In this document: one piece after another, positions 1 to 64,000 of the stretch | Position numbering within the stretch: position 1 is the first letter of the stretch | Layout: each line of letters begins with the position of its first letter | Virus record (IMG/VR): IMGVR_UViG_3300045141_000107 | Span: 1 to 64,000 of that record | DNA length: 64,000 nt | Direction: 5' to 3' (one strand) | Source of the DNA: a virus | Program-made: the position numbers and the translations under genes | Notes under the pieces: generated by a model | What the model was told of the DNA's origin: nothing | Database searches by the model: none | The model's input: only the letters and a program-made list of their open reading frames with translations

Positions 1-71
1 TGGTGCTGGTAGAGTCTTTCCATGCCCTCTTCTCCTGGGTTGCTACTTGCCTAGCCACACCCTGCCTAAGT

Positions 72-389
72 TTAGCAGGTAGGACCGTCCGGCTGCAACC
101 CCCCAGGAGTCTCTTGAAATGGGCTCCTCTCACGCCTGCGGAAGCAAGCAACGCTACAGAATATCTTCTCGCCGAAGTCAGGCGTTTCGCCCTTTTTCGC
201 CATCGCGTATCTGTGCATCATGGGCCTGCGTAGGTGGCACCAGTTGCATTCCGTCTTGGACGTAAAGTTCTTGTACCCCTGGCTGAAGAGTAGTGTGCCG
301 TTCTCGTCGTACGTCCCCACCAGCCGTATAGGAGTAGGTTTGCCAGGCTGACTTGCAGATGTCACAGATAATCTCTCCACCTGGCACAC
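72..389 (-). CDS. small Cys-rich protein (TRASH/MYM-like Zn finger)
   Basis: ECNWC...FCSVACF motif; overlaps 178..477. Confidence 0.45.
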   Translation of the reverse strand: MCQVERLSVTSASQPGKPTPIRLVGTYDENGTLLFSQGYKNFTSKTECNWCHLRRPMMHRYAMAKKGETPDFGEKIFCSVACFRRRERSPFQETPGGLQPDGPTC

Positions 390-477
390 TCATGCCGCAA
401 TCAACACAGAGCCCCTTGGGGAACTCATCATACATCTGGCTCATTAGCCTCCTCACGCAGTCGTTCCAGCAATGCAT
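178..477 (-). CDS. small Zn-ribbon protein
   Basis: CVDC...CDIC; C-terminal part overlaps next ORF. Confidence 0.35.
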   Translation of the reverse strand: MHCWNDCVRRLMSQMYDEFPKGLCVDCGMSVPGGEIICDICKSAWQTYSYTAGGDVRRERHTTLQPGVQELYVQDGMQLVPPTQAHDAQIRDGEKGRNA

Positions 478-649
478 CAGTCATCTCTGGCACAAACTCA
501 ATGTCAATTACCGCGTGGTATTGGTCATCCCAACTATGCTTGGCCCGGATGCCGACAAAAGCCACCCTGAGCTCTCGCTCAATCTCAATAAGCTGAGCAG
601 CTACAATGTCAGCAAACGCATCTCGCCAATCATCGGAAGGTGCAATCAC
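428..649 (-). CDS. hypothetical protein
   Basis: ORF translationally coupled to upstream gene. Confidence 0.55.
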   Translation of the reverse strand: MIAPSDDWRDAFADIVAAQLIEIERELRVAFVGIRAKHSWDDQYHAVIDIEFVPEMTDALLERLREEANEPDV

Positions 650-1035
650 TACCCGTCCCGCCTTGCGGCTTCTTCTTCAAACTGGCTGATAATAGCATCC
701 ACCACACCAATCGCAGTGCTTACACCCATGAGATGTTCGTCTTCGTCCGGGTTCTCATCATCACTGGCTTTGAACAGCCCCTCCGGTACCTCGTCTTCCC
801 AGTAGTCAAGGGCCTCAGATGGGGTAGCATCTTCCCAGACAGACCACGTCGCTGTGCCATCCATCGTTGCCAGCAGCATGCGGAACGCAGACCGCTCGAT
901 AAATCGCCATTGCGCTTGGTTCCACTGGTAGTTGTGCTGGACCTTACCAGTGTCTTTGTGCTCGCTATCCCATTGGCCCGCCTTACTTAGGTCGAAGCCA
1001 ATCAGCAATCGGGGGCCAGTTACCAAGTCTGTCAT
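649..1035 (-). CDS. hypothetical acidic protein
   Basis: ORF, likely start MTDLVTG overlapping upstream stop. Confidence 0.6.
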   Translation of the reverse strand: MTDLVTGPRLLIGFDLSKAGQWDSEHKDTGKVQHNYQWNQAQWRFIERSAFRMLLATMDGTATWSVWEDATPSEALDYWEDEVPEGLFKASDDENPDEDEHLMGVSTAIGVVDAIISQFEEEAARRDG

Positions 1036-1202
1036 TTCACTGCCGCTCCTGGGGTAAAGTCGTTGTCCGCCCAACGCACAAACATCTCAGCAAATGAGAT
1101 GTAATCTTTCTTACTGCTGTCACTAAGCGGACTTGCTTCCACGTGCTCGACATACTCGTCAAGCAACTCATACAGCCTGTTGATGCTGCGCAACCTGGGC
1201 AT
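1032..1202 (-). CDS. small protein resembling a stand-alone integrase N-terminal SAM-like domain
   Basis: EYVEHVEASPLSDSSKKDY...FVRW pattern; extended -10 (TGCTATACT) upstream. Confidence 0.45.
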   Translation of the reverse strand: MPRLRSINRLYELLDEYVEHVEASPLSDSSKKDYISFAEMFVRWADNDFTPGAAVK

Positions 1203-1274
1203 CACCTTGCACTCCTGTTGGTTAGGCACACTTGCCATGCCACAGTATAGCAAGGTGATACTCCCACGTGCCTC

Positions 1275-1799
1275 TTAGTTAGCCATCCAGAGACCGGTGC
1301 CGCCAGTAGTCATCTCGTTGTCCCCGATGAATCCCTCTAGGCACGCGAAGCAGATGTACACAAAAGTACCATAGGTCTCTACCCTGATAGGTGTGCTACC
1401 ACACTCATCGTTATCCGGGATATTGACAGCCTGGGCATCGTCTATTGGGTGTAGGAACTCAATCGACCTGTACTTGTAGTTTGTCCGTCCACCACAGCCA
1501 GCACACTTGTGCGGGTAGTACGGGTCCTCCTCCAGGGTGTCGTTGTAGTAGGGGCCTTCCCACCACAACCCGTACTTGTCTTTGTTGGCCTTCAAGACCT
1601 CTTCGATCTGGTCTGAAGTAAGTACCTCGCTGGCGACTGGTACCAACCAGTCACACTCTGGTTGCGCTGGCGGATGATGCCAGGATACCAATGCCTCGGA
1701 CTGTAAGCCCTTCTCAGCCTCTTGGGCCTGGGCAAAATCCCCGTTCACCCACACCAAAAACGAACACCATTTCTTAACCTCTGTACCTGTTTGGGCCAT
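1275..1799 (-). CDS. hypothetical protein with Zn ribbon
   Basis: CAGC...CFAC; likely start MAQTGTEV. Confidence 0.55.
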   Translation of the reverse strand: MAQTGTEVKKWCSFLVWVNGDFAQAQEAEKGLQSEALVSWHHPPAQPECDWLVPVASEVLTSDQIEEVLKANKDKYGLWWEGPYYNDTLEEDPYYPHKCAGCGGRTNYKYRSIEFLHPIDDAQAVNIPDNDECGSTPIRVETYGTFVYICFACLEGFIGDNEMTTGGTGLWMAN

Positions 1800-1824
1800 G
1801 CCTAAGTATACCACGCCAGAGGTT

Positions 1825-2208
1825 CTAGTAGCCATCACCAGGAGATGCCCAGAAGATGTCGCTGAGCATGCCCTCAAACACATCGGACAGGAAATCGTCA
1901 AAGTACTCGAAGCCAGTTGCTTTGACTACAGCCTCTCGTTCACTATCTTCACCCATAGCTATGATTTCCTTCTCGTCATGGGACAGTTGCTGTGCCTGAG
2001 TTTCGAAGATTATCAGGCTAGCTGTCATCCACAGCGGTACATCGAAGTCTTCCCGCATGCGCATGTCGTTGTCGAACGAGATGTGCTCAATGCACTCGAA
2101 CACATTGGGGTATTTAGTCTGGAAGTCCGTGCGAAGCATCTTCACTCCTGATAAAGTGTATTTCCTGTACCCACCCCGGTGGGAACTCATCAATGTGATT
2201 GATGTCAT
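1825..2208 (-). CDS. hypothetical protein
   Basis: ORF in minus-strand gene run. Confidence 0.5.
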   Translation of the reverse strand: MTSITLMSSHRGGYRKYTLSGVKMLRTDFQTKYPNVFECIEHISFDNDMRMREDFDVPLWMTASLIIFETQAQQLSHDEKEIIAMGEDSEREAVVKATGFEYFDDFLSDVFEGMLSDIFWASPGDGY

Positions 2209-2349
2209 CTTTGAGACACTGAATAAAGTGTGTCAAGCAGAGCGCCCACAGTTGGTACTGCTCTGGCCCCGTAGGGTATGTGACACGAACTTGGGCAGGA
2301 AACTTACACTGGTTCTTTCTAGCACTGTTCAAGCCGAAGATTTGGCAGT

Positions 2350-2763
2350 TCATGGCATAATTATCCGCTCTCCAAAGCTGTTGACTAGTATAGCAGGAAT
2401 ATGGGCACGGCGTGCCTGCTTCAGCATATCTGCGGTGCCCTTGCTGTTGACGATGTCATCATGGAATGCCGCGACCAGATTTGGGTGTTCTTCCAGCATC
2501 TCGCGGTTACGGATTGGACCCGCTGCCCTATGGTATTGGTCCCAGTCAGCAGGGTGTGGGTGCACTTCAAAGCCCAACCTCTTCGCATGGGCATCTGCAA
2601 TGCTGTCCACACCACGTGCGGCCCCATGCACCACGATGGGGTGCTGGTTGCGGAAGGACCACAACACAGACCACACCGAGAGCTTTTGGGCTTCATCATC
2701 CATCGACCAGTTACGGTCTCCGGTGACCAGAAGCACAAAGGTCATACGTAGGTAATTACCCAC
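2350..2763 (-). CDS. DUF2493 / YspA-like SLOG family protein
   Basis: LVTGDR, VVHGAARGVD, HPADWD..AAGPIRN, SKGTADM motifs. Confidence 0.85.
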   Translation of the reverse strand: MGNYLRMTFVLLVTGDRNWSMDDEAQKLSVWSVLWSFRNQHPIVVHGAARGVDSIADAHAKRLGFEVHPHPADWDQYHRAAGPIRNREMLEEHPNLVAAFHDDIVNSKGTADMLKQARRAHIPAILVNSFGERIIMP

Positions 2764-3038
2764 TCCTGTTGCTGATGCACGGGGTCTAGCCGTGATGCCT
2801 CTAGTTCCAGCATAATGTGCGGCAAACAGAGAGGTACTGAATCGCCGCCATCATAGGATGCCATGTAGTACGCTGGCATCCCACACACCTGCCCGCCGAA
2901 AGTGGCGTCCTCGCAGGTGTACTTATTCGGCGGGTTTTGCGGGATGGGGGTTCCTTCGGACTCGGGCAAGGGTGCTCTTCCTCTCATTTTTGAACGCCGC
3001 GTCATGTTCCACACGCGCAGCATAGATAGCATTCTCAT
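2742..3038 (-). CDS. hypothetical protein
   Basis: Cys/His pattern in C-terminal half; start uncertain. Confidence 0.4.
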   Translation of the reverse strand: MRMLSMLRVWNMTRRSKMRGRAPLPESEGTPIPQNPPNKYTCEDATFGGQVCGMPAYYMASYDGGDSVPLCLPHIMLELEASRLDPVHQQQEWVITYV

Positions 3039-3285
3039 AGTTATCCTGGGCAGCAGTTACTTCGTCGTCCACTGCCTTGATGTAGCCGCGCATATATTCC
3101 AGCACCCTGATACTGCGCTGCACCAACACATCGTTTCTTGGCAGTGTTTCAATGTCGCGCTTGATTGCGCTAACCATCTGCAACAGAGCGCGCTTGCGCA
3201 TCAATGCTTTGCTGTAGCGCGAGTTAGCCTCGTCCTTGTCGGGCGGCTGCGCTACCACTTCTTGTGCTTGGGTTGGTTGTGCCAT
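2923..3285 (-). CDS. hypothetical coiled-coil protein
   Basis: start MAQPTQ just after TATAAT -10 element. Confidence 0.6.
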   Translation of the reverse strand: MAQPTQAQEVVAQPPDKDEANSRYSKALMRKRALLQMVSAIKRDIETLPRNDVLVQRSIRVLEYMRGYIKAVDDEVTAAQDNYENAIYAARVEHDAAFKNERKSTLARVRRNPHPAKPAE

Positions 3286-3328
3286 GTGTGCATTATAGCC
3301 TTGGGATTGTCTGGGTAACCATCTGGGC

Positions 3329-3362
3329 AAAAGAAAAGGCAGGTAGCCTGCACTACCTGCCT
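3329..3362 (-). terminator. intrinsic terminator
   Basis: AGGCAGGTAG/CTACCTGCCT stem followed by a T-rich tract on minus strand. Confidence 0.75.
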
Positions 3363-3387
3363 CTCTTTCCCTCCCCCTGGTCAAGAT

Positions 3388-3597
3388 TTACTGTGCGATA
3401 GCCCCAAAAACGATTGCTGGAATCGTCTTGTCAAGTCTGGTAGAGTGAACAACCATTTCGCTGCCGTTGTTACCTCCCCACTCCACCTTTACACTGAGGT
3501 CGCCATTGGGTAGCGGTGTGATGAGGATGTTCCCACGTTGGGAGTATTGGACCAGGGTTGGTTCCTGGTCCTCCACGCCTTTGTAGTGACGAGGCAT
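3388..3597 (-). CDS. hypothetical protein
   Basis: ORF coupled to upstream gene. Confidence 0.6.
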   Translation of the reverse strand: MPRHYKGVEDQEPTLVQYSQRGNILITPLPNGDLSVKVEWGGNNGSEMVVHSTRLDKTIPAIVFGAIAQ

Positions 3598-3924
3598 TTA
3601 CTCCTCGTCCTCCTCTTCTTCGGCTTCCTCATCCTCAGCCTCTTCGTCTTCGTCTTCGGCCTCCTCGTCTTCTTCCTCTTCCTCTTCGGGCTCCGGCTCG
3701 GGGGCCTTGTAGGCTGAGATGAGTTGGCACGGGCGACGGTAACCCGTCAGCTTGGTGCTGAGCTGAAGCAGCACTTGCAGGTCGGCAATGACCTCGCTCG
3801 TACCGTGCTTCGCCAGGAAGGCCTCGGTACGGCGCTTCATAAGCGCCTCAGCCTCTGGTGTCTTCCACTCCGGTAGTGGACGCTTGGCTTTGGCCGTCTT
3901 CACAGCCGTCTTCGCTACTGCCAC
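3598..3924 (-). CDS. protein with basic N-terminus and poly-Glu/Asp tail
   Basis: SD AGAGGAGA; about 30-residue acidic C-terminus. Confidence 0.75.
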   Translation of the reverse strand: MAVAKTAVKTAKAKRPLPEWKTPEAEALMKRRTEAFLAKHGTSEVIADLQVLLQLSTKLTGYRRPCQLISAYKAPEPEPEEEEEEDEEAEDEDEEAEDEEAEEEEDEE

Positions 3925-3995
3925 GTAAATCTCCTCTGCGCAATGCGTGCGCCCGCCTTGTCAGTATCTTGTGCCCGCCTGGTGCACATAGCTAC

Positions 3996-4024
3996 ATAAT
4001 ACAGCCCCAGAGTTCCCTGTGCAA
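3996..4024 (-). promoter_or_regulatory. sigma70-type promoter
   Basis: TTGCAC-N17-TATTAT. Confidence 0.6.
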
Positions 4025-4202
4025 TGCCAGTTTAGAGGCGACCGCCTCTAGCACTTCTTTCAACGCTTGTTGGAAATGCACTTCATGCACTGAAGGTTTG
4101 GATTCCTGAGCTTGCATAACTCTCCCTGGAGTACCCTATGAGCCACGATCTGGACTCCGCAGGTAGAGCAGTAATGGAAACACACTCCATTAGATACAAT
4201 CA

Positions 4203-4511
4203 TCAGACAATATCCTCTACCGGAAATTGCTTCAGGTTACTGATGAATGTGCCGGGACTAGGATGCTTAGCAAGCTCACAACACAGCTTGGGATTGAAGC
4301 TGTCACCTAGCTTGTAAGCATACCCCTTGCGTCCTTGGCGGAAGATCACCACCAGTGCTTTCATCCTGGTGTTGCGGCCTACGAACATGATGTGCGAAGG
4401 CTCACGGATCACGTGCCCATGGACAGTGAGGTTGCGGAGGGGGGCGTTATTTGCCTTCCCGCCCCCCTCCTCCTCGACAGCAAGCCGCGGAGGCACCTTG
4501 CTGTGAGTCAT
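4203..4511 (-). CDS. KTSC-domain-like protein
   Basis: SHIMFVG...LVVIFRQG..YAY...LAKHPSPGTFI resembles the KTSC pattern; start uncertain. Confidence 0.5.
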   Translation of the reverse strand: MTHSKVPPRLAVEEEGGGKANNAPLRNLTVHGHVIREPSHIMFVGRNTRMKALVVIFRQGRKGYAYKLGDSFNPKLCCELAKHPSPGTFISNLKQFPVEDIV

Positions 4512-4518
4512 TAAGAGA

Positions 4519-4553
4519 GGCCCGCTCCCAAGAGGGCAAAGAGGGAGCGGGCC
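4519..4553. terminator. GC-rich hairpin / probable terminator
   Basis: GGCCCGCTCCC/GGGAGCGGGCC perfect 11-bp inverted repeat. Confidence 0.55.
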
Positions 4554-4581
4554 ATCTCAACCACAGTGGGTGGTCGGCAAG

Positions 4582-4872
4582 TCACCCTGCTGCTTTTGTA
4601 ACTATAGCACGGCGGTGTTTCTGTGTGTGCCTGCATTCCCCGACCAGTATCCTCCGCTCCTTCATGAATTTAGACCATATTATCACTATAATACGCGCGC
4701 ATGTAGGCTTATTCCTGCACAGCGCTTCCGTTATCGCTCGCTCGTTAGTGAGACCAAACAGCTCTGGTGTTCCCCAGACAGTGATAACATATGGGCGTGC
4801 TGAAACACGCACCATCACTCGCCAACCGTGACGCTTGCCGTCGTCTGCACGGTATAGCACATCTACAATCAT
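4582..4872 (-). CDS. hypothetical basic protein
   Basis: ORF with SD-like AGAGGGG. Confidence 0.5.
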   Translation of the reverse strand: MIVDVLYRADDGKRHGWRVMVRVSARPYVITVWGTPELFGLTNERAITEALCRNKPTCARIIVIIWSKFMKERRILVGECRHTQKHRRAIVTKAAG

Positions 4873-4880
4873 ATTGCCCT

Positions 4881-5165
4881 CTAACGCAGTGCGTCTACTT
4901 CACTCCAGTGTGAGTCCATCACGTATATACCCATCAGCTTGGCTGCACGTGATATCTCACCCCTACCCACATCACTGCGGTCTGTGGTAGTTACGTTGCC
5001 GACTATTATACGCAGGTGATAACGTTGCTTCTCAATAGGTCGAACGAAAAAGTGTCTGTCGGTGCCACCCCCTCTTGGTTGTTCATGCCACAATATAGCA
5101 TCCACGGGCTGACGTGCTTGCCCGTGTGTCAGCATCATCTTGCTGCGGCCAACGTATGTAAACAT
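4881..5165 (-). CDS. hypothetical protein
   Basis: ORF directly after promoter. Confidence 0.55.
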   Translation of the reverse strand: MFTYVGRSKMMLTHGQARQPVDAILWHEQPRGGGTDRHFFVRPIEKQRYHLRIIVGNVTTTDRSDVGRGEISRAAKLMGIYVMDSHWSEVDALR

Positions 5166-5174
5166 ACCTGCCTA

Positions 5175-5204
5175 AGTGTAGCTGCTGGAGACGTCCCTGT
5201 GCAA
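5175..5204 (-). promoter_or_regulatory. sigma70-type promoter
   Basis: TTGCAC-N18-TACACT. Confidence 0.6.
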
Positions 5205-5243
5205 GCGGTAAGGGAGCGGAGTGCTATCTCCGCCCCCACCCTA

Positions 5244-6254
5244 CTAGTCGGCGTCCGCAGCCACGGCGCGGATGATGCGGTAGGTACCCGCTTCCGCGTT
5301 ATGCCCCATCGCCAGCTTGAGCTCAGCCGCGTGGTTGTGAATCCACCCGATGTTCATGCTGGTGAAGTTGCGGTCCTTCTCGGACAAGGTGGTACCGTTG
5401 TCCTTGGCCCAATCACGCTGCAAGCGCTTGGCCCGCAGAATCACGTTCTCGGGCTTGCCAGGGCCGTCCGCCTGGTTGACCTGCGACTTGGTCACCTCTT
5501 TCAGCGCCTGGTACACAAAGTACCGTTTCGTGGCGTAGGTCGCGGGGTTACCCCAACCTGAGGTGTCAACCGCAGGAGCCTTGGGCTTCTTGGTTGCAGT
5601 CGCCGTCTTGGCCTTGGTAGGTCGAGCCTCTGGCTCTTCCTCTTCCGGGTACTCGTCGTCCTCGTCAGCAGCCGCACGCTTGGCGACGGGCTTGGTCTTG
5701 GTCGCGGCCTTGGCGACGGGCTTGCGCACCACCACCTCTTCCTCTTCCTCCTCATCCTCATCGTCTTCGTCGTCCTCATCCTCGTCGTCCTCTTCGACAA
5801 CGGGGCGGCGAGCCTTGACGGGCGCTGCTTTCTTGGCAGGCGCAGCCGCTTTCTTCGCGGCGGGCTTGGCGACGACTACCTCTTCCTCTTCCTCGTCGTC
5901 CTCTTCGTCGTCCTCATCGTCTTCGTCGTCGTCATCCTCTTCGGCTACGACGCGCTTGGCCGTCTTCGCGGGGGCCTTTGCAACGACCTTAGCGGGGCGC
6001 TTGGGGGCAGGCTCTTCGTCCTCCTCCTCGTCCTCCTCATCTTCGTCGCCTTCGTCCTCCCCATCGGTGTCTTCCTCGACCTCGTCGTCCTCCTCGTCTT
6101 CGACCTCGGTCGCACCACTGGACTGCTCCATTGCCTTGGCGCAATCTGCGTGGAACGGGTCGTCGTCGATAATCACTGGCTTGCCATTGGTAATCGGCTT
6201 GTCACACAGCGTGCAGACCACCTGTGTCTTGCTCTTGCTCTTTGCTTCGGCCAT
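5244..6254 (-). CDS. LIM-like Zn finger + alternating acidic/Lys-Ala disordered region + C-terminal globular domain
   Basis: C-x2-C-x17-H-x2-C; SD AAGGAGA; strong GC3 bias. Confidence 0.85.
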   Translation of the reverse strand: MAEAKSKSKTQVVCTLCDKPITNGKPVIIDDDPFHADCAKAMEQSSGATEVEDEEDDEVEEDTDGEDEGDEDEEDEEEDEEPAPKRPAKVVAKAPAKTAKRVVAEEDDDDEDDEDDEEDDEEEEEVVVAKPAAKKAAAPAKKAAPVKARRPVVEEDDEDEDDEDDEDEEEEEEVVVRKPVAKAATKTKPVAKRAAADEDDEYPEEEEPEARPTKAKTATATKKPKAPAVDTSGWGNPATYATKRYFVYQALKEVTKSQVNQADGPGKPENVILRAKRLQRDWAKDNGTTLSEKDRNFTSMNIGWIHNHAAELKLAMGHNAEAGTYRIIRAVAADAD

Positions 6255-6284
6255 TAGCCCGCTAATTCTCCTTCGAAAGGCTGG

Positions 6285-6659
6285 TCATTTACCCAATTTC
6301 TTCAGTGCCTTACGGTCACGCACCATACCAGCGATGACGGTGTGTACCTTGCACTCTGGCGAACACCTCTCTAGCTTCTCAGCTACCACGTGTGTAGCAA
6401 TCACCCGCTTAGCTCCTGCCACGTCAGCCGCAAGCTCTTGTGCATTGCGTTTGTGTGTAGGTAAGTTGGCGGCGGCCACAGCACAGTTTAGCAATCCCCT
6501 GTTCCCTTTGGCAAGGGGGGTTGGAACTGAACTGCGGAACTGAGCAGCTTTGCGACGTGTCTCTTTGGCTTCATCTACATCTACAGGTACGAACTTGATG
6601 ATGTAGAAGATAAACGCTATCAGCGCAAGCCCGATAACTGTTTCTTCGCCATGTCCCAC
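6285..6659 (-). CDS. hypothetical protein with N-terminal TM helix
   Basis: VIGLALIAFIFYII. Confidence 0.5.
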   Translation of the reverse strand: MGHGEETVIGLALIAFIFYIIKFVPVDVDEAKETRRKAAQFRSSVPTPLAKGNRGLLNCAVAAANLPTHKRNAQELAADVAGAKRVIATHVVAEKLERCSPECKVHTVIAGMVRDRKALKKLGK

Positions 6660-6961
6660 TAGTATACGGGGTCCAGTGCTGCCTCCAGGTCCTCGATAAT
6701 CTCTACTACCTCTTCAGCCGTCTCCGCCCCTTCAAAAGTGCAACTGTTCACCTCGGCCAAGATGCTCATCATACCAGCATTACGGGGCCAGAAATATGGC
6801 TTATCCGCATGCGCTGCAATCACCTCTGCGCTTGGATTCATCAGCGTCTCCACTGTTTTATACAAACGCAGCCTGCTCTCAGCAAAGTCTAGCACAAGGA
6901 ACGTGTCGCCACCCTCCCTGCCAATAAACAGGCGCTCTTCAGGCTTGCTACCTATCTGCAT
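6659..6961 (-). CDS. hypothetical protein
   Basis: SD AAGGAGA. Confidence 0.7.
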   Translation of the reverse strand: MQIGSKPEERLFIGREGGDTFLVLDFAESRLRLYKTVETLMNPSAEVIAAHADKPYFWPRNAGMMSILAEVNSCTFEGAETAEEVVEIIEDLEAALDPVY

Positions 6962-7013
6962 AGGTCTCCTTTATTTAGTTGTACAAGTGCGGCACCACAA
7001 AGTGCCTAACCAA

Positions 7014-7043
7014 AGTATGGCTGCTGGACTGTCCCAGCGGCAA
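7014..7043 (-). promoter_or_regulatory. sigma70-type promoter
   Basis: TTGCCG-N18-CATACT. Confidence 0.55.
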
Positions 7044-7048
7044 CCCTG

Positions 7049-7402
7049 TTAGAAACTCAATGGCATGTCAAAGACAAAGTTCGTTGGGAACGGCTCGAAC
7101 CCACCCTGCTCATTATACACCAGGATGACGAAGGGGTACCCTAGTCTTTGCCGTAGAGCCTGAACAGCTACCACGTTGAAGTAAGCGTGTCCAGTTACCA
7201 GGAAGAATATCCTACTTCCTGGCCAGATTCTATCTACACTGGCGCGTATCTCGGCGGTCACATCCAGGATGTAGTCCCGCGTTAGTGGCCGCCGAGACAG
7301 AGTAGAGAGCGGGTAGAGAACTACCTGGTCCTGGAGCCAACTCTCCAGGACCGCCTTGTCATGATGATGCGGTGTCGCTGAGACTACTGTTAGCACCCGC
7401 AA
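7049..7402 (-). CDS. small alpha/beta protein, possibly CARF/SAVED/Csx3-like
   Basis: IFFLVTGHAYFNVVAVQAL...VILVYNEQGGF pattern. Confidence 0.5.
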   Translation of the reverse strand: MRVLTVVSATPHHHDKAVLESWLQDQVVLYPLSTLSRRPLTRDYILDVTAEIRASVDRIWPGSRIFFLVTGHAYFNVVAVQALRQRLGYPFVILVYNEQGGFEPFPTNFVFDMPLSF

Positions 7403-7505
7403 CCTTCTGTTGTTGTGCTTTGTCCAGTTTCTTGCGTGTCTTCTCTGCCTTGACCATCTGCTTGGAGTACTTGGTGTTCAGCTCTTTGATCTTGTCCTTA
7501 GCCAC
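7359..7505 (-). CDS. 48-aa basic peptide (not in ORF track)
   Basis: MAKDKIKELNTKYSKQMVKAEKTRKKLDK..., read by hand. Confidence 0.45.
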   Translation of the reverse strand: MAKDKIKELNTKYSKQMVKAEKTRKKLDKAQQQKVAGANSSLSDTASS

Positions 7506-7974
7506 GTTTCACTTTCCTTCGAACGGGGACCTCTTCGTCCTCCTCGTCTTCCTCTTCGTCCGGTTCTGCTACCTCTTCATCCTCCTCGTCTGGCTCTTCC
7601 ACATCACGCCTGGTAGCAAACAGCATGAGAATTTCGCCAAGCTCGTCATCGTAGTCCGTAACAGCAGTCAGGTCATAACCGCGTACCCGTAGTGGCTTGC
7701 GCACACCTTCGCGGATTTTGACCTTCTCCGTCTTGCTGGCAACGGGAATGACCACGGCCTTCTCGGCTTGCTCTAGCCGAATAAGCCTGCGCACCAGCTT
7801 CTCGTACTCTGGGTTACGCGACCCAGGTGCACGTCCTTTAGGGACATCGTCCCTGCTAATTGTTCTGGCAACGACGATTTTACCGTTGCTCGGCAGGGCC
7901 TCTTCCGGCTCATCGTCCACAGGGACCCGCCTCTTCTTACGCACCATCACCATGTGCTGTCTCCTTGCTGGCAC
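7498..7974 (-). CDS. hypothetical protein with acidic tail and basic ends
   Basis: ORF after promoter; acidic C-terminal block. Confidence 0.7.
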   Translation of the reverse strand: MPARRQHMVMVRKKRRVPVDDEPEEALPSNGKIVVARTISRDDVPKGRAPGSRNPEYEKLVRRLIRLEQAEKAVVIPVASKTEKVKIREGVRKPLRVRGYDLTAVTDYDDELGEILMLFATRRDVEEPDEEDEEVAEPDEEEDEEDEEVPVRRKVKRG

Positions 7975-7994
7975 CCTTTGCTGCCATACAAGGC

Positions 7995-8024
7995 AGTATA
8001 CAACGGCAGGCTTCCAGTTGGCAA
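7995..8024 (-). promoter_or_regulatory. sigma70-type promoter
   Basis: TTGCCA-N18-TATACT. Confidence 0.65.
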
Positions 8025-8044
8025 ATAGGCAGCTTGCAGTGGAA

Positions 8045-8152
8045 CTAGTCTCTTCCAGTTATCCTTACCAGAGCTACCAATGCGAATATGAGGATCGCCC
8101 CTGAAATAACACCCATGAGGAAACTTATAACGTCCACGGTATACGTAGGCAC
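8045..8152 (-). CDS. 35-aa single-TM peptide (not in ORF track)
   Basis: MPTYTVDVISFLMGVISGAILIFALVALVRITGRD; start overlaps upstream stop. Confidence 0.5.
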   Translation of the reverse strand: MPTYTVDVISFLMGVISGAILIFALVALVRITGRD

Positions 8153-8478
8153 TAGTATTCCCTGGGAATCATACCTGGGATATCTGCGGGGTCAATGGGT
8201 GCTTGATCCCAATTGCCGCTGGTCTCCAAGCCAGGTTCACCATTGTACATATTCAATGGCTTGAGGCCGTGCTCTTCCAGCCGCCGCGCTAGCTCTATGG
8301 TTTCAGCGCCATCAGCCCGCACAAGCTCAGTTGACAATATCGTCAGCTCGGTATTCAACTCAGAATACTCGATCTCGTTGATGTAGCCAAAGATACGCAA
8401 TGCTTCTACTATGGCACGCATATCCTTGCTAGACTGTTCGATTGTCTTCAAGAACGAGCTTGCTGTGTTCCTAGCCAT
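8152..8478 (-). CDS. hypothetical protein
   Basis: ORF coupled to TS-like gene. Confidence 0.6.
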   Translation of the reverse strand: MARNTASSFLKTIEQSSKDMRAIVEALRIFGYINEIEYSELNTELTILSTELVRADGAETIELARRLEEHGLKPLNMYNGEPGLETSGNWDQAPIDPADIPGMIPREY

Positions 8479-9584
8479 TTCCTAACCTCCTCGTGGGGTA
8501 TACCCATACTGCTAAGCTCCAGGTGTGCTGCATCCAGGATGTCTGCATACACTGCACGCAGTTTGTTCCAGCGGTACTGGCAATACATACGTAACATAAG
8601 CGCCCTGAACTCTGTGTTGTCTGGGAGTATGTCAAATGCCATGTCGTCAAAGCTGCGCTTGAATGCCCTGTAACTGAGCAATGTACGAATCACGTCGGTC
8701 CAGTACAGACCCACGGTGTTGTACATATCTTTGACGTCTATCTCGCCACCACCCCGCACTATACTTTCGTATCTGCGCAGGTTATCTGCAATCTCGTCAC
8801 TGGCCTGCATTGACGATGGCTGCACGTAATTGTAGATGTCGAACGCAGACACCCGCCTTGCCTCAGCATATTTATCTGCGTAGACGTGAAAGCTATCCTG
8901 CACTATGAACATGGTACCCACTGGGATATTCAGCGAAGCCGCAACCCACTCCTGTACATGCGACCACTGAACCATGTTGTACGGGATGCCCCAGATGGCA
9001 TCATTGCTACGAATAACCTGCATCCAATCCAGCTTGCCTTCTCTAATCATGGCATGCGCGTAGACGTTGCAAGCTCTGTCCACAGTGTTTACGGTGAAGT
9101 TGTCATGCAGGGGGTGGCTCATGACCATACTGGCTTGTCTGCTGTCAGGGTCACGCTTGAGTGTTTCAATTACATGCTCAAGCTGGTCAACCTTGGCACC
9201 AATCAGATCGAAGTGCCGCAGTCTTTCACCATACGCCGCATTGAAACGCATCACTCCCAACTGCCAATGCGGTGTACCACGCGACCCATCACCCTGGATG
9301 TCGATGATACCACTATTGTAGAACGACAATGCTTGTGCATCGTTCTGGCCTGTGATAATCTGCAATGCCTCAGCCAGTGCAAACGGAAGATTGAGCACTC
9401 TACCAAAGCAGCTTGTCAGCCTCTTGCGTGGGTGATGTATGAGAACGGTGGTGGGGTGCAACTCCATCGTGCGCTTACCCCTGGGAGAAGTCTCGGTACC
9501 TTTTGATAGCAGAACCTCAATCACTCCAGCGTAATAGTCATTTACGCCGTCTGCTACAAAATTCCAACCTTTGCTTTCTTTCAT
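8448..9584 (-). CDS. thymidylate synthase family, probable dUMP hydroxymethylase
   Basis: AYGERL, DPDSRQA, RACN (catalytic Cys), RSNDAIWGIPYN (Asn at the dUMP-specificity position), SFHVY; long C-terminal extension. Confidence 0.85.
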   Translation of the reverse strand: MKESKGWNFVADGVNDYYAGVIEVLLSKGTETSPRGKRTMELHPTTVLIHHPRKRLTSCFGRVLNLPFALAEALQIITGQNDAQALSFYNSGIIDIQGDGSRGTPHWQLGVMRFNAAYGERLRHFDLIGAKVDQLEHVIETLKRDPDSRQASMVMSHPLHDNFTVNTVDRACNVYAHAMIREGKLDWMQVIRSNDAIWGIPYNMVQWSHVQEWVAASLNIPVGTMFIVQDSFHVYADKYAEARRVSAFDIYNYVQPSSMQASDEIADNLRRYESIVRGGGEIDVKDMYNTVGLYWTDVIRTLLSYRAFKRSFDDMAFDILPDNTEFRALMLRMYCQYRWNKLRAVYADILDAAHLELSSMGIPHEEVRKWLGTQQARS

Positions 9585-9602
9585 GCTTGTGTTGCCTTAC
9601 AC

Positions 9603-10025
9603 CTACATTGTACTGGCTGGACCATCGCGCCGCCATACCGGGAAATACACATTAGATCTGTATACGTGCCCGTATCTGTTAGCTATAGACATCTTGCCCT
9701 TGTTGAGTCTACCCTGCCTTACTAAGGACTCGAGCATCTGCCACAGACTGTTCTTGTTTTGGAACTGAGTGATAAGCACCAGCTCTTTAGCAGTAAATGG
9801 CCCTAAGACCAGAGCAGCATATTCACAGCACTGTTGATACAAATCATCCAGTGTTTTATCACGTCCAGATTTGCGCTCGTCGAACGGTACTTTGCGCTCG
9901 CAATCATTTACAGTCCGGGCTATGTCATAACTCAGGGCTATGCGATAGCTAGGGCAATAGAATCCACCACCCTGGCGTTCTCGTAGCAGCTTGCAATCGA
10001 AGCAACTGCTAATCTGCCAGGACAC
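9603..10025 (-). CDS. Cys-rich + winged-HTH-like protein
   Basis: FTAKELV...SLWQMLESLVRQGRL. Confidence 0.5.
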   Translation of the reverse strand: MSWQISSCFDCKLLRERQGGGFYCPSYRIALSYDIARTVNDCERKVPFDERKSGRDKTLDDLYQQCCEYAALVLGPFTAKELVLITQFQNKNSLWQMLESLVRQGRLNKGKMSIANRYGHVYRSNVYFPVWRRDGPASTM

Positions 10026-10395
10026 CCGCCCATCTCCGCAGCTTCTGGTAATCTTCCTCGTACATGAAGATTCGCCAGTACAGGTATTTCCCCCTGCGGC
10101 CTACGGTTCTGCGGTGGTAGACAGCGCATATGCCTACGCTGTCTGGGACTTGCACAACGTCTTTTATACCGCGGAGTATACTACGTACGCTCCCGTAGCC
10201 ACCAAGCGAGTCGGTCCGCTTCACTTGGAATGCGTAAAGCTTGCGTCCCAACCAGATGTTGTCCAGTATCGACCTGCTCTGGCTGCTGCGTATCGCCACC
10301 AGCTTGTACGGGAGTTCCTCCCCTATCTTTCTTATTTCGTTTTCCTTTGTTTGACCCCAAGCCTTTCTTGAACCTTTTCTTGTCCACACCATCAC
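10009..10395 (-). CDS. hypothetical basic protein
   Basis: ORF coupled on both sides. Confidence 0.5.
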   Translation of the reverse strand: MMVWTRKGSRKAWGQTKENEIRKIGEELPYKLVAIRSSQSRSILDNIWLGRKLYAFQVKRTDSLGGYGSVRSILRGIKDVVQVPDSVGICAVYHRRTVGRRGKYLYWRIFMYEEDYQKLRRWAGVLAD

Positions 10396-10937
10396 TTAGC
10401 CAATCCGGGTGATACAAAGCAGGATTGGCAAGTCCATGGAAAGAACTTTGAAGAAGGCCTTCTTTCCATAATCCGTGGTACTCGAAGAAGAGACGCCCTT
10501 CCATCACAGAGGGGGCACTCAACACTAGGTAAACGGTTGTGTGCCCAGAATGTTCCCCTAAGACGTTGGGCAACCCCTTCAGGGCATCCAGCGCTCGACG
10601 GGATTCCAAGTTTAGGAGAACGTAGAGTGGTGCCACAATGCACGCAGGTCCACACATCTTCTCTAGCGGTTTGGGCCATGAGGCCCCACTGATGGTAACG
10701 TTGCTTGCGTTGGATCCAGGGTCGCTTGCGGGTGTAGTCATTGTAGGTTAGTGCTACTCCATCTGGTGGGAACTTGATTACACACCCAAGGCAACGCTTC
10801 GGGGTTACCCGTATACCCTGATAGTGTGTGAGTAGTATGAAACAGGGTCTGTTGCAGACTTTACAGGTGCGGCTCATGCCGTCTGTGGGCAACGTGTACG
10901 TGCCATGTTTCAGGATACGGTCCTCCAATTCAAACAT
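10392..10937 (-). CDS. multi-CxxC zinc-finger protein
   Basis: five CxxC pairs. Confidence 0.55.
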   Translation of the reverse strand: MFELEDRILKHGTYTLPTDGMSRTCKVCNRPCFILLTHYQGIRVTPKRCLGCVIKFPPDGVALTYNDYTRKRPWIQRKQRYHQWGLMAQTAREDVWTCVHCGTTLRSPKLGIPSSAGCPEGVAQRLRGTFWAHNRLPSVECPLCDGRASLLRVPRIMERRPSSKFFPWTCQSCFVSPGLAK

Positions 10938-11499
10938 CTAGCACACCCCACTGTTCAGCCATCGCGGCTGCAATGCCAGGGAAGGTGATGCTGCGTATCT
11001 TACCACGGTCTATACTAGATACATTGTCCAGACGGCGTGTATGAAACCGATGCGGCACATACTTGGTAGGTCTCAACAGGGGTAGGTTCTTGAGCCACAG
11101 GTGTGTCTTCTTGCGCTCTGTGTGCCCGTACTGCCAGGGATGAATCATCTGGTCTGGCTGTCTTATGCGTGTGCTTATAAGACCCACAGGATTCTCGATA
11201 CAGATACGGCGTATAGGTGCATTCATAAGCACGCGCACAAACTCTAGTGCCTCGCGCGTAAGCGCCTTGCGTCCAGGAGCGCGGTACCACACTGCACCCG
11301 AAATAGCCAGGTACGTGCAGGGTGGGTGTGCGATCATAATGTCCCAGCCGTCGTGGAGTATGTTTCGTACGTCTCCACGGTAATGGTAGCCAGGGTTACT
11401 TTCGCTACGCTGTAAATCACAAGACACAGCAAAATGCCCGCGAGCAGAGAATGCATCGCGGACATGACCTGAGAACTCGCATGCCACCAGCACGCGCAC
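10930..11499 (-). CDS. phage C5-cytosine DNA methyltransferase-like protein (minimal)
   Basis: VLVACEFSG, IAHPPCTYL (motif IV), IENPVG (motif VI), RSITFPGIAAAMAEQWG. Confidence 0.8.
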   Translation of the reverse strand: MRVLVACEFSGHVRDAFSARGHFAVSCDLQRSESNPGYHYRGDVRNILHDGWDIMIAHPPCTYLAISGAVWYRAPGRKALTREALEFVRVLMNAPIRRICIENPVGLISTRIRQPDQMIHPWQYGHTERKKTHLWLKNLPLLRPTKYVPHRFHTRRLDNVSSIDRGKIRSITFPGIAAAMAEQWGVLDV

Positions 11500-11504
11500 A
11501 CTGA

Positions 11505-11714
11505 TTACGTGCCTTTGCAGCGATTCATCACATCGTTCTGGTACTGAGCAAGCGCCATAATCGCCGCGTTTACACGCGAACAAATCATCAACGCTTCCAG
11601 CGTAGCACCCTTGTCTTCAACCACGCCCAGAACCTCGAGGTTGAAGGCTTTGTTCAGGTGTTCGTCAACTTGTCTCTCTGTAGCTAGTGCCAGCTCGGCT
11701 AAAGTGCTTACCAC
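11505..11714 (-). CDS. hypothetical protein
   Basis: ORF after promoter. Confidence 0.55.
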   Translation of the reverse strand: MVSTLAELALATERQVDEHLNKAFNLEVLGVVEDKGATLEALMICSRVNAAIMALAQYQNDVMNRCKGT

Positions 11715-11720
11715 CCACCC

Positions 11721-11750
11721 ACTATAACTGTCGCAGCTAATCTAGCGCAA
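11721..11750 (-). promoter_or_regulatory. sigma70-type promoter
   Basis: TTGCGC-N18-TATAGT. Confidence 0.6.
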
Positions 11751-11766
11751 TCCCCACGTTGAGCAG

Positions 11767-12045
11767 TTACTGAGCAGTTTGTGAGCCAGTCTGGGGCTTG
11801 TACTGCGCAGCGAGCTTGTCAGCTTCATCCAGGTGCTTGCGAATCACTTCATGTCGGTTACCCCTGGCAGCAAGAATGTGCTTGCTGTCTACAGACAAAC
11901 CAAGGCGCGTGCCATCTGGGTGTTTGATATAGATGCGCATCAAGCCCGTCTTCTTGCGCACCACAACCCTGACCATAGTGGGGCCATCACTCGTGTCAAA
12001 AACGGTCTTGTGTACAGGGGTCGTCCAACCATTGTCTGAAGCCAT
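11767..12045 (-). CDS. hypothetical protein
   Basis: likely start MASDNGW with SD GGAGGTG. Confidence 0.6.
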   Translation of the reverse strand: MASDNGWTTPVHKTVFDTSDGPTMVRVVVRKKTGLMRIYIKHPDGTRLGLSVDSKHILAARGNRHEVIRKHLDEADKLAAQYKPQTGSQTAQ

Positions 12046-12053
12046 AGCAGCTA

Positions 12054-12614
12054 CTATACACCTCCACCCCGTCCTGAAACAATCCGCATCTCTGCCATAC
12101 GCCACATACTCTCTCGATCCAGCGCGTTTACGTACATCTGGAAATCTTTCGTTAAGGCATCCAACGCTTCTTCGAGTACGATAAGGTTATCCAGTTCGCG
12201 TTCCATACCAGATATACGCTTACTGGCCTGAACCTTACCGTGTATAGCGTCAACGTAGATCTTGCTGCTACGCTCTGGGGCAAATATGCGGAATAGCCTT
12301 TTCTTAGCTCGGTCCAGTCTGCGCTCTGCGGCTTTCTTCTCACCCCTGGTTATGCCGAGCAAAGCGTTGACACGAGCAAACTGCGCTGCCCAATACGACT
12401 GTAGCGCTCTCAGTTCACGTGGCTGCACCATTGTGATGTCAGTAGGGAAAGCATCGTCTTTGGTAATGTCCGGCATCTGGGCTGGAAATGGTATACTGAG
12501 TCGTGCCAGTGTTTCGAGCAGTTCCGCCCTTGGAACTACCATTTCCAGGCTTTGGATCATACGTGGCGTCAGTGGTGCTACTGCCGCTATATTCGTATGG
12601 TCCTTAGCGGGCAT
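12054..12614 (-). CDS. coiled-coil protein, UvsY-like recombination mediator candidate
   Basis: long helical hairpin pattern; same operon as RecA and exonuclease. Confidence 0.5.
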   Translation of the reverse strand: MPAKDHTNIAAVAPLTPRMIQSLEMVVPRAELLETLARLSIPFPAQMPDITKDDAFPTDITMVQPRELRALQSYWAAQFARVNALLGITRGEKKAAERRLDRAKKRLFRIFAPERSSKIYVDAIHGKVQASKRISGMERELDNLIVLEEALDALTKDFQMYVNALDRESMWRMAEMRIVSGRGGGV

Positions 12615-12945
12615 CTATCCACTCCTTACCGCAACCAGGATGTGGGCACCTAGCGAGAAGCCCGTCCGGCAAGTCGTTTCCCCGATACGTTTCCACGACC
12701 GTTCCGTCCAGCGGACAAACCAACGCTACGATAAACCCCCTTCGGTTTCCTATCAGTTGCGCTAGATTGAGTTTGTCCATGTCGTTCTGTGTCAGGGCTA
12801 TCCTCTTGCTCAGGTGGCCTTTGACTTCGCTTCCCATTGCGCTTGGCCGCCAGTTGAAGTTGACAAAACCTGCAACCGGATAGACCTTCGAGCGATTTTG
12901 CGTTCTGGTGCTTTTTGTAGATCCCTTTGAGGTGCCAGCAGGCAT
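12604..12945 (-). CDS. Zn-ribbon protein
   Basis: CPLDG...CPHPGC; start uncertain. Confidence 0.5.
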   Translation of the reverse strand: MPAGTSKGSTKSTRTQNRSKVYPVAGFVNFNWRPSAMGSEVKGHLSKRIALTQNDMDKLNLAQLIGNRRGFIVALVCPLDGTVVETYRGNDLPDGLLARCPHPGCGKEWIDAR

Positions 12946-13222
12946 GGCAGAGTATTAGAACCTTCTTTCCAACAGAATGGTACTGTGGTGCGTCTTTGTC
13001 GGAGCCGCTTACTGAGTAATACTTACGTTCTCCGCACAGAGCGCAAGTATATCTGCTTATCTGTACCTCAAACGGGTCGAATGTAGGGTGGGACTTACCT
13101 GGGTTCTTTGCTTCCCACTTCAAGCGCGCTTTGTGGAGAAGCAACCAGTGCCTCTTTTGCCACGTCTCCAGCTTTACCATGTGTATGCCTACAGTATACA
13201 GGCTGGGACGTTCTGGCAGCAC
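12650..13222 (-). CDS. Zn-finger protein with long overlap
   Basis: CALC...CHAC; abuts upstream stop. Confidence 0.5.
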   Translation of the reverse strand: MLPERPSLYTVGIHMVKLETWQKRHWLLLHKARLKWEAKNPGKSHPTFDPFEVQISRYTCALCGERKYYSVSGSDKDAPQYHSVGKKVLILCHACWHLKGIYKKHQNAKSLEGLSGCRFCQLQLAAKRNGKRSQRPPEQEDSPDTERHGQTQSSATDRKPKGVYRSVGLSAGRNGRGNVSGKRLAGRASR

Positions 13223-13582
13223 TCAGGGTTTTGTAAGATCCTCGATAGTGGACTTTACCTCTGCAAGCTCTTCGTCACTGGATGTTTCCAGGTGTTGATG
13301 AATTAGCTCGTTGCGCCCCTCAGGCAAGGCCCGGATGATCTCGTCCAGTTTCAGATGGATAGCAGCACTATCACGGTTCTGGGTATTCTGGATAATGAAC
13401 ACTAGCAAGAACGTGAGTACCGTAGTCCCGGTATTGATAACCAACTGCCACGTATCAGAGAAACCAAATATCGGTCCCGATATGGCCCACACCACACATG
13501 CAGCAAGCGAGATCACAAATGCCAGTGGGTGTCCGGTCCAGTTACCAACCAGGGTTGAAAACCGCGTAAAAGCAGCTTTCAT
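13223..13582 (-). CDS. low-affinity iron permease family (Fet4-like) membrane protein
   Basis: GPIFGFSDTWQLVINTGTTVLTFLLVFIIQNTQNRDSAAIHLKLDEII signature. Confidence 0.9.
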   Translation of the reverse strand: MKAAFTRFSTLVGNWTGHPLAFVISLAACVVWAISGPIFGFSDTWQLVINTGTTVLTFLLVFIIQNTQNRDSAAIHLKLDEIIRALPEGRNELIHQHLETSSDEELAEVKSTIEDLTKP

Positions 13583-14394
13583 TGGCCTGCCTGCGTAAGA
13601 CGTAGACAGTTTAGATTCTGCCTGCAATTGGCAAACATTCTATCGCCAGGTTGAACATGACCCTTATCATCCATGGTACAACCATGTGCAGGAAGTGTGC
13701 CATCCTTACGGTGCTGACGCAAGATTTTGTACTGAGCACGTAGCTGGTTGATTAGTGCCATATCCCGATGCACAGGCAGCTCAAAGTACTCTTGCGTGTT
13801 CTTATTCTCAAACCACAAGATGGCCTTGTTGATGTGGAGCGCCTGCATGTAGTTGTGTATCTGCCAGTTGTACCCTTGCAGATGATCAGGCAGTTTCTTG
13901 CTACGTGCTATCTCCTTGAAGATGGCATCATTGGCACCCTTCACATCGACGACGTAAACTTCCCCATCTATCTCAATTACGTCGTCAGGTGTTCCGGCCA
14001 CAAACCACGGCAGATACTCCACCATTTCCTCTTGCGCGTGTACCTTTAGGTACCCGTGCCGCTGCATGCGTAGAAATATCGTGTGCCATCTAAGGTGTCG
14101 CCAATGCCCATCGTCGAACAGGTTGTTGGTATGGGGGTTGTCATCCAGACGTCCTTCCATACCATTGATAGCAAGCATCTGTTCACGTAAGCAGCGCTTG
14201 GAACCAGATGGGCTGAAGTAAGTCTTCTGCCGTGGTAGGTTACGAGCCATGATGAGTTTGGCAGCAAACAGTGCCTCAGACTTGGTGAAGTTACCAAGGT
14301 CTTGCGTGATCAGGAACTGGTCTACTAGGGACGTCAGTACCTTGTCCGGATCACGCCTGTTTTTGAGGTACTGTTTGATGTCAAAGCCAGGCAT
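13579..14394 (-). CDS. Cas4-like PD-(D/E)XK exonuclease
   Basis: SPS..RC, GTPD, VVDVKG, QIHNYM, C-terminal Cys triad. Confidence 0.8.
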   Translation of the reverse strand: MPGFDIKQYLKNRRDPDKVLTSLVDQFLITQDLGNFTKSEALFAAKLIMARNLPRQKTYFSPSGSKRCLREQMLAINGMEGRLDDNPHTNNLFDDGHWRHLRWHTIFLRMQRHGYLKVHAQEEMVEYLPWFVAGTPDDVIEIDGEVYVVDVKGANDAIFKEIARSKKLPDHLQGYNWQIHNYMQALHINKAILWFENKNTQEYFELPVHRDMALINQLRAQYKILRQHRKDGTLPAHGCTMDDKGHVQPGDRMFANCRQNLNCLRLTQAGQ

Positions 14395-14633
14395 TATCGG
14401 TTCTTCTTTGCCAGGACTTCCGCTTTGAATTTGATGAGGTCTGTCATGCAATCCATGCAGATGCGGTCGTTGTTGAACGGCAACGGTTTGGTGTCGTTAT
14501 CCTCTATAAGGATAAATCTCCACATATGTGGTAGACCGTAGAATGCTACTACGGTAGTTCCGCAAGCATCACAAACTGTTTCATGCTCTCGCGTAGGGAC
14601 GACATTGGAAACAGGAGTCTCGGTCACATCCAT
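14394..14633 (-). CDS. Zn-ribbon protein
   Basis: CDAC...CMDC. Confidence 0.6.
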   Translation of the reverse strand: MDVTETPVSNVVPTREHETVCDACGTTVVAFYGLPHMWRFILIEDNDTKPLPFNNDRICMDCMTDLIKFKAEVLAKKNR

Positions 14634-14916
14634 TAGTCTTTACTGGGAACCCTTTCTTCTTCAGGAACATTCGGTCGCATCTGCTCAACAAATGCGGACT
14701 TGGGACCAACACTATGCGGTCCTCTGTCTTGGTTACCTTGGTCTTGAACCACACCTTCCGTTTGGTAATGAACATCAATCGATGATACGTGCCGAACATC
14801 TCTTGAATCCACTGGCTCCGTACCCCTACCGGCATGTTCCTGGGCAATAGATATACCCACTTGAGGGTTGTTATATCTTGGGGGTCGCCCTGGATCTGGA
14901 ACGCTCTCGCTTCCAT
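14581..14916 (-). CDS. hypothetical protein
   Basis: SD AGGAG; overlaps 14633..15052. Confidence 0.45.
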   Translation of the reverse strand: MEARAFQIQGDPQDITTLKWVYLLPRNMPVGVRSQWIQEMFGTYHRLMFITKRKVWFKTKVTKTEDRIVLVPSPHLLSRCDRMFLKKKGFPVKTNGCDRDSCFQCRPYARA

Positions 14917-15052
14917 AGCACTCCTGACATATTATGGTCTCGCGTAGTCTACAGCCAGTCGGTCCAGCAGCCATGACGCACGTAGCAATCGGATAGACTA
15001 TCACCCCGCACTCTACACACTTCATATTAGCGTGCCTATGCCAGCCTGCCAT
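14633..15052 (-). CDS. Zn-ribbon protein with long overlap
   Basis: CVEC...CQEC. Confidence 0.4.
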   Translation of the reverse strand: MAGWHRHANMKCVECGVIVYPIATCVMAAGPTGCRLRETIICQECYGSESVPDPGRPPRYNNPQVGISIAQEHAGRGTEPVDSRDVRHVSSIDVHYQTEGVVQDQGNQDRGPHSVGPKSAFVEQMRPNVPEEERVPSKD

Positions 15053-15054
15053 GC

Positions 15055-15348
15055 CTACACTTTAGCATGCAGGAGCTTCTTTATGTGCTCTGCAAGAGTT
15101 TCTGAATAGTAGGCCAGCTTGTTGAACTGTTCTTCCATCTCAACCATAGCTTGCCATAGTTCGTCGCGCGTAGGATGCTGGAAATCTTGCATACGGGACT
15201 GTTCTAGATCATCCTGTAGTAGTTTGACAAATTCCTTCAGTGCAACGAAGTGTCCGATTGGGGTGGTATGATCAGTACCAGGAAGGATGGCTATTTCACA
15301 AACATGACAGATGGGAGGAGTAGATTGACCAGGCGACTGACCTTGCAT
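15055..15348 (-). CDS. hypothetical protein (CxxC + coiled coil)
   Basis: CHVC; probable start MQGQSPG. Confidence 0.5.
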   Translation of the reverse strand: MQGQSPGQSTPPICHVCEIAILPGTDHTTPIGHFVALKEFVKLLQDDLEQSRMQDFQHPTRDELWQAMVEMEEQFNKLAYYSETLAEHIKKLLHAKV

Positions 15349-15359
15349 ATCATGAATAC

Positions 15360-15701
15360 CTATGTTCGTGTCAGATTTTGGCGAGTCACTATGTCGGCTG
15401 GTAACACCACCAGATTGATTGGCTTCCCATGCGTCTGGAGGAAAGTAATCTGGAGGCAAGGGGCTAGGCCCTCTTTTGCCGCCGCCGCCTGGAGTGCCTT
15501 CCAATCTGCTACGCGAATGGAGAAGGATAAACGCTCTGTTTGCTTGTTGTCTGTTAATAGCTCTTCATCCTTAACGTCCATCTTAGCGTGCCAAAATCTA
15601 CCAGACGAGGGCTGAGCACGCCCACCGCGTGCTTTAGCCCAATTCTCCTCGTGCTTCTTGTTGTCCTTAGTGGGCTTGTCTGCCCACTTAGGCCGACTCA
15701 T
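15360..15701 (-). CDS. Holliday junction resolvase-like PD-(D/E)XK nuclease
   Basis: HE..WAK..GG..QPSSG....KMDV....LTDNKQT...SFSI...W. Confidence 0.7.
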   Translation of the reverse strand: MSRPKWADKPTKDNKKHEENWAKARGGRAQPSSGRFWHAKMDVKDEELLTDNKQTERLSFSIRVADWKALQAAAAKEGLAPCLQITFLQTHGKPINLVVLPADIVTRQNLTRT

Positions 15702-15954
15702 CTTCCTGCGGCGGGTGCATATGCATCATCTCGTGGTTGAACTTCGTTGTCCACCACATACCATGCCAATCCCTCGTCAGGATAAATGCCTTGCTGTAGT
15801 GAAATCCCGATTCCTGCAATTTCTGAAAGTAGGTATAGAACATTTTGGCAAGGTCGTCTAGTCCCTGGCCTACCTGGTCACTTTCGTGTGTTCCAACCAG
15901 ATTGCGCAAGAACTCTTCTGCCTCATCGCCTACACTACGTTCTTCTTTCGCCAT
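15688..15954 (-). CDS. hypothetical protein
   Basis: SD AGGAGA. Confidence 0.65.
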   Translation of the reverse strand: MAKEERSVGDEAEEFLRNLVGTHESDQVGQGLDDLAKMFYTYFQKLQESGFHYSKAFILTRDWHGMWWTTKFNHEMMHMHPPQEDESA

Positions 15955-15962
15955 TCTTTCTC

Positions 15963-16571
15963 CTATACGGGTGGTGGTTGTATTGCGTCACCCTGACTAA
16001 CAGGGTATATTTCTTCCGCATCAGTAATTATAACACCACCCACGTTTGCTGACAAACTCACGTAGTTGACCAGATGTGTGACTGTGAACAGATAATCACA
16101 CAGATACTCTTGCAGGTCATGCACAATATCTTCAGTGATACTAGGCTGCATCTGTATCATCATCGACATATAGCCAGGATTGGGAGTAGGTGCTGCGTCT
16201 GGTGGCGTCAGCGGTGTTGCAGACGCAGCGATCTGCGTGCCACTATTGGGTATGGTGCCACCCTGAGCTAATGGTGTGACAGGCAGTGCAAAGTATCCAG
16301 CTTTGTCTGTCGCCACATCTGTCATGGTAAACGTTGCCCAACGTGTATTGTCTTGGAACTGTTCCAGACGTACAACGTCACCAACCTTCAGTTGTGACAG
16401 GTCATTGGCTCTGTTTATGTTGTTGTTATCAGTAGTGGTGACATTGATTACAGTAGCAGAGTCCCAACCACCAGTGTCGGTTCTTGCTTGTTTAGCAGGC
16501 GGAGGCACAGAAGTCTGGGTATTCCATACCCAATCGCCTTTGGGGGCATGTCCCCCTACTTCAGTCGCCAC
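15963..16571 (-). CDS. hypothetical protein with tail-fibre-like beta domain
   Basis: coupled to recA; beta-rich N-terminal 120 aa. Confidence 0.65.
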   Translation of the reverse strand: MATEVGGHAPKGDWVWNTQTSVPPPAKQARTDTGGWDSATVINVTTTDNNNINRANDLSQLKVGDVVRLEQFQDNTRWATFTMTDVATDKAGYFALPVTPLAQGGTIPNSGTQIAASATPLTPPDAAPTPNPGYMSMMIQMQPSITEDIVHDLQEYLCDYLFTVTHLVNYVSLSANVGGVIITDAEEIYPVSQGDAIQPPPV

Positions 16572-17598
16572 TATGCGCCAGCACTTTCACCGCTGCTTCC
16601 AAGCGGGTTGCTATCTTGACGTCTCGTTCCAGCAGGTTGAGGAATGCAGTACGCATCATGGGTTGTGTCCATTTGGTAGTGTACCTGAGGCCAATCTGTT
16701 CTACCGCACCAACTTCCAAGCCTAGTTGGAGCAGCTCGCTGTATCTATCCACCGCACGTAAAGCGAATAGATAGCGGAAGGTACCGTCCCTTTCCGCGTT
16801 CGCACCAGTCTTGTCCTTTTCGACGCGTACTCGGACCACCCGCCCAACAGTACCATCCTTCTCAACGACTTTGCCGTTTTCAACCTTGCGGGTTTTTCCT
16901 TTGATAGCTTCACCCTTTCGGAAGTCGACTCGTTGAGAAGCGAAGAATCCGAATGCACGTCCTCCCACTGGTTTCTCGGGGTTGCCATAGTGGACACCTA
17001 CGTTCTCCCTGACCTGGTTTATCAAGACGACCGCTGTGCCACCAGAATTTACAGCGTTCCACTTACGTGCCATCTTGCTGGTTAGCTTACCCATTTTGCC
17101 CATTTGGGAAGCTTCTGCGGACTCCTCTAGCTCATCTTTGGGTACCAGTGCGGCTATACTGTCCACCCCTAGTAGGTCGAAGCTCCCTGAGCGTATTAGT
17201 GCTTCGCCCACATCGATGATCTCTTCGCCCACTTCCAGCTCGCCTACCATGTACAGGCTTTCTAGGTCTACACCAAGGCGAGCTGCGTGCACAGGATCGA
17301 AACTATGCTCCGCATCCATCAAGGCGCAGTTGCGTCCCGCCGCTTGTGCTAGCGCTATCGTCCTGTACAAGGCATGACTCTTCAGGGCTGCATACTGGCC
17401 GTAGAATTCCGTGATTCTCCCTAGCGCGATTCCACCACCCAAAAGGAAATCTAACGTTAGTATCCCGGTCGAGATCCTCCGAATCTGGAACTTCGGGTCC
17501 GATGCGCGGAAGAGCACCTGCTTCCCGAATCTCTTCTGCAATATCGTCTGCACTTCCGCTAGTTGTGGTGGCGCAGTGGTGGCAGACTTCGACCTCAT
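16561..17598 (-). CDS. recA: RecA-family recombinase
   Basis: ISTGILTLDFLLGGG, DAEH, VDSIAALVP, INQVRE, GGRA. Confidence 0.95.
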   Translation of the reverse strand: MRSKSATTAPPQLAEVQTILQKRFGKQVLFRASDPKFQIRRISTGILTLDFLLGGGIALGRITEFYGQYAALKSHALYRTIALAQAAGRNCALMDAEHSFDPVHAARLGVDLESLYMVGELEVGEEIIDVGEALIRSGSFDLLGVDSIAALVPKDELEESAEASQMGKMGKLTSKMARKWNAVNSGGTAVVLINQVRENVGVHYGNPEKPVGGRAFGFFASQRVDFRKGEAIKGKTRKVENGKVVEKDGTVGRVVRVRVEKDKTGANAERDGTFRYLFALRAVDRYSELLQLGLEVGAVEQIGLRYTTKWTQPMMRTAFLNLLERDVKIATRLEAAVKVLAHSGD

Positions 17599-17704
17599 AC
17601 ACAACCTTTCGAAGCTGCTGCTCGGTACGAGGCTCCAGACAAGTGAAGCATCGATGCAGCGGCTCGACTTTTTTCTTTAAGAAGTTGATCATCAGTATCT
17701 CCAT
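17303..17704 (-). CDS. possible small Zn-ribbon protein overlapping recA
   Basis: CFTC...CHHC; abuts dnaE stop. Confidence 0.35.
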   Translation of the reverse strand: MEILMINFLKKKVEPLHRCFTCLEPRTEQQLRKVVYEVEVCHHCATTTSGSADDIAEEIREAGALPRIGPEVPDSEDLDRDTNVRFPFGWWNRARENHGILRPVCSPEESCLVQDDSASTSGGTQLRLDGCGA

Positions 17705-20700
17705 TTACACTGGAATCGGGTATTTGGCATCTTCAAAGATGACGCTGTTCCTGCCGACCTGCCGCTTGCCATACATTAGAACAACTCTTCCTTTGAACAA
17801 GTGCGGACCATGTTGCTCCCAATACTTCGGAAATACAACAACGTCCCAGGTACCTACCCCTTCGTATTTGACCTGGACAAATGCCATAGGGTAACCATTC
17901 TTCGTGGTTATCTGTCTTACTCGGTCGATTTGCCCGCCTAGCCAGCACCATTTATCCTGAGATGAAGTAAGCGCTTTGAGATTTAGTGGCCGGCGGATCT
18001 TACGGTCGAGCATCTTGCGGTAGTTATCTATTGGATGACTGGTTACATATGTCCCTAGCAGTTCCAACTCCGTTTGCCCTCGGTCTGCGTCGCCAGGTGT
18101 ACCAATGCTCTCAAATGCACCAACCCGACGTAGTAGTTCGATGACTCTTACATTGCATCTCCTCTTTGTCACTGTCGCTCTCAAATGGTCTTCCGAAGTG
18201 AACGGCCTGTTCTCCACCAGTTCAGTGCAGGCTGCCGCACCTACCCCTTTTATAGCAGTCAGACCGTAACGGATGCCACGTTTACCTTCCACGACAAAAC
18301 CTGAACCTGACTTGTTTACGTCCGGCGGAAGGAAGCGCAATCCAAAGAACATCTTCGCTTCATCAATGTAGACCGGGTAGTCTTCCTTATTGGCGTAGCT
18401 CAGCAGGGTGCAAAAGAAGATCGCTGGATAGTATGTCTTCAACCACGCTGTCTGGTACGCAATCATGGCGTATGCCGTGCTGTGCGCACGGTTGAACCCG
18501 TAGCCCCTGTAGGCGTAGATCATCTCCCATATCTGGGTTGCTACTTCCAGGGTGCACCCGTTGTGAGTTGCTCCGATCGACTTGCCTTTGGACTTGCCAC
18601 TGAGTTTGTCGAAGAGTTCGCCCCCATCGAAGAAAAGTGGTTTGAGCTCGTTCCATATGTCACCTTTCTTGTACTTGATAGCTTCCTTGAGTTCGTCCAC
18701 TAAGTGGTGGTCGAACCCTCCGATCTGTAGACCAATCTCCATGACCTGCTCTTGATAGAGGACAACCCCCTTAGGGAGTATTCGTCGTAGCCTCCTGTCT
18801 GGGAGCTTCCTACGTAGTTCAGCAGTTGCACCGTCACGGCCTTCTCTATAGGGCTCGACGAACTGGTTAGCACCACCGCGCCCGAGGGCCATGACAGCAA
18901 TGAGGTCCTCAAAGCTTTGTATCTGTAAATCTCGTACGACTTGCCGTGAAGTTCCGCCCTCAACCTGGAAAATTCCTGAGCATGCTCCCTTGTTAAGAGT
19001 ATCCCAAACAGCCTGATCCTCATACTCATACATGCCCTCAAAAGGATCCTCGCCTATGAGTTCGATGCAATCTTGTATGACATCCAGCGTGGTGAGACTC
19101 AGGATATCAAACTTCACTACACCCAACCGCTTGAGACCATCCATATCATACTGAGTTACTACAGCTTGTTGACCTCTGCCTTGCCCACGACCTACCATCA
19201 TCGTGGGCACCAGTTTTTGTAGGTCAAACTCTTTATCTGCAATAACTATGCCAGCGGCGTGCTTACCCTCGCCTGTAATGAGGTCTTGAATGTTCGTAGC
19301 CCACTCGTAGAAGTTTGGGTAGCTAACCATAGCACCCTTTAGTACAGGGTGCAGATGCTCGTCTTGAAGTAGCTCCTTGAGGTCCCCGCTTGCCTTCAGG
19401 TTGACGATAAGTGCTGCATCTGGCAAAGACTTACTTGCCGCAAATTGTTCATTGCGCGGGAAGCCTAGTGCGCCGAGGATTCTCTGCACTGTGCTTCTCG
19501 GGCCACCACGTGCAAACGTTCCTACCTGTTGTGCCTGATATGGTGCCTTGTTGTATCTGTCTAGCAGGTACTTGACTACTTCGAGCCGCCTGCTGTTAGG
19601 AAAGTCCACATCGAAATCAGGAAGGGATGGACGAGCCGGGTTAAGAGCACGCTCAAACATAAGGCCGAAGCGAACAGGGTCCACGTCGACAATGCCCATA
19701 AGAAAGGCGGCGAGTACCCCTGCCATAGAGCCTCTGCCAGGACCAACACGAATACCCCTAGACCTAGCCCAATCAATATAGTCGCGTACGATAAGAAACT
19801 CTTCTTCGAACTTACTGTCGAAGATGACTTTAAGCTCGTACTCAAGCCGATCCCGGTATACCTCCACGGGCGCTGCCAACCCGCCACGTCTCTCCAGCAC
19901 TCGCAACCTTTTACTGCAGAGCGAACGCATATACTCAGCAGAAGGCACTTCTGGGTTTGCTCTTGGTGCAACCGGGATATGCCAGCTACGCTGTTCAAGC
20001 TCGGGAATACTGAGCTGTATATCATCAGTATATTCGCGTAAAGTGCGCTGGCTAGCTTGCCATACTTCAGGCTGATCCGCCCAGAGTGCTCGCATCTCTC
20101 CAGTCGTTTTGAGGTGGTAACCTGAACCGTCGAACTTGAAGCGAGACGAATCCCGCCAAAGAGAAATCGTCTGGCAGGCGAGCCATAGGTCGTGAACCGA
20201 GTGATGTGATGGTTCAACATAATGGCTGTCATTGGTGATAACGATAGGGAATCCGTACTTTTCGTGCCATCCGATGAGCTTGTCGTTGACTTTTTCCTGG
20301 GCGTCGTTGGCTCTTCTGTCATCCTGGCTCTTGAGGTTGTAGTCGTGCCGTTGCAGTTCCAGATAGAAGTACGGAAACAGCTCCCTAAAGTATTGTGCCA
20401 GCTCTAAAGCGGACTTGTTTTTGTTAGCGAGGATAAGCTGTGGGATTGGCCCATTGAGACAAGTTGAGCTGGCAATAAGATGGCGTCTGTCTTTCCTCGG
20501 TATCGCTTCCAGCGTACTGTAATCAACACGAGGCTTGTAATAAAAGTGGCTGGGATCGTTCGCGGTACTGCTAAGCTCGCAGAGTATCTCATACCCACGT
20601 CTGTCTCTAGCCAGGAGTACCAGATGGTGCCGCCGTGGACCCTCCTTTTTCCCAGTCTCCGAGTCAATGGTGCGGGTGCGGTCAGAGCAGTCATTGCAAA

Positions 20701-20908
20701 GATAGAATTCTTGTCCAACAATAGGCCGAACATCATTCTTTCGGCATGCCTGGTAAAACTCAGGAACTCCAGACATGCGGCCATGATCTGTAATTGCGAG
20801 TGCAGTTTGTCCATCTGCGTGTGCTTTCTGGACCAGATCGGGTATGCGTGCCAAGCCGTCTAGCACGCTATACTCTGTATGGGTATGAAGATGTACGAAC
20901 TTAGCCAT
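17705..20908 (-). CDS. dnaE: DNA polymerase III alpha subunit (family C)
   Basis: PHP HLHTHTEYSVLDG, GPGRGS, PDFDVDF, KHAAG, KFDIL, YGFNRAHS, C-terminal OB fold. Confidence 0.97.
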   Translation of the reverse strand: MAKFVHLHTHTEYSVLDGLARIPDLVQKAHADGQTALAITDHGRMSGVPEFYQACRKNDVRPIVGQEFYLCNDCSDRTRTIDSETGKKEGPRRHHLVLLARDRRGYEILCELSSTANDPSHFYYKPRVDYSTLEAIPRKDRRHLIASSTCLNGPIPQLILANKNKSALELAQYFRELFPYFYLELQRHDYNLKSQDDRRANDAQEKVNDKLIGWHEKYGFPIVITNDSHYVEPSHHSVHDLWLACQTISLWRDSSRFKFDGSGYHLKTTGEMRALWADQPEVWQASQRTLREYTDDIQLSIPELEQRSWHIPVAPRANPEVPSAEYMRSLCSKRLRVLERRGGLAAPVEVYRDRLEYELKVIFDSKFEEEFLIVRDYIDWARSRGIRVGPGRGSMAGVLAAFLMGIVDVDPVRFGLMFERALNPARPSLPDFDVDFPNSRRLEVVKYLLDRYNKAPYQAQQVGTFARGGPRSTVQRILGALGFPRNEQFAASKSLPDAALIVNLKASGDLKELLQDEHLHPVLKGAMVSYPNFYEWATNIQDLITGEGKHAAGIVIADKEFDLQKLVPTMMVGRGQGRGQQAVVTQYDMDGLKRLGVVKFDILSLTTLDVIQDCIELIGEDPFEGMYEYEDQAVWDTLNKGACSGIFQVEGGTSRQVVRDLQIQSFEDLIAVMALGRGGANQFVEPYREGRDGATAELRRKLPDRRLRRILPKGVVLYQEQVMEIGLQIGGFDHHLVDELKEAIKYKKGDIWNELKPLFFDGGELFDKLSGKSKGKSIGATHNGCTLEVATQIWEMIYAYRGYGFNRAHSTAYAMIAYQTAWLKTYYPAIFFCTLLSYANKEDYPVYIDEAKMFFGLRFLPPDVNKSGSGFVVEGKRGIRYGLTAIKGVGAAACTELVENRPFTSEDHLRATVTKRRCNVRVIELLRRVGAFESIGTPGDADRGQTELELLGTYVTSHPIDNYRKMLDRKIRRPLNLKALTSSQDKWCWLGGQIDRVRQITTKNGYPMAFVQVKYEGVGTWDVVVFPKYWEQHGPHLFKGRVVLMYGKRQVGRNSVIFEDAKYPIPV

Positions 20909-20911
20909 GTG

Positions 20912-21274
20912 TCATTTGGGCCAAGGATGTCTAGCCGCCTCTTCTTGAGATGCCGTATGGAGAGGAACAATTGTAGCTCTGTGCTGGTTGCCACCAACGC
21001 TATATTTTACCCTTTGACCAGCCCTTGATGCACACAGGTACACATGCTTTATCTCGATTTCTTCATCCAGGTAGTTCCATTCTCCACAATCCATACATAC
21101 TTGTGACAGACGGAACAGGTTCTGGTGGCTTACTGACTCAGCGCCTATGACCAGCCAATTCTGGCAATGCTTACACCAGATTCTTCCCAGTGGGGCGTCT
21201 ATTCTTGGTTGCAGCACTGTGCTTGGGTCGAACATTGGTCTTGGCAAATTCTCTGGCAGGTTCATTGTCTTCAA
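20912..21274 (-). CDS. Zn-ribbon protein
   Basis: CKHC...CMDC. Confidence 0.55.
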   Translation of the reverse strand: MKTMNLPENLPRPMFDPSTVLQPRIDAPLGRIWCKHCQNWLVIGAESVSHQNLFRLSQVCMDCGEWNYLDEEIEIKHVYLCASRAGQRVKYSVGGNQHRATIVPLHTASQEEAARHPWPK

Positions 21275-21380
21275 CTAGTAAGAGGCCCGTGGCTTTATCC
21301 ACGTGCCCCTTGATACCTCTTTCTTTGAGTTGTTGGTCAACGAATTCAAAAGGGAGAATCAGTCCATTTGGTGTAGGCAT
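21171..21380 (-). CDS. hypothetical protein
   Basis: abuts upstream stop. Confidence 0.45.
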   Translation of the reverse strand: MPTPNGLILPFEFVDQQLKERGIKGHVDKATGLLLVEDNEPAREFAKTNVRPKHSAATKNRRPTGKNLV

Positions 21381-21737
21381 TCACCACCCCCAACGTACCA
21401 CCGACACCCATGCATAGGTACCATACGCAGCTTCAACGTTCTGGATACCCCATGAGTAAGACGGTGCCCACACATCGACCTGGTACCTGCCGAGATTGCC
21501 AGTGTCTTCGCACGTGACAACCCAACCATCGTTGAATTTCAACTGAGTACCAGCCGGAAAGTAGCTTCCGCACGCTGCCGCTCCAAGATGGGTTTGCTTG
21601 CCCCATCGCATCGTGCCGCGAAGATTGTAGAACGTCAGTCGGACGTTCTCCTGCCATAGCCCTTCATCGTCGTCTGCGTGCGCTACCGGAGCGACGGACA
21701 ACATAGCTACTATCAGGAGTGCGCGTAAAACTGCCAT
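21381..21737 (-). CDS. secreted 3D-domain (MltA-like lytic transglycosylase) protein
   Basis: signal peptide ending AHA; TFY, AAC, FPAGT, CEDTG, VDVW. Confidence 0.75.
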   Translation of the reverse strand: MAVLRALLIVAMLSVAPVAHADDDEGLWQENVRLTFYNLRGTMRWGKQTHLGAAACGSYFPAGTQLKFNDGWVVTCEDTGNLGRYQVDVWAPSYSWGIQNVEAAYGTYAWVSVVRWGW

Positions 21738-21760
21738 ACACCGGCAGTATAGCATTCTAC

Positions 21761-22678
21761 TTATGTGGAAGCAGGCACGTACTTTCGCGTAGCTGTACGA
21801 CTAGGTGTACCATCCGGATTAGTATGGTATCTCGCACGTGCATACTTTTGAAACTCACACAAGGAATGCTCTATAGACCGAAGTGTCAGGGGGTAGCCTG
21901 GGTAGACGGACTGCCACTGTTCATCTCGGCCAATTGACTGTATAAAGTCTCCCTGTCTGGCTCGTAGATATGAAATATAATCTTCCCATTTACGGCCAGG
22001 GTCACGCTTACCCCAGATCCACTGGATTCCACGCTTGCATCCAGGGCCTGCATTGACCCAATCGTCTTCTGAAAATGCAATAAGCCTAGAATAGTTGACG
22101 TCAATAGCGAGCTCATAAGCAAGGAATCTTCCGAACCCCTGGGTATCATTGAAGATCTGCCATACCCTTTTCAGCGAGTTCGCAGACTTTAGTGCATCCA
22201 GTAGTGCTGGCGTTTGCCGTTGCAGGTTACCTATAAGCCAGCAGATGTTCCTTATTTTGTCTGGAAACCCGCCAAACTTTACACCTGTTACTGTAAAGGC
22301 ATCTGTGAATACACGACTACCGTGGTTCTCATAGGCGTTCAGGTACCGACTAGCACGTTCCCAATCCCAAGCCCCGTACTTTGTCATCTTGCAGCGCAAC
22401 ATGAGGAACCTGAAGGTGTCAATGTCGTTGAACAACCTGTATACCATGATGGCAAACAGCAGGTCTTTGTCGTCCTGTAACTTGAGCAGGTTACGGATCA
22501 GGAATATGGTGCCCTTGTCCAGTTCCCTGTACACGTTGGTGAAGAAGTACGACCTTAAGATGTAGTCTTGTGTCCAGGGGGCTGATTCTCCAAGTACCAT
22601 ACGCTTATGATAAATGGACTGGCGCTCCACCACAAAGTTCCAGAACGCATCCATCTTGTCTTGTCTATACTTATTCAT
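21761..22678 (-). CDS. alpha-glutamyl/putrescinyl thymine pyrophosphorylase clade 1-like (amino acid:DNA transferase family)
   Basis: ERQSIY.KR...PWTQD.IL....FTNVYRELD, GFGRFLAYE..ID, GPGCKRG, IEHSLCEFQKY. Confidence 0.85.
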   Translation of the reverse strand: MNKYRQDKMDAFWNFVVERQSIYHKRMVLGESAPWTQDYILRSYFFTNVYRELDKGTIFLIRNLLKLQDDKDLLFAIMVYRLFNDIDTFRFLMLRCKMTKYGAWDWERASRYLNAYENHGSRVFTDAFTVTGVKFGGFPDKIRNICWLIGNLQRQTPALLDALKSANSLKRVWQIFNDTQGFGRFLAYELAIDVNYSRLIAFSEDDWVNAGPGCKRGIQWIWGKRDPGRKWEDYISYLRARQGDFIQSIGRDEQWQSVYPGYPLTLRSIEHSLCEFQKYARARYHTNPDGTPSRTATRKYVPAST

Positions 22679-22769
22679 CTCGCAATGATCTAAGGAACTT
22701 TGTGTATCCCCAAGCAACCACGACAGCCGATGTCAGCCAACCAATCGCTATCCACAACCACGTAGGCAT
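22671..22769 (-). CDS. 32-aa TM peptide (not in ORF track)
   Basis: MPTWLWIAIGWLTSAVVVAWGYTKFLRSLRDE; overlaps both neighbours. Confidence 0.55.
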   Translation of the reverse strand: MPTWLWIAIGWLTSAVVVAWGYTKFLRSLRDE

Positions 22770-23767
22770 TATATGAAGGCCAGGTGAGAATTATCGTTAG
22801 ATAATTCTTCGTTCATGACGTCATGATATACATGGAATCTGCAATCGTAGAAGTCGCACTCGGGAATGATAACTCTTTGCATGGCGTCCCTGTGTGATTG
22901 CGAATACCATATATCCTTGAAGCTACCTCGTACACTTGTAAGCGTCCCGAAGGAGATATCCTCAACTCTGTCCTGATAGTAACAGCACACCCACACCGTG
23001 CCAAGTGCGTCGACAACAGTGTGTAAGGGGCTAAGCCAGCAACTTCCTCGCTGGTGAGTCTTAGTGATTCCACCGAAAACTCTTCCCGGCCATTTAGCTC
23101 CAAGCTTGTGAATGGTATCTTGAATAGCATCTCTGCTGTCTTCAGGTAAGAGTTCAGGATCATCACTGCAATGGCGCTTCGCCTTGATACTAACAAAGTC
23201 CGCCCCGGCATCTAATATCTCCTCAGTGAGCCATTCGACCGCTGGAACGCTACTGCTGCCAAGAAGGATTTTCCCGCCGATGCGGCAAGAAGAGCGAAGA
23301 TTATTGCGGCTCTCACAGATTCTGCGAAGTCCGTCCACCTGGTTGCTAGTATAAATACTGACACGAAGGTAACGAGTTCCAGGGTAAACCAGAGCAGCAG
23401 TACACGCATCCGGCCTCGTTCCGTTGGTAATCATACCAAACTGTAAACGGCGACTAGCAACGCAAGACATAAGATCAGCAAACTTAGGATGAAGAGTAGG
23501 CTCTCCCCCACCGGAGAACTCAATTGACTCTCCACCCAGATCTGCAAAATCGTTGACAAGACCATTAAAGATATCAAGACCAATGTTGGCGGGGTGAGCA
23601 TTCTCAGCATTAGAGATACAGCCGAAGCAGCGCATATTGCAACTGTATGTAGGGTAAACAATTGCCATCGTGGGGGCAACCATCTCACCACGGTTTAGCC
23701 TGACTGCATCCTTACGGAAGCTGAGTATCTTTGTGCGCAGATCTACTGGCGCATATTGTGGTATCAC
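22769..23767 (-). CDS. radical SAM enzyme with SPASM/twitch domain
   Basis: CNMRCFGC, FSGGGEPTLHP, ITNG, C-terminal C...GTVWVCC...FKDIW...C...C. Confidence 0.92.
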   Translation of the reverse strand: MIPQYAPVDLRTKILSFRKDAVRLNRGEMVAPTMAIVYPTYSCNMRCFGCISNAENAHPANIGLDIFNGLVNDFADLGGESIEFSGGGEPTLHPKFADLMSCVASRRLQFGMITNGTRPDACTAALVYPGTRYLRVSIYTSNQVDGLRRICESRNNLRSSCRIGGKILLGSSSVPAVEWLTEEILDAGADFVSIKAKRHCSDDPELLPEDSRDAIQDTIHKLGAKWPGRVFGGITKTHQRGSCWLSPLHTVVDALGTVWVCCYYQDRVEDISFGTLTSVRGSFKDIWYSQSHRDAMQRVIIPECDFYDCRFHVYHDVMNEELSNDNSHLAFI

Positions 23768-23994
23768 TTGTTGTCTTCTCTCCTATTGACGGCCCTACCA
23801 AACCAGTATCCGATAACTGTGCTTATGACAGCAACGGCAGCAGAGTCTATAGCTACGTCGTAGTGGTTAGTAATTACCAGGAACGAACCCAATAATACTA
23901 ACACAGTGAGGACCCATTCTGCACCAAGCGTCCATAAGCCAGGCGAACCACTGGCTTCTAGACCTCCAAGTTTGGCATGCCAATCTTCGGCCAC
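23764..23994 (-). CDS. small 2-TM membrane protein
   Basis: two hydrophobic helices, VIGYWFG. Confidence 0.65.
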   Translation of the reverse strand: MAEDWHAKLGGLEASGSPGLWTLGAEWVLTVLVLLGSFLVITNHYDVAIDSAAVAVISTVIGYWFGRAVNRREDNK

Positions 23995-24000
23995 AAGTTA

Positions 24001-25458
24001 TCACCCAAATGCTTCAAGCCACGCCCTTGCCACGCCGCTAATAAACTTGACCCATCGCCCGTCTGTTACTGGTACTGCTAGCTGTTCGGATACTCCCAAG
24101 GCACTGAGGGTGAGTTCTGGTCCAAGAACCTCTGCGAGATCCTCTTGTTCCTCTCGATCATCCTCTGCTGTCGCCACCATAGCTGTCCCTGGGGCGTTCG
24201 TAGAAACATAAACTTCCTGACGGTCAACCATACGAACTTCAGGAACGGGGTCATCACAAACATCGTCCCAGAAAGTAGGGTTATAAATGCCAGGAGCGTG
24301 CCCGTATTCTTGTCTGTTTTCAAGATGGTCGAGTATTGTTTGCGCGTGGATCCTGGCATCACTGTACTCCCTAACAAATTCCATAGCTCTGTACGCTATG
24401 CGGCGTTGAAGCCGTGGATCAGCCATCAGTTCATTGAGTCTTTCAGCGATTCCTGCTGAAGATGGCGGTAGCCCCCAGGTGACATCAACAGAGGATAACG
24501 GACTCCACCTGTGTTCTTGAACACGTGTGGATACGGCTGATACACAACCGTACAACATCGCTTCAAGCATGACGCAGGATGTTTGACCGTCGAACCTTTG
24601 GCCGCCAATCGACCCACTAAGATCCACACTAATATTGTGGCTGCGGTAAATTCCAGGTAGAGCATCAGGAAGTTGCGCTCCCCAATACTGGTGGTCAGGC
24701 CTACCACGACCGCGGCGCTTACCAATATGGTCAAGACCAATAGCGTCTTTCCAGCCAGCCCCCACCTTGTTCCTGACATTGTGGTACTCGATTCCGGCAT
24801 TGTACAGATCAACCGGATAGTCTATACTAGGGAGCGCCTTTATGAACGGATAGATGCCTTTCCACTTCTTCCATTGCGGCATCCAACATATCGTACCAGT
24901 CTTGTCGGACACGTTCAGACCAACCCTCCGGACGTCTAGGGGGGTAGGCAGAAACACAAAGTGTCCTGGTAGGCGAGCCAGAGAGTCGTATTTGGATTGA
25001 TAACACGTGAACATGTGAAGACTCACCATATCTGATACCTGACGATACCAGGGGTAGTAAGTATCCCACAGGTTGTCGTGAATCATCACCATTATTGGAA
25101 GCCCCAGATCTGCCGCTTCCTCGTACAGCATCATCCATGACATGTCCCCCGTATTGCTCTTGATATCATGAGGGCATGGCAGCATGAACATTACCACGTC
25201 GTAGTTGCGCAATAATCTGCGATACTGCCGTCTCGCTTCGTCTCCACGGTAAGGCAACTGCTGCGCTGGCAAGCGGTAGTACCTGTGGTTGACCATCGTA
25301 GCACTCGTCTGGCTCAGGTTGCGTACCTTGCCTGCCCTGCTAGCCCAAAAGTAGTCGAACGTGCACCCGATAGCTTCCAGACCGTACTGCAAACCTTCAA
25401 CTATCCGGTTTATGCCGCCACGCTCGATTATCTCAAAGTCGATTACTATAAATCTCAT
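24001..25458 (-). CDS. GT-B fold glycosyltransferase
   Basis: RGGINR, MIHD, WKKWKGI, VMLEAMLYGC. Confidence 0.8.
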   Translation of the reverse strand: MRFIVIDFEIIERGGINRIVEGLQYGLEAIGCTFDYFWASRAGKVRNLSQTSATMVNHRYYRLPAQQLPYRGDEARRQYRRLLRNYDVVMFMLPCPHDIKSNTGDMSWMMLYEEAADLGLPIMVMIHDNLWDTYYPWYRQVSDMVSLHMFTCYQSKYDSLARLPGHFVFLPTPLDVRRVGLNVSDKTGTICWMPQWKKWKGIYPFIKALPSIDYPVDLYNAGIEYHNVRNKVGAGWKDAIGLDHIGKRRGRGRPDHQYWGAQLPDALPGIYRSHNISVDLSGSIGGQRFDGQTSCVMLEAMLYGCVSAVSTRVQEHRWSPLSSVDVTWGLPPSSAGIAERLNELMADPRLQRRIAYRAMEFVREYSDARIHAQTILDHLENRQEYGHAPGIYNPTFWDDVCDDPVPEVRMVDRQEVYVSTNAPGTAMVATAEDDREEQEDLAEVLGPELTLSALGVSEQLAVPVTDGRWVKFISGVARAWLEAFG

Positions 25459-25979
25459 ACAGGTAGTTTATCACCTACCAGGGGCTGCTGAGCAAATTCA
25501 TCCTCCTGAACCTGATACAGTAGGTAGTCGGCAGCCATTTCCAGACTGTCCAACACCACCAGGCTCATTGCCCTCCAGGCTGCATAGTCTCCAAGACCAT
25601 GTGTGAGATCCACAGTGACAACAGGTTTACCCCAAGCATAAGCGACACCGATTTCGTGAGCGCTGTCAATGGAGGGGTGGTCCGGATATATACAAGATAG
25701 GACGAAGTCACTATCGTGGATAAGGCGTAGGTTACGAGGAATATAGAACTCAGCTCTGGTGGTACTACCCCCATTAGTGAGAGTATCCGGGGGACGAGGA
25801 TGAAGCCACACCACACTACAAACGAGCTTATCAATGTCTGCACGAGGTCGCGTATAGTCGGGCGGTACCATCGACCATTTTTTCGCGACCTTTTCACGGA
25901 CCGCATCCCTGTACAGGTTCTCCAGGGTGTACCGCCACCCTACCCGCATGGTACCTGAAGTATACGGCGCGATTCTCAC
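25455..25979 (-). CDS. nucleoside 2-deoxyribosyltransferase / (d)NMP N-hydrolase family
   Basis: YTSG, SDFVL, SAHEIGVAYAWGKPVV. Confidence 0.8.
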   Translation of the reverse strand: MRIAPYTSGTMRVGWRYTLENLYRDAVREKVAKKWSMVPPDYTRPRADIDKLVCSVVWLHPRPPDTLTNGGSTTRAEFYIPRNLRLIHDSDFVLSCIYPDHPSIDSAHEIGVAYAWGKPVVTVDLTHGLGDYAAWRAMSLVVLDSLEMAADYLLYQVQEDEFAQQPLVGDKLPV

Positions 25980-26422
25980 TACTGCTGCCTGTCATCATCG
26001 TCATCAACGAAATTGAGACCAAACCACGCCATGCACATGAAGTCGCGCACAAGGATGTCAAAGAAGGTGCCGTGCAGCTTGTTCTTGTCCCACTTCAGTA
26101 CGGCCCCATCTTCGCTAGCAGAGTCAAGCCTGTACAGCTTGTCCTTCAGGTCTACCAGTGCCGTGACTGGCCCGTCTTTCTGCCAGGCATCTTTGTACTG
26201 CTCGTTCTTCTGCACTACCAGAGCGTCATATTCCTTCAACGCCAGCAGTAGCACAGGGTTCAGACAGTAGGTGTTATCTCCTACAGTTAGAACACCACCG
26301 TCAATACTAACAGCATCTGTATCACCGGTGCTGTCACCAAAGACAAATCTGGCAAATTGCCTGATAAGCCATCCAGGCTTGATGTTCACCTGTTGCATAT
26401 CTGCTGGCGTTACTGTTTTCAT
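25979..26422 (-). CDS. DUF1599 / nucleotide modification associated domain 1
   Basis: KNEQYKDAW...LKDKLYRL...TFFDI. Confidence 0.7.
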   Translation of the reverse strand: MKTVTPADMQQVNIKPGWLIRQFARFVFGDSTGDTDAVSIDGGVLTVGDNTYCLNPVLLLALKEYDALVVQKNEQYKDAWQKDGPVTALVDLKDKLYRLDSASEDGAVLKWDKNKLHGTFFDILVRDFMCMAWFGLNFVDDDDDRQQ

Positions 26423-26937
26423 TACGGCATCATTGCCCTTAGACCGAATGCACGGCGCTTGCCTCTGTAGCGCGTGTTGCTTAGTGCACCAATGGGAGGT
26501 GTGAGGCCACCAATGACGTTGGGGATGTGACTGTCGTTCTGAAGCTCTACATGGTTGCCAGCAGGCATAGTCACCACGGCTTTGTTACTGACAGGCTTGC
26601 GGTAAGGCTTGACGTAGCTGTTGGACTTGACTACAGACCCGTGCCGCAGGTTTACAGACATGGGTTCCGTGTGTATACCCTGGTCGAACAGGACCAGAGA
26701 GACCTGTGCAGCACGTGGTGTCAGGTACACATACCGCAGCTTCTTTTCTGGGTCGGTGAAGCGGATAGTCTGCACATCCACAGACACAGACTTGGCTGTA
26801 GGAAACGCTGCCCGCACTGCATCAGCCCACATGCAGTGTGATGAACTACGTGCCTCAGCGTTCTGGATAATCTCCTCCGTAACCGTGATCGTCAGCTTAG
26901 GTGCATGTGGTCGTCTAACTGTAGTTTGCTCTGCCAC
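26422..26937 (-). CDS. hypothetical protein, first gene of modification cluster
   Basis: ITVTEEII...SHCMWADAV; SD GGAGAAAGGGA. Confidence 0.65.
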   Translation of the reverse strand: MAEQTTVRRPHAPKLTITVTEEIIQNAEARSSSHCMWADAVRAAFPTAKSVSVDVQTIRFTDPEKKLRYVYLTPRAAQVSLVLFDQGIHTEPMSVNLRHGSVVKSNSYVKPYRKPVSNKAVVTMPAGNHVELQNDSHIPNVIGGLTPPIGALSNTRYRGKRRAFGLRAMMP

Positions 26938-26957
26938 GATTTGTCCCTTTCTCCACA

Positions 26958-27001
26958 TAAACAAACGGGGCGAAGGTGTGACACACAGCACCAACGCCCC
27001 G
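26958..27001 (-). terminator. intrinsic terminator
   Basis: CGGGGCG..GGTG/CACC..CGCCCCG stem then TTTGTTT on minus strand. Confidence 0.6.
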
Positions 27002-27027
27002 CTGTTTCCGCTCTAGGCGGTCCTCTG

Positions 27028-28137
27028 CTACGCTTCTGCTAGCGCTGCCGCCCTACGCCGTTCCCGCTTGGGCATAACGCGGTGACAGGTTTCACAGATG
27101 CTGTGATGCTGAACAATATTGCCGCCCACCCGCATAAGGCGACGTACAAGGCTTGGATCCTCCAAGACCCTGCTGTAGTTTGACGCCACGTAGGTCACGT
27201 GGTTAGCCAACTGATACAGGTTTTCTACAGGATGGTTAACCAGCCTGTTGCGGATCATGTCGCGGACAGCAGGTGGGATGCCGAAATCTGCCAGCATTGC
27301 TGCAAGCTCTTCGTCAGTGTGGCTACCCACTGCGACGTCTTTCAACGCCTTGAAGCGGTCCACCTCTGTGCCCACCCGATCGAGGATAGTGGGTACGTTG
27401 GTGGTAATCCACTCTTTGTCGTCCGACTCTTCACGGCTCCTGCCGTAGTGCGCTACGTTCTGGGTGCTGGTCATGCCGTTGGTGCACACCAGACGCTCCC
27501 AGTAACCAGAGAGATCCAACCCTAGACCAGTGCCACCAGGGGCACTGTACCCGTATGGGCTGACGTAGAGCTGGATGCCACTGGTAACTACGTCGTTAAC
27601 CTTGGCTCCTTGTGCCCCACCTTCAAGACGCTGGTAGTCCTTGCCGCCCATGCTGTACTCGTTGTTACCAACAAGCGAGATATACTGGCGGTCAGGGGTT
27701 CCCCAGACCTTGTACCCCTTGACGTTTCTGCGACCACCCATTGCACGCTCTACGGTGCGCATGTAGTCAACGGGGTCACGCACTTCGACCTTACCATCGA
27801 TGATGGCTTGGATCTCACCGTCACGTGTTAGTGCTTTGAGGGAGCCTTGCCGTTCCCTGAAGCTGTGATCGAGCAGAGCCACAACGTGCTCCTGGGCTGG
27901 TGTGCCCATGTACTTGAGCATGCTATTACTCTGCAAGCCGCTAACCCGGAAGATGGTATCCCAGGCACCCTGGCCCAGAGGCATGGTATCGTCCTTGTTG
28001 CCGAAGCGGTACTGGACTTTACCACTGGTGCCCACTTGCAACCCGTAGCTGTCGTCTGGGGCGAACTGGCGTTCCTGCAACCCGCTAAAGGGTAGGAGCG
28101 TCTGCAGTGCCGTGTCACGATCAACCATTTGCGTCAT
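27028..28137 (-). CDS. DUF932-like protein
   Basis: RLVCTNGM motif, NLYQLANHVT. Confidence 0.65.
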   Translation of the reverse strand: MTQMVDRDTALQTLLPFSGLQERQFAPDDSYGLQVGTSGKVQYRFGNKDDTMPLGQGAWDTIFRVSGLQSNSMLKYMGTPAQEHVVALLDHSFRERQGSLKALTRDGEIQAIIDGKVEVRDPVDYMRTVERAMGGRRNVKGYKVWGTPDRQYISLVGNNEYSMGGKDYQRLEGGAQGAKVNDVVTSGIQLYVSPYGYSAPGGTGLGLDLSGYWERLVCTNGMTSTQNVAHYGRSREESDDKEWITTNVPTILDRVGTEVDRFKALKDVAVGSHTDEELAAMLADFGIPPAVRDMIRNRLVNHPVENLYQLANHVTYVASNYSRVLEDPSLVRRLMRVGGNIVQHHSICETCHRVMPKRERRRAAALAEA

Positions 28138-28141
28138 TGTG

Positions 28142-28345
28142 TTATGCCACTACTTTCTTTTTCTTGACTTCGGGGCGCAGTTTGGTAATCTTTACCACCT
28201 TCGTCCCGCACTTGGTATGGTTGCCTTCGATCATGCCGCGATTGTTGGGTGTTGTGCGGTACCTCCCACGTAGGTTCTTCACTTTTACGCGGCACTTCAT
28301 GCAATACCCGTCGTACAGTTCTTGTCCTTCTTCAAGGGCTGCCAT
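28142..28345 (-). CDS. DUF5679-like small Zn-ribbon protein
   Basis: YCMKCR...NNR.MIEG...CGTKVVKI. Confidence 0.7.
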   Translation of the reverse strand: MAALEEGQELYDGYCMKCRVKVKNLRGRYRTTPNNRGMIEGNHTKCGTKVVKITKLRPEVKKKKVVA

Positions 28346-28380
28346 GTTTTTCTCCCTGGGCTGCATGGGCCGACAACCAA

Positions 28381-28410
28381 AGTATGCCACATTGGACGGT
28401 CGGCCTGCAA
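28381..28410 (-). promoter_or_regulatory. sigma70-type promoter
   Basis: TTGCAG-N18-CATACT; shares CATACTTTGGTT with the 7014 promoter. Confidence 0.6.
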
Positions 28411-28452
28411 CCCTACTTGGACTATCTAGTCTGCTCTATCTGATCGAAATAT

Positions 28453-29463
28453 CTAACGTCGGCGGCCGAGGGGTCGCTTCGTTGTTGCTGCTGCCCGCGC
28501 AGGTGTTTTTGTAGTCTTCCGTCGTGGTGCTTCTTCTTCCTCGTCTTCATCTTCTTCGTCTTCTTCGTCGGCATCATCTTCGTCTTCGTCCTCATCCTCC
28601 TCTTCTTCTACTGGTGCCGCTTTTCGTCCTCGGGCTGTGGCCGTTTTTCGGCTTCGCGCTGGAGGCTCTTCTTCATCTTCCTCTTCATCTTCTTCATCCG
28701 ATTCTTCTTCGTCTTCATCCTCGTCCTCGTCTACCGGGGCACGACGACGTGACGTCTTGGCTGCGGTTTTACGACGAGGGGCCTCCTCCTCGTCTTCATC
28801 CTCATCTTCATCCTCCACATCTTCCACATCGTCTTCGTCCTCATCATCATCAATGGACGAAGCTCGTGCTTTCAGCCCACGGCTACCGCCGTAGTAGGCT
28901 TGTGCCTGCTGATCGAGGTACTGAACAATATCGATCAGCTTGATATTGCGCTGGTCGAAGCGTTCCTTCTCCTCCGCTTCGATGTGGTATTTGGTGTCGG
29001 TGCCTTCACCTGTACGAGTAATGCTATAGTCGCGGTCCATGATGGTTCCGCGGCGCTCGTACTTGATGATCAGGTTCTCGACCATCGCTCCCGTGAGCTT
29101 CAGCAAACGAACCTGCTTGCTGTCACGGTCCCAGACGTTCACGTACCAACGCTTTCCGGCACGCACATCACCGTCCAGACGGCAGTTGTCGATGCAGGGG
29201 ACATACGCCCCGTTACCGCCTCCGCCCCCAGGAACGTAGTGCTCATAGTACTCCACCCATGGAGTCTTACCGAACGGTTCATGCAGGAAACGTACTGTAC
29301 GCGCTTCTCCCTCCTTGAAGGTCAAGCGCACGCTAGGCATCTGCTTAGCGGAGTCCTGCAAACTCTTGGAGTCTGTGTGCGTCGCTGTACGCACTTTGAT
29401 GGTCCTGGGCGCTTCCTCGTCACGCCCATTACGTGAGAACGCGGTCTTCTTGGCTACTGCCAT
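28453..29463 (-). CDS. gp32-like single-stranded DNA-binding protein with long charge-blocked tail
   Basis: VRFL, YEHY, DYSITRTGEGTDTKY; located after primase. Confidence 0.8.
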   Translation of the reverse strand: MAVAKKTAFSRNGRDEEAPRTIKVRTATHTDSKSLQDSAKQMPSVRLTFKEGEARTVRFLHEPFGKTPWVEYYEHYVPGGGGGNGAYVPCIDNCRLDGDVRAGKRWYVNVWDRDSKQVRLLKLTGAMVENLIIKYERRGTIMDRDYSITRTGEGTDTKYHIEAEEKERFDQRNIKLIDIVQYLDQQAQAYYGGSRGLKARASSIDDDEDEDDVEDVEDEDEDEDEEEAPRRKTAAKTSRRRAPVDEDEDEDEEESDEEDEEEDEEEPPARSRKTATARGRKAAPVEEEEDEDEDEDDADEEDEEDEDEEEEAPRRKTTKTPARAAATTKRPLGRRR

Positions 29464-29530
29464 ACTTTCTCCTAGACCCAAATTTTGGGTGCCACCTAAA
29501 CTGTACTTGTCCCAGCTTTGTGGAGCAACC

Positions 29531-30523
29531 CTACCCTCTGAACGGGTCGTAATCAGGCTCTACCATAGCCGACCAATGAACTCGCCTGGCAAGCATCCTA
29601 CGCATCGTCTGCTCGCTTAGCTCATTGGGATCTTTCCTGTTTGCCCGCCATTGTACCACAAACACCCGTGGCACAAGCTCGGCTAGGTCTTGGCACATCT
29701 TGAACTGAGCAATGTGTCCAGGAGCATCGTTGTCGCAAAACACCGTCACTTCATCGAAACGGTCCACTATAAGCGCTAGTTGCTCTCGGGTAAGTCCGGT
29801 TCCAAGTGCTGCGACAAAATTCTCAATTCCGTATTCGTATGCCCGGAGTGCATCTTTAGCACCTTCGACCACAACAACATTATCATATCGGGCAGCAACA
29901 TACGGCAATCCATACAGGACATGGCGGCGATCAAAGTCTTTAGAGTATAGATATCTTGGGCGTTGTGTTTGGTTGACAGCTCGTCTGATGATGCCAACCC
30001 ACTTGCCCTCTGCTCTAATCGGGATAACCGCTCGTTTAGATACACCATCATATCCAAGGCAAAAGCGCTTGACAGTCTCTCGACTGAACCTCCCGAACGG
30101 AATTCCATTATACCACCACCATGATTTGCCTTTCCGGTACCTTGTGATATCTAGGTCTACAAAGCTGTGTCGTGGCGGGTTCAGGATGGCATCCAATTGT
30201 GCCAGGTTGCGCTTACGCATACTTACCACATCGAGCAAGCTGCCGTACTCGCTGATAACGTCTATGGCGTCCTTGTAGGTGGTGCCCTGCGTAAGCATAA
30301 CCAGCCGTGGCAGGTTGCCTCTCTCCCCACACACCCAACAATGCCATAGTCCCGTGCGCGTGTTAATCTCCAGGTTAGGCGCTCCAGTTTCCCCATGGAA
30401 TACGCACAGGGTTACAAATTCTTGTTGTATTACCTCGCCTTCTATGCGCAGTCTTTCCAATACCTGAGGCACGTTTACCTCGAGGTCGTCAAGCTGCGGC
30501 TGTGATCTCTCCGTATATTGCAT
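29531..30523 (-). CDS. dnaG: DNA primase (CHC2 Zn finger + TOPRIM)
   Basis: CVFH...WHCWVC, VVEGAKD, CDNDAPG. Confidence 0.92.
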   Translation of the reverse strand: MQYTERSQPQLDDLEVNVPQVLERLRIEGEVIQQEFVTLCVFHGETGAPNLEINTRTGLWHCWVCGERGNLPRLVMLTQGTTYKDAIDVISEYGSLLDVVSMRKRNLAQLDAILNPPRHSFVDLDITRYRKGKSWWWYNGIPFGRFSRETVKRFCLGYDGVSKRAVIPIRAEGKWVGIIRRAVNQTQRPRYLYSKDFDRRHVLYGLPYVAARYDNVVVVEGAKDALRAYEYGIENFVAALGTGLTREQLALIVDRFDEVTVFCDNDAPGHIAQFKMCQDLAELVPRVFVVQWRANRKDPNELSEQTMRRMLARRVHWSAMVEPDYDPFRG

Positions 30524-30704
30524 TACACTCAGGGCACCAACTGGTGGTGATAGTTACCGTTTGTATAGCTTCTCTGTTCTCTATCTGCTGTAGGTACATA
30601 AGATCTCCATGCTCTATAGCAGTCCATACAGCATTCTGGTCAACAAGATTGATGTCTTGAAGAAACACGCTATTGGGGTGGGTGCACTTACCGCTCGACG
30701 CCAT
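30489..30704 (-). CDS. small Cys protein
   Basis: CTH...CPEC. Confidence 0.5.
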   Translation of the reverse strand: MASSGKCTHPNSVFLQDINLVDQNAVWTAIEHGDLMYLQQIENREAIQTVTITTSWCPECNAIYGEITAAA

Positions 30705-30879
30705 TGATCATCACCTTTACGGAATCGTAGCCGTGTTTTTCCAGGTAATCAGCAAGGGCTTCGTCAAGGAGTCTGTATACGGGCATACCCTGACGTAGTG
30801 CCATTACGCGCAAGCGGCGCACCAACACTTCGTCAACACCCCTGACTGCCCACCTGTACGGGGGAGTCTCGTCAGTCAT
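30688..30879 (-). CDS. ribbon-helix-helix DNA-binding protein
   Basis: WAVRGVDEVLVRRLRVMALRQGMPVYRLLDEALADYL. Confidence 0.75.
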   Translation of the reverse strand: MTDETPPYRWAVRGVDEVLVRRLRVMALRQGMPVYRLLDEALADYLEKHGYDSVKVMINGVER

Positions 30880-32170
30880 CCGACTCCTCGTCGCTGGTTA
30901 CACGTGCACGACGGCGTGCTGTGCTAATCTCACTAATGAAACCATTGTCGATGTCTAGCTCGAACTTGATGGTGTCACCAGTGCGCCCACGCCTGTTCTT
31001 CTTCACAACCATCTTGAGGTCGCCAGCGCGGTAACGCAACGAAAGCACCTGGTCGCTGTCTGCACCCAACGCATCCGTCAGCGAGATATGGTCCAGCTCT
31101 GGCGCGTCCTGCGCATCGACACCCTTGCGGTTGGCCTGTGCGTTCAACACAAACGGGATGTCAAACTTCATGGCAATGTTGTGTTTCGCCATGCGGCTGG
31201 TCTGCACTGCCTGGATCCAGTTCTCGCCACCACGGGTTACGTCGTTACCCACACCCAGACCAAAGTAGTCGAAGAACGCAATGTTAGGCTCGTGCTGCTC
31301 GCACTTGGCAACCATCGTTGCCATGCTAAAGCCACCTTGCGCATTGGGTGTGATGAATCCAGACTTGAGGTGTTTCTTGGCACGAATCAGGAAACGCCTG
31401 TACTTGGGTAGGTCTACCGTACCCATCATCATGCCCATGTTGCTGAAGCGGTCCTTGAACTCATTCTGCATGGTGGACGCCAGCATGTTGTTCAGCAACG
31501 TCTGCACACGCATACCGATCTGTGCGGGGGACATCTCCAGGCTGGCGTATAGGACTTTGGCACCCTCAACCGCAGCCCGCGTGGCAAAATACAAAGACAT
31601 CCACGTCTTGAACTCACCCTGGCGTGCTACGATGGTGATGAGGTCTGGCCCCTGCATGCCGCCTGTGATTTTGTCCAGGGTTGGTATCCCAAACGGGTAC
31701 CCAATGGACTCACCAGCAGCCACTTGATCGTGTGCATGTTTCACGTGGTTGTACGTGTGCTGCCAGTTGTTGAAGATATCCACATCCTCGCCCTTGGCGT
31801 ATGTCTGAAGGATTAGGCGGATATCGCTTTCTAGCTCTGTAGCCAGTTGCGTTGGCTCGACACGTCCAAGCCTGCGCATTGCACGCTCGAACATCTTGCC
31901 CATGTCGTACTCTGCCTTGTTGCGCTGCACCTGTGCAACGAGCAACTGCATTTCCTCTGGGTCTGTTACGACTACCCGGAAGTTGGGAAATCGTGCCTTG
32001 AACGTCTCCTTGCCCGCGGACCTGTGCTCCTGCAACCAGATCCACTCGGCCTTGCGGCGCATAAACAGGCCATCGGTTGCGCCTAACCTAGACGCGGCAC
32101 CTACGCCTTTACCCGGACCACGCGGGTGCCGCACAATCGCACTAATAAGGATGTCTTCGCTTGTCGCCAC
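30872..32170 (-). CDS. dnaB: DnaB-like replicative helicase
   Basis: FGIPTLDKITGG, ARQGEFKT, SLEMS, FDY, AQANR, DSDQV, KNRRG. Confidence 0.9.
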   Translation of the reverse strand: MATSEDILISAIVRHPRGPGKGVGAASRLGATDGLFMRRKAEWIWLQEHRSAGKETFKARFPNFRVVVTDPEEMQLLVAQVQRNKAEYDMGKMFERAMRRLGRVEPTQLATELESDIRLILQTYAKGEDVDIFNNWQHTYNHVKHAHDQVAAGESIGYPFGIPTLDKITGGMQGPDLITIVARQGEFKTWMSLYFATRAAVEGAKVLYASLEMSPAQIGMRVQTLLNNMLASTMQNEFKDRFSNMGMMMGTVDLPKYRRFLIRAKKHLKSGFITPNAQGGFSMATMVAKCEQHEPNIAFFDYFGLGVGNDVTRGGENWIQAVQTSRMAKHNIAMKFDIPFVLNAQANRKGVDAQDAPELDHISLTDALGADSDQVLSLRYRAGDLKMVVKKNRRGRTGDTIKFELDIDNGFISEISTARRRARVTSDEESDD

Positions 32171-32205
32171 TCTTTACTCTCCAGCAGCTTTTTGCTGCAC
32201 CCCAC

Positions 32206-32234
32206 AGTATACCATCTGCGTACCTGAGATGCAA
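32206..32234 (-). promoter_or_regulatory. sigma70-type promoter of replication operon
   Basis: TTGCAT-N17-TATACT with extended TG. Confidence 0.7.
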
Positions 32235-32235
32235 G

Positions 32236-33135
32236 CTAGTCGTAGATACCAAAAGCTCGTCTGGTGAGCCTGTTGTTGTATTCAACTGAGGCAGCAATAC
32301 TCTCAGCCTTTACTTTCTCCCAGATCCAGGGGAAGACACACTCATCATCATACTCCCCCAATTCGTCTTCGGTGTATCTCTGAGCTATTACCTCGCGAAA
32401 GTAATAGTCATTGGTGAAACTACGTAGTCCATTGGGTTTACGCTTAGCACCCAGAAAAGCAGTCTGGATGAACACCTTCAGTTTCCAAGGTTCTCCCAGC
32501 CTGTGCAACAAGATACGTGCAGCCCCGACTTCCATAGGCCAGTTTAGCTGCGGTATTTCCCCAAACCTTACCCTGAAGACATAGGAGAAGTAGCAGACGA
32601 AATCAGGCCCAGTCCACTGGTCCACGTTGTTGCAGTGTGTTCTAAATCTCTTGAAAGGAGAACTATGCGTCTTCACCGTTTTCAAGAGACTGGGTACGTT
32701 ATCGAATACCGTACCATTACGTATATGCGCATCCCGCTGCGCATTTTCCTTTTCCTTGCCTATAATATACCTAAAGGGTACTACTTCTTTTTGGAAAACC
32801 GTTTTGGAGGCATCCATAGACCCTTTTTGGTTGCCGCTAGGAACGTGGCGAACGACCTTCTTAGGGGTACTGCCAGTAGAAACAGACTGGTTGCCCCTAG
32901 ATCTAGTTTGGTTGCCCCTAATTGACGCGACTTGATATTTCGTTGGTCTGTGGCCGGTACCCACTTGAAGGACTTCCAGACTGCCGTCGTCTATAAGAGC
33001 CTTCAGTATCTTCTTGGTATACTGGCGCGACCAGCCGAATATCAAACCTATCTCAGTGCTGCCAACCCTGACGATACCTTGTACGTTACAATGGTCTTCG
33101 CACCATACCAACACGAGGCGTTGGTTCTTAGTCAC
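32236..33135 (-). CDS. putative replication initiator (N-terminal winged HTH)
   Basis: EIGLIFGWSRQYTKKILKALIDDG; upstream of helicase; internal repeats. Confidence 0.6.
   Translation of the reverse strand: MTKNQRLVLVWCEDHCNVQGIVRVGSTEIGLIFGWSRQYTKKILKALIDDGSLEVLQVGTGHRPTKYQVASIRGNQTRSRGNQSVSTGSTPKKVVRHVPSGNQKGSMDASKTVFQKEVVPFRYIIGKEKENAQRDAHIRNGTVFDNVPSLLKTVKTHSSPFKRFRTHCNNVDQWTGPDFVCYFSYVFRVRFGEIPQLNWPMEVGAARILLHRLGEPWKLKVFIQTAFLGAKRKPNGLRSFTNDYYFREVIAQRYTEDELGEYDDECVFPWIWEKVKAESIAASVEYNNRLTRRAFGIYD
32828..32921. repeat. three iteron-like repeats TGGTTGCC(C/G)CTA
   Basis: copies at 32828, 32888, 32909; adjacent AT-rich tract at about 32740-32805. Confidence 0.65.
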
Positions 33136-33242
33136 AGAAGACTGTCCGGTTTACCCTCTTTTTTGCCATGCCACAAATTGTAGCAGCTACGACGTTCCTA
33201 GGGGCATCTCCAAAAAGTAGATTTGAACTCAGAACTTATAGA

Positions 33243-33271
33243 TTGCTTGTAGACTAAAGATTTGGTATAGT
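33243..33271 (+). promoter_or_regulatory. sigma70-type promoter (divergent region)
   Basis: TTGCTT-N17-TATAGT; opposite-strand TGCTACAAT near 33177-33185. Confidence 0.65.
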
Positions 33272-33283
33272 AAAGGCACAGCA

Positions 33284-34789
33284 ATGGCAAGAGCATCTAG
33301 GCAAAAGATTACTGCCACGGTCGGAGGTAAACTGGTCTTACCAAGACAGCAAGTACCACGCGATCTATTTGAGGCACTCCTTACGCACCTTACTTGGGAT
33401 AATCCTGAGTACACGGACCGTGTGTTCAGACAATTGAGTACGCGGATATACGACAAGAAAACGCGCACGTGGCGAGAGATACCAAAACACATCTACGGTA
33501 TCGCAATAAATGACGAGAACCAGACATACGAACTGGCAAGAGAGTTCGTACCAGAGTTCGAGAGACTGTGTGGGGAACGCGAGATAGAGATAGAATGGGA
33601 CGATAGACGGGTTATACATGAAGCCCATCCTTTGCCCCACAGCATAGAATTATGGGCACCACAGATACCCGCTGTCGAGGACCTAATGCATGATGATTAC
33701 GGACATCAAGGTGTGCTTGAGGCACCATGCGGGTCTGGGAAAACAGTTATGTTGCTGTATCTCGTGGCAGAACTGGGACAGCCAACTATCATACTCGCTC
33801 ATACAGATGATCTTCTCAAACAATGGCAAGATTACTGCCGCCGTCTTCTGGATTACGACCCAGGACTTATCCAAGGAGACACCTGCGACATAAAGCAAAT
33901 CACGCTGGCTAGCGTAATGACGCTTGCACGTAGGCATCTGGACGACGAGTTCCTGAGCCAGTGGGGTATGATTATACTGGACGAGGCGCACCATTGTCCG
34001 GCAGCTTGCTTTCAAGAAGTAATGACACAGTTTCCCGCATACTACCGCTTTGGAGCTACTGCTACACCCAGACGGGAAGACAACTTGCAGGGACTCCTCT
34101 ACGCCATCTGTGGGCCAGTTATTGCTAAGGTACAACGTAGGGCACTAAAGCAAGCCGGACTTATTGTAGACCCCGTCGTGATGGTACAGGAAACTGGTTT
34201 CACCTACCCGTACACAAACATGCATCAGTGGCACCCAATGGTGCGTTCTTTGATACATGATAGGCGACGTAATGCCCAGATCATCGAAAACATCATCCGA
34301 GACTTCGACAGCGGAGACCACGTCCAGCTTGTCCTATCTCAGCAAATCGACCACCTCGATCTCCTGGCAAAATCTTTACAAGAACGTCGACCTGACATTA
34401 CCCAAGAGCTCCTTATCGCCGGAGGAACTAAGAAAGATAAGTACGGACATATCACACGTACTATCGGTCGTACGAAGAAGGAAAGGGCGGCAGCTATCAA
34501 GTCTGCTAGAAAAGGCGATCTGCGCGTACTTTTTGGAACTCAACTGGCAGACGAGGGACTCGATATCCCACGCCTCGACAGGCTTCACCTTGTCTTTCCC
34601 ACAAGGGCACAAGGCAAGATTGCGCAGCAAGTTGGACGCATTCAACGTGTCCATCCCCGAAAGAGAGATGTTATCGTCCGTGATTACGTGGACGAACCGC
34701 GCGTCCTCAAAAACCAGTGGTTCGAGAGGCGAAAAGCTTACGTAGAAATGGAGTTAGAGATAGTCCGTGCGAATCAAAGGACGAGCTGA
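33284..34789 (+). CDS. superfamily 2 helicase (DEAH, UvsW/XPB-like)
   Basis: APCGSGKT, DEAHH, ATATP, EGLDIP, QQVGRIQR. Confidence 0.93.
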   Translation: MARASRQKITATVGGKLVLPRQQVPRDLFEALLTHLTWDNPEYTDRVFRQLSTRIYDKKTRTWREIPKHIYGIAINDENQTYELAREFVPEFERLCGEREIEIEWDDRRVIHEAHPLPHSIELWAPQIPAVEDLMHDDYGHQGVLEAPCGSGKTVMLLYLVAELGQPTIILAHTDDLLKQWQDYCRRLLDYDPGLIQGDTCDIKQITLASVMTLARRHLDDEFLSQWGMIILDEAHHCPAACFQEVMTQFPAYYRFGATATPRREDNLQGLLYAICGPVIAKVQRRALKQAGLIVDPVVMVQETGFTYPYTNMHQWHPMVRSLIHDRRRNAQIIENIIRDFDSGDHVQLVLSQQIDHLDLLAKSLQERRPDITQELLIAGGTKKDKYGHITRTIGRTKKERAAAIKSARKGDLRVLFGTQLADEGLDIPRLDRLHLVFPTRAQGKIAQQVGRIQRVHPRKRDVIVRDYVDEPRVLKNQWFERRKAYVEMELEIVRANQRTS

Positions 34790-35198
34790 ATTACTTACCT
34801 GGCTACGGCGTAGGGCAACGCTTGATGAGAAGCGTAAGACGCTTACCCGTAGCATAGACAACATCAACGGTTGGGTACTGGCATACTATGAGCGCCACAA
34901 CCTTACCGATGTTGTAGACCCAGAAACCAAGACCAAGTGGCAGAAGCGCCAGGGTACCACACAGATCTGGAACAATGAAGAACTGAAAAAGCTGCTCAAG
35001 CGCCGCCAGGTGCCAGAGGAGCTAGTATTCAGCATTGTCCCAACGGAAGTGCGCAATGATGAGGCTATCTTCCAGCTTATGCGTGATGGCATCCTCAGTA
35101 TTGCAGACATCGAAACAGTCAGCATGTTGCAGAGCCACAAACCCTACATTATTGGATTGAACAAGAATGCCAAGAAACACAGCGATACAGAAGATTAG
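34767..35198 (+). CDS. hypothetical protein
   Basis: coupled ORF. Confidence 0.65.
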   Translation: MRIKGRAELLTWLRRRATLDEKRKTLTRSIDNINGWVLAYYERHNLTDVVDPETKTKWQKRQGTTQIWNNEELKKLLKRRQVPEELVFSIVPTEVRNDEAIFQLMRDGILSIADIETVSMLQSHKPYIIGLNKNAKKHSDTED

Positions 35199-35397
35199 TC
35201 CACCCCTGGACGAAGGCGATAAGGTGGGCGTAAGTTTTGGTGTTACCCTCAATATGGGTGAATACCAGAGTCTGCGCGTAGAGGCGTGGGCAGAAACAAC
35301 TATACGGGAGGGCGAGACCTCCGCCTCTGCATACAGACGTATATTCGATCTAGTAGAAAAGCAAGCCAACACCAAAGCCGCTGAGTACAAGCGCTAA
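35167..35397 (+). CDS. hypothetical phage protein
   Basis: GVTLNMGEYQSLRVE motif. Confidence 0.65.
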   Translation: MPRNTAIQKISPPLDEGDKVGVSFGVTLNMGEYQSLRVEAWAETTIREGETSASAYRRIFDLVEKQANTKAAEYKR

Positions 35398-35403
35398 ATG
35401 GGC

Positions 35404-35432
35404 TTGCAAACCCAGAACCTCTGTGTTATAGT
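35404..35432 (+). promoter_or_regulatory. sigma70-type promoter
   Basis: TTGCAA-N17-TATAGT with extended TG. Confidence 0.7.
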
Positions 35433-35501
35433 GACGTTGTGCAGCAGCCAATCAGGGAAATTGGACTCCCAAATCTTATTTGGCTACTAAGGAGAATCGA
35501 G

Positions 35502-35951
35502 ATGGCAAAGGCAAGTACCCCCGCAAAGGCGAGTCGCAGGGTTGCAGTGGAAGAGGATGAGGAAGACGAGGAGGAAGTGGTAGTAGTCTCCAGCAAGAAG
35601 AAGGCTGCTGCTCCCGCCAAGTCAACCACCAATGGCCGCGCGAACGGCGCTACCAAGACCAAGGCGACCGTCACCAAGAAGACCGTCAAGGAAGTCGACG
35701 ACGAAGCTTCCTACACGCCTAACCCCAACAGCATGCGTGACTTCATCATGCGTGCCATGAAGCGTGGCGGCAGCTCTGCGCAGATCAAAAAGCGTGCCGC
35801 CAGTTACGCTGAGAAGAAGGGCGTGGACACACTCTCAGACCCCAAGGCGTACAAGAACTTCGACGTGGCTTTCTTCGCCAAGTTTCTCAACACCAAGGGC
35901 TTCCCTGTGGAGATCGACGAGGAAGCAGACAGCTACACACTCAAGGCGTAA
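35502..35951 (+). CDS. acidic/basic-block protein with C-terminal HTH-like domain (nucleoid-protein candidate)
   Basis: SD AAGGAGA; strong codon bias. Confidence 0.8.
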   Translation: MAKASTPAKASRRVAVEEDEEDEEEVVVVSSKKKAAAPAKSTTNGRANGATKTKATVTKKTVKEVDDEASYTPNPNSMRDFIMRAMKRGGSSAQIKKRAASYAEKKGVDTLSDPKAYKNFDVAFFAKFLNTKGFPVEIDEEADSYTLKA

Positions 35952-36003
35952 CCCGCCCTTTGTGTGCTACAATACAAAAATCTTACAGGGAAGGAGGGTA
36001 CCC

Positions 36004-36105
36004 ATGTTCGAAGATCCAAATCCGCATCCGGAACCACATCCGGAGCCGCACCCGGAACCCGAGCCAGAGCCGGCACCACAGCCAGCTCCGCCGCCGACCA
36101 GGTAA
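36004..36105 (+). CDS. 33-aa proline-rich (xP)n peptide
   Basis: extended -10 TGCTACAAT 35965-35973, SD GGAAGGAGG, downstream hairpin. Confidence 0.6.
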   Translation: MFEDPNPHPEPHPEPHPEPEPEPAPQPAPPPTR

Positions 36106-36125
36106 TCCGGAGCAGAGTGCATTAG

Positions 36126-36161
36126 AATCCCCCTGTGTTGGGCTTCCGCAGGGGGATTTCT
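36126..36161 (+). terminator. hairpin / terminator
   Basis: AATCCCCCTG/CAGGGGGATT stem. Confidence 0.65.
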
Positions 36162-36428
36162 ATGTCTGGAGAATACATGCCAAATAGACTCACACTAGCA
36201 CAACAATGGACGTCATTCGAATTGATGACTGGTGTTGTCAAGACCAGTGGTATCCAACGCCATGAAATGCGCCGTGCGTTCTATGCAGGCGCAGCAGCAC
36301 TGATGGATGCAATGATGATCGGCCTTAGTGCAGATGCCGAACCAACTGAAGCAGACATGCAGTACATGGACTCTATCGCCGACGAACTACGACAGTTTGC
36401 TGAGAATGTATCAATAGGGCGGGCATAG
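36162..36428 (+). CDS. hypothetical phage protein
   Basis: QRHEMRRAFYAGA motif. Confidence 0.65.
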   Translation: MSGEYMPNRLTLAQQWTSFELMTGVVKTSGIQRHEMRRAFYAGAAALMDAMMIGLSADAEPTEADMQYMDSIADELRQFAENVSIGRA

Positions 36429-36429
36429 A

Positions 36430-36517
36430 AAGACCCCCTACTTTCTCCTGCTAGCGGCGGGCAAGCGCCGCAGGAGTTTCAGGGGTCTTCCACTCACCCG
36501 CCGTGGCATACGGGTGA
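36430..36517. terminator. double-hairpin element between convergent genes
   Basis: AAGACCCC/GGGGTCTT, CTCCTG/CAGGAG, CGGCG/CGCCG nested stems; second stem TCACCCG/CGGGTGA. Confidence 0.6.
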
Positions 36518-36526
36518 TCCGGCGAA

Positions 36527-36823
36527 CTAGAAGCTTGCTTCTTCCTCTTCGTCGTCCTTTACGTTGGGCGCAGGAAACATCTTCTCAAGACGTGCCTGCT
36601 CGGCTGGTTCAAGCAGGTGAACGGAGAAGCTGCGCCAGTATTCGTTCTCTCTTCTTAGCATCTTCTCGTTGTGGTCCATTATCTCTTTGAGATCTAATAT
36701 CTGTTTGTCCTTGGATTCTATCAGCGCTTTGGACAGATACGATATCGCTCCAGTCAACACGCCCATAATGCCGCCAATAGCTGCAAGTGTTGTGAGATTT
36801 AGAACGAATTGTTCGTCCGCCAC
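36527..36823 (-). CDS. membrane protein (TM + coiled coil), lysis cassette
   Basis: LAAIGGIMGVLTGAISYL then coiled coil. Confidence 0.7.
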   Translation of the reverse strand: MADEQFVLNLTTLAAIGGIMGVLTGAISYLSKALIESKDKQILDLKEIMDHNEKMLRRENEYWRSFSVHLLEPAEQARLEKMFPAPNVKDDEEEEASF

Positions 36824-36828
36824 AGTTT

Positions 36829-37932
36829 CTACGGCCGATTGGGGAATGGGGGTGTTGGTAGGGGTGGGCGAGGTGTTATCGTTGGTCTGGGCGTAAAGGT
36901 TGGCCGAGGCGTAAAAGTAGGACGCGGAGTGAACAGCCGATCTATTAACGAAGGTGTATTTGTTGGCCTCGGGGTCGGGGGTGGCACACTTGTTGGTGGC
37001 ACAGAGGTAGGAGGTAAAGGGACAGATGTACTGGTCGGCACCTCCGGTACTCGTGTTGGTTGTGCCGGTACCGACGTCGCAGTAGGTATTACAACTGGTG
37101 GCGCACTGGTAGGGGTTGGCTGGCTTGGGATTGGTGTAGACGGTGCTACAGGAGCATCTGTGGGGCGCCCAACAACGGGTGTGTTTGTAGCAGCTCCAGG
37201 AACTGACGGTGACGTCGGCTGAACAGGTACAGGAGTGTTAGTTGCCTGCCCTGGAGCGACAGGTACAGATGTATTCGTCGGCGGGCTACCTGGGGACTGT
37301 ATAGGGCCAGATGCGATAACCGTCTGCGGCGTGGGAGCACTATCGTCTTCTGGCTCTGGTGTAAATACAGGGGTAACCACGTCAACAACCCTATCCGGTT
37401 CCCTGGCTGACTCCGCGGCAATGGGTTCTCCATTTTGGTCTGGTACTTCCTGTTCTGGCTCCGGAGTAGCTGTTGGTATGATAACTATGGTAGCCTGAGG
37501 CTTTACTGCGGGCTTGGGTGCCACAGGAATAGCTATCGTCGCCACCAGGAACGGTGTAGACGTAGGACCTGCTTGTTCTATTGGTGTTGGATTGGTTTCT
37601 ACTGACACCACGTTGTTGTCCTCGTCTACATCTACCGCCAGCACAACTGGAGTTGCTTCCTGTGTCGGCACACCCTCAGCCTGCACACCTTGTGCAGAAA
37701 CTACAACATCCCCCTGAGCATTGTGGCTAAGTGTCACTTGCAGCGCTACTGGAGCTATCGGGGTCTCCGTTGGCCCGATTGTCGCCGTAGGAATAGGCGT
37801 GGGTGAAGGCGGTATTGCATTGACTACATGGACAGCCGATATATTCACTATCAGCAGCATGAGTCCAACGCCAGCCCAACCAGCAACAAACATCCATGCC
37901 CAAGGACCAAGATAGCCCCAGAACGACCTCAT
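36829..37932 (-). CDS. membrane-anchored Pro/Thr-rich protein
   Basis: N-terminal TM; PT repeats; (TPRPTF)n end; start overlaps upstream stop. Confidence 0.75.
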   Translation of the reverse strand: MRSFWGYLGPWAWMFVAGWAGVGLMLLIVNISAVHVVNAIPPSPTPIPTATIGPTETPIAPVALQVTLSHNAQGDVVVSAQGVQAEGVPTQEATPVVLAVDVDEDNNVVSVETNPTPIEQAGPTSTPFLVATIAIPVAPKPAVKPQATIVIIPTATPEPEQEVPDQNGEPIAAESAREPDRVVDVVTPVFTPEPEDDSAPTPQTVIASGPIQSPGSPPTNTSVPVAPGQATNTPVPVQPTSPSVPGAATNTPVVGRPTDAPVAPSTPIPSQPTPTSAPPVVIPTATSVPAQPTRVPEVPTSTSVPLPPTSVPPTSVPPPTPRPTNTPSLIDRLFTPRPTFTPRPTFTPRPTITPRPPLPTPPFPNRP

Positions 37933-38099
37933 CTCAATAGAATTGCTACGTTGGTGGCTCCAAGCAATATCGCCGTCTGAGCATCCATCTTGTTGGTCAG
38001 CCACAGAACCAAACAAGCAACGATGACCAGGATCGCAATCAGCGCACCAATCCACCCACCGTATACCACGGGATAAGTACGCGTCGTCTGTACTGCCAT
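37929..38099 (-). CDS. 56-aa membrane protein (not in ORF track)
   Basis: MAVQTTRTYPVVYGGWIGALIAILVIVACLVLWL...; coupled on both sides. Confidence 0.65.
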   Translation of the reverse strand: MAVQTTRTYPVVYGGWIGALIAILVIVACLVLWLTNKMDAQTAILLGATNVAILLR

Positions 38100-38314
38100 T
38101 ATGTGCCTCCCTCGTTGGGTGCAGCCGGAACTAGATACGCTACGCCGAAACTGATGACCGTGATCAGTGCACCCGCTACAACCACAGGCATCGTAATACC
38201 GAACATACTGAGTACCCAGATGATGATGGTAGTCACAGCCGCACCAACACCACCCGCTGTTACTTTCCGTACTGGTGCAGCAGATGGAGCATCAACTGAT
38301 TTGGCTTCACTCAT
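38099..38314 (-). CDS. holin-like 2-TM protein
   Basis: PVRKVTAG..GAAVTTIIIW...FGVAYLVP; directly after endolysin. Confidence 0.7.
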   Translation of the reverse strand: MSEAKSVDAPSAAPVRKVTAGGVGAAVTTIIIWVLSMFGITMPVVVAGALITVISFGVAYLVPAAPNEGGT

Positions 38315-39051
38315 ACACAAGCCTCCAGACCCAGATCGTTAGCCAGTGCTTGGAACCGCCCAGAGTTCCACCATCTGTTCCCACAGCACTGCGTCCGTGA
38401 GCTAGGGCTGATGATGCGGTGACCCATCAAGTACCTGATGTCTGGGAACATCTTCAGGGCAACCTGGCACACTTCCAGCGTACCCTGGTACTGAGCATCG
38501 GTTACTGTCGTGCTGCCAGAGCCATTGTCTTCTGTCTCAACGGTTACCGTCTGGTAGTTAGGGTTCTGGCTGTTGCCCACAATGCCCACCCACTTGTTAC
38601 CAGACTCTAGGATACCGTTTGCCCAGGAACCATCTCGCAAGTTTACGTATTGATGCTTCTGCCCTCCTAAGCCAATACCAAAGTGAGAAGAGACTTGTGC
38701 AGCAGAATTCTGAAACCAATTGTCACATGAAGACAGGGTGCCAGCCATCGTATGAATCACAATAGCTACTACCCGCATGCCAGCCCTACCGTTGTAATGA
38801 TTGGGGCTGGCGATGTACTGGATATTCGCTTCTGGCGGTATGGGTGGTGGTATGTCGCGCGTGTACAGTGGACTTCTGGAATTGAGCCTTCCCGTCCAAG
38901 TTGGATTCAGCGCCAGTAGCCAACCTTCAACGGAATCTGCCCCGGACTCCGACGCCAACCACCTACCATCTTCCATCGCAGCCAAGGCGCGTGTGATAGC
39001 AGACTGTTGCTGGCTCAGAGTAGCCATTCGCCATTCCAGGTTGTCGTCCAT
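38311..39051 (-). CDS. endolysin, N-acetylmuramoyl-L-alanine amidase (Amidase_2)
   Basis: SPNHY, IVIHTMAG, VSSHF, GHR...TQCCG. Confidence 0.9.
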   Translation of the reverse strand: MDDNLEWRMATLSQQQSAITRALAAMEDGRWLASESGADSVEGWLLALNPTWTGRLNSRSPLYTRDIPPPIPPEANIQYIASPNHYNGRAGMRVVAIVIHTMAGTLSSCDNWFQNSAAQVSSHFGIGLGGQKHQYVNLRDGSWANGILESGNKWVGIVGNSQNPNYQTVTVETEDNGSGSTTVTDAQYQGTLEVCQVALKMFPDIRYLMGHRIISPSSRTQCCGNRWWNSGRFQALANDLGLEACV

Positions 39052-39230
39052 CAGTACAGTGGCTTCTTGGGGCTTGTTTGGATATTGGGATCTAGCGCCT
39101 TGACCCAACCATCCACGGTATCGGCCCCACCAGCCCAACGAGCTTCAAGTGCAGCCCTGATTGCGTTGGTCTGATAAGCCTGCTGCTGCTCAAGCTGGTG
39201 TATCTTAGCCGCCATTTCCTCAGGGTTCAT
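39051..39230 (-). CDS. 59-aa paralog of the endolysin N-terminal domain (not in ORF track)
   Basis: MNPEEMAAKIHQLEQQQAYQTNAIRAALEARWAGGADTVDGWVKALDPNIQTSPKKPLY; SD GGAG; TGATG overlap. Confidence 0.75.
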   Translation of the reverse strand: MNPEEMAAKIHQLEQQQAYQTNAIRAALEARWAGGADTVDGWVKALDPNIQTSPKKPLY

Positions 39231-39489
39231 GGTTTACTCCGTTCATGCTTTGTTCTTCCTTGGGTGTGATGAGTAGTTCGTTCTGTTCTTCCTTGAATTC
39301 AACACTGTAACTCTCTGGCAATTTCTCACCAGCCTGATCTGCTATCAAGAGAATCACATCACGCACGTTCTGCTCGGCAAGCTTGGCTGCATTTATGGCA
39401 GCTTGCACTACCGAATTTGCCTCATCAGAGTGTCCTATCAAGTAGGACAACCTCCTTGCAGTATGGTTGTTGAGTTGCAGTGTTATCAT
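39220..39489 (-). CDS. hypothetical protein
   Basis: SD AGGAG. Confidence 0.65.
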   Translation of the reverse strand: MITLQLNNHTARRLSYLIGHSDEANSVVQAAINAAKLAEQNVRDVILLIADQAGEKLPESYSVEFKEEQNELLITPKEEQSMNGVNHEP

Positions 39490-39496
39490 GGCGCTC

Positions 39497-40570
39497 CTAG
39501 TGTGGATATGTAGTGGTCGGGCAGTAGACTAGCCACAGATTGCCGTTCATGCCTGCTCCAAAGTTGCAGTTCATCTGCACAGCAACAACCGTCCCTGCAT
39601 TGACAAGAACTGCACCACCAGCTCCATCATAACCAGTATGCCAGCCGTAGTTTGTGGCTCCAGGAGCAGGGTTGTTGAAGTTCTGTTGCGTCCCAATACT
39701 ACCACCAAACCTGAACCTGATGAAGCCACCGTATGGAGCAGGAGCACCACCACCGAAGTAGCAGTGTATCATTCCTGCCCAATAACCTGTTCTGTTTACG
39801 GTAATAGCTGCGATGTCTACCCACTGCCCACCAGTACCTGAGCTACCTACACTAAGACCAGTACTCAGGACAGATAACGCAGGAGGCAAGACTCTGTTGT
39901 AGGCAGCTTCCCAGCTCTCACCGTTGCTCCATACACGACTTGGACCCCAGGCACTATTGGCTCTAGCTTGCCAAGTGTCTCTCTGGTTGACCATGTCGTT
40001 GTAGTAGCCGACGTAGGCGTTGTAGTTCTGCTCCCAGGTAGAACCATTGTTCCACTGTCGGCTTGGTCCCCAGTAGTAGTCTGCCTGTCCCTTCCAATAG
40101 GCAGCAGTCTGGCTCCAGAAGACAGCATTTGCTGGTTGCCCAGGATAGCTGTAAGCATAACCCTGAGGATCTCTGGCATTTCGCCACTCATTACCCCATT
40201 GAGCATTCCACTGCTCAGCGGTGGTGGAGTAGAACTGTCCGTTGTTCCAGCCTGGCGGATGCTGCGCCCCTAGTCCAGAGCTACCCTGGCCTCCACCAGT
40301 ATCACGAGCATTGTTGTACTCTGTGACGTACATTGGAATCCACTGTCCGGCAGTGGTACTCCAAAGCTGTCCATTTACCCACCCTGTAGGATGTGATCCA
40401 GTAGAGGTGTCCCTAGCGTTGGCGTACTCTGTGTTATATCCGGTCTGCCACTGTGTAGACGTAGTAGACCAGCGCTGTCCGGGTGTATACCCAGAAGGAG
40501 GATGGACTCCTGTGCTATTGTCGTTAGCCTGCCCAACCCAATAGCCTACTTGAGAAGCAGCGTATGTCAT
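39497..40570 (-). CDS. Trp/Tyr-rich repeat protein, putative fibre/adhesin
   Basis: repeats HP.GW.NGQ.WSTTA.QW...EY.NARD. Confidence 0.7.
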   Translation of the reverse strand: MTYAASQVGYWVGQANDNSTGVHPPSGYTPGQRWSTTSTQWQTGYNTEYANARDTSTGSHPTGWVNGQLWSTTAGQWIPMYVTEYNNARDTGGGQGSSGLGAQHPPGWNNGQFYSTTAEQWNAQWGNEWRNARDPQGYAYSYPGQPANAVFWSQTAAYWKGQADYYWGPSRQWNNGSTWEQNYNAYVGYYNDMVNQRDTWQARANSAWGPSRVWSNGESWEAAYNRVLPPALSVLSTGLSVGSSGTGGQWVDIAAITVNRTGYWAGMIHCYFGGGAPAPYGGFIRFRFGGSIGTQQNFNNPAPGATNYGWHTGYDGAGGAVLVNAGTVVAVQMNCNFGAGMNGNLWLVYCPTTTYPH

Positions 40571-41421
40571 GCTGCCCTCCACTGGATGCCATTGCTCTTG
40601 AAGCTGTATGCATCGCCAGCGACTACTATACCGTTCTGGACAGCGCCAGTAACCAGATTAGTAGACCCTCCAAACACCGTGCTGCCACCAGTAGCAGTTA
40701 CCGTGATTGTACCAGCCTCAGCAGCAACTGTGATGGGTCTTTCTGTTAGTGTTGGGTCTGGAAGCACTAAGCTCTGTGCAGATGCCAGATAGCCGAAGAA
40801 GAACAGCTTGCCTGCCAACATCGCAGCGGTAACGGGTGTGACATTGGACCTGAGAGTTGTGTTCTTGTACATGCTCTCAGGATCACTACCCGTGCTAGGG
40901 TGTAAGTAGGCAAGGCAGGTACCGCCAGCGGGGTTCTCCAGAGCAATCCCAAACGCTGCGGAGGTACCAAGTGCAGTACCAGTAGCTATAACACTGTTAT
41001 CCTGCGTTACGAGGTACTGGAGGCGGCTGATACCAGTAGCCTTCGTCCGCACAAAACCTTCCATCGCAACGCGTCCGACAGCACCAGCGGCGATGTCTTC
41101 TACAACAACGCCAACCATCTCACCTCTGGCGCCTGCGACTGGCATGATGAAACCTCGGTCCACAGCAGGATCGAGCATCACCACGTCGCCACTTTGTCTG
41201 GCAGCACCAGTATTGTTCACGAAGTCCTGGCTTAGCCCACCTGTGAGGGTGATAGTGGAGAAACTCCATCTGCCAGTGATTACTTCGTTGAAATCAAAGA
41301 AAGTGCTCCTATCACTCAGGCTCGAGTTGAATCTGGTGGTATCCCTAACACCAGCGTTTGGTGTAGGGTCATCATCAGTTACCTCTGGAAGTAGAAATCC
41401 GTGTCGAACGGTTGTTTGCAT
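40567..41421 (-). CDS. tail/baseplate-associated structural protein
   Basis: follows baseplate wedge; DUF2190-like central segment (VGVVVEDIAAGAVGRV). Confidence 0.6.
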   Translation of the reverse strand: MQTTVRHGFLLPEVTDDDPTPNAGVRDTTRFNSSLSDRSTFFDFNEVITGRWSFSTITLTGGLSQDFVNNTGAARQSGDVVMLDPAVDRGFIMPVAGARGEMVGVVVEDIAAGAVGRVAMEGFVRTKATGISRLQYLVTQDNSVIATGTALGTSAAFGIALENPAGGTCLAYLHPSTGSDPESMYKNTTLRSNVTPVTAAMLAGKLFFFGYLASAQSLVLPDPTLTERPITVAAEAGTITVTATGGSTVFGGSTNLVTGAVQNGIVVAGDAYSFKSNGIQWRAA

Positions 41422-41430
41422 TTGCTCACC

Positions 41431-42084
41431 TTACTCAAATCGGAGATCTGCCCAGGTTACGTTGCCAAGATCTGCCCACGTTCTGTCCGTCATGTTGCTG
41501 GTGTCACCATGCCAAGTCACTTCACTATACTCAATGAAGTAACCCAGGTGTGATGGCTTTATGCGCTTGATCATGAGGTTTATATTCGACTGTACGTTGG
41601 GCGGAAATCCCTTGGGTTTGATGATGCGAATACTGAAACTATAACGCCTAAGATCGGTTGGCGGCAAGTCGAAGTATTCTACTACTGCAATCTCATCTGC
41701 ATACTGTGCGATCTGCGAGTGTATATATGCAGGCGTAGGTGTTGCGGTACCCTGCATTCTAGTGATAATATTCGCCCTGCGCTCTGGTAGCGTTGATGAA
41801 GCATCAATGGGTGAGCTGAACATCTGTTCCCAGTACGCCATCGCTGCTTCGTTGGCAGTGCGCACAAACCACGCGGAATGCATCGGTTCCAGGTTCGTAG
41901 TCAGTTGCTGCCCGATGGCTCCATATATCTCTGCATCGGTCATGAAACGCACGAACCTGCCTATCGGGTCGAATTCAAACCCGAGAGCCATCAGGAACTG
42001 CTGCATGAAGTCGTCTTCTTCCCAGTAAGTGGGCAAGTTCTCCATCAAGAGCTCGCCCCAACCGTAGAAATCTTTGTCTCTCAT
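41431..42084 (-). CDS. baseplate wedge protein (DUF2313/YmfQ-like)
   Basis: LPTYW, YWEQ, ERRANII, IKPSHLGY. Confidence 0.8.
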   Translation of the reverse strand: MRDKDFYGWGELLMENLPTYWEEDDFMQQFLMALGFEFDPIGRFVRFMTDAEIYGAIGQQLTTNLEPMHSAWFVRTANEAAMAYWEQMFSSPIDASSTLPERRANIITRMQGTATPTPAYIHSQIAQYADEIAVVEYFDLPPTDLRRYSFSIRIIKPKGFPPNVQSNINLMIKRIKPSHLGYFIEYSEVTWHGDTSNMTDRTWADLGNVTWADLRFE

Positions 42085-43727
42085 ACAGCCGTTACCGTCC
42101 CTGCAACTGGTTTCTCAGTACCCGTAACGGTTACGTTGTTGGTACTGAAGGAAGATGCTCCAGCACGCCTGATACCGTAACCCGTAGAGTACATATCAAA
42201 CGTCTCGATGCCATCTGTCCCTGCAATAGCTGCCTGCTGCACGCGGTAGAACATGACGTGCCCATCTTCGCCGCCAACAGGCTGAGCATTGAGGAAGGTA
42301 GTAATAGCATCCCTCGCCTGCTCTTGCACTGCCACCAGGCTGAAGTTCTCTTGCACAGTCAGAGTAAACCTGGCTTCGATCAGTGCAGCCACAGCAGCTT
42401 CTACAGTGACGTGTGCCCCGATTGGTCTACGGGTCTGGATGTAATCGTACACTTTGCCTACTGTAGCAGCGTCTGGAATAGAGTTATCGGAGTTGACGAT
42501 AACTACCTTGACAGTGCCGTATCCTGCCCATTCCTCAATGACGCTAACCGTACCCAGGCTAGTTCCCGGAGTTTCGCGTGCCCAGATCTGGTAGTCTGTA
42601 TCGTTACCACCAGCGGACCTCTGCCGAACCGTCAACAGGAACCTGCTCAGGAACAGTCTGTCCGACTCCCTGTCTACACCATCAACAGCAGGCACAGGGT
42701 TTGTCACCCTGCTAACGAACGAGACAGGTACTGCCAGTCTGTTGATAGCACCCGCCAGAACGTTGCCGTTTCTGCCTGCTATTGCCGCTTGAACCCTGAC
42801 ACCAGTGAAGATCTTGTAGGTCGATGTCAGATCAGGAATACCACCTGGATCCCAATCCATGACATTGATAGTGGTAGCAGTGTTGTTGATCACTTTGCGC
42901 CACTGGTTGAGACCCTTGCCCAGAGTGATCAGGACATAGTAATCCTTCCACTGGTCCACAGCCCACGCCGCAGTGTTGTCTGTCAGACTAGTTGTAGTAG
43001 AGCTAGTCACCAGCCCTGCAACCGGATTCTTGAACGTTATAGGGGCCGTCTCCAAACTATTGAAGACCAGTGGTCTGTCTGTAGTGTTCGGTGTTGCTGT
43101 AGTGCTGAAGGAAATAGTGCTAGGGATCACGGTACCTACGGCAGCCGTGACTTCCATCACCGTCTGTGCGAAACTGGCTGTATTCCTCAGTACACCATGT
43201 TCTTCAGCACGCAGGTCTAGCAGCGCACCACCCATGAACTGCGCAAAACCCTGTGGAAACAGATCGTCCAGACGCTTGTAGATCTTCTCAAACTCTGGTG
43301 CCTGTGCAGCAGTCATATCCCAGGGTACTTGTCCCTGGCGCTTGTCGTATGGTAACCCATTGGGTGCTATTCCAATGCGGTCCATAATGCGCTGCTGGAT
43401 GACGTCTGTTGTATTGTTGGTCTGAAACGGTAAGGCAGGAAGGTTGACGCTAATCCTGAAAGCATTGTCCAACTGTGCTATGTCTTCGCCGCCATTATCA
43501 ACCACCATGGAATAGAATCCAATGGGAATGGTATTGGCGGGTACAACCGAGCGAATCATACTGCTAGTTACCAGTTGGAAATTCGCCAACGGGTATTCTA
43601 CTGGCGGATCCTCTGGGCTTAGCAGTCTAGCTACCGAAGTAGTTAGAAATCCAGTCCCAGTGATCTCTACCGTTGTATCAACACCAACCTGGGTCAACGT
43701 TGGAGATACTGAGATAATTGTTGTCAC
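42081..43727 (-). CDS. baseplate J-like protein with N-terminal IPT/TIG domain
   Basis: LDLRAEEHG, VTNP..A.DGVDRESD, GGNDTDY..WA, GTVKVVI, RPIGAHVTV. Confidence 0.9.
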   Translation of the reverse strand: MTTIISVSPTLTQVGVDTTVEITGTGFLTTSVARLLSPEDPPVEYPLANFQLVTSSMIRSVVPANTIPIGFYSMVVDNGGEDIAQLDNAFRISVNLPALPFQTNNTTDVIQQRIMDRIGIAPNGLPYDKRQGQVPWDMTAAQAPEFEKIYKRLDDLFPQGFAQFMGGALLDLRAEEHGVLRNTASFAQTVMEVTAAVGTVIPSTISFSTTATPNTTDRPLVFNSLETAPITFKNPVAGLVTSSTTTSLTDNTAAWAVDQWKDYYVLITLGKGLNQWRKVINNTATTINVMDWDPGGIPDLTSTYKIFTGVRVQAAIAGRNGNVLAGAINRLAVPVSFVSRVTNPVPAVDGVDRESDRLFLSRFLLTVRQRSAGGNDTDYQIWARETPGTSLGTVSVIEEWAGYGTVKVVIVNSDNSIPDAATVGKVYDYIQTRRPIGAHVTVEAAVAALIEARFTLTVQENFSLVAVQEQARDAITTFLNAQPVGGEDGHVMFYRVQQAAIAGTDGIETFDMYSTGYGIRRAGASSFSTNNVTVTGTEKPVAGTVTAV

Positions 43728-44191
43728 CGAATCGTCCTTGCGAAACTAAACTCTTTCTCGTGCCCCGAAATGGTTACCACGCGGAACGACAGATAGAGCT
43801 GGTCCCCCTGTACCTGTGTAACGAAGTTGTCAATGAAGCGTATCAGGTCGATATTGCCAAGACACTCACGTACATAACGCTCGGCAACAGACTGTATAGC
43901 TAGCTCACTCAAACCGCGCCCAATGATGACCCAAAAGTCCGAGCCGAACCCTTTATCGTAAGCATTATACATCAGCCGCTCTGTGATCATCGACTTGACG
44001 ATAAGCTGCTCAAGGGTCATAGCGGGGTTGGCAAACACAAACTGGTTGGACTCATTGAACACAATCAGAGAGCCATCTGCTGTGTCAAAGTTCAACAATG
44101 GTGCTGTGCCCCAAGTTGGTTCGGTAGAAGGGTCCTGGACGTCGGCAATGAACGCTGGATCCTCAAACCTGGGTACGGTTTGTATAGGCAT
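43724..44191 (-). CDS. DUF2634 / gp25-like baseplate protein
   Basis: TERLMYNAY...FGSD. Confidence 0.75.
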   Translation of the reverse strand: MPIQTVPRFEDPAFIADVQDPSTEPTWGTAPLLNFDTADGSLIVFNESNQFVFANPAMTLEQLIVKSMITERLMYNAYDKGFGSDFWVIIGRGLSELAIQSVAERYVRECLGNIDLIRFIDNFVTQVQGDQLYLSFRVVTISGHEKEFSFARTIR

Positions 44192-44532
44192 TAGTGAGCC
44201 TTTACTACCTCATCGGTTGAGACTTTCCCATTCTTGCTCGTGTCTGAAGCATTCAGTACGGCATCGATGAAGTCTAGTAGATTTCGGTCCACCAAGCCCC
44301 ACTGCATTGCTTCAACCTTTGCCTTGAGATGGGCATAGTCTGCATCCTCCAACTCGAGAACATCAGTACTCGCATCTAACTTATCGAAGATGCGGATACC
44401 TTTGCGCATCTCTTCGATGTTGACTCCCTTGTCTTTCTCCAATGGCTGGCGGATAACAGTACGGATCACTTCATCGTATGAAAGTGGCTGACCATCAGGC
44501 ACTTCGATTGTGCGAAGAGGGATGTATTTCAT
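44191..44532 (-). CDS. tail-fibre-associated hypothetical protein
   Basis: EEMRK..RIFDKL, LELEDADY. Confidence 0.65.
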   Translation of the reverse strand: MKYIPLRTIEVPDGQPLSYDEVIRTVIRQPLEKDKGVNIEEMRKGIRIFDKLDASTDVLELEDADYAHLKAKVEAMQWGLVDRNLLDFIDAVLNASDTSKNGKVSTDEVVKAH

Positions 44533-44834
44533 GCCAAACCCACTATGCGCATAACAAACGTGAGATCGATGGCATCCAGTGCCGAATCCAAACTGCTAAC
44601 TGCGGCCTTCAACGCATCCTCCTGATCACCAGTGAAATTGTACGGCGAAACCTTCAAATCGGTAGCAGCACAGAACCGTGCATCTTGATCTATTGCGACT
44701 TTCGCCGCAAGGAAATCACTGAGGTGTTTGCCAATAACCGCGTTGACCTCGTCTGGGCTACGTGGGTTTCCACCTACTGTTGTTGGTGATTGCCCAGGAG
44801 GAGTGGGAAACGTTGGGTAAGTTGGGAAAGTCAT
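44529..44834 (-). CDS. fibre-associated small protein (paralog of 48775..49050)
   Basis: PTTVGGNPR..DEVN...IDQD...ATDLK..PY.FT.DQE. Confidence 0.75.
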   Translation of the reverse strand: MTFPTYPTFPTPPGQSPTTVGGNPRSPDEVNAVIGKHLSDFLAAKVAIDQDARFCAATDLKVSPYNFTGDQEDALKAAVSSLDSALDAIDLTFVMRIVGLA

Positions 44835-47641
44835 ACGTTTAGTTTCTCCTCTAGTTCTTCAACACGTGCATTGAGTGTTCGTACAGCGTCCCACAAGATA
44901 GGTACCAGTGCACCATAATTGATACCCACCGGCTCATTTGTGTCCGGATCCAGACCAACGACTTCAGGAACAACCTCGACCATTTCCTCAGCAATAAAGC
45001 CAACCGATGGTCGGGCAAATATTTGTTTCTGACGTCTGTCGTTGATAGTATAACGCACAGGTCGCACGCGCTCATCAGCAATCAACGACATTCCATCACG
45101 GAGCGTCTTGATGTTTGACTTGTTCTTTAGTGTTGATGGATTGTGGAAACCAGCCAGATCTACATAACCCATGCTCGTACCATCCCAAGCACGATGCCAT
45201 TGACACCAGGCGTCATAGACGTAAATCTTCATCTGGTTGGTGCTGGTCGGACGGAAGATGCGGACGTTGTCGTCAATGAACCTTAGGCCGCTCGTTGTGT
45301 TGCGGATGATGCCGACGTCGCAACTCATTTCGTTCGGAGACCACATGCGCGGCTGGACGTTGACCCAGGTGCCGTCCCAGTACAGACCAACGGCTGAGTT
45401 ATTTGCCATCCAGTAGTAGCTACCAGAGGTACCAATACCAGACGTGCCGTAGGCACGCATCCATGTCCCGTCGTAATTCCAGTACACCCCGCCGTTGTTG
45501 CTGAACCCGTAGCTTCCGCTGTTCAGCATGATACCGTGTGAGGCGTGAATCCACGTGCCGTCCCAGCCGCCCAGGTAGATTGCCCCGTTACCGTTGAAGT
45601 AGAAACCACCCCACGACATCACGTTCATATTCACAGCCTGGAAGTAGCTGCCACCATCCCAGTTGATATAGTAGCTACCGTTGTTCTTGAAATAGATTGG
45701 TCCCGTGCCCACGTCCATGCCGTTGAGGACCGCGTAGGGAGCGCTGATCTGCCCCGAACTGAGCGTGCCCGCGATACTCACCGTGCTGCCGAAGGTGGCC
45801 GCGCCGTCCTCTTGGAACGGACCAGCGATGTATACGTACCCGTCGTCACGGGTGTAGAAGATGTTCCGTGTCGCTGCCGCATTGACGTGCTGATAACCAA
45901 TAGTGGCGCTCGTCTCCCCGAAGCCGACCATGCGAACGCCGTAGCCAGACATCGGTGCGGTGCGGATACCGATGCTGCCACCCAGGTCGATGGTCATCTT
46001 GGTGGTCTGCGCCAATGCGCCAGTACCCGCCGCCGACGTCTGGAAGAGGATGCCGCCAGTGCTGGCGATGACGACTGTCGAACCTGCCGTGGTGTCCCAG
46101 CGCTGCCAGGTGGTACCGTCCCAGTAAGCGTTGCCGCCGACGTGCGTGCCCTGCTTCGAGGACAGGAACAGGTAGCCGTCGCTGCTCTCGATGCTCAGGT
46201 GCGCCGCGTTGTTGACGGGGTTGCGGATGACCTCGTTTGCGCTGCCCAGGAACATGCTCGCGCCCGCCGTGCCTGACTGGCTGACACCCCACAGCCACCG
46301 GATTCCAGTGACGGGGTTCGCATGGGCGGGCGCGATGGCCACCGCAGCGCCACCTGCGCTCAGGTTGAGGTAAGCGGTCGGGTTCGCCACGGTGTAGGCC
46401 TGGAAGTTCGTGCCGTCGAAGTAGGCGTTCATCGAGGCCCAGACGCCCGCGCCGTACGAGCCGACCGCCGTGGGGATGAAGTTGATCGAACCAGCCGACG
46501 GGCTGAGGAGGTTTCGCGACAGATACAGGTCTCGGATGCGCTGCGAGCTCGTACCGATATCCTTGGTATTGTCGGTAGACGGCAGGAAGTTGCTACCGCT
46601 CATCGAAAAGTACGGCGTACTGGCCGACCCGAAGATCATCGAGCCAAAGTTACTGCCCACGAGATACGCACCTGAGGTCGCGGACACACCAAGCGACACC
46701 TGCTGAGTACCTGAGTTAGTCACTACTGACGTACCCACATACACTGTACGAGGCCTGTTTGCTCCAGATGCGCCGATATCTACAGTATTATCAGGTTGAA
46801 ACCGCAGACCACCCGTCATAGTTTTAGTACCATCTTGACGGACGTACATGGTATCTGCCATTCCGTCTGTCAGATAAGTACCACCAGGAGCACCAGAAAT
46901 AATGGCATAACGCGCATCACCCTCCGCCATTGTCAGATACTGAGGGTGTGGGTCAATGTTGGCTACATGGGTTGCATCACCAGTAGTTGCCGCACCCAAC
47001 ACATCATATCGCGCATCTGCCAAAATCTGTGTTAGAAGTGGACTCTCTGCACCACTGGTATCCTTCAAATACAGCTTATGGTCGCTCTTACCATACAGCC
47101 GCAAGAAACCAGTGTTGGGAGTCACTGGTGATGCGATCTCTGCAAACTGCCCAAAGGTACCAATGTTGACGTTCTGGTCTATTGTCAGTTGTGCACCAGA
47201 AAGACGTAACCTGCCAGGCATCTCTTTGTATAGAGTTTCCCCATCACCTTCAGGCGTCCATCTATATGTGTTGGCAACTATGCCATCAGCAGTGATCTTT
47301 CCAGATGCTGCAATGTTCTGGACAGAAAGACCAGCATTGATTGACAATGCACCACTGAGTATTCCACCAGTAAGCCGCAAGTACCGTGCATCACTCTGGG
47401 CCTGAGACATACCGCTAATGACTATCTCGTTACCAGCAGAATCCAACTGGTAAAACTTTCCATCCGATTTTGGATATAGTCTCAGGCTACCCGCTGGTGG
47501 ATTAGTTGGTGTAGCGATCTGCTGCTGCTCAAAGTAGGTAGGCGCAAGGAGTGCACCAGGCAACGTCAGAGGCGTAGCAAGCTCTGTACCATCCCAAGGG
47601 AAATCCTTAAGCATACCATTGGCGACTTGTTGCTTCGTCAT
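44831..47641 (-). CDS. tail fibre/spike 1 with C-terminal Peptidase_S74-type chaperone
   Basis: STLKNKSNI, GFIAEE...VPEVV, INYGALVPIL, coiled-coil end. Confidence 0.85.
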   Translation of the reverse strand: MTKQQVANGMLKDFPWDGTELATPLTLPGALLAPTYFEQQQIATPTNPPAGSLRLYPKSDGKFYQLDSAGNEIVISGMSQAQSDARYLRLTGGILSGALSINAGLSVQNIAASGKITADGIVANTYRWTPEGDGETLYKEMPGRLRLSGAQLTIDQNVNIGTFGQFAEIASPVTPNTGFLRLYGKSDHKLYLKDTSGAESPLLTQILADARYDVLGAATTGDATHVANIDPHPQYLTMAEGDARYAIISGAPGGTYLTDGMADTMYVRQDGTKTMTGGLRFQPDNTVDIGASGANRPRTVYVGTSVVTNSGTQQVSLGVSATSGAYLVGSNFGSMIFGSASTPYFSMSGSNFLPSTDNTKDIGTSSQRIRDLYLSRNLLSPSAGSINFIPTAVGSYGAGVWASMNAYFDGTNFQAYTVANPTAYLNLSAGGAAVAIAPAHANPVTGIRWLWGVSQSGTAGASMFLGSANEVIRNPVNNAAHLSIESSDGYLFLSSKQGTHVGGNAYWDGTTWQRWDTTAGSTVVIASTGGILFQTSAAGTGALAQTTKMTIDLGGSIGIRTAPMSGYGVRMVGFGETSATIGYQHVNAAATRNIFYTRDDGYVYIAGPFQEDGAATFGSTVSIAGTLSSGQISAPYAVLNGMDVGTGPIYFKNNGSYYINWDGGSYFQAVNMNVMSWGGFYFNGNGAIYLGGWDGTWIHASHGIMLNSGSYGFSNNGGVYWNYDGTWMRAYGTSGIGTSGSYYWMANNSAVGLYWDGTWVNVQPRMWSPNEMSCDVGIIRNTTSGLRFIDDNVRIFRPTSTNQMKIYVYDAWCQWHRAWDGTSMGYVDLAGFHNPSTLKNKSNIKTLRDGMSLIADERVRPVRYTINDRRQKQIFARPSVGFIAEEMVEVVPEVVGLDPDTNEPVGINYGALVPILWDAVRTLNARVEELEEKLNV

Positions 47642-48750
47642 GGCATATTCACTGGATTGAATTGGACAGTTGAGTCTCTATATGCTACGTAGTCCACGTT
47701 TTCCTCGCCTTCCTCCACCACTAGTTCAAATTCCGCTTGGTCCCATAATACCATAGGATAGTTGCCTGCCCTAGTAAAAGTAGATCCGTTCCAGAGAACT
47801 AGTGCTGTGTTGGTTGGTATAACAGACGCCGTAGCCCTTCCATTTGCATTACCAACTATAGCTCTCGTTCTTAGGATCGTTACACCACTAGTTACAGCTA
47901 CACCATCGGATAAGCCAAGCAGCGGTCTCTTTCTAAGTAATGCCGTAACAGAAACTACAGCAATTCCATCAGAAGAAGCCACAAGACTACGGTAGCGCCG
48001 TATGACAGCACTAGCACTAGCGCTACCAACTGCTCTAGACGGTATCAGCGTTATCTCACGGCTTATTACACCCGTTGTTACCGCTACACCAGCGCTAGCA
48101 GCAACAAGAGGTCTCTTACGCCCTATAAGACCACTAACGCTAGCAACACCAGAAGCAATGCCTATTAGTGATGCTTTGGTATTAGAAATTATTCCTGATG
48201 CTGTCGAACTACCAGAGGAAGATGCTTCAAGTGATCGTTCTGCAGTTATAATCCCTGATACTGTCGACCCACCAGAAGAAACTACTAAAAGTGATCTTCC
48301 GGCAGATATATCCCCCGATGCTGTCGCTTCACCAGAGGAAGAAACTACAAGTAATCGCTTAGCAGAAATCTCCCCAAGTGTTGTCGCACTACCAGACGAA
48401 GATACTGCAAACAGTCGGTTAGCGGAAATTGTGCCAACTGCTGTGGATTTACCAGAGGACGATACTACAAGTGACCGTCTTGCAGATATCGTCCCAACAT
48501 CTGTGGCTACACCTACAGATAAGACAGTTAGTGCACGTTTCCCTGTAAGCTGCCCTACATCAGTAGCAGTACCAGCAGATGTTCCTGTAAGAGCTCGCCT
48601 ACTTGTGACTGTAGCTGTTGTCGCACCAATACCATTAGCAACACCAGTTAGATCACGCGGACCACCGAGAACAGGAAACGGAGATCCTGGGGTAATTACC
48701 CCAGGCGTGCTGAACGGTGTACCGAGTATCCCTGTAGATGGTAAGGGCAC
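47638..48750 (-). CDS. Ser/Thr/Gly/Ala-rich structural protein with about 20-aa tandem repeats
   Basis: repeats of ISA.R.L.VSSSG.AT..G. Confidence 0.75.
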   Translation of the reverse strand: MPLPSTGILGTPFSTPGVITPGSPFPVLGGPRDLTGVANGIGATTATVTSRRALTGTSAGTATDVGQLTGKRALTVLSVGVATDVGTISARRSLVVSSSGKSTAVGTISANRLFAVSSSGSATTLGEISAKRLLVVSSSGEATASGDISAGRSLLVVSSGGSTVSGIITAERSLEASSSGSSTASGIISNTKASLIGIASGVASVSGLIGRKRPLVAASAGVAVTTGVISREITLIPSRAVGSASASAVIRRYRSLVASSDGIAVVSVTALLRKRPLLGLSDGVAVTSGVTILRTRAIVGNANGRATASVIPTNTALVLWNGSTFTRAGNYPMVLWDQAEFELVVEEGEENVDYVAYRDSTVQFNPVNMP

Positions 48751-48774
48751 GCCACTATCTCAAGTTGACAGTTT

Positions 48775-49050
48775 CTAGAACATTCCCACAATGCGAGAAA
48801 TGAATGTCAAGTCAACTGTCTGGAGTGAAGTGTTGAGCTGCGCAATCGCCGTTTTGATCTCTGTCTCCTGATCTGCTGTAAACCCGTATGGTGCAGCCTT
48901 CAGGTCCGTCGCAGCCATAAAGTTCTGGTCTTGCTCGATAGTTGCTTTCGCAGCCAGGAACCCCTTGAGGTGTGTACCAACCAGACCATTTACCTCATCA
49001 GCATTCCGAGGATTGGTACCTATCGTGGTGGGAGCCGGAGGTATCGTCAT
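48775..49050 (-). CDS. fibre-associated small protein (paralog of 44529..44834)
   Basis: PTTIGTNPR..DEVN...IEQD...ATDLK..PYGFTADQE. Confidence 0.75.
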   Translation of the reverse strand: MTIPPAPTTIGTNPRNADEVNGLVGTHLKGFLAAKATIEQDQNFMAATDLKAAPYGFTADQETEIKTAIAQLNTSLQTVDLTFISRIVGMF

Positions 49051-52000
49051 GCTTTCTTCTCCAATTCTTTTACTTGTGTTTCCAATTCCAAGATGCGAGT
49101 ATCTGCTGTCGTGACATATTCCTTGAACGCCTGGAGTAGAATCGCCGTAACTTGTTGATAGTCCATGCTACGCGGTAACCCATCTGCGTCATGATCGACT
49201 ACATCTGGTGCGATGCGCTCCCACGGCTCAGCAATCAACCCGTACTTTGGCACATCTTTCTCCACTTGCTGTGGTGGATTGTAGAGGAAATGCGTTCCCT
49301 CCACTTCTGGATCCATCACCATAGCTAGCGCATCGGTAATCTTGGTAATGTTCTTCTTGTAACGTCGGGATGAGTTGGTGGTGATCCCATTGCACAAAAT
49401 GCCTGTGAATCCGAAGACGTTGAAATTAGGGTAACTCTGTTGAACACCAACAGTGAAATTGGGGTGCATGTACAGATGTGACGCACCGCCACCTAGAACA
49501 AGATCACCATTACCAGAGTTCGCGATAACTGCCTGTTGTCCACCTACAGCAGTGGCTGTAAGAACCGCACCACTGATAGAAATGGGACCACAAGTAATTT
49601 GAGTGGCAGTCCCTCCAGCATTCTGAACAACCAGTCCATTTGCTGAACGAAGATAGAAGTATCCGGACGATGTTACCAGATAAGAGTTGGCATCAGGCAA
49701 ATAGATGTAATTGCCAGTAACCGTAAGCGAGCCATCTATGAGTAGATTGTTTATATAGAAACGGTACTGACTGCCATCATAACCGACGTAATGGTTACTG
49801 TCGCCCAGAAATACGTAGCCTGTGACAGGGTTGCCACCGCGGCTTACATTGAGATCACCTGCAATCGGCCAACCACCCCCAAATGATGGACCAGTAGAGA
49901 AGCTAGCCGCATGGACGCTGGCACCGAAGTTTCCATTACCAACAGAGTCCACGGTCAGCATATTTGTCCACCCAGAAATTGGATTAGCTCCGGACGGAAC
50001 AGCATAGATGGCAAATGTAGTGTTGGTTACACCGCCAAAGTTGATGTGCATCGCTCCGTTTGCGGTGGTGAACCGTTGCCAGTTGGTGCCATCATAGTAG
50101 GCGTTACTTCCGATCAGTACCGAGTTCTTTCCTTGAAGTTGAGCATATCCGTCTGCGCTCTCGATACTAATCGAAGCCGAGGAGTTGACAGAGTTGCGAA
50201 TGGTTTGGTTAAGACTGCCGATGTATACCTGCTGCCCAAAGAAACTATTACCCAGATTGTAAAGGCTATAGTTGGCACTGCTCGCACCAGAAGTGGCCTG
50301 AAGGTAGATTCCGTATGCGTTCGTCTTTCCAGTGCCACCCTGGTTCACAACGTTGATACCGCGCACATTGGTTATCGTTGTGCCAGTACCAGGGATAGGC
50401 CCGTCGACGTAGAACCCAGTCACAAGAGGAGCGGTATAGCTGCCGTTGGCCGTGCCGACTTGCACTGCTACGCCGATGATCTGTGCCGTTCCCGTGGCAT
50501 CACCGTTGACCCTGAAGTACATGCCATTCTGGGTCGCTGAACCAGTCAGGTTTCCGCCAACATTGAGCATGGTGGCCGAGTTGGGACCCACACCCATGCC
50601 GTTGTCGAGGGACATGGTGCCGTTGAAGATCGAGACGACACCACTGATGGCAACGTAGCGGGTGTTGTCCACCCACGGGTCGTTATTGATCCCCACCCGC
50701 CCAGTCAAGCGCGTAGTACCTTCGTTGCGCAGACCGATATTGGTGGTCGTAGCACCGGATTGCGCCGCTATATAGACACCATAAGCGTTAGTCACGCCCG
50801 ACTTGCCTTGGTTAGCAGCGTAGTACCCGAACATACTGGTGACCGTTACACCCGAACCAAGTGTCGGGGAATCGGCGTAGAAACTAGCTCCTGATGCTAC
50901 GGTGCGCGTGCTGGCAGCAAATGTCGGAAGCGTATAGAAGACGAAGTTATTGCCAGTTCCAGTGGTACTGAACGTCAGTGGGGCATACAGCGCGAACTGA
51001 TTCGCTCCTGACATGGTGGGCTGGAAGATCAGACCGGAGTATGTGACCGGAGCCACACCAATACCTAGCGTGCCGCTGATCTGGCTAGTGCCACCGATGA
51101 TCTCGTTGCGACCCAGGTAGAAATCACGAGGCCTGTTCGCGCCGGACGCCCCGATGTCATAGACGTTGTCGGTCAGCGTCATGAAGTGGCCCGCAGTAGA
51201 GATCTGCCACTGCGAAGCAAACGCTGTTCCAAAGGACAGGGACCCAGATGCCGACTGGAACAGCGGGGTGTAGATCCCAGTCGCTGTCTGGAAGAAGCCA
51301 GCAGCGTAGATGTTTCTAGGGCGCAGGGTTGTAGAGGTTGCGCCTATATCATATGTATTGTCCGGAGAGAACGTCAGGTTCTGGGCCAATGGTAGGGTAA
51401 TCCCACCGCCGGAGATCGTGGTCCAGGTCAGAGCGTAATCAGAATTACTCGACTTCGAGAGGACCTGGCCTGTGGTGCCGCCGGTAGGGATAGAGCCCGG
51501 ACCAATGAAACTTGTCGCAGCGTAGATCGTCCGGGGCCGGTTCGCTCCGCTGGCACCAATATCGTAAGTGTTATCAGCGCCCGCGAGCAGGGCAGTGTTG
51601 GAGATCTGCCAGCGCGTCACGTTATTGGTACGAAAGTTCAGGACATTATTCGTCGTTGGGCCGACGGTCAAAGCAACGCCCTGAGAGTCAATGGAAGGCG
51701 TAACCACACTAGACGCTGCGTAGATACTGCGCGGGCGGTTAGCCGCCACTGCTCCAATATCATACGTGTTGTCTGGGCTAAACGTCAGGTTTTGACTTAG
51801 TGGAAACGTTGTACCCGCAGCATTCTTCAGACTATTCTGTGTGATAACTGCTGAGATACTAGCACCAGTAGACCAAGCACGTGCAGTCTGATCACCATTG
51901 TATGGCTCTACCGCACGTGTAACGGTCAAAGTATCTGTGCCTTGCCCACCCGTGACATATACCAGTTCGTAAGGGCCATTGGAGGGATCTTGACAAATTA

Positions 52001-52130
52001 CGGCACGGTATTCACCACCTGTAGGCCACTTGGTCGCATCAGAAGTGACAATGCGCAACGTTGTAGCGCCAGATGTGAGATCAGCAGCAAGGCTACTACG
52101 AAGACCATTGCCAGGTAGAATCTCTGCCAT
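49047..52130 (-). CDS. tail fibre/spike 2 with C-terminal Peptidase_S74-type chaperone
   Basis: SSRRYKKNI, GLIAE, MDYQQV; four DN.YDIGA...RPR repeats. Confidence 0.85.
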   Translation of the reverse strand: MAEILPGNGLRSSLAADLTSGATTLRIVTSDATKWPTGGEYRAVICQDPSNGPYELVYVTGGQGTDTLTVTRAVEPYNGDQTARAWSTGASISAVITQNSLKNAAGTTFPLSQNLTFSPDNTYDIGAVAANRPRSIYAASSVVTPSIDSQGVALTVGPTTNNVLNFRTNNVTRWQISNTALLAGADNTYDIGASGANRPRTIYAATSFIGPGSIPTGGTTGQVLSKSSNSDYALTWTTISGGGITLPLAQNLTFSPDNTYDIGATSTTLRPRNIYAAGFFQTATGIYTPLFQSASGSLSFGTAFASQWQISTAGHFMTLTDNVYDIGASGANRPRDFYLGRNEIIGGTSQISGTLGIGVAPVTYSGLIFQPTMSGANQFALYAPLTFSTTGTGNNFVFYTLPTFAASTRTVASGASFYADSPTLGSGVTVTSMFGYYAANQGKSGVTNAYGVYIAAQSGATTTNIGLRNEGTTRLTGRVGINNDPWVDNTRYVAISGVVSIFNGTMSLDNGMGVGPNSATMLNVGGNLTGSATQNGMYFRVNGDATGTAQIIGVAVQVGTANGSYTAPLVTGFYVDGPIPGTGTTITNVRGINVVNQGGTGKTNAYGIYLQATSGASSANYSLYNLGNSFFGQQVYIGSLNQTIRNSVNSSASISIESADGYAQLQGKNSVLIGSNAYYDGTNWQRFTTANGAMHINFGGVTNTTFAIYAVPSGANPISGWTNMLTVDSVGNGNFGASVHAASFSTGPSFGGGWPIAGDLNVSRGGNPVTGYVFLGDSNHYVGYDGSQYRFYINNLLIDGSLTVTGNYIYLPDANSYLVTSSGYFYLRSANGLVVQNAGGTATQITCGPISISGAVLTATAVGGQQAVIANSGNGDLVLGGGASHLYMHPNFTVGVQQSYPNFNVFGFTGILCNGITTNSSRRYKKNITKITDALAMVMDPEVEGTHFLYNPPQQVEKDVPKYGLIAEPWERIAPDVVDHDADGLPRSMDYQQVTAILLQAFKEYVTTADTRILELETQVKELEKKA

Positions 52131-52537
52131 CAGTCTTCAGTTATTGTCAAAGCCCCAGGAGCAAACCGAGGGATGTCACCGACACTCATTGCCGTGCTAG
52201 GGCAATCACCCCAATACAGTTGGTTACCACCGCTGGCGGCGTCGCAGATAGCCCAGCCGACGACCGTGTAGGGTGCGGCTGTAACAGCAGCGAATGCTAC
52301 TTCCGCAGCATTTGTCACGGTATTGGATCCTGGTGTATGTGTCCATCCAGCAGCAGCAACCGCTTGTCGAACATAAGAAGAACCAACTACCTCAGTACCA
52401 GCCGTAGTATCACTAGGCACTGCCGTGTAGAGGGCGACGTATACCGTTGACAATGCAGTCAAGGCAGGTGTCGCACCACCTTTGAACAGATGGTCGATTA
52501 ACCTGGATTCAAATGCATCTGTTTTTGAACCAGCCAT
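52130..52537 (-). CDS. conserved phage tail structural protein
   Basis: VYVALYTAVP..GTEV...SYVRQAV...DAASGGN.LYWG. Confidence 0.75.
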   Translation of the reverse strand: MAGSKTDAFESRLIDHLFKGGATPALTALSTVYVALYTAVPSDTTAGTEVVGSSYVRQAVAAAGWTHTPGSNTVTNAAEVAFAAVTAAPYTVVGWAICDAASGGNQLYWGDCPSTAMSVGDIPRFAPGALTITED

Positions 52538-52546
52538 TAGTTCTCC

Positions 52547-53818
52547 TTACGATGGTGGTGGTGGACCGCCCGGATCTAGTTTTGCCATGATGACCTTGAG
52601 ATAATCACGCAGTTCTGCATCTACCGCTGGACCTTGTGCTGTTGCTGCCTGTGGTGGCGGTACTCCACCTGGATCTAGTATCGACATCAAGTTCTGTACG
52701 TAAATACGCAATTGTGTGTCGGCACCAACCATCGTAGCGGCACCATATGAGATTATAACACGTTCGGTACCATTGAATGGCTCACTGAAAGTTACTGTGT
52801 TGCCACCGTCCGTCAGCATATAGTTGCCATCGACAATTGACTGAACCACGCCGCCTCTGGCCACAAACAGCAAGACGATAGCTGGCATACTAAGATGAAC
52901 AACAGTATCACCAGCAAGTGGAACAAATTCCTCGTGAGCACCAGTCGATGTTGCCCCTGGCGTACCCATTACGCCTTGTGGTCCTGGATCCCCCTTAGGT
53001 CCAGGATTCCCCTGTGGTCCAGTGGGTCCAGTAGCACCAGGCTGTCCCTGTGGCCCGGTCTTCCCATCGAACCCTTGTGGACCCATCAAGCCCTGTGGAC
53101 CTCTAGGTCCTTCTGGGCCTTCGTTACCCCTGGGGCCTAGATCGCCTTTGGGTCCAGTAGCGCCAGCAGGACCAGCTAGGCCAGTTGGTCCAGGATTACC
53201 TTGCGGGCCAGCAGGTCCCGCAGGTCCAGGCACGGTGCTGTCTTTTCCGGGAGGGCCAGAAGTACCGGGAGGGCCTGCGGGACCAGCGGGTCCGGGAGGT
53301 CCGACTATAACGTCGTCGGCTATTTCCGAATTGTTAACATAAACATTATCACCGTTGACGTTAGTAGTACCGCCACTAACATTAGTGATACCACCAACCA
53401 GATTAATCGTGACTTTTCCAGTTACAGGATCCTCTATAACTTCCAGACCAGCAAACTCACCACCAGCTCTGTCGTTGTTCAGGCCAAACCGAGCACGATA
53501 TATCTGGTCTGCACTGGTACGGGTCTTGAACAGGATAACCCAACGCCTCTTGGACAGAGGGGCCATAACAACCGTGTCGCCAGTTGTTATGAACAGATCC
53601 TCTGGTATAAGCAAGTCACCCTTGGAATGGTCAAAGATCATCGGGCCACCCATGGAAGACTCACCATCCATGGATATCGTGATCTCTGGCAAAGCAGTGA
53701 GGACAACACCAGTTCTGAGGACAAGCCCTGTGCCCGTAAGGGCATTCATCTTGTCCTCTTGATCTGCAATGTTACGCAGAAGGTTTAGAAACTTCTGCGG
53801 CCCATCTATCGTGGTCAT
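52547..53818 (-). CDS. baseplate spike-like protein with collagen (GXY)n segment
   Basis: OB-like N-terminus after hub; about 40 GXY triplets. Confidence 0.7.
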
Positions 53819-56046
53819 TAGTTGGGAATCCTATTGAGCACGGTCTGTTTCCACGCAGGCCACTGCGGACCAGGACACTCTGTTGAATAAGCATCCTTGT
53901 GGCCTTCTACAGTAAGCTTCCTACCAATCTTCTTCTGGCAGTAGCCGATAGCATTAGCCATACCTGTCATCTGCTCGTCATTAGGTGCTACGTCACCAGC
54001 ATAACAGATACCGACATAGGTCTGGTTCCTACCGCTAGCCGCACTGTGCCAACACGCTACATTGAGGTCCCATGCCATAGACGTCTTACCATCTTGCTCG
54101 ACAAAGAACGTGTATGCCAGACCTGGGAACGGAGTGTTGTTACCAGTTTGTCCCCTGGCTGCTTCAGAAGTCTGATACTGAGCCACTTGGTAGGCTGTCT
54201 GGCTAGCAGGACCAGCAGTGTAGTGGAGCGTCACACCAGTAATGGCACTAATATCTCGCTGGGAGTAATTGGCTTCGTGGTTCGTGGGTAGCTGGCCTAT
54301 GACGTTGACCGGCTGCCAATCTGGGGAAGTCTTCTGTGCACCAGAACCTACGATAGCACGCACATACTCCACTTTGGCATTGTACTCACCCTGTGGTGTA
54401 CCACCACCTGCTCCATTCCAGTTGGGATAGACGTGCCACTGGCGGAATCCTGCTTCACCACCACCAGCACCCTTCCAGATACCATAAGCTGCTCTGGCAT
54501 TTGTAGCTGGAGCTGCCAGGACGTCTGGCCCACCATACGTCGGCCAATGTACCTCGTTGATCTGCCACAACCCTGTATCATGCCCATTGACGGGATAGGT
54601 CATGTCGCAGTTGCCGCATTCGTACAAGCTAATGGCGACCATCTTGATTGCATCGTCATTAGTCTGTACAGGCGAGAAACCAGCCGCCACAGCCAGTTGG
54701 TATCTGTCAAGGACGCTAACCGAGCCAGACATCTTGGTCCACTCACGGCCAGACGGTACAGCAGTCTGCCCGCCACTACCAGCCACGGCTGGACCAAGCA
54801 GATCGCTACCAGCAGAGCTAGCCTTCGTCTGTGCTCTAGCTGCGTAGGCTTCAGGCAGTGCATCTTCAATGTTCACCGTAAGAGACATTGAAGCTTCTTG
54901 GTCTGATACTGTGTGGGTACCCGACTTTACGTAGTATTTACCAACCAGACCAGTAATCTCATCACGGATATGTACAGGGTCGCCAGCCCGCACCGTGTTG
55001 ATATTGAAGGTGGTGATAGTACCTGTGTTCTCAAACTTCACCAACTTCTTATACAGCTTCATGCCCTGCTGTTCTGCATTAGCTCTGTCGTTACCCAGAT
55101 CGAGTGCTACCTCGCCAGGTGCTTGCAGATCTACAGACTCTGAGAACATACCGTACTTGTTGACTTCTTTATCGTTTCCAGCCTCAATAACATCCTGGGC
55201 AGGCCACTGGAAGATCAGACTTGGTCCACCACCACTACCACCCTCCAGCAGATCATTAGCAGTGCTGCCTCCAGAACTACCCTTGTAGACCCTGATGACG
55301 TTTGAGTAGTTCTCCATGCTAAAGTTGTTCTGTGAGGAGAAGATATTTCCAGGGTTGTTGTTCCAAGAGTCTGGCCCAGGCTCGAACATACCACGATTGA
55401 AGTTCCAGATGCCACTTGGTGGAGTACGCGCCACAAGCTCTACCTTGCCAGCATTCTCCTGCAACAGGAACCGTGCATCAGCATTGATGTCTCTGGTATA
55501 GGACAACGCAGAGACCCACATGTCCCAGATGGTACGGTTCATGAACGGCTCACGCTCTAGCTGCACACCAGTGTCCATGATAGTGCCCAACGGTATACCG
55601 TAGTATGCAGCCGTGCGCGTGATGAACTGGCTAGCCGTCTCGCTCTCAAGCATAATAGAGTCTTTATTACGCATGATGTACCACATGACGTTGTAGCCAG
55701 TAGCTTGGAGAGTGCCACCCTCTTCACTACTCAAAGTGGTCTTGGAGATAAATGCCCTCTTGAGCAGGTCCCAAGTCATCTCAAGGTTACTACCTACCGG
55801 ACGTACACCGTACCCATAGATCTTAATCCTGTCACCAGGCTTGACAAGATTAGCAATGTTCTGCGTGTGGGCAAAAGTGACGGTATAATGCTCAGCAGGT
55901 TGGTCAAGATCGTAATCCCACTGAATGGAGGTTACGATCTCAGTAAAGTCCTGGCTAGTGCCAAGGTCAGCACTAACCACCACGACCTTGTATTCACTTA
56001 TCTTGAGGTCGTTGATGTTTGGGGTTTGCGTACTAAGTAGTGGCAT
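53818..56046 (-). CDS. baseplate hub (XkdQ-like) fused to lysozyme/SLT-like and Amidase_2 domains
   Basis: hub N-terminus; YE...GLWQIN...NARAA; LHYTAG...CWHS...GHKD...TECPG. Confidence 0.8.
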
Positions 56047-57635
56047 TAGAATTTGGGCGGCATGCCCTTCCTTGGTGTCTCAGAAGGTGTATTCTTCGGC
56101 ATACCAATTGTGTTGTCGGTACCAGCAGAGCCAGTAGTTGTCGGACCAAGTTGTGCACCAGCCCCAACAGGACCAGTAGACAATCCAGCCCCTACAGCTC
56201 CAGTTCCAGCAGCAGCGGCTCCAGCTACTGCTGTCGCAGCACCTTCCACAGCAGTAACGGCTTGATCGATAACAGTCGGCTTGGCTGCGGATACTGGCTG
56301 TTCGCTGTAGTACCTCACACCGCTACCAACCTTGAGGGGACTAGTGTAGGGATCATAATGGTTGTCCAAAACCCACTGGTTTAGAGCCAATAGGGTAGAC
56401 ATGTCATTTGGTCCCTTACTGTTCACCCTACCCATTACCTGAGAAAGTGTTTCGCCAGGATGCCTATATTCGTCAGGCAAATTGGGGTCGTTGGGATCTA
56501 TGTAGCCGATGTTTGGATCAACATGCTGGAGGTTTAGAGGCTCTTCCACAACCAGCGTAGTCTCAATGTGGATAAGAGAATCTCTACCGCCAGTGTGGTC
56601 AGTTGGTGGGGTAGTGGGAGTATCCGGTACCACTGGTACTTCAGCAGGGTTAGGATCAGTGTTGTCTGGAATCTCAACAGCAACACCAGAATCCGTGGTA
56701 GCACCAGGCTTGCGCGGATCCTTAGGCCACCTGTCCTTCTCAGAGTCTGGGTTAGGCGACGTGGTGACAATCGGCGCACGGTACCTTTTCATGGAGATCG
56801 TGTAGTAAATGTCGAAGATCTCACCAGCTTTGTGTCTGTAGTTGAAGTTGGTGATTACTACCTGATCATTCCATATGCCGCCACCTACCACCAGCATACA
56901 GTTCATCTTGAATCGCATTGTCCAGATTAGTCTGGACGTTAGCGACCTGGGATCCTCAAGCTCAGTTGGTGTGATGAACATGTAGTCTGAATCGTAGTGG
57001 CTCGGGAAGAAGCTGTCCCAGCTGATAGTCTCCATTGACTGCCCGCCAGGCATGATGATCTCACCCAGACCAACTACTCTCGGTGTCCAGTATTCATGGG
57101 TGAAATCAGCGCCAAACTCCTCTGGCATTACGGGAAACTTGATGTCTCCACCGTATGCCCCTAAGAGTGTGATATCAATGAAATTACGCTGCGCACCCTC
57201 CCCCATTGTGGGGGAACCATCGATCTCAACGCACGGAGTCCAGTCGTGCTTGGGATTGATCTCAATAAGATTAGGTGCACTTCTTGCTGGGACAAAGATG
57301 TTGGTGCCGCTAGCTGTCCCACCACCAGGCACTCCATTGTTCAGCCAGGGTGCATAGCCTGGAGGTGGCGGATCTTTGGTACTAAGGCCCCAGACATCTG
57401 TATCAACTCCAAGACCTGAAGTACGCATTGTACCATCAGGCCATTTGGGGCCAAACTTTGGACCTACTGTCTCAAAGGTGTCGAACTCTACGTCGCCCTG
57501 CCAGTAAGTCTTCTTCCGCATCTCCAGGCCAACAGACCCTGGATATGTAGGATCTGTGGCATTGGGGTCAAAGTAGACTTGCTCGCCTACCTGTACGGCA
57601 TCAAAGCCTTCACCTGTTTCAGGGTTCATTGTCAT
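56046..57635 (-). CDS. tail tube initiator (XkdP-like, LysM-like)
   Basis: FPVMPEE, ISWDSFFP, DIYYTISMKRY, PGETLSQV...LLALNQ. Confidence 0.7.
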   Translation of the reverse strand: MTMNPETGEGFDAVQVGEQVYFDPNATDPTYPGSVGLEMRKKTYWQGDVEFDTFETVGPKFGPKWPDGTMRTSGLGVDTDVWGLSTKDPPPPGYAPWLNNGVPGGGTASGTNIFVPARSAPNLIEINPKHDWTPCVEIDGSPTMGEGAQRNFIDITLLGAYGGDIKFPVMPEEFGADFTHEYWTPRVVGLGEIIMPGGQSMETISWDSFFPSHYDSDYMFITPTELEDPRSLTSRLIWTMRFKMNCMLVVGGGIWNDQVVITNFNYRHKAGEIFDIYYTISMKRYRAPIVTTSPNPDSEKDRWPKDPRKPGATTDSGVAVEIPDNTDPNPAEVPVVPDTPTTPPTDHTGGRDSLIHIETTLVVEEPLNLQHVDPNIGYIDPNDPNLPDEYRHPGETLSQVMGRVNSKGPNDMSTLLALNQWVLDNHYDPYTSPLKVGSGVRYYSEQPVSAAKPTVIDQAVTAVEGAATAVAGAAAAGTGAVGAGLSTGPVGAGAQLGPTTTGSAGTDNTIGMPKNTPSETPRKGMPPKF

Positions 57636-60600
57636 GGGGTAACCGATCCTGTTTGACCGACAACGGAACCACCAGTAGACAGTTTGGTCAACATATCTGC
57701 CATCTGGCCCAACAACGACCTGATATCAGTATTCCCGTCCATACGCTCTACGTTCATTAGGTTTTGAATGGTGATTGTTGTGCCGCCACCAGCCGCAGCT
57801 CCTGGACCTGTGCCTGTTCCTGCCTGCCCCTGCATGGCTGCAATGTCTGCTTCTGTAACAGGTGATCCTCCAGGACCACTTCCTGTGCCGCCACCAGGAG
57901 CGCCAGTGCCGTAGACGGCTCCCATAACAGGACCCAATGCAGACATCTCTTGTGGGGTCATCCACTCCTTGCCACCCCACTTCGAGACAACCGTACCAGA
58001 GACACCTACATTGAATCTGTTAGTAGACGGATCCCAACCACCAATCTGGAAGAAGTGACCTGGGAACTTGCCACGAGGTCCGATATTGACGACACCTGGG
58101 ATACCAGCCTGAGCATTGTTCGCCAGTTTACCCCAGTCTACATCTTTACCCTGGTAGACTTCGTTCCCGACACCCAACTTTGTCAGGGCAGTACCGATAG
58201 TCTGTACTCCCTTGGTACCACCTACACCAGCCGCAGCAGGATCACCACCTTGGATCTGGGTTACCAGAGCATATGCTTCCTTCAGTGTTGGGTTACGTCC
58301 GTATGCTCTGGCGAAGAACGCTGCCGCAGCAGGACCACAAGCAGCTTGAGCCTGCTGCGGTGTCAACTGCTGTGTGTCTAGTTGGTTTACAAAACTAGAT
58401 CCTAAACCTGTTCCGCCTGTAGCTGCCGCAGGTGACTGTGCACTCCCTGCTGCTCTTACAGGAGGGCCACCTGAAACAGTAGCACTAACGCTGCCATGAG
58501 AAAGTATGTCTCGGATCTGCGTAAGTAGTGAAGTAGCCAGGCTATCGTCTACGCCTTGTGCAAACATCTGAGAAATGGCAGTACGTTCTGGAGCACCAGC
58601 GTCTGCAACCGTCATTGGTTCGCCAGCTTTACCTGTGCCAGGATGGGTTAGATCGAATGCAGACGTACCAATCCATCTACCAGCCGCATTACCGCCCATA
58701 CCCATAGCAGCAGCTAAGATAAAGCTCCCTAGACCACCAGTAGTGGCAGCACCGATACCAGCACCAAGGATACCTCCACCAATACTACCTACTGTTCCAC
58801 CTACTGCTCCCCATTTCTCTCTTTCTGATTCGTCAGACATCAACTCAGGAATCGTCATAGCTGCCTGCAAACCAGCACCGACGAGACCAGACTTGCCGCC
58901 AACCACCTTCATCAAACCACCTAGACCACTAGGAGAAGGTATTGGGGGTCTAACACTGGCAGCACCAGACCGCATACTTGCCCAGACCTGGAAAGCTTCC
59001 ATAACATCCTTAGGGCTGCGCAAACCACCAAAAGGAGATGGAATACCAGACTTACCAAAGATATTCTTACTACCAAATCTCTTGAACAATGCCGCTGCTG
59101 CGACACTAGTAACAGCAGTACCCACAGCAGGCAACGCTAGAGATCCCAAGTCTACACCAAGACCACTATCGTTATTGAACCCACCACCTGAGGTACTTTG
59201 AGTCACTGCTGTAGTCAGAGCTGGGACTCCCAATGCAAGAGCACGACTAGCATTGTCTGGAATTTTACCCTTGGTGACATAACGGATAGCGATTGCTTCA
59301 ACGACATCCCTGGTAATGACGCTAGTCAGCATTGCTTTCAACATATCTGGAAACGTTTGCTGGATACCAGATATGAAAGCCGCTGAAAATGCTGCGCCAG
59401 CCTCTACCAGTACGTTGTCTTTGCCACCACGGAAGAAACTTGTGACAGCATCACCAACGAAGACACCAATATCTCTACCAACAGATTGGATTTCTGCTCT
59501 ACCTGGCCCCCTGTAGTAAGCAGTAAAGGAATCCATCAGGCTGTTGGCAATAATGCGTATCTTGCCGAAGAAACTGGCGTTCTGGAAGATATTGTCGCTC
59601 AACAGGTTGTTGAACATCTCCACAATTGGATTGACACCAGCAACCAGAGGCTTCTCAATAGATTTGAACAAGGAAGTTTGCATGGCTGTCCAAGCTTGTT
59701 CCAGCTTGCCCTGTACAGCCTTGAAACTCTTGTCCATCTCTGCTACGCCCTGACCAGTAGCCCCCTGGAGTCCACCGTAGTACGCAGTCGAGGCTCTTTG
59801 CAGCAGTTCTGGAGTGATTAGCTGGAAGCCTCGGACAGCCCTCAGGTCACCAAAATACTGCTGTAGTAATTGCTGCTGACCAGTGCCACGTAGAGCCTCT
59901 TCTGGCTGTGCATTACCTAGTTTTCGCTGATTTGCTACGTACTGGTCAACCATCTTGCCATGCAGATCAAAGACGTTACGTAGCTGAGTCAGTGCCCCCA
60001 TCGGGCCGTTCTTCATGATGGCAGTAGGGTCGAGGCTCAACTCCTCACCTAGACCCTGTGTCTTCCTAATACGCTCCCAGGAAGATACCAACCTCTGTTG
60101 TTCAGCCGACATTGAGCCTACGTCTTTGAAGATGTTGGCAAATGATGTAGCCGCTTGTTCAGCAGGCATAACCTGAGTCATTGCAGCAAAGGCTGCGAAG
60201 GACTCGTTCATCACCTTCATCTTGCCGTCTGCTGTATCGTACTGCTGGATCAGTGGACCCATAGCAGCAGTAACACGAGGCAAGACCTGCTCTAGTTGGT
60301 TGAAGCGGATTGTACCTACGTCTGTAATTGCAAACAGTGAGTCGGACACTTCTGCCACATGCTCGATCTCTAGACCATATGTAGCCATAGTCTGGATCAG
60401 AGTGGTCGTAGCCTCAGAAGCATCTGTGCCAGTAGCGTAAGCTAGCCGCGCAGAGCCTTCTACCAATTTGACGGCAACACTAGCATCGTACGCAGCTTGG
60501 CCCATGTCGTTCAGGGCCTGTGTATTGACTTTGATAGCAGATACGCTAGATGCCGCAGTCGTAAACAGCTCACGCATAGACTGCGTCGAGACATTGTATT

Positions 60601-61093
60601 GGATAGACAACTTCTGGACTGCTACGTTGGTAGCTTCGAATTGCTGCTCGTTCTGTCTCAGAAGTGTGTTCGCGACACGCATCTGGTCCTGCCACTCGGC
60701 ACCTACCTTGACAAACTCCGACAATGATTCAATTGCTCTCTGTGGTAACTGCACAAGAGGCAGCAATACAGAGAACAAGACCATGGACTTTGTTAGGGAC
60801 AGAATGTTATCTGTCAGGCCACGAGTGGACTTACTATGCGTATCCAGCGCTTCCCTACCCTTGACAACGCTGTTAACCATAGAGTTGAACGCTGTACCAG
60901 TATTGCGCAGCGCAGAAGCCATACCCGTCATGGCTCTGGACGACGTAGTAGTCGCACTAGCCATGCGGTTGATGTTGTTTATGGCATTGATGGTGGCACG
61001 TTCTACCGCCAGGTACCCCTGAGCCAAGCGGTCAAGGTTTCGCTGTCCATTGATAACAACGTCAATAGCAGCTACAACCCTACGAACTGCCAC
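57632..61093 (-). CDS. tape measure protein with C39-like peptidase domain
   Basis: TP901-like core; NQLD...ACGPAA...GHFFQIGGWD. Confidence 0.85.
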   Translation of the reverse strand: MAVRRVVAAIDVVINGQRNLDRLAQGYLAVERATINAINNINRMASATTTSSRAMTGMASALRNTGTAFNSMVNSVVKGREALDTHSKSTRGLTDNILSLTKSMVLFSVLLPLVQLPQRAIESLSEFVKVGAEWQDQMRVANTLLRQNEQQFEATNVAVQKLSIQYNVSTQSMRELFTTAASSVSAIKVNTQALNDMGQAAYDASVAVKLVEGSARLAYATGTDASEATTTLIQTMATYGLEIEHVAEVSDSLFAITDVGTIRFNQLEQVLPRVTAAMGPLIQQYDTADGKMKVMNESFAAFAAMTQVMPAEQAATSFANIFKDVGSMSAEQQRLVSSWERIRKTQGLGEELSLDPTAIMKNGPMGALTQLRNVFDLHGKMVDQYVANQRKLGNAQPEEALRGTGQQQLLQQYFGDLRAVRGFQLITPELLQRASTAYYGGLQGATGQGVAEMDKSFKAVQGKLEQAWTAMQTSLFKSIEKPLVAGVNPIVEMFNNLLSDNIFQNASFFGKIRIIANSLMDSFTAYYRGPGRAEIQSVGRDIGVFVGDAVTSFFRGGKDNVLVEAGAAFSAAFISGIQQTFPDMLKAMLTSVITRDVVEAIAIRYVTKGKIPDNASRALALGVPALTTAVTQSTSGGGFNNDSGLGVDLGSLALPAVGTAVTSVAAAALFKRFGSKNIFGKSGIPSPFGGLRSPKDVMEAFQVWASMRSGAASVRPPIPSPSGLGGLMKVVGGKSGLVGAGLQAAMTIPELMSDESEREKWGAVGGTVGSIGGGILGAGIGAATTGGLGSFILAAAMGMGGNAAGRWIGTSAFDLTHPGTGKAGEPMTVADAGAPERTAISQMFAQGVDDSLATSLLTQIRDILSHGSVSATVSGGPPVRAAGSAQSPAAATGGTGLGSSFVNQLDTQQLTPQQAQAACGPAAAAFFARAYGRNPTLKEAYALVTQIQGGDPAAAGVGGTKGVQTIGTALTKLGVGNEVYQGKDVDWGKLANNAQAGIPGVVNIGPRGKFPGHFFQIGGWDPSTNRFNVGVSGTVVSKWGGKEWMTPQEMSALGPVMGAVYGTGAPGGGTGSGPGGSPVTEADIAAMQGQAGTGTGPGAAAGGGTTITIQNLMNVERMDGNTDIRSLLGQMADMLTKLSTGGSVVGQTGSVTP

Positions 61094-61331
61094 CAGTCAA
61101 TCCTTTCGCTGCACGAATCCTAGACAACATCGTTTTTATGTTCTTCGGAGAACCTGCTTCACCGCCACCCTTGAACTTAGCGCCAGTGATCATGGCAGCA
61201 TAGATGAGCGCACGCTCACCACGCGGCAGGTCGTAGATCTCATGTGGGAATCTACCCGTTTCAATGAAGATCCTAGACAGCAGGTTGGTCTCCGGGTGCG
61301 TCTCAATCAGCGCTTTTGGCGACCTCCACAA
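61080..61331 (-). CDS. tail assembly chaperone downstream ORF (probable frameshift extension)
   Basis: overlaps TAC end in +1 frame; PHEIYDLPRGERALIYA. Confidence 0.7.
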   Translation of the reverse strand: MWRSPKALIETHPETNLLSRIFIETGRFPHEIYDLPRGERALIYAAMITGAKFKGGGEAGSPKNIKTMLSRIRAAKGLTGGSS

Positions 61332-61842
61332 GGTCTTCGTGGAAACCGCTCAGTTCCAACACTGCGTTAGACACATGCAACAGAAGCCCAGGCTGGTTCT
61401 TGTAGATCTCCAGAATCAGGCGGTCTTCCTGCGTTGTACGCATGTTGTATTTCCGCATGATCTTGGAGTCTCTGTGATTTGGTGACTTTACACCGTATGC
61501 CACCACCAATGCCTGGAACTTTTGACCGTCCATTTGCTTCTGGAGGGTTCCAGAACCAGTGTTTTTTACAACACGGCTAGCCCGTTCGATAAGCTGGCTG
61601 TGTTCCGGGCCGGTCAGGTTCGTGATTTGCCATGGAGACTTGAAGCCGTACTGACTCATGTCCAGTTCGTCAGTAAACTTCTTGTCCGAATCATAAGCAA
61701 GTAACTCCTCCAGAGGATCTACCGCTTCGCCCTGGTATTGCTTCTCGGCTTCCTCTGGAGTAAGCTCAATCTGCTCGTTCGGCCTTGGGGCCACCCTACG
61801 CATAGGGGTACGGACGTCTTGTGCTTGTACTGTATCGGTCAT
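61303..61842 (-). CDS. tail assembly chaperone (XkdN-like)
   Basis: between tube and TMP; PG......VLELSGF...LVEVAK. Confidence 0.8.
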   Translation of the reverse strand: MTDTVQAQDVRTPMRRVAPRPNEQIELTPEEAEKQYQGEAVDPLEELLAYDSDKKFTDELDMSQYGFKSPWQITNLTGPEHSQLIERASRVVKNTGSGTLQKQMDGQKFQALVVAYGVKSPNHRDSKIMRKYNMRTTQEDRLILEIYKNQPGLLLHVSNAVLELSGFHEDLVEVAKSAD

Positions 61843-61861
61843 GCCCGCTATTACTCCTTGG

Positions 61862-62335
61862 TTAGTTGCAGTCCTTACCTTCGGATTCCCACTCTTGCAG
61901 GTCTCCGTCGATGCAGGACAGCATGTTGTGGTTGATGAACGTGAACGGAATAGCTTCTTCTACCAGCTCATCAACCTGGAACCCGATCGGGATTTCCCAG
62001 AACTTCACGCCGAGCAGCTCAACTACCTCAGCACCAAACGCCTCTGGGTCATCCAGTTCGTAGCGAATGAGTGCTGGGATCTGGCGGCTACGGCTGTGAC
62101 GCTGGTATGCACCAATCGTCCTCAGGAAGTAGCTGGTGACTTTGAAGCCTGTGATGGTACCGTCACCAGCGGTACCTGTCGCCTTGTAACCAGTCTGACG
62201 TGCACCAGCAAGGCGCACCTCACGACGGTTGATTGTGATACGACCCTCTACGCGCTGTACCTGGGTTTGCCACACACCATCTAGGAACAGTTCACCGTAG
62301 GAGCCGTTGATTGTACGATCTGGATTAAGAGCCAT
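61862..62335 (-). CDS. tail tube protein (XkdM-like)
   Basis: MALNPDRTINGSYGELFLDG, LDDPEAFGAE, EEAIPFTF. Confidence 0.9.
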   Translation of the reverse strand: MALNPDRTINGSYGELFLDGVWQTQVQRVEGRITINRREVRLAGARQTGYKATGTAGDGTITGFKVTSYFLRTIGAYQRHSRSRQIPALIRYELDDPEAFGAEVVELLGVKFWEIPIGFQVDELVEEAIPFTFINHNMLSCIDGDLQEWESEGKDCN

Positions 62336-62336
62336 G

Positions 62337-63824
62337 CTAGGACCCAACCTTCACAGTGACAAGGATAACGTCGATTGTGTCAACCACCGTCATCGAAATG
62401 TCAAGGTATAGGCGCTCCCCTTCTGACACACGGGTTTGCGAGAGCGCAACCGTGTAGTTGTTGCGGATGGCACGTTGCCCTGCCATCACACGCAGAAAGT
62501 CGCGCACCACACCAACTATGGCATTCTGACCATCCGTGTCGTTGGGGACTTTCCCGATGTAGTTGGTTCTAGCAGCCAGCTCGATAGCCGCTGCAATGGC
62601 GTCACACGTGTTGACGATCGAAACCTTCTTGAAGCCCTGAGGCAATGGGTTACCATCAGCCGCGTAACCAGGCACGACCATACAAGTCACACCCTTTACG
62701 ATGTGGTAGTTCAACCCTGCCTTACCAATGACCGTGACGCCGTTGTTGATAAGAAGGTCGATCGTGGTACCTTTGGACTTGGTCTCGAGTGAAATTACCT
62801 CCTGTACAGGATAGTACGTCATTCCCTGGCCCAACGGCAGCGACGACCGGATGCCTGCTACCTGTGCCGCAAACGCAGCACCTCGCACGGTGATAGCATT
62901 GCCCTGGGAGTCGGTCTGCATAACGCCAGGATAGACGTACTGGACGCCTTCGTTGTTGATACCCGAAGCAGTGGCCTCAGCAGTGGTCGAGGACTCACCA
63001 AGGTCGCTTCCAAGTACCATAGCCGACCGATATCCTTCAAGTCGGATGTCCTTGAACCAGGTGAGCAACGTCGCTTCGATGCCAGACAAATTGGCGTTCT
63101 TGATATCTACCGTGAAGACATCCCAATCGTCTGCTTCGAGACCAATGGTGGACAACAGGTCAACGTAGTCCTGCATAACTGGTGCAGAACCATTGCTGCC
63201 GCTTGTCAGATTCAGTGACACTGTAGCCGGGATGCTGTTACCTTCTGCGATCAGTGTGGCAACGACCCAGTAGTTGGCCGAATCCTGGTTTACAATCGCC
63301 ACCAAGTCCTTCATGTGTCCTACAGCGCCACGACTCGTACTGCTAGTCCATACCGCTTGCAGCGTCGTGCCGACCGTTAGTAGGATGTCTGTCTTGGTGA
63401 CATCGCCAGGGTTAGGGCGAGTCTGGATCGTGAAGGTATTGCCGAGAACACCTTCGTTCTTTGCCTCGAACTTGATGGCCTGCACGGGAGTACCCGCTGT
63501 ATCCACCAGATTGGCATTGGCCTTCGTGGACCCCTGCCCCATGATGCGATACATACGGAGCTCTCTTGCCCCACCGATGAAAGCCTGGCGTCCGGCATAG
63601 TAAGCATTGTTTGTGCCAGATTCGTCGGCTGTGAAGTAATTGATCAGCTCGGCAAAGCTGTCAATCACCTGTACCTGATTTGCTGGCCCCCACTGCGCCC
63701 TGACGATCATAGCAACTCTTCCCCGGACACCTACGGTAATCGCCGCAAGTGCATCCGAGATGAAGTTGATGTATAGACCAGGACGAGTTGGAGGTGCTGC
63801 TGGTGTCCACGGACCGCCTGGCAT
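62337..63824 (-). CDS. tail sheath protein
   Basis: RPGLYINF, WGP, YIGKVPND..G. Confidence 0.92.
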   Translation of the reverse strand: MPGGPWTPAAPPTRPGLYINFISDALAAITVGVRGRVAMIVRAQWGPANQVQVIDSFAELINYFTADESGTNNAYYAGRQAFIGGARELRMYRIMGQGSTKANANLVDTAGTPVQAIKFEAKNEGVLGNTFTIQTRPNPGDVTKTDILLTVGTTLQAVWTSSTSRGAVGHMKDLVAIVNQDSANYWVVATLIAEGNSIPATVSLNLTSGSNGSAPVMQDYVDLLSTIGLEADDWDVFTVDIKNANLSGIEATLLTWFKDIRLEGYRSAMVLGSDLGESSTTAEATASGINNEGVQYVYPGVMQTDSQGNAITVRGAAFAAQVAGIRSSLPLGQGMTYYPVQEVISLETKSKGTTIDLLINNGVTVIGKAGLNYHIVKGVTCMVVPGYAADGNPLPQGFKKVSIVNTCDAIAAAIELAARTNYIGKVPNDTDGQNAIVGVVRDFLRVMAGQRAIRNNYTVALSQTRVSEGERLYLDISMTVVDTIDVILVTVKVGS

Positions 63825-64000
63825 TATTGTGTGGTCTCCGGGGTGAATGTAGTATCGGGTACCATCATCATTTCATTGATGGCGCTCTGTACCGCAGTGG
63901 GAAGATACGTCTGGGACTGATCCAACTTGCCAGAAGTAAACACCGCTGCAACAACCCAGGAAGGTTGCTGATACAGTGCCTGGGCATAGAGGACGTGATC
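63824..64000 (-). CDS. partial small protein upstream of sheath
   Basis: open frame to window edge; TAATG overlap with sheath. Confidence 0.55.
   Translation of the reverse strand, partial: DHVLYAQALYQQPSWVVAAVFTSGKLDQSQTYLPTAVQSAINEMMMVPDTTFTPETTQ

Follow-up and report, generated by a model that had tools for sequence, protein, structure and literature searches.

The window analysed here is the stretch of 64,000 nucleotides at positions 1 to 64,000 of IMG/VR record IMGVR_UViG_3300045141_000107, from an uncultured soil phage whose genome (G000) is 98% complete. ORF calling placed seven minus-strand ORFs in the interval 21761-26937, upstream of dnaE (Table 1). The initial annotation had described a tightly packed set of five enzyme-like genes. 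The packing stands, with most junctions overlapping (by 1 nt at 26422 and 25979, by 4 nt at 25455-25458 and 23764-23767), a 6-nt gap after the glycosyltransferase (GT) gene and a 51-nt gap ahead of the aGPT-Pplase gene, but the interval holds seven ORFs rather than five.

Five of these ORFs, encoding a 147-aa protein, an NDT-like enzyme, the GT-B glycosyltransferase, a radical SAM/SPASM enzyme and a clade-1 aGPT-Pplase (Pplase1), make up a module that is complete and unchanged in order in all five related IMG/VR loci spanning the interval, including L010, even though its DnaE is only 63% identical. The 76-aa ORF has a homologue in one of eight related loci (L005); in the remaining spanning loci it is missing and the GT gene directly adjoins the radical SAM gene. 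For the 190-aa ORF, none of the eight has a homologue, and there was no Pfam, PHROG or NCBIfam match and no usable Atlas match; it is probably a lineage-specific insert or a non-gene.

Table 1. Genes of the module and its surroundings, with positions in the window
Feature	Position	Strand	Basis or remark
190-aa ORF	26994-26422	-	no homologue in related loci; outside module
147-aa helical protein, first conserved gene	26422-25979	-	kept in related loci
NDT-superfamily enzyme (nucleoside 2-deoxyribosyltransferase / DNPH1-like), 174 aa	25979-25455	-	PF05014 below cut-off, PDB profile
GT-B glycosyltransferase, distant T4 DNA alpha-glucosyltransferase relative, 485 aa	25458-24001	-	profile, hhalign, Foldseek
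Small hydrophobic 76-aa ORF between GT and radical SAM	23994-23764	-	variable, outside conserved core
Radical SAM enzyme with C-terminal SPASM/twitch-type Cys-rich domain, 332 aa	23767-22769	-	PF04055 + PF13186
Clade-1 aGPT-Pplase, 318 aa	22717-21761	-	PF18723 'HMUDK_hel'
ORF 3' of the aGPT-Pplase gene	21755-21381	-	
Next ORF, before dnaE	21274-20912	-	
dnaE	20908-17705	-	
TS homologue, probable dUMP hydroxymethylase, 378 aa	9584-8448	-	PF00303

Enzyme families of the module

The TS homologue, noted earlier as lying about 12 kb away, is indeed 12.2 kb off. It matches PF00303 (E 7.9e-21), and the isolate-phage matches listed include SP10 'dUMP hydroxymethylase' (29% identity, 92% of the query) and SPO1 gp29 (36% over 62%). 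Its Cys and RSND...N motif line up with those of TS homologues from hypermodifying phages. It is a probable dUMP hydroxymethylase supplying 5-hmdUMP, and the earlier idea of a candidate DNA-modification module tied to such a TS homologue is supported.

The aGPT-Pplase1 label holds firmly (PF18723, E 9.3e-71). Despite the Pfam name 'HMUDK_hel', the ORF showed no Walker A motif, and only residues 315-596 of SP10 gp186, its Pplase1 part, match. The best matches in known clusters are PaMx11 gp50, YuA gp14 and SP10 gp186C, and this sequence likeness identifies the protein as a clade-1 paralogue, not the characterised clade-2 transferase. Its Cys287 and Glu283 align with Cys247 and Glu243 of PaMx11 gp46, which are described as catalytic, the pair attacking base C6 in clade 2; the solved clade-2 enzyme binds DNA and flips the base out (PMC11472151). 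M6 gp55 and gp51 are listed as that phage's two aG/PT-PPlases (2018 table, PMC5889632), and the clade-1 member, gp55, was dispensable in a lysate reconstitution (PMC8989533). The text available to us from the literature on clade-1 proteins assigns them no activity.

The GT-B label is equally firm when Foldseek, the family profile and hhalign are combined. Only 202 cluster representatives out of 1.84 billion reached E<=1e-3 in a deep search. The family profile (A4, 91 sequences) found T4 AGT as its best PDB match (E 6.5e-17; runner-up 6e-12), and hhalign paired the family with T4 a-gt at 97.9% probability over 344 columns. Foldseek matches were mostly GT-B folds at E 2e-4 and weaker, and are soft because the model is poor (pLDDT 58, C-terminal half <50). 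The profile of the window's own clade reached AGT at only E 0.055, so the AGT link rests on the wider family.

T4 AGT (PDB 1xv5, 1y6f, 1y6g) shares the GT-B fold and is the best solved relative of the family; a W-K-G-[IF]-Y stretch aligns, and it too is phage-encoded, in or near replication genes. However, compared pairwise the two sequences are no more alike than chance would give (blastp E 0.21), the window GT bears ~100 extra C-terminal residues common only to its near clade, and the acceptor is 5-hmC for AGT but presumably 5-hmU here. There was no close AGT orthologue among the proteins compared, all profile members included (best blastp E 0.007). The relationship to AGT supports a specific, sequence-based tie between the GT family and DNA glycosylation.

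The radical SAM and SPASM assignments are secure (PF04055 E 2.6e-8, PF13186 E 5.4e-6). The CX3CX2C cysteines C43, C47 and C50 never vary, nor do C243, C261 and C309, and C262 and C304 are nearly invariant; no solved or named family was matched at its curated cut-off. The profile's best PDB match was DesII (9.5e-21), with BlsE at 1.1e-15 and BtrN at 8.4e-13, the matches mainly spanning the shared core barrel; BlsE also appears among the NCBIfam matches (1e-4). All three share the CX3CX2C core, and BtrN and BlsE also have a C-terminal auxiliary-cluster domain like the one here. The closest cellular homologue (34% identity) sits in a nucleotide-sugar locus with UDP-GlcNAc 2-epimerase, cytidylyltransferase, GT2, Maf-like, GT1-like and DegT genes. 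The proposal that this enzyme remodels a sugar is thus partly borne out: its nearest solved and cellular relatives act on sugars or lie among nucleotide-sugar enzymes, but the peptide-acting SkfB, anSME and PqqE score nearly as high against the profile. The gene was not found in three tested GT contigs from outside the clade. The enzyme is therefore an addition specific to this lineage, and association gives no guide to its substrate.

The deoxyribosyltransferase label holds only weakly. The protein falls below the PF05014 cut-off (E 3.8e-6, 27.5 bits, cut-off 28.8), but in a PDB search with a profile of five clade members eight of the nine rows were NDT-type or related folds, with YtoQ, NDT and DNPH1/Rcl at E 0.007-0.3. 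The Glu of its invariant A-x-E-[IV]-G stretch falls in the column holding the E of the NDT and DNPH1 rows, which we take to be the catalytic Glu. DUF1599, once suggested here, found no support in either upstream ORF (190 or 147 aa) from a DUF1599 search, Pfam or the domains of homologues. The 147-aa protein is mostly helical, with an invariant acidic C-terminal motif, NF-x-DDDD-x-R, and is present in all five related loci spanning its position. It has no Pfam or NCBIfam match, none of its 72 homologues carries a Pfam domain, and its AF2 model (pLDDT 82) gave no significant fold match. Blast searches with this protein and the NDT-like enzyme gave no match closer than 10 kb to the GT in four outside-clade loci, and both therefore look accessory.

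Comparison with known modification clusters

The clusters of M6/YuA, PaMx11, ViI, PhiW-14 and SP10 are described as having a dUMP-hydroxymethylase-type TS and lying in the replication module (PMC5889632, PMC8989533), and they carry a clade-1 aGPT-Pplase; in M6 and SP10 the cluster includes a radical SAM gene too, as here. From the accounts available, however, they use a 5-hmdU DNA kinase (PF18748) and a clade-2 amino-acid:DNA transferase (PF18724), and the M6 radical SAM protein, gp53, is described as spore photoproduct lyase-like, whereas the window enzyme is of the SPASM/twitch type and closest to DesII.

We could detect neither the kinase nor the transferase. Searches of G000 by tblastn with the SP10, Nachito and PaMx11 kinases and by a Walker A scan found no 5-hmdU DNA kinase. 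A three-kinase profile, whose positive control, YuA gp13, came up at 8.8e-24, and PF18748 found nothing in G000 or in G001, a relative in the same clade that is 100% complete with terminal repeats. PF18724 found nothing in G000, where SP10 gp185 gave only chance-level tblastn matches (E 0.35 or weaker). Among the ORFs scanned, a subset of the genome, there were no PLP, FAD, acetyltransferase tailoring or peptide-ligase domains; an AGT-like GT and an NDT-like enzyme stand in place of such tailoring. With no detectable kinase and a clade-1 paralogue, the initial annotation's suggestion of a second substituent, attached to phosphorylated 5hmU by the aGPT-Pplase, is unsupported.

Distant homologues of the GT outside the clade also occur near Pplase1 and TS genes. 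In two of four such viral contigs (G002 and G003) both Pplase1 and a TS homologue are encoded 1-4 kb away from the GT, and no further window protein matches these loci at E<=1e-3; in G005 a TS homologue lies ~13 kb from the GT. Pplase1 is missing from two of the four contigs and TS from one, those contigs being just 51-56% complete. In G002 a 5-hmdU kinase adjoins the GT, so the GT and the kinase are not mutually exclusive.

Uncultivated pelagiphages combine TS and aG/PT-PPlase1 near a DNA polymerase gene, in some genomes with a glucosyltransferase there as well, and sometimes have a 5'-deoxynucleotidase; the accessible text mentions no kinase and reports no chemistry for these clusters (PMC9599517). 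They differ in being marine podoviruses with PolA, for which that text mentions no radical SAM or NDT-like gene, and their GT, compared with ours by annotation only, is of the beta-glucosyl-HMC-alpha-glucosyltransferase type (PMC9599517). Thymidines carrying sugars or sugar-derived groups are described for phages SP-15, YerA41 and Carin-5 (PMC12686479) and for Pbunaviruses F8 and 14-1, the genes of the latter two being unnamed in the source (PMC12191111), and in Carin-5 a block of GT and sugar-modification genes adjoins the polymerase gene (PMC12686479). These phages have other linkers, dihydroxypentyl in SP-15 (PMC12686479), and other polymerases, with no mention of Pplase1 or radical SAM in the portions available (PMC12686479, PMC12191111).

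A proposed pathway and its alternatives

Our preferred reading, which we hold to be somewhat better than an even bet, is a kinase-free, sugar-type hypermodification of 5-hmdU in the phage's own DNA, as predicted from its genes. It most likely dispenses with both the 5-hmdU DNA kinase and the amino-acid:DNA transferase on which every characterised thymidine-hypermodifying phage pathway relies. From the genes present and their families we infer the product, the sugar, the order of the steps, the role of Pplase1 and each chemical step, as follows. The TS homologue would make 5-hmdUMP, to be put into DNA in place of thymine by the phage DnaE replisome. The AGT-like GT-B enzyme would then flip 5-hmdU from the DNA and transfer a sugar from an NDP-sugar to its hydroxymethyl group, as T4 AGT does on 5-hmC. 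The radical SAM/SPASM enzyme may take a hydrogen from this sugar, leading to oxidation, dehydration or other remodelling as in DesII, BtrN and BlsE; its substrate would be the sugar already attached to DNA or else the NDP-sugar donor, ahead of transfer. The clade-1 aGPT-Pplase probably acts at the C5 methylene of the modified base, because it keeps the Cys/Glu pair of the clade-2 attack on C6. In the weakest step, the NDT-like and 147-aa proteins would most plausibly be nucleotide-pool helpers, removing dTMP or dUMP for example, and would stand in for the HD 5'-deoxynucleotidase of related clusters.

The end point would resemble base J of kinetoplastids, where the thymidine hydroxylase JBP and the glucosyltransferase JGT produce glycosylated 5-hydroxymethyluracil in DNA. 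Base J, set against our pathway by description, differs in that its 5-hmU arises through oxidation of T within DNA, with no radical SAM enzyme or Pplase, whereas here a TS homologue would act at the nucleotide level. We found no published description of this enzyme set, in agreement with the earlier view that it is not chemically characterised. If the pathway is correct, a sugar-bearing 5-hmdU remodelled by a radical enzyme would be chemistry so far unmeasured anywhere, and sugar-acting radical SAM enzymes would gain a new class of substrate, a sugar bound to DNA.

It is unlikely that the GT and radical SAM enzyme instead act on a protein, lipid or host glycan, with TS and Pplase1 forming a separate thymidine pathway and the adjacency being accidental. 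The window GT's own Pfam matches are faint (E ~0.01) and generic (GT1/GT4), 16 of the 91 family members match Glycos_transf_1, and the scores of the peptide-acting radical SAM enzymes fit this explanation. So does the Maf-like gene of the cellular locus, such genes being linked to flagellin glycosylation. However, the five genes are translationally coupled and kept as a block within the replication module, and among solved structures a DNA glucosyltransferase matches the GT family best, with an E-value five orders of magnitude ahead of the next. The GT is also found next to Pplase1 and TS in two viral contigs that have no other detectable protein in common with this phage.

A free-nucleotide pathway, whose product would be a small molecule or else a precursor that enters DNA by exchange at a later stage, is also improbable. 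Its model would be blasticidin and mildiomycin, whose enzymes build a hexose nucleoside: MilA is a TS-like hydroxymethylase, BlsM/MilB an NDT-like nucleotide hydrolase, BlsD/MilC a GT and BlsE/MilG a radical SAM decarboxylase. The enzyme types match one-to-one, including the aligned Glu of the NDT-like protein, and BlsE, the cytosylglucuronate decarboxylase, is among the radical SAM matches. DesII is the better match, however, the GT's nearest solved relative works on DNA, and the PLP aminotransferase and peptide-ligase domains are absent among the subset of ORFs scanned. The module also includes Pplase1, from a family whose solved clade-2 member is a DNA-binding, base-flipping enzyme (PMC11472151), and the NDT-like and 147-aa proteins look accessory.

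Slightly less probable again is an ordinary amino-acid- or polyamine-type hypermodification, with an unrecognised phage or host kinase, group transfer by Pplase1 and decoration by the GT and radical SAM enzyme, since four kinase searches were negative in G000, two of them (the profile and PF18748) also in the complete G001, and M6 could be reconstituted without its clade-1 protein (PMC8989533), even though the Cys/Glu pair required to attack C6 is conserved in Pplase1, many genome ORFs lack an assigned function and the G002 cluster does hold a kinase beside its GT.

Three of the four outside-clade GT contigs carry a PIG-L-like (sugar de-N-acetylase-type) gene within ~1.5 kb downstream of the GT; the Pfam matches are weak, and the three proteins are mutually 37-42% identical.

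The conserved module and its setting

The parent IMG/VR record is 90,205 bp long and rated 98% complete, the window being its first 64 kb. Seven ORFs, all on the minus strand, occupy the interval 21761-26994, with overlaps of 1 or 4 nt at four of their junctions. Upstream lie the genes for DnaB, primase, an SSB-like protein and a 369-aa protein, and downstream come two small ORFs followed by DnaE and RecA. The tight operon ahead of dnaE and the distant TS gene proposed in the initial annotation were borne out by the overlapping junctions and the 12.2 kb spacing. Its count of five genes does not describe the interval, with its seven ORFs, but does describe the part that is conserved.

Scanning viral contigs with the radical SAM protein returned eight related loci at 62-89% identity. 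All five that span the region (L006-L010) carry homologues of the 147-, 174-, 485-, 332- and 318-aa proteins in the same order; L010, whose DnaE and DnaB are 63% and 44% identical to those of the window, still has all five. The three truncated loci carry whatever part of the module falls within reach. As the 190-aa ORF has a homologue in none of the eight loci and the 76-aa ORF in one (L005), while the others occur in every spanning locus, the conserved module consists of five genes.

Coordinates of the ORFs and loci discussed
Feature	Source	Coordinates	Strand	Remark
ORF 190 aa	window	26994-26422	minus	not conserved
ORF 147 aa	window	26422-25979	minus	conserved module
ORF 174 aa, NDT-like	window	25979-25455	minus	conserved module
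ORF 485 aa, GT	window	25458-24001	minus	conserved module
ORF 76 aa, hydrophobic	window	23994-23764	minus	homologue in 1 of 8 loci
ORF 332 aa, radical SAM	window	23767-22769	minus	conserved module
ORF 318 aa, Pplase1	window	22717-21761	minus	conserved module
TS homologue	window	9584-8448	minus	12.2 kb from the interval
Out-of-frame ORF	window	25565-25906	minus	within the NDT-like gene
ORF 134 aa	window	13223-13627	minus	iron permease family
ORF 342 aa	window	28453-29481	minus	where SSB is expected
PIG-L-like gene	L032	12169-12816		downstream of distant GT homologue
PIG-L-like gene	L033	11094-11657		downstream of distant GT homologue
PIG-L-like gene	L034	about 12409-12951		downstream of distant GT homologue
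Larger cluster with GT	L032	9869-17473		locus in viral contig G002
Radical SAM/SPASM cluster	L015	8001-12539		Desulfarculaceae MAG

The 190-aa ORF that opens the operon had no family match and no usable match in the Atlas; it could be a recent insert, or else no gene at all. The 76-aa ORF, which has a 4-nt overlap, separates the GT and radical SAM genes, a pair that abuts in the other relatives. An out-of-frame ORF of 104 to 113 aa within the NDT-like gene is open also in L006, L008 and L009, and is probably a by-product of conservation in the main frame. The 342-aa protein, which matched no Pfam family, has a tail of about 130 residues in which long acidic and long basic blocks alternate. Promoter and terminator scans gave sites no more frequently than in shuffled sequence. 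Among 50,697 isolate phage records there was no match to the block by blastn, or to the 147-aa, radical SAM, GT and NDT-like proteins by tblastn.

A predicted hydroxymethylase and Pplase1 in a genome with no kinase match

Phage DNA hypermodification on a hydroxymethylpyrimidine is a well-known kind of system. In every thymidine pathway solved, to our knowledge, a DNA kinase acts first and a transferase of amino acids or diamines second. The TS homologue matches PF00303 (E 7.9e-21), its nearest relatives in isolate phages include the SP10 'dUMP hydroxymethylase' and SPO1 gp29, and in its Cys and RSND...N motifs it aligns with the TS homologues of hypermodifying phages. These features place it among the predicted dUMP hydroxymethylases of the TS family.

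In the 98% complete phage genome, tblastn with the SP10, Nachito and PaMx11 kinases gave no match to a 5-hmdU kinase, and the only ORFs with a Walker A motif were those for RecA and two helicases, by Pfam assignment. Neither a three-kinase profile nor PF18748 had a match in this genome or in a complete relative of the same clade (90,615 bp, terminal repeats, rated 100% complete); both recovered the control, YuA gp13, at 8.8e-24 and 1.1e-19 respectively. The clade-2 transferase family, PF18724, which PaMx11 gp46 matches at 1.6e-27, had no match in the phage genome at E<=10, and tblastn with gp46 gave chance-level hits (E 0.027 and 0.74) within unrelated genes. The phage thus shares the predicted TS hydroxymethylase and the clade-1 aGPT-Pplase (PF18723) with the clusters of M6, PaMx11, ViI, PhiW-14 and SP10, but lacks their P-loop 5-hmdU kinase (PF18748) and clade-2 aGPT-Pplase (PF18724).

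The clade-1 enzyme is the 318-aa protein, which matches PF18723 at E 9.3e-71 and is the sole copy in the genome. That family carries the Pfam name '5-hmdU DNA kinase, helical domain', and the 318-aa protein was ruled out as the kinase because its ORF has no Walker A motif. Its match to SP10 gp186 is confined to residues 315-596, the region given in Table 3 of Lee et al. 2018 (PMC5889632) as an aG/PT-PPlase1 fused to the kinase. In PaMx11 it is closest to gp50 (28% identity, E about 1e-25), and in YuA to gp14. M6 has two aG/PT-PPlases, gp55 and gp51 (Lee et al. 2018, PMC5889632); when its pathway was reconstituted, kinase gp54 and the clade-2 gp51 sufficed, with gp55 left out, and the clade-2 enzyme of ViI, gp247, was necessary (PMC8989533). 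The available portions of the 2024 structural paper (PMC11472151) and of the 2026 diaminopropane paper assign no activity to clade 1. When eight clade-1 sequences are aligned with gp46 by MAFFT, Glu283 and Cys287 of the 318-aa protein (motif E-H-S-L-C-E) share columns with Glu243 and Cys247 of gp46, of which the first is described as binding the metal and the second as the nucleophile for attack on C6 (PMC11472151). With the gp46 catalytic residues aligned in this way, the Pplase1 looks catalytically competent; a PDB search with its single sequence gave no match, and the link to gp46 rests on the MAFFT alignment.

The glycosyltransferase, the radical SAM enzyme and the small proteins

The Pfam glycosyltransferase matches of the window GT are faint. 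A word-index search gave 26 proteins, every one at least 52% identical, and a full HMMER search with their profile gave 202 cluster representatives at E<=1e-3 among 1.84 billion. Glycos_transf_1 was found in 16 of 91 aligned members of this family and Glyco_trans_1_2 in 14. Against the PDB, the 91-sequence profile placed the T4 DNA alpha-glucosyltransferase (AGT) top (E 6.5e-17, in two stretches over both domains), followed by sucrose-phosphate synthase (6e-12) and GT4 enzymes (about 1e-8), and matches to GT-B enzymes cover both halves of the protein. Aligning the family with a-gt from the T4 record by hhalign gave 97.9% probability over 344 columns; the clade's own 14-sequence profile reached AGT with E 0.055 only. 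As the stored proteins, all profile members included, contain no close AGT orthologue (best blastp E 0.007), the match is not a contamination effect.

The AF2 model of the GT, built from the clade alignment, is weak (pLDDT 58). With this model, Foldseek returned 15 matches at E<=0.001, and all 14 of those listed are GT-B-type (GT4, NeuC, SPS, MurG, PimA); the AGT-DNA structure 1y6g had the top query TM-score among the matches listed, 0.40 for a query of pLDDT 58. These results assign the GT to the two-Rossmann GT-B fold, and the profile of the wider family supports homology with AGT. From its genomic associations, the GT is predicted to transfer a sugar onto a hydroxymethylpyrimidine in DNA.

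More distant members of the GT family led to four viral contigs outside the clade, G002 to G005; a viral-contig scan with protein P0095 gave no match. In G002 and G003 a Pplase1 and a TS homologue lie 1-4 kb from the GT, and no further window protein has a match in these loci at E<=1e-3. Across the whole contigs, Pplase1 occurs in two of the four and TS in three, the contigs without them being 51-56% complete. The radical SAM gene is absent from all three outside contigs tested. The recurring core thus comprises GT, Pplase1 and TS, and the tailoring genes are lineage-specific. Uncultivated pelagiphages are described with TS and aG/PT-PPlase1, at times with a deoxynucleotidase and a glucosyltransferase (PMC9599517).

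Three of the four outside contigs carry a PIG-L-like gene (sugar de-N-acetylase-type, PIG-L/LmbE) at most about 1.5 kb downstream of the GT. Their Pfam matches are weak (E 3e-4 to 9e-4), but pairwise the three proteins share 37-42% identity. These neighbours hint at an N-acetylated sugar in those lineages and suggest GlcNAc transfer followed by deacetylation on DNA. The G002 cluster also includes a methyltransferase and a 5-hmdU kinase: its locus holds genes for the GT, HNH/AP2, a SAM methyltransferase, the PIG-L-like protein, a low-molecular-weight phosphatase (PF01451), the kinase, Pplase1, TS and a DUF3310 protein, and so combines the kinase route with the GT route. In G003 an HD 5'-deoxynucleotidase gene follows that for TS.

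The radical SAM protein exceeds the cut-offs of PF04055 (34.7 bits against 29.5) and PF13186 (27.0 against 21.5); no NCBIfam model came near its own cut-off. The CX3CX2C cysteines C43, C47 and C50 never vary in 32 aligned sequences, nor do C243, C261 and C309 towards the C-terminus; C262 and C304, in the same part, are present in at least 90%. A full SPASM motif has seven cysteines. With five conserved, the auxiliary domain may bind one cluster, as in twitch domains. The best match of the profile in the PDB was DesII (9.5e-21), followed by SkfB, anSME, BlsE, PqqE, MoaA and BtrN; 'Pizza' matches were rejected as repeat artefacts. Sequence relatives of the protein form two groups: 37 share at least 52% identity, and 28 lie at 23-35%, a few of these labelled as coming from bacterial MAGs. 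Besides this Fe-S enzyme, the phage encodes an iron-uptake gene, the 134-aa ORF of the low-affinity iron permease family (PF04120, E 2.3e-43).

The homologue in a Desulfarculaceae MAG is flanked by genes for a UDP-GlcNAc 2-epimerase, a cytidylyltransferase, a GT2, a Maf-like protein, a GT1-like protein, two more radical SAM/SPASM proteins and a DegT aminotransferase, and the locus is a nucleotide-sugar/glycosylation locus. DesII as the best solved relative, together with this setting of the cellular homologue, favours a sugar as the substrate of the phage enzyme, whether free, NDP-bound or on DNA. The phage GT shows no specific relationship to the GT adjoining the Desulfarculaceae radical SAM gene (hhalign 6%), and hence a GT/radical SAM pair is not conserved between phage and cell. 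The three radical SAM/SPASM genes and the GT1-like gene of that MAG, in a nonulosonic-acid-like locus with the Maf-like gene, suggest an uncharacterised bacterial system for radical sugar tailoring.

The two remaining module proteins are small. The 174-aa protein, previously labelled a deoxyribosyltransferase, narrowly misses the PF05014 gathering cut-off (27.5 bits against 28.8), a margin at which membership of the NDT superfamily stays plausible. The label gains from the clade profile, which matches chiefly NDT-type folds in the PDB (YtoQ, NDT, DNPH1/Rcl), and from the invariant clade motif A-x-E-[IV]-G...G-[KR], which aligns with S-E-I-G-V-A-Y-A-K-G-I-P in NDT (7m5h) and Y-E-L-G in DNPH1 (4fyh); we take the aligned Glu to be the catalytic residue in those enzymes. 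The DUF1599 label found no support: PF07659 has no match at E<=10 in either upstream ORF or anywhere in the genome, and the precomputed Pfam field is empty for all 72 homologues of the 147-aa protein. A DUF3310 search also gave no match. The sole hint of a possible remote relationship to DUF1599 is one Atlas cluster, with a score of 0.83, under the lead threshold, and the domain in 13% of its members. The AF2 model of the 147-aa protein is confident and helical (pLDDT 82). PDB profile searches gave nothing useful for this fold, Foldseek no match at E<=0.001 and VIA-align a best Z of 6.1, with none at Z>=8; the few MazG-like or PRA-PH-like matches (2a7w, 2p06, 4qgp and 1yvw) were no better than unrelated helical hairpins and support no assignment. 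Both proteins could be nucleotide-pool helpers, because related clusters carry a 5'-deoxynucleotidase and the HD-type enzyme (PF12917) was not found in this genome.

Possible chemistry and its alternatives

The best-supported explanation of these results, and one we think probable, is that the phage modifies 5-hmdU in its DNA by a kinase-free route of the sugar type. The analysis establishes which gene families are present and how they are conserved, that kinase and transferase are absent, and that the GT recurs with Pplase1 and TS; each chemical step, the sugar, the order of GT and radical SAM action, and the role of Pplase1 are inferred. In a more specific and tentative version, which as a whole is possible rather than likely, glycosylation and radical SAM chemistry would replace phosphorylation. 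The AGT-like GT would add a sugar to 5-hmdU in DNA, the radical SAM enzyme would act on the DNA-bound sugar, and the clade-1 Pplase, through its Cys and Glu at C6, would then either exchange the activated group on the C5 methylene or rearrange it. If this joint reading is true, the enzyme would be the first radical SAM protein shown to remodel a glycosylated DNA base, and the product a thymidine derivative of a chemical class new to DNA.

It is unlikely that the GT and radical SAM enzyme target something other than DNA; the glycosylation locus of the cellular homologue would suit such a target, and the repeated company of Pplase1 and TS around the GT speaks for DNA. A nucleotide-level pathway like that of blasticidin or mildiomycin biosynthesis, suggested by the roles of the enzymes in those pathways, is similarly improbable. 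BlsE is among the matches of the radical SAM profile (1.1e-15), behind DesII, SkfB and anSME, and the protein scores 21.9 bits against the TIGR04466 cut-off of 400. An ordinary amino-acid-type pathway with a hidden kinase would suit the Cys and Glu kept by Pplase1, but the kinase searches speak against it, and we consider it very improbable.

The kinase-free reading concerns a set of enzymes that the initial annotation did not recognise as chemically characterised. In full-text literature searches, whose scope did not extend to clusters given only in supplementary material, no paper on the set was found that joined hypermodified thymidine or 5-hydroxymethyluracil to both a glycosyltransferase and a radical SAM enzyme. 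'Glycosyltransferase' has no occurrence in the main text of PMC8989533, whose supplementary figures and Figure 2 contig list may show such clusters. The nearest literature is on base J and the glycosylation of 5-hmC and 5-hydroxycytosine. Sugar-type thymidines are reported for SP-15/Carin-5 (PMC12686479) and Pbunavirus (PMC12191111), with gene sets that differ from this module in the portions of those papers available.

With neither the kinase nor the transferase, the clade still retains the predicted hydroxymethylase and the clade-1 Pplase, to which are added a relative of a DNA glucosyltransferase and a sugar-type radical SAM enzyme. If the kinase-free reading is true, it predicts a new sugar-bearing base, offers both new enzymes for tagging 5-hmU in DNA and a clean genetic background for finding the function of the clade-1 aGPT-Pplases, and would bear on the means by which soil phages evade restriction and defences of the glycosylase type. 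The clade comes from several soil and rhizosphere metagenomes and includes two essentially complete genomes. Among the sequencing runs listed as containing the sequence, none was of RNA; beyond the probable source run, near-identical DNA was present in seven soil or rhizosphere runs from seven studies, each with at least half of the sampled words.
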